Shown here piece by piece: positions 1 to 64,000 of a stretch of 64,000 bases of DNA (positions within the stretch are counted from its first letter, which is position 1; each line of letters opens with the position of its first letter). This DNA comes from a virus (Duplodnaviria > Heunggongvirae > Uroviricota > Caudoviricetes): the IMG/VR virus record IMGVR_UViG_3300023371_000071; one strand, given 5' to 3'. A program made the position numbers and the translations under genes. The notes under the pieces were generated by a model that did no database searches, was not told where the DNA came from, and saw nothing but the letters and a program-made list of their open reading frames with translations.

Positions 1-42967: not shown

Positions 42968-44425
42968 ATGGGAACTATTTTTACTATTGTTGGTATTGTT
43001 CTTGTTGTTGCGGTAATTGTGATTCTGGCGACTATGAGTTATGTCAAGTGTCCGCCTGACCACGCGTTCCTTATCTCTGGTCCTCGCAAGGACTTGAAGA
43101 TTATCAGCGGTAAGGCTGGTTTCCGCATCCCCTTCATCGAACGACTGGATAAGCTATATCTGGGTGCTATCGGTGTTGACGTAAAGACCCGAAGCGCAGT
43201 GCCGACTGCTGAATATATTAACGTTTTTGTTGATGCCAATGTTAATATTCGCGTTAGTTCTAAGCCCGAGCTTATGGCTGTTGCCGCAAAGAATTTCCTG
43301 AATCAAAAGCGTGAAGTTATTTCTGCTAAGGCGCAGGAAGTGTTGGAAGGTAACGTCCGTGAAATCATTGGTCAGATGAAGCTGACTGAGATGGTCAGCG
43401 ATCGTCAGAAGTTTGCCAAGATGGTTCTGGATAATGCTGCTCCTGATATGGCTGAACTTGGTCTGGAAATCGTTTCCTTCAATGTTCAGAACTTTAAGGA
43501 TGAAAATGGCGTTATTGATGACCTGGGTATCGACAACGTTGAGCAGATCAAGAAGAATGCTGCCATTGCTAAGTCTGACGCGAAGCGTGAAATCGCTATT
43601 CAGGAAGCTGAAAACCAGCGTCGTGCCAATGAAGCTCAGGTTCAGGCAGCTACTCAGATTGCCGAGCAGAACACTGCTCTGGATATGCGTGCCGCAGAAC
43701 TGAAGAGTCAGTCTGAAGTGAAGCGTGCGGCTGCTGATATGGCTTACGACATTCAGAAGGCTGATCAGAAGAAGGAACTGGACGTTGCAATGACCAATGC
43801 CAGCATCGCTCAGGCCGAGCGTGAAGTTGAGCTGCAGACCCAGAAGATCGCTCTGAAGGAAAAGGAACTGGACGCGCTAGTCCGCAAGGAAGCCGATGCT
43901 CAGCTGTATAAGACTCAGAAGATGGCTGAGGCTGAGCTGATTAAGCGTCAGAAGGATGCAGAAGCTAAGGCTTATGAAGAAGTCCAGAGAGCCGAAGCTG
44001 AACAGCGTGCGGCAGCTGCCCGTGCCGAAGCTATGAAGGCGGAAGCCGAAGCTCGCAAGTATGCGGCTGAACAAGAAGCTGCTGGTATTGCCGCTAAGTA
44101 CCAGGCAGAAGCCGATGGTATTCGTGCCAAGGGTCTTGCTGAGGCTGAAGGTATCGACAAGAAGGCCGAAGCCCAGAAGAAGATGGGTGAAGCCTCTGTT
44201 CTGGAAATGTACTTCCAGGCTATGCCTCTGATTGCCAAGGCTGTTGCTGAGCCTCTGTCCAATGTTGATTCCATCACCATGTACGGTGAAGGCAATCAGG
44301 CCAAGATGGTTCAGGATATCACCACTACCATGTCTCAGATCATGGCTGGTGTGAAGGATTCCACTGGTATTGACCCGCAGGCACTGCTTGCTGGCTTCAT
44401 CGGTGGTAAGGCTGCTCAGGAATAA
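42968..44425 (+). CDS. SPFH/band-7 (flotillin-like) protein with long C-terminal coiled coil
   Basis: N-terminal TM plus SPFH core, then EA/KA-rich coiled coil; AAAAAGGAG RBS. Confidence 0.7.
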   Translation: MGTIFTIVGIVLVVAVIVILATMSYVKCPPDHAFLISGPRKDLKIISGKAGFRIPFIERLDKLYLGAIGVDVKTRSAVPTAEYINVFVDANVNIRVSSKPELMAVAAKNFLNQKREVISAKAQEVLEGNVREIIGQMKLTEMVSDRQKFAKMVLDNAAPDMAELGLEIVSFNVQNFKDENGVIDDLGIDNVEQIKKNAAIAKSDAKREIAIQEAENQRRANEAQVQAATQIAEQNTALDMRAAELKSQSEVKRAAADMAYDIQKADQKKELDVAMTNASIAQAEREVELQTQKIALKEKELDALVRKEADAQLYKTQKMAEAELIKRQKDAEAKAYEEVQRAEAEQRAAAARAEAMKAEAEARKYAAEQEAAGIAAKYQAEADGIRAKGLAEAEGIDKKAEAQKKMGEASVLEMYFQAMPLIAKAVAEPLSNVDSITMYGEGNQAKMVQDITTTMSQIMAGVKDSTGIDPQALLAGFIGGKAAQE

Positions 44426-44462
44426 AATAAATAGGGCGAAGGGAAACCTTCGCCCTTTTCTT
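44426..44462 (+). terminator. intrinsic terminator
   Basis: gggcgaagggaaaccttcgccc hairpin then TTTTCTTTT. Confidence 0.65.
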
Positions 44463-44476
44463 TTAGGAGGATTTAT

Positions 44477-44665
44477 ATGACTGAATTGGATAAAAAGTTT
44501 CGACAGGAATATTATGATCTAAGTGCCAAGTATGAGGCAGAATGTAATCGAATTGATGAAGAGATTGCAAAATTGCACGAATATCGTATTAAATGCCGTG
44601 ACCAGTATATCGCAGACCTCCAACACCTAAAAGAAGAACATCTTGCTAAAGGAGGACACTTCTAA
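44477..44665 (+). CDS. small coiled-coil protein
   Basis: TTAGGAGG RBS. Confidence 0.4.
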   Translation: MTELDKKFRQEYYDLSAKYEAECNRIDEEIAKLHEYRIKCRDQYIADLQHLKEEHLAKGGHF

Positions 44666-44877
44666 TGGATATAGAGCGACGCAAGAAAATTATTGCTCTA
44701 AAAATAAATGACATATTAGCAAAACGCGATCAAAAAATTGACCTTATAAATGAGAAACAAAAAAAGTTGAATGCTGAACGTTCTGCTGTATATACCCAAT
44801 ATCAAATACATCTTGATGAATTACAAGAAGAATTAGACTCCCTCAACGGCCGTAGTTTCGGAAAATCACACCCATAG
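44665..44877 (+). CDS. small coiled-coil protein (only TAG-terminated ORF found)
   Basis: coupled ATG; ends at TAG 44875..44877. Confidence 0.35.
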   Translation: MDIERRKKIIALKINDILAKRDQKIDLINEKQKKLNAERSAVYTQYQIHLDELQEELDSLNGRSFGKSHP

Positions 44878-44897
44878 AAAAATTTTGAGCAAATTGG

Positions 44898-44926
44898 TTG
44901 ACACAAGTGAAAAATTATTTTATAAT
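44898..44926 (+). promoter_or_regulatory. sigma70-consensus promoter (TTGACA-17-TATAAT)
   Basis: ttgacacaagtgaaaaattattttataat; differs from the phage cassette. Confidence 0.5.
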
Positions 44927-44963
44927 ATAAATAGGATAAACTAAAAGCAAAGGAGTTTATTTT

Positions 44964-45431
44964 ATGATTAACGATAGCCGAACGCATTTCTCCTATGATC
45001 CAGAGACTCATACAACGTACTGTGAGCGAGAAGGGAAACATACTCGCTTCTATGGTTCTGCTCGTTGTCATCCCAACGATTGGGAATTTGAGTCTAAGTT
45101 AGTAGGAGAACATTACGCATATACCCGCTCTATGATTGAAGAGCTTGTCGCTAACCGTAATGAACTGCGAGCTGAATTAAAGGTGCTTAAGCATCTATAT
45201 AATATCTTGGAACAAAATCCAAGAGTACATTATGATTCTATTGAATGTTTTACCATCCGTAAACAGATGAAAAATATTGAACGTGATCTTGCTGATGTGC
45301 GCGATTTGATTCGTACCACTAAGCAAGAGATGCGTGAAATGATGGAAGCTAAGGATGAGTTTTATAAAAAGCTGCGAAAGGTGAGGGAAGAAAATGCCAA
45401 TGCAAAAACCGAGAATAGCGTTCACAGCTAA
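44964..45431 (+). CDS. hypothetical protein
   Basis: AAAGGAG RBS; 155 aa. Confidence 0.5.
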   Translation: MINDSRTHFSYDPETHTTYCEREGKHTRFYGSARCHPNDWEFESKLVGEHYAYTRSMIEELVANRNELRAELKVLKHLYNILEQNPRVHYDSIECFTIRKQMKNIERDLADVRDLIRTTKQEMREMMEAKDEFYKKLRKVREENANAKTENSVHS

Positions 45432-45804
45432 TGCTTTTGTTCATGCACTACAAACATATGGAGAAAATTTGTTTGAATTGATTCCTGTGCATGGAAAATT
45501 GTTTGTTGATGAAAATACTCTATGCGGACATAGAGAAATTGTTCGTGCTCATTTAGATGATACATGGATCAAACCTATTATTCACCACTGGTTTGAAATT
45601 GAATCTCCACCACCTTTCGGCTATACCGATGAAATTTCAATGATTGCAAAATTATCTGAAATTTATCCAGATAATGTTATTGTTGTAGTCGATAAATTGC
45701 GGGAATATTCTCGTTTAAATCGTGAATATGCCAACGATGAACTATATAATACAGAAGATCTTTGGAATTTAATTGAGGAGGCAAAAAAGAATAATGCTCA
45801 CTGA
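45394..45804 (+). CDS. hypothetical protein
   Basis: 136-aa ORF overlapping both neighbours. Confidence 0.4.
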   Translation: MPMQKPRIAFTANAFVHALQTYGENLFELIPVHGKLFVDENTLCGHREIVRAHLDDTWIKPIIHHWFEIESPPPFGYTDEISMIAKLSEIYPDNVIVVVDKLREYSRLNREYANDELYNTEDLWNLIEEAKKNNAH

Positions 45805-47434
45805 TATTGAAATCGCACAGAAATCAGAAATGTTACCTATTTCTGACATTATGTATCAACTGAATAAGTATAATTATGAGCCATATGGAAAATATAAGGC
45901 TAAATTGAAATATGATGATTTTGGCGACAAGAAAGGTAAGTTAATTCTTGTTACTGCAATGAACCCTACCCCTATGGGTGAAGGTAAAACTACTATGAGC
46001 ATTGGTCTTGCCGATGGTTTACGTCAAATTGGCGAAGATTCTATTCTTGCTCTACGTGAGCCTTCTCTTGGCCCTGTGTTTGGTTTAAAAGGCGGTGCCG
46101 CCGGTGGTGGATACGCACAGGTCGTTCCCATGGAGGATATTAATCTACACTTCACTGGTGACTTACATGCCATTGAAAATGCGAATAATCTACTCGCCGC
46201 AATGATTGATAATCATATTTATCAAGGTAATGCTCTCAATATTCAAAAAGTAACTTGGCGTCGCTGCATGGATATGAATGATCGTCAGTTACGCAATATT
46301 ACTTCTGGTCTTGGCGCAAAAACGGATGGTGTACCAAGAGATGATGGATTTGATATCACTGTAGCTTCTGAAGTTATGGCCATCTTCTGTTTAGCTAACA
46401 ATTTGGAAGAGTTAAAGCTCAGTCTGGGTGAAATTATTATTGGCTATAATGGCGATGGAATGCCTGTATATGCCAAAGAACTCAAGGCTGAAGGTGCTAT
46501 GACAGCTTTGCTCAAGGATGCTTTTAATCCTAATATTGTACAGACTCTTGAGCATACTCCCGCGATTATCCATGGTGGACCTTTTGCTAATATTGCGCAC
46601 GGTTGTAATAGTATCGTAGCCACTAAATTAGCTATGAGTCTTGCAGATTATGTTGTAACTGAAGCTGGTTTTGGCGCAGATCTTGGTGCAGAAAAATTCC
46701 TTGATATTAAGTGCCCTCGTGCTGGAATCACACCTAATGCTATTGTAATTGTAGCCACTACCAAGGCTATTAAGTATAATGGCGGCATCCATAAGGATCA
46801 TGTAAAAGAACCTAATATGGAAGCAATGCAAAAGGGAATTGTGAATCTTCAACATCATGTAAAGACAATGCAAAGCTATGGCGTTCCTGTTATTGTCGCA
46901 ATTAATAAATATGATACTGATCTTGAAGAAGAATTGAATTATATTATTAAAAATTGCGGTGCAGATTGTGCTATTTGTACTGCCCACGCAGAAGGTGGAA
47001 AGGGCGCGACGAACCTTGCTCATATGGTGCTTAATGCCTTGAAAGAGAATGTCACTCTTAATCATCCTTATGATGTAACTTTTGATAATGGAAATATTTT
47101 CAAAAAGATGGAAGATTTGGCATATAAGTTCTATGGTGCTGGTAGTATTGTTTGGTCTTCAAAAGCAGCACTTGCAATGCGAGATTTTGAGCGACTTGGT
47201 TGCGGACATTACCCTATTTGTGTAGCTAAAACCCAGTATAGTATCAGTGATAATGCCCAACTCTTGGGTGAACCAAAAGATTTTCCAATTGAAATTCGAG
47301 ATTTAATTTTGTGTCATGGAGCAGGTTTTATTGTTGCCGTCTGCGGCAAGATTATGCGCATGCCCGGTCTCCCGAAGATTCCGGCGGCAGAAAATATTGA
47401 TGTTGTAAATGGTAAAATTGTTGGACTATTCTAA
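45794..47434 (+). CDS. fhs: formate--tetrahydrofolate ligase (FTHFS)
   Basis: MLTDIEIAQ N-terminus and PTPMGEGKTT signature; ~546 aa; GAGGAGG RBS. Confidence 0.85.
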   Translation: MLTDIEIAQKSEMLPISDIMYQLNKYNYEPYGKYKAKLKYDDFGDKKGKLILVTAMNPTPMGEGKTTMSIGLADGLRQIGEDSILALREPSLGPVFGLKGGAAGGGYAQVVPMEDINLHFTGDLHAIENANNLLAAMIDNHIYQGNALNIQKVTWRRCMDMNDRQLRNITSGLGAKTDGVPRDDGFDITVASEVMAIFCLANNLEELKLSLGEIIIGYNGDGMPVYAKELKAEGAMTALLKDAFNPNIVQTLEHTPAIIHGGPFANIAHGCNSIVATKLAMSLADYVVTEAGFGADLGAEKFLDIKCPRAGITPNAIVIVATTKAIKYNGGIHKDHVKEPNMEAMQKGIVNLQHHVKTMQSYGVPVIVAINKYDTDLEEELNYIIKNCGADCAICTAHAEGGKGATNLAHMVLNALKENVTLNHPYDVTFDNGNIFKKMEDLAYKFYGAGSIVWSSKAALAMRDFERLGCGHYPICVAKTQYSISDNAQLLGEPKDFPIEIRDLILCHGAGFIVAVCGKIMRMPGLPKIPAAENIDVVNGKIVGLF

Positions 47435-47435
47435 T

Positions 47436-47470
47436 ATACAGCCCGAGGTAACTCGGGCTTCTTTTATCCC
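47436..47470 (+). terminator. intrinsic terminator
   Basis: gcccgaggtaactcgggc hairpin then TTCTTTT. Confidence 0.55.
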
Positions 47471-47488
47471 AGATTTCCTCTGAATTTG

Positions 47489-47540
47489 CTTGATTTTTTC
47501 TAAAAAATATGATATAATATATATGTAAGATAAAAAGGAG
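47489..47540 (+). promoter_or_regulatory. phage promoter cassette copy upstream of the topoisomerase genes
   Basis: cttgattttttctaaaaaatatgatataatatatatgtaagataaaaagg. Confidence 0.6.
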
Positions 47541-47547
47541 GGAAAAT

Positions 47548-49452
47548 ATGGCTGTTGATTATGGTGTAAAAGATATTCAGACACTTGAAGGCATAGAAGC
47601 AATTCGCTTACGCCCCGGTATGTATATCGGTAGTGTCGGTCCTGAGGGTGTTCGCCATATCACTCTCGAAATTATTTCAAATGCTGTTGACGAATATTTG
47701 AATGGTGCATGTAATCGTGTTGTTGTATCTTATAGCACGGAGGAAAATCTGGTTCGTGTTATTGATAATGGACGTGGTGTGCCATTCGGAAAAGCAGAAG
47801 ATGGCAGTGAAACTCTTGTAAATATTTATACAAAACTGCATACAGGTGCAAAATTTGACAGCGAAGGCAAAACTGGATATAATACATCTGGTGGTATGAA
47901 CGGTGTTGGTGCAAAAGCGACCAACGCTCTATCTAAGATGTTTTCTGTTCAGTCTGTGCGCGATGGACAAATTGCAACTGCGGTATTTAAACAGGGTGAA
48001 TTAGTTGATTATAAGGTAGCTAAGGCTACTAATGATCAGACAACTGGTACCATGGTACAATTTATTCCTGATCCTGAAATTTTCAAAGAAGGTACCGCTC
48101 TTGATATTAACCTTCTGCGGAAACAGCTTCAGGAACTCGCTTTCCTCTCTCCTGGGCTCACGTTTGTTCTGCGAGTCGATAGCAATACGGAAGAAATTGC
48201 GAGCAAAAATGGGCTGCTCGATTATCTGGACTACCTTGCAAAAGATCGTGGCAATTTGACCTCAAAGTTTTACGCGGAAACAAACGAAGGTCGTATCGGT
48301 GTTAAGATCGCAATGATGTATTGTGATCAGTATACTGACTCTTATAAGCTGTATACTAACTCTATCCCAAATAGTGGCGGTACGCATCTGACTGGTTTCC
48401 GTACAGCTCTGACTGCAACTGTTAACCAGTATGCAAGAGCAAAGAATCTTTTGAAAGAGAAAGATGAAAACTTCACTGGTGATGACCTTAAAGAAGGTCT
48501 TGTGTTAATTCTTTCTTTGACTATGCCTGATCCTGTATTCTCTGGTCAGACTAAGGATACTTTGAGTTCTGCGGAAGGACGCACAATTGTTCAGCGTCTG
48601 TGTGCACAATCTTTGATGACTTGGCTGAATGCAAATGAAAAAGACGCCAAGGCAATTATTAACAAGGCTCTGCTTGCGCGTAAAGCAAGAGAGAATGCAA
48701 GGAAGGCGAAAGAAAATGTTCGAAACGCCGCTGCAAAAACTAGCAGAGCTGTGCTCCCGGGCAAACTCGCTGACTGCAGTTCAAAATCTCGCTCCGATTG
48801 CGAAATCTTTATCGTTGAGGGAGACAGCGCTGCAGGAACTGCGAAGGAAGCAAGAGATAGAGGAACTCAAGCGATCCTGCCAGTACGAGGAAAAATCCTC
48901 AATACTCTCAAATGTGACCTCCATAAGGCAATGGGAAATGCAGAAATCCAAGGAATGATTACTGCTTTTGGATTGGAAATTAAGGATAATAAGATTACTT
49001 TGAATGAAGATAAGCTTCGTTATGGTAAGATTATTATCATGGCCGATGCTGACGTCGATGGTAGTCATATTCGTATTCTGTTCTTCACTTTCATTTGGAA
49101 ATTCTGTCCTGAGTTGATTGAGAAGGGCTATATCTATGCAGCTGTTCCTCCTCTGTATCGTATTATTCAGGGTAAAAAGTCTTTCTACTTGAAAGATGAT
49201 GCTGCACTTGAAGAGTTCCGTAAGACTGCAAATTCTAGCTATGAAGTCCGTCGATTCAAAGGTCTGGGCGAACAGAATGCAGAAGAGCTGGCTGAGTCTA
49301 CCATGGAACCTGGCAATCGTATCCTAAAGCAGATCACTATGGATGATGCAATTGCGGCGAGCATGACTTTTAACAATCTTATGGGTGAGTCTGCGACTCT
49401 TCGTAAGAAATTTATTGAGGAGAATGCATTCCGTGCGAATCTCGACATCTAA
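47548..49452 (+). CDS. type IIA topoisomerase ATPase/Toprim subunit (GyrB/ParE, T4 gp39-like)
   Basis: GHKL motif ISNAVDEY, GxGxG, Toprim EGDSAAG, DVDGSH. Confidence 0.8.
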   Translation: MAVDYGVKDIQTLEGIEAIRLRPGMYIGSVGPEGVRHITLEIISNAVDEYLNGACNRVVVSYSTEENLVRVIDNGRGVPFGKAEDGSETLVNIYTKLHTGAKFDSEGKTGYNTSGGMNGVGAKATNALSKMFSVQSVRDGQIATAVFKQGELVDYKVAKATNDQTTGTMVQFIPDPEIFKEGTALDINLLRKQLQELAFLSPGLTFVLRVDSNTEEIASKNGLLDYLDYLAKDRGNLTSKFYAETNEGRIGVKIAMMYCDQYTDSYKLYTNSIPNSGGTHLTGFRTALTATVNQYARAKNLLKEKDENFTGDDLKEGLVLILSLTMPDPVFSGQTKDTLSSAEGRTIVQRLCAQSLMTWLNANEKDAKAIINKALLARKARENARKAKENVRNAAAKTSRAVLPGKLADCSSKSRSDCEIFIVEGDSAAGTAKEARDRGTQAILPVRGKILNTLKCDLHKAMGNAEIQGMITAFGLEIKDNKITLNEDKLRYGKIIIMADADVDGSHIRILFFTFIWKFCPELIEKGYIYAAVPPLYRIIQGKKSFYLKDDAALEEFRKTANSSYEVRRFKGLGEQNAEELAESTMEPGNRILKQITMDDAIAASMTFNNLMGESATLRKKFIEENAFRANLDI

Positions 49453-49617
49453 TTTAGGTCGATGCCAGCAATGTGGAGTGGGCATTTTAACCTTATTTAA
49501 AATAAATAAAACCATTCTTGATACAGAAACAAAAGAATGGATTATTTTCGGCGAGATAAAATGCCCTGATTGTGGAGCAGAATTTATATGTGAGCTTAAA
49601 GGAGTTTCGTTTCTATT

Positions 49618-50247
49618 ATGACGATTGCATATGTAAAAAATATGAGCAAAAAGTTTTGGGGACACTTGCGGACGGTTCAGACCCACCGCAAGTGGGTCCG
49701 CCATTACTGTTTTGCATTGGACATGCCGATTCAGGGTATTCTGCACGACCTTTCTAAATATAGTCCTGTTGAATTTTGGGAAGGCGTAAAATATTGGCAG
49801 GGCAACCGCTCTCCTATTGATGCTTGCAAGGAAATCAATGGTTATTCTATGGCTTGGTTCCATCATCGCGGCCGCAACAAGCATCATTATGAATATTGGT
49901 GTGACAACTTTGATAAGGGTTGTACCACTAATTTGATGCCGAAAAAATATTTTATGGAGCTGGTTGCTGACTATCTTGGTGCTGGTCATGCATATTATGG
50001 TGATGATTTCACTTTCACCAAAGAGTATGAGTGGTGGCAGAACAAGAGGAAGAATCCTCTCAAGATGGACGAGCGTCAGCTTGTAATGTTGGATACTATT
50101 TTCCGCAGTCTTGCGGAAATGGAAGATCCTCGTTGGACGACCATGTGGAATAATATGACTCCTGAAGAGTATCTTGCAAGTCCGAGCGGTCGTATGATGA
50201 TTGAAAATGTATATGAAATGCACAAGGATGGAGTAAAATATGATTGA
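49618..50247 (+). CDS. hypothetical protein
   Basis: 209-aa ORF. Confidence 0.45.
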   Translation: MTIAYVKNMSKKFWGHLRTVQTHRKWVRHYCFALDMPIQGILHDLSKYSPVEFWEGVKYWQGNRSPIDACKEINGYSMAWFHHRGRNKHHYEYWCDNFDKGCTTNLMPKKYFMELVADYLGAGHAYYGDDFTFTKEYEWWQNKRKNPLKMDERQLVMLDTIFRSLAEMEDPRWTTMWNNMTPEEYLASPSGRMMIENVYEMHKDGVKYD

Positions 50248-50836
50248 GATCTATACTGATGGCAGTGCCTCCAAAAATCGTTCTGGTTGGGGTTTTGTTG
50301 CCCTGGTAGACGGTGCCAAAGTGTACGAAAGAGCTGGCACCGAACATCAGGGAGACACCAATCAAAAGATGGAGATTATTGCGGTCATGGAGGCTTGCGA
50401 TTGGGCAGCTAATTGTGAGTATATTCATGATCACGACGTAACCATTTATTCTGATAGCGCATATGTTATTAACTGTTTTAAAGATAAATGGTTTGTTAAC
50501 TGGGAAAATAATGGTTGGAAGAATGCAAAAGGAGAAACCATTGCTAATCTTTTGGAATGGAGATTTCTAATTAAGTTCTTCAAAATGCCCAACTTTAATT
50601 TTGAAAAAGTAAAAGGTCATGCTGGTCATATTCATAATGAACGTGCAGACTCTCTTGCTCAAGGTAAGGTTGAGCCAGATGCAAACACTTACTTGACAAA
50701 CAGTAAAAAAAATGATAGAATATATATTGAAGTAAGTGATATTTTCCTCAATTATGCAATGAAGAAAATCACTATTAAAGATGCAGTAATGAAAGTGGTA
50801 GAAATTATAAAAAGGGAGGGAAATATTGATGAATGA
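50240..50836 (+). CDS. ribonuclease H (RNase HI type)
   Basis: IYTDGS...EIIAV...YSDS...KGHAGHIHNERADSLA matches the catalytic D-E-D-H-D pattern. Confidence 0.75.
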   Translation: MIEIYTDGSASKNRSGWGFVALVDGAKVYERAGTEHQGDTNQKMEIIAVMEACDWAANCEYIHDHDVTIYSDSAYVINCFKDKWFVNWENNGWKNAKGETIANLLEWRFLIKFFKMPNFNFEKVKGHAGHIHNERADSLAQGKVEPDANTYLTNSKKNDRIYIEVSDIFLNYAMKKITIKDAVMKVVEIIKREGNIDE

Positions 50837-53204
50837 TAATATTGTTCTTACTCCTGTAGTGGGAGAAGTAGAGCAATCATTTCTCGACTATTCTCTTTCT
50901 GTCATTACAGATCGTGCAATTCCGGCAGTAGAAGATGGTTTAAAACCGGTTATGCGTCGTATTCTGTGGGAAATGCAGGAAGATGGCTTGGCGAGCAATA
51001 AACAGTATGTCAAGTGTGCAACTCCTGTTGGTAACACAATGGCTAAATATCATCCTCATGGTGATAGTTCAATTTATGGTGCTCTTGTTCATGCTTCACA
51101 GCCTTGGACTATGAGATACCCTCTAATTGATTTTCACGGTAATAATGGTTCAAGAGATGGTGATGGACCTGCGGCACATCGTTATACTGAGTGTCGTCTA
51201 AGTCAAATTGCTGAATCTACTCTTGAACATATTAAAAAGAACACTGTAGATTGGATTCCCAATTATAGTGAAACTGGTGAGGAGCCTGTTTATCTGCCAG
51301 GTCGATTCCCCAATCTACTTTGTAATGGTACTACTGGTATTGCAGTTGCTATGGCTTGTTCTTTTGCTCCGCATAATCTGAATGAAGTCATGGAAGCCGC
51401 ACAAAAGGTTTTGACTGGCGATTATACTGAAGATGAACTTCTTGAGTGTATCAAAGGCCCTGATTTTCCTACTGGCGGTATTATTGTAAATCAGAAAGAA
51501 CTGCGTGATGCATATCGAACTGGCAAGGGTCGAGTGCGTATTCGTGGTGAATATCATGTGGAATCCAAGAGCGGGCGTGATACTCTTGTTTTTGATTCCA
51601 TTCCATATAAGATTTCTAAGGAAAACCTCATTCTTGAAATCGACACTTTGTGTGAAGAGAAGAAGATTGAAGGTATTACAGAAATCAGAGACGAAAGTAA
51701 TAAAAAGGGCGTACGATTTGTCATTGAACTTGCAAAAGGCATTAATGGCGACGTAATTGCTAATAAGTTATATCGTCTCACAGAGCTTGAAACTACATAT
51801 AGCATCAATCAAGTTGCTCTTGTAGATAAAACTCCTAGACTGCTGAGTTTTAAGACTCTTGTTGAAAAATACGTTGAACATCAAGAAGATGTTTTTCTGC
51901 GTCGTTTAAATTATGAACTTGAAAAGCTGAAAGATCGTATTCATATCCTTCATGGTCTGGCAAAAGCGGTTGAAGATATTGATCATGTAATTCAGTTGAT
52001 CAAGAGTGCAGAAAATTCTACTGACGCTAGCGTAAAACTGCGCGCCAAATATGGATTTACTGAAGTGCAGGCTAAAGCAATCTTGGATATGAAGCTGAGC
52101 AAGTTGGCTCATACTGAAAAGATTGCGATTGAAAATGAGCTAGAAGAGAAACAGAAAAAGGCTGACGCATTGATTATTTTGATTGAAAATCGTGCGGCTC
52201 GCTGTGTAGCTCTTTCTGGTGAGTTTACAGAGTTTGCTAAGAAGTTTGGTGACGCTCGTAGAACTACTGTAACTAACATTGAAATGACCGCGGAAGAAAA
52301 AGAAGTTGCGGAAATTGTTCCTGAGAATTGCGTAGTTGTGATTACTGAAGCTGGTAATATTAAACGCATTCCTGCCACTTCTTATCGTACTCAAAAGAGA
52401 AATGGTAAAGGTATTAAGAATCAGGATGAAGTAATTCAGAATGTAATTAAGACTAATACTATTGATAACCTGATGGTGTTCTCTTCTTTTGGTAAGGTAT
52501 ATCGACTTGCGGTAAATGATGTGCCAGTCGGCACTAATGCAACTCGTGGTACTTCTATTGAGACTCTTGTTGCCATGGATGTCGGTGAGAAATTTGTAAC
52601 TTTGGCTTCTGTTGATCGCACTGCACCGAATGGTCAGTATGTGTGGTTCATTACTAAAAATGGTGTAATCAAAAAGACTGGTTTGTCTGAATATGCTGGC
52701 ATGAAGCGCAAGACTGGTGTTATTGCGACGACTCTGCGCGAGGGTGATAGTCTGGTTAAGGTGTTTGTTGCTCCTGATTCTCAGCTGATTGTGTTCACCA
52801 AAAATGGTATGGGATTAAGATTTGATGGTAAAAATGTCAGTGCATCTTCTCGTACTTCTATTGGTGTTAAAGCAATCAACATGAATGAGGGTGATTCTGT
52901 TGCAGATGTTGTGTATCTTTCTGGAGAGAAGGATATTATGATTTTTGCTCAGAATGGCATAGCTAAGAGAATACCATTGAGTGAATTTGTCTTACAGAAT
53001 CGTGCAGGCAAGGGTTTAATTTGTCACAAACCTGGCGATGTGGTTGCGGCATGTCCTGTAAATGATGATCATATGATGCTTGTTGTTGGTGATGTAACAA
53101 GTATTTGTATTTCTGCTTCTGATGTAACCGAAGGTAGCCGAGCAACTCAAGGCGTAATGGTTATTAAAGGAAGTAATATTCTTGGAGTAGCGAGGATTAA
53201 TTAA
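50829..53204 (+). CDS. type IIA topoisomerase DNA-cleavage subunit (GyrA/ParC, T4 gp52-like)
   Basis: active-site HRYTECRLS (compare AAMRYTE), 792 aa. Confidence 0.8.
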   Translation: MNDNIVLTPVVGEVEQSFLDYSLSVITDRAIPAVEDGLKPVMRRILWEMQEDGLASNKQYVKCATPVGNTMAKYHPHGDSSIYGALVHASQPWTMRYPLIDFHGNNGSRDGDGPAAHRYTECRLSQIAESTLEHIKKNTVDWIPNYSETGEEPVYLPGRFPNLLCNGTTGIAVAMACSFAPHNLNEVMEAAQKVLTGDYTEDELLECIKGPDFPTGGIIVNQKELRDAYRTGKGRVRIRGEYHVESKSGRDTLVFDSIPYKISKENLILEIDTLCEEKKIEGITEIRDESNKKGVRFVIELAKGINGDVIANKLYRLTELETTYSINQVALVDKTPRLLSFKTLVEKYVEHQEDVFLRRLNYELEKLKDRIHILHGLAKAVEDIDHVIQLIKSAENSTDASVKLRAKYGFTEVQAKAILDMKLSKLAHTEKIAIENELEEKQKKADALIILIENRAARCVALSGEFTEFAKKFGDARRTTVTNIEMTAEEKEVAEIVPENCVVVITEAGNIKRIPATSYRTQKRNGKGIKNQDEVIQNVIKTNTIDNLMVFSSFGKVYRLAVNDVPVGTNATRGTSIETLVAMDVGEKFVTLASVDRTAPNGQYVWFITKNGVIKKTGLSEYAGMKRKTGVIATTLREGDSLVKVFVAPDSQLIVFTKNGMGLRFDGKNVSASSRTSIGVKAINMNEGDSVADVVYLSGEKDIMIFAQNGIAKRIPLSEFVLQNRAGKGLICHKPGDVVAACPVNDDHMMLVVGDVTSICISASDVTEGSRATQGVMVIKGSNILGVARIN

Positions 53205-53564
53205 ATGAGAAAAATGATGATTTCTGATGAATATTGGTTTGAAACGGCTGAGCTATATGTTGATGCTCAGCGAGTAATCGCAACAATTTATTTGATTGAA
53301 GCGATGCCTGATTGGATGGAAGAGATTACGCATCATTATCGAGACATTCTTGTGCGTCACATTTGTGAAAAACGTGGTTTTGATATTGATGTAAATCCTG
53401 AGTACTATGAAATTCTCGAAGATGTACTTTGTGAAAAGATGGTAAATGATTGTGAGCCATATCACGAAGAGCGCCCTAATCGCGCACCAGATTGTAGAGA
53501 GTATGTTGAAGAGTTGTATCAATATTTGATGGAGCTGCCTATTGTATTTACCGAAGGAGAATAA
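53205..53564 (+). CDS. hypothetical protein
   Basis: 119-aa ORF. Confidence 0.4.
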   Translation: MRKMMISDEYWFETAELYVDAQRVIATIYLIEAMPDWMEEITHHYRDILVRHICEKRGFDIDVNPEYYEILEDVLCEKMVNDCEPYHEERPNRAPDCREYVEELYQYLMELPIVFTEGE

Positions 53565-53565
53565 T

Positions 53566-54714
53566 ATGTATCCTGAAGCTCTTATTATTGAACCTATGAA
53601 AATTAACAAAATTCCAGAGGGGAAGGAACATATGTTTCCTTCCCTCTGCGAAAGCGGAGAGTATTTCGCCCAGCTAAAGAAAGATGGTTACTGGTATATG
53701 TATGAAAAGACTGAAAATCATGCCTACCTTTTTAGTCGTACAACCAGTGCTGTTACTGGTACTCTTGCCGAGAAGGGTGCTAATGTACCTCATATTATGG
53801 AGGTTTTAAATCATCTTCCTGCGGGCACTATTTTGATTGGAGAAATTTATTATCCCGGCAAGAGAAGTAAAGATGTAACTCCTATCATGGGCAGTTTACC
53901 TGAAAAAGCTATTGAACGTCAGAACGGTGAATATGGTTATTTACATTACTATATCCATGATATGATTCGATACAAGGGAAAGGATCTGACTTCTTGTGGT
54001 GCAGGAATTCGTTACGATCTTCTCAAGAGAGTGTTCGATCTTCATTTACTGGGTAATTATACCATTGGTGATGATCATTTTATTGAACTTGCTGAACGAA
54101 TTGATGAAAATATTCAAGAGTTTGTTGCTGACGCTCTTGAGCGAGGAGAAGAAGGAGCTGTCCTCAAAAAGAAAACCGCTCCATACACTCCAGGAAAACG
54201 ACCCGCATGGGATACAATAAAAATTAAGAAAACTGATACTTGTGATGCTATTTGTATTGGTTTCTGTGCTCCAACCATTGAATATACTGGTAAAGAAATT
54301 GAAACTTGGCCGTATTGGTGCGCGTATATGGGTGAAAATGGTACAGGTGAAGAGGGAACAGATCGTACTGAATGGGTGCGCATGCCGCTCGACACTTATT
54401 ATGAGCAGTCTAAACAAAATCCTGAGCTGTGGACTCCTGTAACTAAAGCGTATTATTATGGTTGGGTTACTTCTATGCGCGTTGGTGCATATGACGATAA
54501 TGGTAAAGTTATTGAAATTGGTACTGTATCTTCTGGCATGACAGAAGAGCTTGAAGCAGATGCTGCGGCTCGTCCATGGATGTACCTTGGAAAAGTTGTT
54601 AAACTTGCAGGAATGGAAAAAGATCGAACTGCAAAAACTCTTCGACATTTCTATTTTAAAGGGTTTCATACAGATAAAGACCCTAGGGATTGTTTAATTA
54701 AAGAAATTTTTTGA
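53566..54714 (+). CDS. ATP-dependent polynucleotide ligase (KxDG nucleotidyltransferase; DNA ligase more likely than RNA ligase)
   Basis: motif I QLKKDGYW; GAAGGAGAA RBS before ATG 53566; sits in the replication module. Confidence 0.5.
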   Translation: MYPEALIIEPMKINKIPEGKEHMFPSLCESGEYFAQLKKDGYWYMYEKTENHAYLFSRTTSAVTGTLAEKGANVPHIMEVLNHLPAGTILIGEIYYPGKRSKDVTPIMGSLPEKAIERQNGEYGYLHYYIHDMIRYKGKDLTSCGAGIRYDLLKRVFDLHLLGNYTIGDDHFIELAERIDENIQEFVADALERGEEGAVLKKKTAPYTPGKRPAWDTIKIKKTDTCDAICIGFCAPTIEYTGKEIETWPYWCAYMGENGTGEEGTDRTEWVRMPLDTYYEQSKQNPELWTPVTKAYYYGWVTSMRVGAYDDNGKVIEIGTVSSGMTEELEADAAARPWMYLGKVVKLAGMEKDRTAKTLRHFYFKGFHTDKDPRDCLIKEIF

Positions 54715-54760
54715 CTTTTCAAAAAATTTTTAGTATAATATATATGTAAGATGAAGAAAG
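54709..54760 (+). promoter_or_regulatory. phage promoter cassette copy (variant)
   Basis: ttttgacttttcaaaaaatttttagtataatatatatgtaagatgaagaaagg. Confidence 0.55.
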
Positions 54761-54772
54761 GAAAAAATCACT

Positions 54773-54970
54773 GTGACTAAAAAACAGCTGAAACAGCTTG
54801 CTAAGAAGTTGGCAGATTATGAGTTCATTATTCAGACCTCAAATGACCCCTACAAGGTCAACGATGCTAAAGATCGTATTGCCCAGCTCACTGAATCTTC
54901 TGACCTCGAGATTGAAGATATGGTAAAACTCGACGACATGATTCAAGCAATGCTCAGTGAAAAAATTTGA
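54773..54970 (+). CDS. hypothetical small protein
   Basis: GTG start in ORF track, after promoter cassette. Confidence 0.35.
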   Translation: MTKKQLKQLAKKLADYEFIIQTSNDPYKVNDAKDRIAQLTESSDLEIEDMVKLDDMIQAMLSEKI

Positions 54971-55010
54971 CTTTTTTCAAAAAAAATTGTATAATATATA
55001 CAGTTAATAA
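54966..55010 (+). promoter_or_regulatory. phage promoter cassette copy (variant)
   Basis: tttgacttttttcaaaaaaaattgtataatatatacag. Confidence 0.45.
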
Positions 55011-55095
55011 CTGATAGGCCCAGAAACCATCAGATTATTATATACAATAAAAATATTTTGAGATGCGGTAAAACCGCAAGAAGGAGATTACGATT

Positions 55096-55368
55096 ATGGC
55101 TATGAAGGAAAATACTAAGACTGTTATCACTTATCTGCAGGGCCTGGACGAGTCCGTGAATGTTACCGCCGCTGATGTTGCTGCTGCTCTGAACCTTGAG
55201 AAGCGCTCCGTTGATGGCATTTTTACCTCCGCTGTACAGCGCAAGGGTTATGGTGTGCGTGTTGCCGCTGAGGTTGAGCTCGAGGATGGCACCCACAAGG
55301 CTGTTAAGTTCCTTAAGCTGACTGATGCTGGTCGCCAGCTGGATGTCAACGCTGAGGACGCTGAGTAA
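55096..55368 (+). CDS. hypothetical protein
   Basis: AGAAGGAG RBS; 90 aa; followed by terminator. Confidence 0.5.
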   Translation: MAMKENTKTVITYLQGLDESVNVTAADVAAALNLEKRSVDGIFTSAVQRKGYGVRVAAEVELEDGTHKAVKFLKLTDAGRQLDVNAEDAE

Positions 55369-55384
55369 TTTAAGCGTTAAATTC

Positions 55385-55425
55385 CCATCGGGGCTGGTAT
55401 TCGGTTATCAGCCCCGATTTTTCTA
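55385..55425 (+). terminator. intrinsic terminator
   Basis: atcggggctggtattcggttatcagccccgat hairpin then TTTTC. Confidence 0.6.
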
Positions 55426-55438
55426 ACTTGAGGTAGAT

Positions 55439-56398
55439 ATGACCGGATTATGGATTTTTGAAATTGCATTACTAGCTCTGATAATCGGTATGCTTTGCTG
55501 GTTCCGGTCACGGCACTACGCAAAGTGGTCTGAATATCAAGAGCTTAAAAAAAAATGTGAGCAAGCTATTAAGGGAAGACAAGAGGCGGAATGCGCAGCG
55601 TAGGCAGCGTTATCTGCAGAGACGCTCGCTAAGTAGAACTTACAATCAATTAACGAAAATGTAAGACTTGGCAATGAATAGCTTCGCAACAATGAGCAAG
55701 CTTTAATAGATCAAGAGCGTATTGTAAGAGAAAAAATTGAATATGAACGATCCATATGGTTAAAAAATATGGAAGAAGAGCAGCAAGCAATATTGCTTGA
55801 GACCCAAAAGGAGTTTGCAGAACAGTTCGCCGCAAGCAATCAACAAAAACTTGCGGCTGCGCGACAACTCACCGAACAAGTAATTCAGCTCAAGTCAACT
55901 GTTGCCTCTGCTGTCGAAATTGCAAAACATAAGATGGAAGAAGAATCTGCCGCAGAATTTTATAAATTACAATTGCCGCAAGAAAGTTTAAATGATATTG
56001 AAGCACTTCGTTCTATTGAATCGCTCTTGCATAATTCAGAAGCGATTAATAAAGTGATTTGGAAGATGTATTATGAAAAACCTTATACAGACTTGATTGG
56101 TCGTATTGGACTTACAAGTACTGTTTGTGGCATTTATAAAATTACCAATATTGAAAATCAGATGACATATGTTGGTTAGGCTGTAAATATCGCAGACCGT
56201 TGGAAACAACATATTAAGCGTGGTATTGGTGCAGATGCTCCTACATAGAACAAACTTTACCCCGCAATGAAAAAATTTGGTCCAGAAAATTTTACTTTTG
56301 AAATTATTGAAAAGTGTTCTCGTGATAAACTCAATGAGCGAGAAGATTACTGGCAAGAGTTTTATAAAGCAAAAGAATTTGGATACAGTATAAAGTGA
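55439..56398 (+). CDS. GIY-YIG homing-endonuclease-like protein with five in-frame TAG codons (read-through model)
   Basis: one frame is open from ATG 55439 to TGA 56396..56398 except for TAG at 55601, 55634, 55679, 56177 and 56246; C-terminus CGIYKITNIENQMTYVG[TAG]AVNIADRWKQHIKRG...APT[TAG]NKLYPAMKKFGPENFTFEIIE matches the I-TevI GIY-YIG core, with both TAGs falling at Ser positions. Confidence 0.5.
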
Positions 56399-56407
56399 GG
56401 AAAGTAT

Positions 56408-56719
56408 ATGTATAGAATTATTGATGGACGTGGTAGCGGTAAGACTAGCCGTTTGATGTTGCTCGCCAAGGAAAATGGAGCAACTCTTGTATGTAGTAAT
56501 CCAAGAGCAATGGAAGCTAAGGCTCATGCATATGGCATTGTTGGTATTGACTTTATGAGTTATGCTGATGCTATTGATCATATGCGACACCCAGATAGTC
56601 GATATACTGCCGAAAATAGACGACCTGCAATGGTTGTGGATGAAATTGAAGATTTTGTTCAGTGCGCTCTTGGTATGAATGGTCCGCTAATTGGCTATAC
56701 ATTAAGTAATGAGGATTAA
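56408..56719 (+). CDS. small P-loop protein
   Basis: GRGSGKTS Walker A; GTGAGGAAAG RBS. Confidence 0.45.
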   Translation: MYRIIDGRGSGKTSRLMLLAKENGATLVCSNPRAMEAKAHAYGIVGIDFMSYADAIDHMRHPDSRYTAENRRPAMVVDEIEDFVQCALGMNGPLIGYTLSNED

Positions 56720-56722
56720 AAT

Positions 56723-57721
56723 ATGAAGTTTGCAGAAACAGATGTTTGGGGTTTTGAACACGCATTGCGTGGTATGAGAAACCCAAAGAATAGTTGGAAG
56801 CAATCTGATAGTTGGGAAATGCCGTTCGATGATCCGGAAGGTCCTGCGCGCGGTTTTTATTGGATTGGTCCCAAGGATATGAAGCTCGCTCAGACTCTTA
56901 TTAAGGCTGGCCCTGAGCATCGTAAGTTTTTACGTCAGATTTTTGTATCTGTCGATATTACCGCTCCTCTTTATTGGTGGAAGGAATTTGACACCTATAA
57001 GGTTGGCACTGTTGCAAATTCCACATCTACTATGCACAAGTTAATGAGTAAGCCAATTACTCGTGAGTCTTTTGAAATTGATGATTTTTGTGAAGATTTA
57101 AGTGTTCAAAAAGTTGATCAGAGCGGAGTCACCGAAGCCGGTCATGAAGTTGGATATCTTGACCATTGGCATATGGAAATGTTTACTGATCATTTGATTG
57201 AACATCTTGAAGATATTCGACAGGATTATATTCGTTGGCAAGAAGCCGCTAAACTTCCCACTGGCGATGAAGAGTGGCTTGATCATTGCGAAGAAATGCA
57301 ATATCATTTATGGAAAGAGCTTGTCCGCTGGCTGCCCGAAGGCTGGCTGCAGACTCGTACTGTTACCATGAATTATGAAAATCTTCTTGCAATGTGTTCC
57401 AAGGGTCAGCGTCGTTTCCATAAATTAAATGAATGGTCTGGTAAAGAAGATCCGAATCTTACCAGTTTTATTGCTTGGGCTCGCACTCTTCCATATGCAC
57501 AGGAGTTTATCTTTATTGATGAAATGTTCGTCCCAACTCCTGCAGAAGTTTGCGGAAAAGCGCTCCGCGAAATTTGTGGAAAACTCGCTGCGGCGCAAAT
57601 GACAGAACAGGATTTCTCCGCTCTTGGTGTTACCGTTTTAAATCCAGATGGAACTTTCAAGTCTGTTTTTGAGATTTTCTCTGAACTTGCGAAGAAATTT
57701 GACAAAAATGAAATTTTTTGA
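56723..57721 (+). CDS. hypothetical protein, weakly ThyX-like
   Basis: GPEHRKFLRQIFVSVDITAPLYWWKEF resembles the ThyX FEH..FTF.V.API...Q segment, but the RHR and S..RY catalytic motifs are absent. Confidence 0.4.
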   Translation: MKFAETDVWGFEHALRGMRNPKNSWKQSDSWEMPFDDPEGPARGFYWIGPKDMKLAQTLIKAGPEHRKFLRQIFVSVDITAPLYWWKEFDTYKVGTVANSTSTMHKLMSKPITRESFEIDDFCEDLSVQKVDQSGVTEAGHEVGYLDHWHMEMFTDHLIEHLEDIRQDYIRWQEAAKLPTGDEEWLDHCEEMQYHLWKELVRWLPEGWLQTRTVTMNYENLLAMCSKGQRRFHKLNEWSGKEDPNLTSFIAWARTLPYAQEFIFIDEMFVPTPAEVCGKALREICGKLAAAQMTEQDFSALGVTVLNPDGTFKSVFEIFSELAKKFDKNEIF

Positions 57722-57755
57722 TATAATATATATGTAAGGTTGATAAAGAACCGTC
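57697..57755 (+). promoter_or_regulatory. phage promoter cassette copy
   Basis: tttgacaaaaatgaaattttttgatataatatatatgtaaggttgataaag. Confidence 0.55.
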
Positions 57756-57780
57756 AAATAAATCAAAGGAGAAGAAAAAG

Positions 57781-58137
57781 ATGTCTAAACAGCAGGAATT
57801 TATTACTTGGGTCGAGGGAATGATTTCCGAGAGTTCCATTGAACCCACCGATGGTGCTAAGGCTTATTGGGAGGCTCTCAAGAACGCTGATGTACCATCT
57901 GCCAAGCCTGCCTTTACCGACAATGGTAAGCTAATTCTACAGCAACTCCAGCAGATGCCCGAGGGAATGTACAAGGCTCGAGACATTGCGGAAGCCCTGT
58001 TCATTGCTCCGAAGTCTGTTTCTGGCGCGATGCGTAAGCTCGTAACGGATGGATATGTTGAAAAGGTTGGCAAGGACCCTATTATGTATTCCATTACTGA
58101 AAAAGGTAAGAATGTTGATTTTGAAGGAGATAACTAA
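57781..58137 (+). CDS. hypothetical protein
   Basis: AAAGGAGAAG RBS after promoter cassette. Confidence 0.5.
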   Translation: MSKQQEFITWVEGMISESSIEPTDGAKAYWEALKNADVPSAKPAFTDNGKLILQQLQQMPEGMYKARDIAEALFIAPKSVSGAMRKLVTDGYVEKVGKDPIMYSITEKGKNVDFEGDN

Positions 58138-58140
58138 TTT

Positions 58141-59082
58141 ATGAAGAAGATGATTAATACTACTCACATTGAGGGTCTGGTGTATGACCACAAGCTGGAG
58201 AAGAAGGTAAGCGGCGATACTTCCAAGAATCCCGGTACCGAGTTTATCAACGGCATTCTGAACGTGGCTACTGACGACAAGGGTATGAATGTTGTGCCCG
58301 TTCATTTCTCCTATGTGACTGCTACCACTTCTAAGGGTGGCACTAATAACACTTATAATGCGCTTGCTCGTATCATCGACGAGAATCCTTCTGTTGTGAA
58401 GGTTGGCCGCGATAATGCTATGAAGGTTCGCATTGATTCTGCGGTTGGTCTGAATGAGTTCTTCGCAGATCTGAAGGACGAGAAACCTGTTTGCGCGAAG
58501 CGTAACGAGGGTGGTTTCGTTCACATTGTGAATGAGATTGATGAGGACGAGAAGAAGCGTTCCTATTTTGAAACCGATATGCTGATCACTGGTGTCCGTG
58601 ATGTTGAGGCTGATCCTGAGCGTAATCTGCCTGCCAAGGTTGTTGTTATGGGATATGCATTCGACTTCCGTAATGCACTGCTTCCTGTTGAATATTCCGT
58701 TCTGAATGAGAATGGTATGAAGTACTTCCAGAAGCTAGATTGCTCTCCTGCGAATCCTACCTTTACCAAGGTTTGGGGTCGTCAGATTTCTCAGACTATT
58801 AAGACTGAGATTACTGAAGAGTCTGCATTCGGTGAGGCTTCTGTTCGCATTCGTGAGACCACCAATCGTGATTTCGTAATTACTGGTACTTCCAAGGTTC
58901 CTTATATGTGGGATGATGATAGCACCATCACCGCAATGGAAATGAAGAAGGCTCTGCAGGATCGTGAGATTTATCTTGCTGGCGTAAAGAAGCGTCAGGA
59001 GGACTACCAGAATTCCAAGACTAACGGTGCGGCTGCTAAGACTGCTATGGCTAATACTGCTGCTTCCGGTTATAATTTCTAA
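58141..59082 (+). CDS. hypothetical protein (possible ssDNA-binding protein)
   Basis: 313 aa, in the replication module, low-complexity C-terminal tail; functional guess is by context only. Confidence 0.35.
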   Translation: MKKMINTTHIEGLVYDHKLEKKVSGDTSKNPGTEFINGILNVATDDKGMNVVPVHFSYVTATTSKGGTNNTYNALARIIDENPSVVKVGRDNAMKVRIDSAVGLNEFFADLKDEKPVCAKRNEGGFVHIVNEIDEDEKKRSYFETDMLITGVRDVEADPERNLPAKVVVMGYAFDFRNALLPVEYSVLNENGMKYFQKLDCSPANPTFTKVWGRQISQTIKTEITEESAFGEASVRIRETTNRDFVITGTSKVPYMWDDDSTITAMEMKKALQDREIYLAGVKKRQEDYQNSKTNGAAAKTAMANTAASGYNF

Positions 59083-59101
59083 TTAAGGAGGAAGAAGTAA
59101 T

Positions 59102-60085
59102 ATGGCCAATGCTCTTACAATGATTAAGCCACATGAGGTCTCTCGAGACCTCAGTGGTTACTCCGTTCTCTTCTATGGTACCCCTAAGTCTGGTAAGACT
59201 ACCATTGCTTCTCATTTCCCCAAGTCCCTTGTATTTGCTTTCGAAAAGGGTTATTCCGCAATTCCCGGTATTATGGCTATTCCCGTTAATAGCTGGCGTG
59301 AGTTCCGTAGCTTCCTAATGGATCTGCGCGAAGATGAAACCAAGGAAATGTACAAGACTGTGGTTATGGATACCGCAGACATTGCTTGGGATTATTGCAC
59401 TGATTATGTCTGTCAGCAGAATGGTGTATCCAAGATTGGCGACATTCCTTATGGCGGTGGTTATGCTCTTGCTCAGCGTGAGTTTGACACCTGTATTCGT
59501 AAGATTCTGCAGATGGATTATGGCCTCGTTCTGATCTCTCACTCTAAGGAAAAGACCTTGAAGGATGAACAAGGTAATGAGTACGATCAGATTATGCCCA
59601 CTCTTGAAAATAAGGCTCGCCTAATCTGTGAGCGTACCTGCGATATTATCGGTATGTGTCGTCCTGTTAAGGAAGCCGATGGTAGTGTTCAGACTCGTCT
59701 GTTCCTGCGCGAGACTCCTCGTTATGTCGCTGGTTCTCGTTTCAAGTATATTGTGGATTCCATCCCCTTCACCTATGATAATCTTGTAAAGGCAATTACT
59801 GATGCTATCGAGAAGGAAGCTCAGGAAACTGGAAACAAGTACGTTACCGCAACTAAGGCAAACCTGCATATTGCACCTGAAGCTAAGACCTATGATTTCA
59901 AGGCCCTGATTGATGAATTCCAGACTATCGTCGGTCAGCTTATGAGCAAGAGCCCGGCTAACCGTTCTAAGATTTCTGGCATCGTAGCCGAGTATCTGGG
60001 CGGCGAAAAGAAGGTTGGAGATTGCACCGAAGATGATGCACCTCAGCTTGACCTGATCCTTCAGGAGCTCCGCACTCTAGCCTAA
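59102..60085 (+). CDS. P-loop NTPase (RecA-like/Sak4-type or helicase-loader-type ATPase)
   Basis: GTPKSGKTT Walker A; TAAGGAGG RBS. Confidence 0.45.
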   Translation: MANALTMIKPHEVSRDLSGYSVLFYGTPKSGKTTIASHFPKSLVFAFEKGYSAIPGIMAIPVNSWREFRSFLMDLREDETKEMYKTVVMDTADIAWDYCTDYVCQQNGVSKIGDIPYGGGYALAQREFDTCIRKILQMDYGLVLISHSKEKTLKDEQGNEYDQIMPTLENKARLICERTCDIIGMCRPVKEADGSVQTRLFLRETPRYVAGSRFKYIVDSIPFTYDNLVKAITDAIEKEAQETGNKYVTATKANLHIAPEAKTYDFKALIDEFQTIVGQLMSKSPANRSKISGIVAEYLGGEKKVGDCTEDDAPQLDLILQELRTLA

Positions 60086-60089
60086 TCTC

Positions 60090-60130
60090 TCTCATATACG
60101 AGCCACGGATGAAATACTCCGTGGCTTGAC
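60090..60130 (+). terminator. intrinsic terminator fused to a promoter
   Basis: agccacggatgaaatactccgtggct hairpin then TGACTTTTATT. Confidence 0.6.
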
Positions 60131-60165
60131 TTTTATTAAAAAATATGATATAATATATGTAGAAG
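60126..60165 (+). promoter_or_regulatory. phage promoter cassette copy (variant)
   Basis: cttgacttttattaaaaaatatgatataatatatgtagaagg. Confidence 0.5.
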
Positions 60166-60188
60166 GAATATAGAAAGGAGCGTCGGTG

Positions 60189-60707
60189 ATGGCACATGTA
60201 GTAAAATGCCCATATTGTGGCAAATCCTTCGATAGAGATAAAATGTTAGATTTTGTGCAGGTTAATTCTCGTCGATATGCACATACCCAGTGTCATGCAG
60301 AACACCTCGCTCAAATGTCTCAAGAGGAGAAAGACTTGATGGCGCTTGAGGCATACATCAAGAAACTACTCAATTTGGATACGATAAATGCGCGAGTGCG
60401 GAAACAAATTACTGATTATCACAACAATCAGAATTATTCTTATACAGGAATTCTGAAAGCATTGACTTATTTCTATGAAGTCAAAGGTAATTCCACAGAA
60501 AAAGCCAACGGTGGTATTGGTATTGTTCCATATGTATATCAAGATGCATTTAACTATTATTACCATATTTGGATGGCGAAACAAACCAATGAGGTAAAAC
60601 CAATTGAGCAATATACCGCTCCTCCAAAGAGAGAAATTGTTATTCCTCGTCCAAAGAGAGTGGAAAAGAAAAGAAAATTATTTGCGTTTTTAGACGAGGA
60701 GGAGTAA
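60189..60707 (+). CDS. zinc-finger protein
   Basis: CPYCGKSF...HTQCH; GAAAGGAG RBS. Confidence 0.5.
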   Translation: MAHVVKCPYCGKSFDRDKMLDFVQVNSRRYAHTQCHAEHLAQMSQEEKDLMALEAYIKKLLNLDTINARVRKQITDYHNNQNYSYTGILKALTYFYEVKGNSTEKANGGIGIVPYVYQDAFNYYYHIWMAKQTNEVKPIEQYTAPPKREIVIPRPKRVEKKRKLFAFLDEEE

Positions 60708-60710
60708 CCA

Positions 60711-62258
60711 ATGGGTTCTAAATATGTAGATAGCACAGCGATAATGCAAGTCATTGGTTGTGTATATAATGAACCTAAACTGCTCGACATGCAAGAAGCA
60801 TATGTTGTAACTGAGGAAGATTTTCCAGAAGATTTCCATAAGATTGTTTATGGTACAATTTATAAGTTGCATGAGTCTGGCGTTAAGTCTATTACTCTTG
60901 AAGCAATCAATGACTTTCTAGATACCAAGCCTAAGAAAAAGGCAATCTTTGACGTAAATAAAGGTAATGAGTATCTGCAAAAAGTGGGCGCAATTGCATC
61001 TACAACCACATTTAAATATTATTATGATAGACTGAAGAAAATGACTCTTCTACGCGCATATGATAATTTTGGTTTGGATGTATCTTTCTTGTATGACCCT
61101 GACAATATTTTGGATTTGAAAAAGAAAGAAGCTCAAGAGGAATGGTTTGATAATGTATCACTCGAAACTATCGCTGATACTATTGATAGCAAAATCGCTA
61201 CTATTAGGGAAGAGTACGCAGAAGGCGAGGGTCTTTATGGAGCGTCTTACCCTGCAGGCGATGGTATTGAAGAACTGATTCGACGTTTTGAAGAAGTGCC
61301 TGATGTTGGTGTTCCTCTATTTGGTAATTATATTAACACCATTACAAGAGGGGCAAGACTTGGCAAGTTTTATCTACGATCTGCTCCCACTGGCGTTGGT
61401 AAGACTCGTAGTATGATTGCCGATGCATGTTTTATCGGCTGTAATCGTTTTTATGATGAAGAATTTGGATGGGTAAAGAATGGTCAAGCTTTGCCAACTT
61501 TGTTCATCGGCACTGAACAGGATAAAGATGAAATTCAAACAATGATGCTCGCATTTTTGTCTAACGTAAATGAAGAGCATATTCTGAATGGTCAGTATGA
61601 TCCTGGCGAAAGAGATAGAGTATTTGAGGCAGCAAGAATCATTAAAGAGTCTCCGCTTTATATCGAAGAACTGCCAGAGTTTAATCTACAGGATGTTGAA
61701 AATGTAATCAAACGTAATCTGCGTGAAAGAGACATTCAGTATGTATTTCATGATTACATTCACACTAGTCTGAAAATCTTGGAAGAGATTAGTAAGAAAG
61801 CTGGCAAGGTTGCACTTCGTGAAGATAATATCTTGTTTATGCTGTCTGCGCGCATTAAGGAGATCTGCGTGAAGCATAATGTTTTCATTATGTCTGCGAC
61901 TCAATTAAATGGTGATTATCAGGACGCGAAAACTCCTGACCAGAATCTTCTGCGTGGTGCAAAGGCTATCGCTGATAAGATTGACTATGGTTCTATTTTA
62001 CTTCCTGTAAAAGAAGTTGATTTGGCATCTCTTGAGAATGTGCTTTCTCGCAATCCTAATTTTGGCACGCCAAATATCAAACTATCTATTTATAAGAATA
62101 GACGAGGTCGATATAAAGGAGTTATTCTTTGGTGTAAGGCAGATTTGGGAACTTGCCGCATTCAGCCAGTATTTTTAACTGACTTTATGTATGAACTACA
62201 AACGATTGAAGATATAAAAGTGCTGACACAAGAGGAATCAGCATTTGAGGAGGATTAA
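60711..62258 (+). CDS. DnaB-family replicative DNA helicase
   Basis: RecA-like core with Walker A SAPTGVGKT; 515 aa; N-terminal DnaB-like helical domain. Confidence 0.75.
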   Translation: MGSKYVDSTAIMQVIGCVYNEPKLLDMQEAYVVTEEDFPEDFHKIVYGTIYKLHESGVKSITLEAINDFLDTKPKKKAIFDVNKGNEYLQKVGAIASTTTFKYYYDRLKKMTLLRAYDNFGLDVSFLYDPDNILDLKKKEAQEEWFDNVSLETIADTIDSKIATIREEYAEGEGLYGASYPAGDGIEELIRRFEEVPDVGVPLFGNYINTITRGARLGKFYLRSAPTGVGKTRSMIADACFIGCNRFYDEEFGWVKNGQALPTLFIGTEQDKDEIQTMMLAFLSNVNEEHILNGQYDPGERDRVFEAARIIKESPLYIEELPEFNLQDVENVIKRNLRERDIQYVFHDYIHTSLKILEEISKKAGKVALREDNILFMLSARIKEICVKHNVFIMSATQLNGDYQDAKTPDQNLLRGAKAIADKIDYGSILLPVKEVDLASLENVLSRNPNFGTPNIKLSIYKNRRGRYKGVILWCKADLGTCRIQPVFLTDFMYELQTIEDIKVLTQEESAFEED

Positions 62259-62259
62259 T

Positions 62260-62442
62260 ATGGCTAATACTAATAAGGTTATTTGGGGACGTGAACTGGA
62301 ATATGTGATGCCTCGTGGCATGTATGAGGATCTGCGTGAGCAGGCTCCCAAGAATGTTAATACCAAGGATTGGGTCATGGACTATATCAATGATACTTTT
62401 GGTCTGCTCGGCACGGTGACGGAGATTCGTATCGAAGGGTAA
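62260..62442 (+). CDS. hypothetical small protein
   Basis: GAGGAGGA RBS before ATG 62260. Confidence 0.4.
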   Translation: MANTNKVIWGRELEYVMPRGMYEDLREQAPKNVNTKDWVMDYINDTFGLLGTVTEIRIEG

Positions 62443-62448
62443 AATTTT

Positions 62449-63549
62449 ATGATGAAATATGACAAGGATGAAATCAAAGGAAAATTAACCACCGATATGG
62501 TGTTTGATATTGTTGAAGAATTGGGCGGCGACCCTCGCAAAACAGATTTTGGTTTTATCTCTGCCACTATTTGTCATAATGAGCCGGGCGAGGGCTCTCA
62601 CAAATTATATTATTATGAGAACACCGCCCTATTTCGTTGTTATACTGGCTGTGACAGCTATTTTGATATATTCGAGTTAATTGCAAAAATAAAAGAAGTT
62701 CGTAGCTCAGAGGAATGGGGTCTATATGACTCTGTTCGCTGGGTTGCTGGACGTTACGGCTGGGGTCCAACTGTCGAAGATGATGAGGACGTTCCAAATC
62801 TCGCAGACTGGAAGTTATTAGAAAAATATGATAAACTCCATACTGAGAAAAAGGAAAGTCGAAACATTCAATTACCAGAATACGATCAAACAATTCTAAA
62901 AAATCTTTCATATCCAAATATCGCCGATTGGACGGATGAGGGAATTACAAGAGAGGTTCAACTGGCTAATCTTATTGGATATTATCCATCAGGTGAACAA
63001 ATTACGATTCCACATTTTGATATTAATGGACGTTTTGTTGGATTGCGCGGAAGATCTTTAGGACAAGATGATGCAGATCGTTTTGGTAAATATCGACCCC
63101 TAATAGTTGGTAAGGAAATGTATAATCATTCTCTTGGCTTGAATCTGTATAATATCAATAATAGCGCTCCACATATCAAAGTAGCTAAAACTGCAATTGT
63201 GTTTGAAGGCGAAAAATCATGTCTTTTGTATCAATCTTATTTTGGACGAGAGAATGATATTTCTGTGGCCTGTTGTGGCTCTGCTGTCAGCTCAATCCAA
63301 ATGTCAATTCTTCTAAATCTTGGTGTAAAAGAAATAGTAATTGCTTTTGATAGGCAGTTCCAAAAGAAGAATGATGAAGAGTTCAAACGCTTGGTAAAAA
63401 ATTTAAAGGCTATAAAAGCACGATATGGACAGTATGCAACTATATCTTTTATGTTCGATACAGAAGATGTATTACCTTATAAAGCATCTCCCATTGACTG
63501 CGGGCCAACGGTATTTTTAGATATGTTTAAGAAGAGGATTATTTTGTAA
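62449..63549 (+). CDS. DNA primase (zinc-ribbon + Toprim, DnaG-like)
   Basis: CHNEPGEGSHKLYYYENTALFRCYTGCD zinc-binding motif; Toprim IVFEGEKSCLL plus VIAFDRQ. Confidence 0.6.
   Translation: MMKYDKDEIKGKLTTDMVFDIVEELGGDPRKTDFGFISATICHNEPGEGSHKLYYYENTALFRCYTGCDSYFDIFELIAKIKEVRSSEEWGLYDSVRWVAGRYGWGPTVEDDEDVPNLADWKLLEKYDKLHTEKKESRNIQLPEYDQTILKNLSYPNIADWTDEGITREVQLANLIGYYPSGEQITIPHFDINGRFVGLRGRSLGQDDADRFGKYRPLIVGKEMYNHSLGLNLYNINNSAPHIKVAKTAIVFEGEKSCLLYQSYFGRENDISVACCGSAVSSIQMSILLNLGVKEIVIAFDRQFQKKNDEEFKRLVKNLKAIKARYGQYATISFMFDTEDVLPYKASPIDCGPTVFLDMFKKRIIL

Positions 63550-64000: not shown

Follow-up and report, generated by a model that had tools for sequence, protein, structure and literature searches.

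Phages that read the amber codon TAG as glutamine (genetic code 15) and carry their own suppressor tRNA have been described among the crAss-like, Lak and Garnet phages and related clades (Borges et al., 10.1101/2021.08.26.457843), and code 15 has been confirmed by proteomics in crAss-like phages (Peters et al., PMC9523058). Another code-15 phage, phAss-1, had its glutamine assigned with tRNAscan-SE (Babkin et al., PMC10607447). According to a published model, in-frame recoded stop codons block translation until the suppressor tRNA becomes available, and the preferentially TGA-recoded group I intron endonuclease found in an early gene of Agate phages has been read as a case of production being delayed in this way (10.1101/2021.08.26.457843).

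Our analysis concerns a nuclease gene on a 64,000-nt stretch of viral DNA (the window) that belongs to a ~168-kb, SPbeta-like phage using code 15 (TAG = Gln). This phage behaves like the published code-15 phages in that in-frame TAGs of conserved genes face Gln in homologs, TAG does not serve as a terminator, a tRNA(CUA) is encoded by the phage itself, and an early region compatible with the standard code is combined with a recoded late region. The window holds a tRNA array and genes of nucleotide, RNA and DNA metabolism, among them those for topoisomerase II, DNA ligase, DnaB, primase and RNA ligase and several metabolic genes, and no structural genes. With a probability of roughly 85%, we read the nuclease gene as an intact, functional gene of a phage in which TAG means Gln and is decoded by the phage's own Gln-like suppressor, and its product as a membrane-anchored GIY-YIG nuclease whose production would be delayed and gated by that suppressor. 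The gene and its signals are as follows:

55387-55418, + strand: intrinsic-terminator-like hairpin of 13 pairs followed by TTTTT, ending 20 nt before the ATG (sequence scan)
55430-55434, + strand: ribosome-binding site GAGGT, 4 nt 5' of the ATG (read from the sequence)
55439-56398, + strand: GIY-YIG nuclease gene, 319 codons from ATG to TGA, with a 319-aa product (translation)
55601-55603, + strand: TAG codon 55, a variable coiled-coil position; GAA, TTA and TCA in relatives, mostly Q/E in the wider-family column
55634-55636, + strand: TAG codon 66; TAG, CAG and CAA in relatives
55679-55681, + strand: TAG codon 81, in the E-Q-L motif; TAG, CAA, TAG and CAG in relatives, Q being commonest in the family column
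56177-56179, + strand: TAG codon 247, in the Y-V-G-Q-A motif of the nuclease core; TAG or CAR (Gln) in homologs
56246-56248, + strand: TAG codon 270, in P-T-Q-N-K-L; TAG, GCA, TAG and AAC in relatives, R/Q/K/N in the family column

Translation of 55439-56398 on the + strand gives a frame with five in-frame TAGs (codons 55, 66, 81, 247 and 270), no in-frame TAA or TGA and no frame shift. That this frame is open is not a matter of chance, because the remaining two frames of the same interval hold 17 and 30 TAA plus TGA codons. Four contigs of this phage, assembled independently of one another, all have these five TAGs. The closest homologs show a 'Q' at these sites, which results from code-15 gene calling; the identical five TAGs are present in their DNA.

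The window contains 53 ORFs of at least 100 codons. TAG is the stop codon of none of them (P ~2e-4 if the TAG share were 15%), and just two contain it in frame, namely the nuclease gene with its five and a ThiF-family gene with one:

21244-21954, + strand: ThiF-family (E1-like) gene within the tRNA array (Pfam ThiF over residues 8-227, E=9e-26)
21376-21378, + strand: in-frame TAG at codon 45 of the ThiF-family gene, inside the Pfam match (translation)

The 30 kb of flanks, taken from both sides, contain no TAG-containing gene save a short ORF ending TAG-TGA, and in ~94 kb of the ~168-kb phage there is no TAG stop except one TAG directly before TGA. Short ORFs in which TAG is followed by TGA at once or within 7 codons (contig L084, 8403-8588; window, 44665-44901) look as if they once ended on TAG and are now secured by a second stop, as has been described for other phages with suppressor tRNAs (PMC12386605). 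The structural module was reached by an IMG/VR scan with a TerL alignment and confirmed by a blastn overlap: the flanking contig L124 overlaps the IMG/VR contig L207 with 99.7% identity over 4 kb, and L207 continues into an SPbeta-like structural module with 2 TAGs in TerL and as many as 11 (44 per 1000 codons) in other genes. This overlap and the TAG-rich structural genes therefore indicate that the phage is recoded genome-wide, its early genes being readable under the standard code and its late genes using TAG. The same early/late pattern is repeated in a relative with both regions on one contig (L042, L187) and in the complete genome of phAss-1.

The lineage consists of ~168-kb genomes from ENA, Logan and JGI metagenomes, none of which is in the GenBank phage collection searched: megablast of the 4 kb around the nuclease gene against GenBank phages returned no match, and tblastn with the topoisomerase gave no match of more than 45% identity and no annotated close relative in that collection. 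There was also no match in a scan of metagenome contigs with a flank protein, and this phage's TerL was not among the best 120 matches of a search with the TerL of phAss-1. P0278, a match from that search, proved to be a relative with the standard code and to come from other samples.

Of the 33 tRNA genes in the window, a single one has the anticodon CUA; the following two bear on the decoding of TAG:

19471-19561, + strand: tRNA(CUA) amber suppressor, 91 nt, CCA encoded (ARAGORN)
18007-18081, + strand: phage tRNA-Gln(CUG), closest to the 5' half of the suppressor (tRNA comparison)

The acceptor stem of the suppressor (AGGGGAG/CUCCCCC) starts with an A1.C72 mismatch, followed by G2-C71 and G3-C70, and the discriminator is G73. 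Its D arm, with G10, a 4-bp stem and a 7-nt loop, is nearly identical to that of the phage's tRNA-Gln(CUG), which over the first 26 nt (acceptor and D arm) is the closest of the 32 other tRNAs in the window. The E. coli suppressor supE is a tRNA-Gln whose anticodon has changed from CUG to CUA; the phage suppressor resembles it as an amber suppressor with the acceptor stem and D arm of tRNA-Gln, one anticodon base away from tRNA-Gln(CUG), but differs from it by the A1.C72 mismatch, where supE has U1-A72, and by a variable region of 20-21 nt that forms a short hairpin with a stem of 3-4 bp. The identity elements for Gln are the acceptor stem, the discriminator, the 10-25 pair and U35; the indirect pathway requires a first pair of the U1-A72 type, and G1-C72 acts there as an antideterminant (PMC9976931). 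Of the supE-like traits that we took from this source, the suppressor shows the weak or absent 1:72 pair, G2-C71, G3-C70, G10, G73 and U35, and it departs from supE-like tRNAs in lacking their short variable loop of 4-5 nt.

A 75-nt Sup-CTA tRNA of phAss-1 has nearly the same acceptor stem as the suppressor in the window (UGGGGAG, U1.C72, G73), and beside it phAss-1 also has a 91-nt long-arm Sup-CTA, as the window does. In nine distinct CUA tRNAs with a long arm, taken from other viral contigs, compensatory changes preserve the cloverleaf, and the short extra hairpin is present. CUA suppressors of 88-93 nt form a family present on many viral contigs (L090-L121; L123, 17445-17610), with a Gln-like acceptor stem and D arm, a variable region of 20-21 nt with a short hairpin, and a 1:72 pair that is never G-C. 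We conclude from its acceptor stem and D arm that the suppressor is probably a tRNA-Gln derivative with an added arm, and some of it may be charged by SerRS. A search of the literature for long-arm Gln-type phage suppressors found no relevant description, and a Gln-like body with an extra arm would be a suppressor design undescribed so far. A search for a phage aminoacyl-tRNA synthetase covered the window's large ORFs of unknown function, which turned out to encode formate-THF ligase, vault-protein-like and flotillin-like proteins instead.

The C-terminal part of the predicted product falls within the GIY-YIG superfamily, both by profile and by fold. Pfam GIY-YIG (PF01541) is matched over residues 230-311 (E=3.9e-10), the score of 40.3 bits being above the curated cut-off of 22.6, and the PHROGs homing-endonuclease families match the same part of the protein. 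In Foldseek, the best solved match of the AlphaFold model (pLDDT 85) is the catalytic domain of I-TevI from phage T4 (1LN0/1MK0; TM 0.78-0.80, 31-33% identity), and the best viral models include two matches over the full length, both without names. The GIY and YVG motifs and the Arg, His and Glu of I-TevI are conserved: all of 30 homologs have Y233, Y244, R254, H258 and E302, which align with Y6, Y17, R27, H31 and E75 of I-TevI. The family differs from I-TevI in having Gln for the Ser after YVG and an invariant Ser (Ser317) at the position of the catalytic Asn90 (N90).

The architecture of the protein also sets it apart from I-TevI, in which an N-terminal catalytic domain is followed by a linker and a C-terminal DNA-binding domain. 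Here the order is reversed, with the nuclease domain at residues 230-318/319, and neither a linker nor a DNA-binding domain was detected, the latter having been looked for with Pfam and in the AlphaFold model. The model consists of a single helix (residues 3-174), a small helical domain (181-223) and the GIY-YIG domain (230-318). Residues ~4-22 at the N-terminus are hydrophobic and followed by basic residues, as in a membrane helix, and a coiled coil of ~150 residues comes after; the N-terminus has a weak Pfam match to DUF2570 (E=0.27). In four relatives with 98, 87, 81 and 66% identity, the neighbours are alike (ligase, 90-aa gene, nuclease gene, replication genes), and the same replication-gene families flank the nuclease homolog in 80 IMG/VR loci that carry it. 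The sporadic, mobile distribution expected of homing endonucleases is thus not seen in the loci examined, all of which carry the gene. With a C-terminal nuclease behind a membrane helix and coiled coil, and with fixed synteny in the loci examined, the identity of the protein as a homing endonuclease is doubtful, and we treat it as a predicted membrane-tethered nuclease. That it acts against host or incoming DNA is speculative.

What sets the nuclease gene apart from its surroundings is its TAG load. The TAG:CAR ratio is 5:20 in this gene versus 1:457 in all other genes of the window (Fisher P=1.4e-6). In relatives, the nuclease family has 13 TAG per 1000 codons, the highest value of 33 families, compared with 0.04-3.7 in neighbouring replication genes, and in recoded relatives the figures are 8-36 per 1000 codons in the nuclease family versus 0-4 in its neighbours. 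The homolog in phAss-1, a phage to which this lineage has a best protein identity of 35%, adjoins the two Sup-CTA tRNA genes and has 8 TAGs, corresponding to 24.5 per 1000 codons, a density like that of structural genes, between neighbours that are free of TAG. Its full frame of 326 codons lies on the minus strand (L123, 18005-18985 = OQ749652.1, 63005-63985), and the GenBank record annotates only the part after the last TAG (63005-63439). An HNH endonuclease gene in the window (35582-36223) has no TAG, and the TAG load is therefore not general to the endonuclease genes of this phage.

The terminator-like hairpin in front of the nuclease gene is kept in relatives with 66-87% protein identity, with one compensatory change, in L089, and no promoter-like site was found between the hairpin and the start of the nuclease gene. 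Two promoter-like sites with 11/12 matches (54711-54739 and 54967-54995) lie 5' of the upstream 90-aa gene. From the TAG load and the conserved terminator, the nuclease would be expected to be made late and to be suppressor-gated. The situation is reminiscent of the Agate case in that an endonuclease gene in an early region has recoded stops far in excess of its neighbours. It differs in that TAG is read as Gln, whereas in Agate phages TGA is read as Trp; the gene lies between other genes and is not part of an intron; in the protein, a membrane helix and a coiled coil take the place of the DNA-binding domain; and the conserved terminator would form a second barrier.

Homing endonuclease genes often decay, and the standard code breaks this frame five times, so the gene could be taken for a decaying pseudogene or a dead homing endonuclease whose TAGs are ordinary nonsense mutations. 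We hold this to be extremely unlikely. The interrupting codons are exclusively TAG and never TAA or TGA, there are no indels, and the gene has the same length in relatives with 45-98% identity; full-length homologs in the database are many (312-323 aa, 43-98% identity), and the DNA of relatives with 87, 81, 66 and ~60% protein identity keeps the gene length with 2-15 TAGs and without any TAA or TGA. Comparison of the nuclease gene with relatives gives dN/dS values of 0.08-0.24, the stretch downstream of the TAGs included, all three differences from contig L001 are at third codon positions, and the catalytic residues Y233, Y244, R254, H258 and E302 are invariant. Judged by its sequence evolution, the gene is under purifying selection and translated, and is no pseudogene. 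The original prediction, which had seen a single 960-nt frame broken only by five TAGs and had preferred codon reassignment to pseudogene decay, was borne out on both counts: translation confirmed the frame, and reassignment is supported by dN/dS values that signify purifying selection, by a frame kept without frameshifts or other stops in the relatives compared, by the exchange of TAG with CAR and by the absence of TAG stops. It went further in taking TAG to be read as serine through a Ser-type CUA tRNA. The match to the I-TevI core that it described, with TAGs facing Ser residues, does exist, as phmmer against the PDB aligns residues 230-318, the C-terminal third of the protein, with I-TevI residues 3-91 (E=4e-6), where TAG247 comes to lie opposite the Ser in YVGSAK and TAG270 opposite the second of the two in HSS-IKL. 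In addition, a long variable arm is a feature of tRNAs of the Ser/Leu/Tyr class, and the suppressor, at 91 nt, looks Ser-like because of its 20-21-nt variable region and G73, the two supD-like traits that it has and in which it resembles the phage's own tRNA-Ser genes. SerRS, moreover, does not use the anticodon (PMC9976931).

A serine reading is nonetheless very unlikely. It arose because the comparison was made with I-TevI, which is only ~32% identical and has Ser where the family has Gln. Codon 247, in the YVG-X-A motif, is TAG in 12-15 of 57-66 distinct IMG/VR homologs, CAA or CAG (Gln) in the remaining 45-51 and Ser in none, and close relatives have CAG or CAA at codons 66, 81 and 247, where the window has TAG; the Ser or TCN codons that a serine reading had led one to expect at the TAG positions of relatives are thus replaced by Gln alone at codon 247 and by CAR at codons 66 and 81. 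Among relatives, TAG is exchanged with CAA or CAG at codons 66, 81, 87, 115, 123, 129, 147, 150, 247, 257 and 306; three of these (247, 257 and 306) belong to the nuclease core and are invariantly Gln, and L089 has TAG at both 257 and 306. When all ORFs of 80 related loci were clustered into 33 families and the well-conserved columns holding TAG were examined, Gln was found in 13 of 21 such columns and Ser in 1 of 21 (56 and 1, respectively, of 68 TAG occurrences), although Gln accounts for only 2% of conserved columns overall; in the large terminases (TerL) of the clade, Gln occupies 11 of 15 conserved TAG-holding columns. Codons 55 and 270 align with variable residues and give little information on the amino acid, and the two TAGs of this phage's own TerL, in a variable N-terminal stretch, carry no amino-acid signal. 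The suppressor for its part has neither the G1-C72 nor the A3-U70 of the phage's own three tRNA-Ser genes, which start with GGAG; its D stem of 4 bp and loop of 7 nt are as in tRNA-Gln, so that neither a Ser acceptor stem nor a Ser D arm accompanies TAGs that face Gln and not Ser; its variable stem has merely 3-4 bp; and G1-C72 occurs in 0 of the 9 related long-arm CUA tRNAs. Of the Ser-type tRNA first proposed, what stands is that a phage tRNA(CUA) accompanies the reassignment; its acceptor stem, D arm and discriminator are Gln-like. TAG = Gln in this phage group, as in published code-15 phages, is supported by these comparisons, and the codon assignment is corrected from Ser to Gln. With glutamine accepted, the density of TAG in the nuclease gene might still have no regulatory role, having arisen by neutral accumulation of C-to-T changes in CAG or been inherited from a heavily recoded donor. 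The enrichment could reflect weak selection on a lowly expressed gene: accumulation would be expected in a gene that is Gln-rich, fast-evolving and weakly expressed, TAG positions turn over quickly between relatives, the majority of the TAGs are in the variable coiled coil, and some other small families in the related loci reach 5-12 TAG per 1000 codons. We see in this a serious competitor that is on the whole unlikely, as the enrichment recurs beside zero-TAG genes in nearly every recoded relative and in phAss-1, and survives normalisation to Gln codons (5/25 in the nuclease gene versus 1/458 elsewhere in the window), and as TAG also occupies the invariant core positions 247, 257 and 306. A recent transfer is made less likely by synteny, the gene lying between the ligase gene and the replication genes in relatives with the standard code and in recoded ones alike.

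In the preferred reading, that of an intact nuclease gene gated by the suppressor, the surrounding early and replication genes, which avoid TAG, would be translatable by the unmodified host. The phage would read TAG as Gln, its own Gln-like tRNA(CUA) decoding the five TAGs of the nuclease gene after being charged with Gln, most likely by the glutamine pathway of the host. The product would be a membrane-anchored coiled-coil protein with a cytoplasmic, C-terminal I-TevI-like GIY-YIG nuclease, made only once the suppressor has accumulated and transcription has read through the terminator. We infer this regulatory gating from the codon distribution and the terminator motif.

Several other features of the phage deserve mention. 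An 823-aa protein with the shoulder and repeat domains of Major Vault Protein (PF11978, E=1e-21; PF17795) is encoded at 30779-33250 of the window, and a 485-aa SPFH/flotillin protein at 42968-44425, near the vault-like gene; both are unusual cargo for a phage. Auxiliary metabolic genes encode a formate-tetrahydrofolate ligase (E=1e-238), a SAM synthetase, a CitMHS transporter, FolD and a DAHP-synthase-family protein (window, 45794-47434, 26541-27611 and 9787-11133; L084, 1963-2796; L085, 12572-13321), alongside which NrdD and a GmrSD_N protein are also present. The one-carbon genes could be a hint of DNA modification or of a host resembling acetogens. Beside the tRNA array lies an RNA-repair-like set comprising a phrog_850 'RNA-binding protein', a nucleotidyltransferase, two metallophosphoesterases and an RNA ligase (window, 28687-30201, 33588-35197, 36881-38323 and 40111-40944). 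Antisense 'shadow' ORFs of 400-650 codons run opposite real genes of the + strand (window, 991-2790, 28327-29745 and 30719-32677, all on the - strand, and others) and would mislead length-based gene calling when TAG counts as a sense codon.

A more far-reaching proposal, which we put forward tentatively and think quite improbable, is that the suppressors, as a widespread family, are tRNA-Gln bodies that have gained a class-II-like arm and that the conserved membrane-tethered nuclease is silenced by its terminator and TAG load until the code switches, to act as a late effector. If this were true, the extra arm might be a handle for a phage factor, a shield from host nucleases or a tuner of charging, and the late effector would act, for example, against host or superinfecting-phage DNA at the membrane and would not be a homing endonuclease.

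The identification of the window as part of a code-15 phage means that annotation with the standard code would break the nuclease gene as well as the late genes, an error that the phAss-1 record in GenBank already shows for the homolog. The code-15 phenomenon itself is already known; it is usefully extended here by this lineage, by a conserved nuclease gene in which TAGs are concentrated just after a terminator and by a Gln-like suppressor with a long arm, none of which amounts to a new kind of system. The nuclease gene provides a second clear example, conserved in its clade, of an early-region nuclease gene singled out for recoded stops, and the published idea that recoding times expression would thereby become testable on one small gene.
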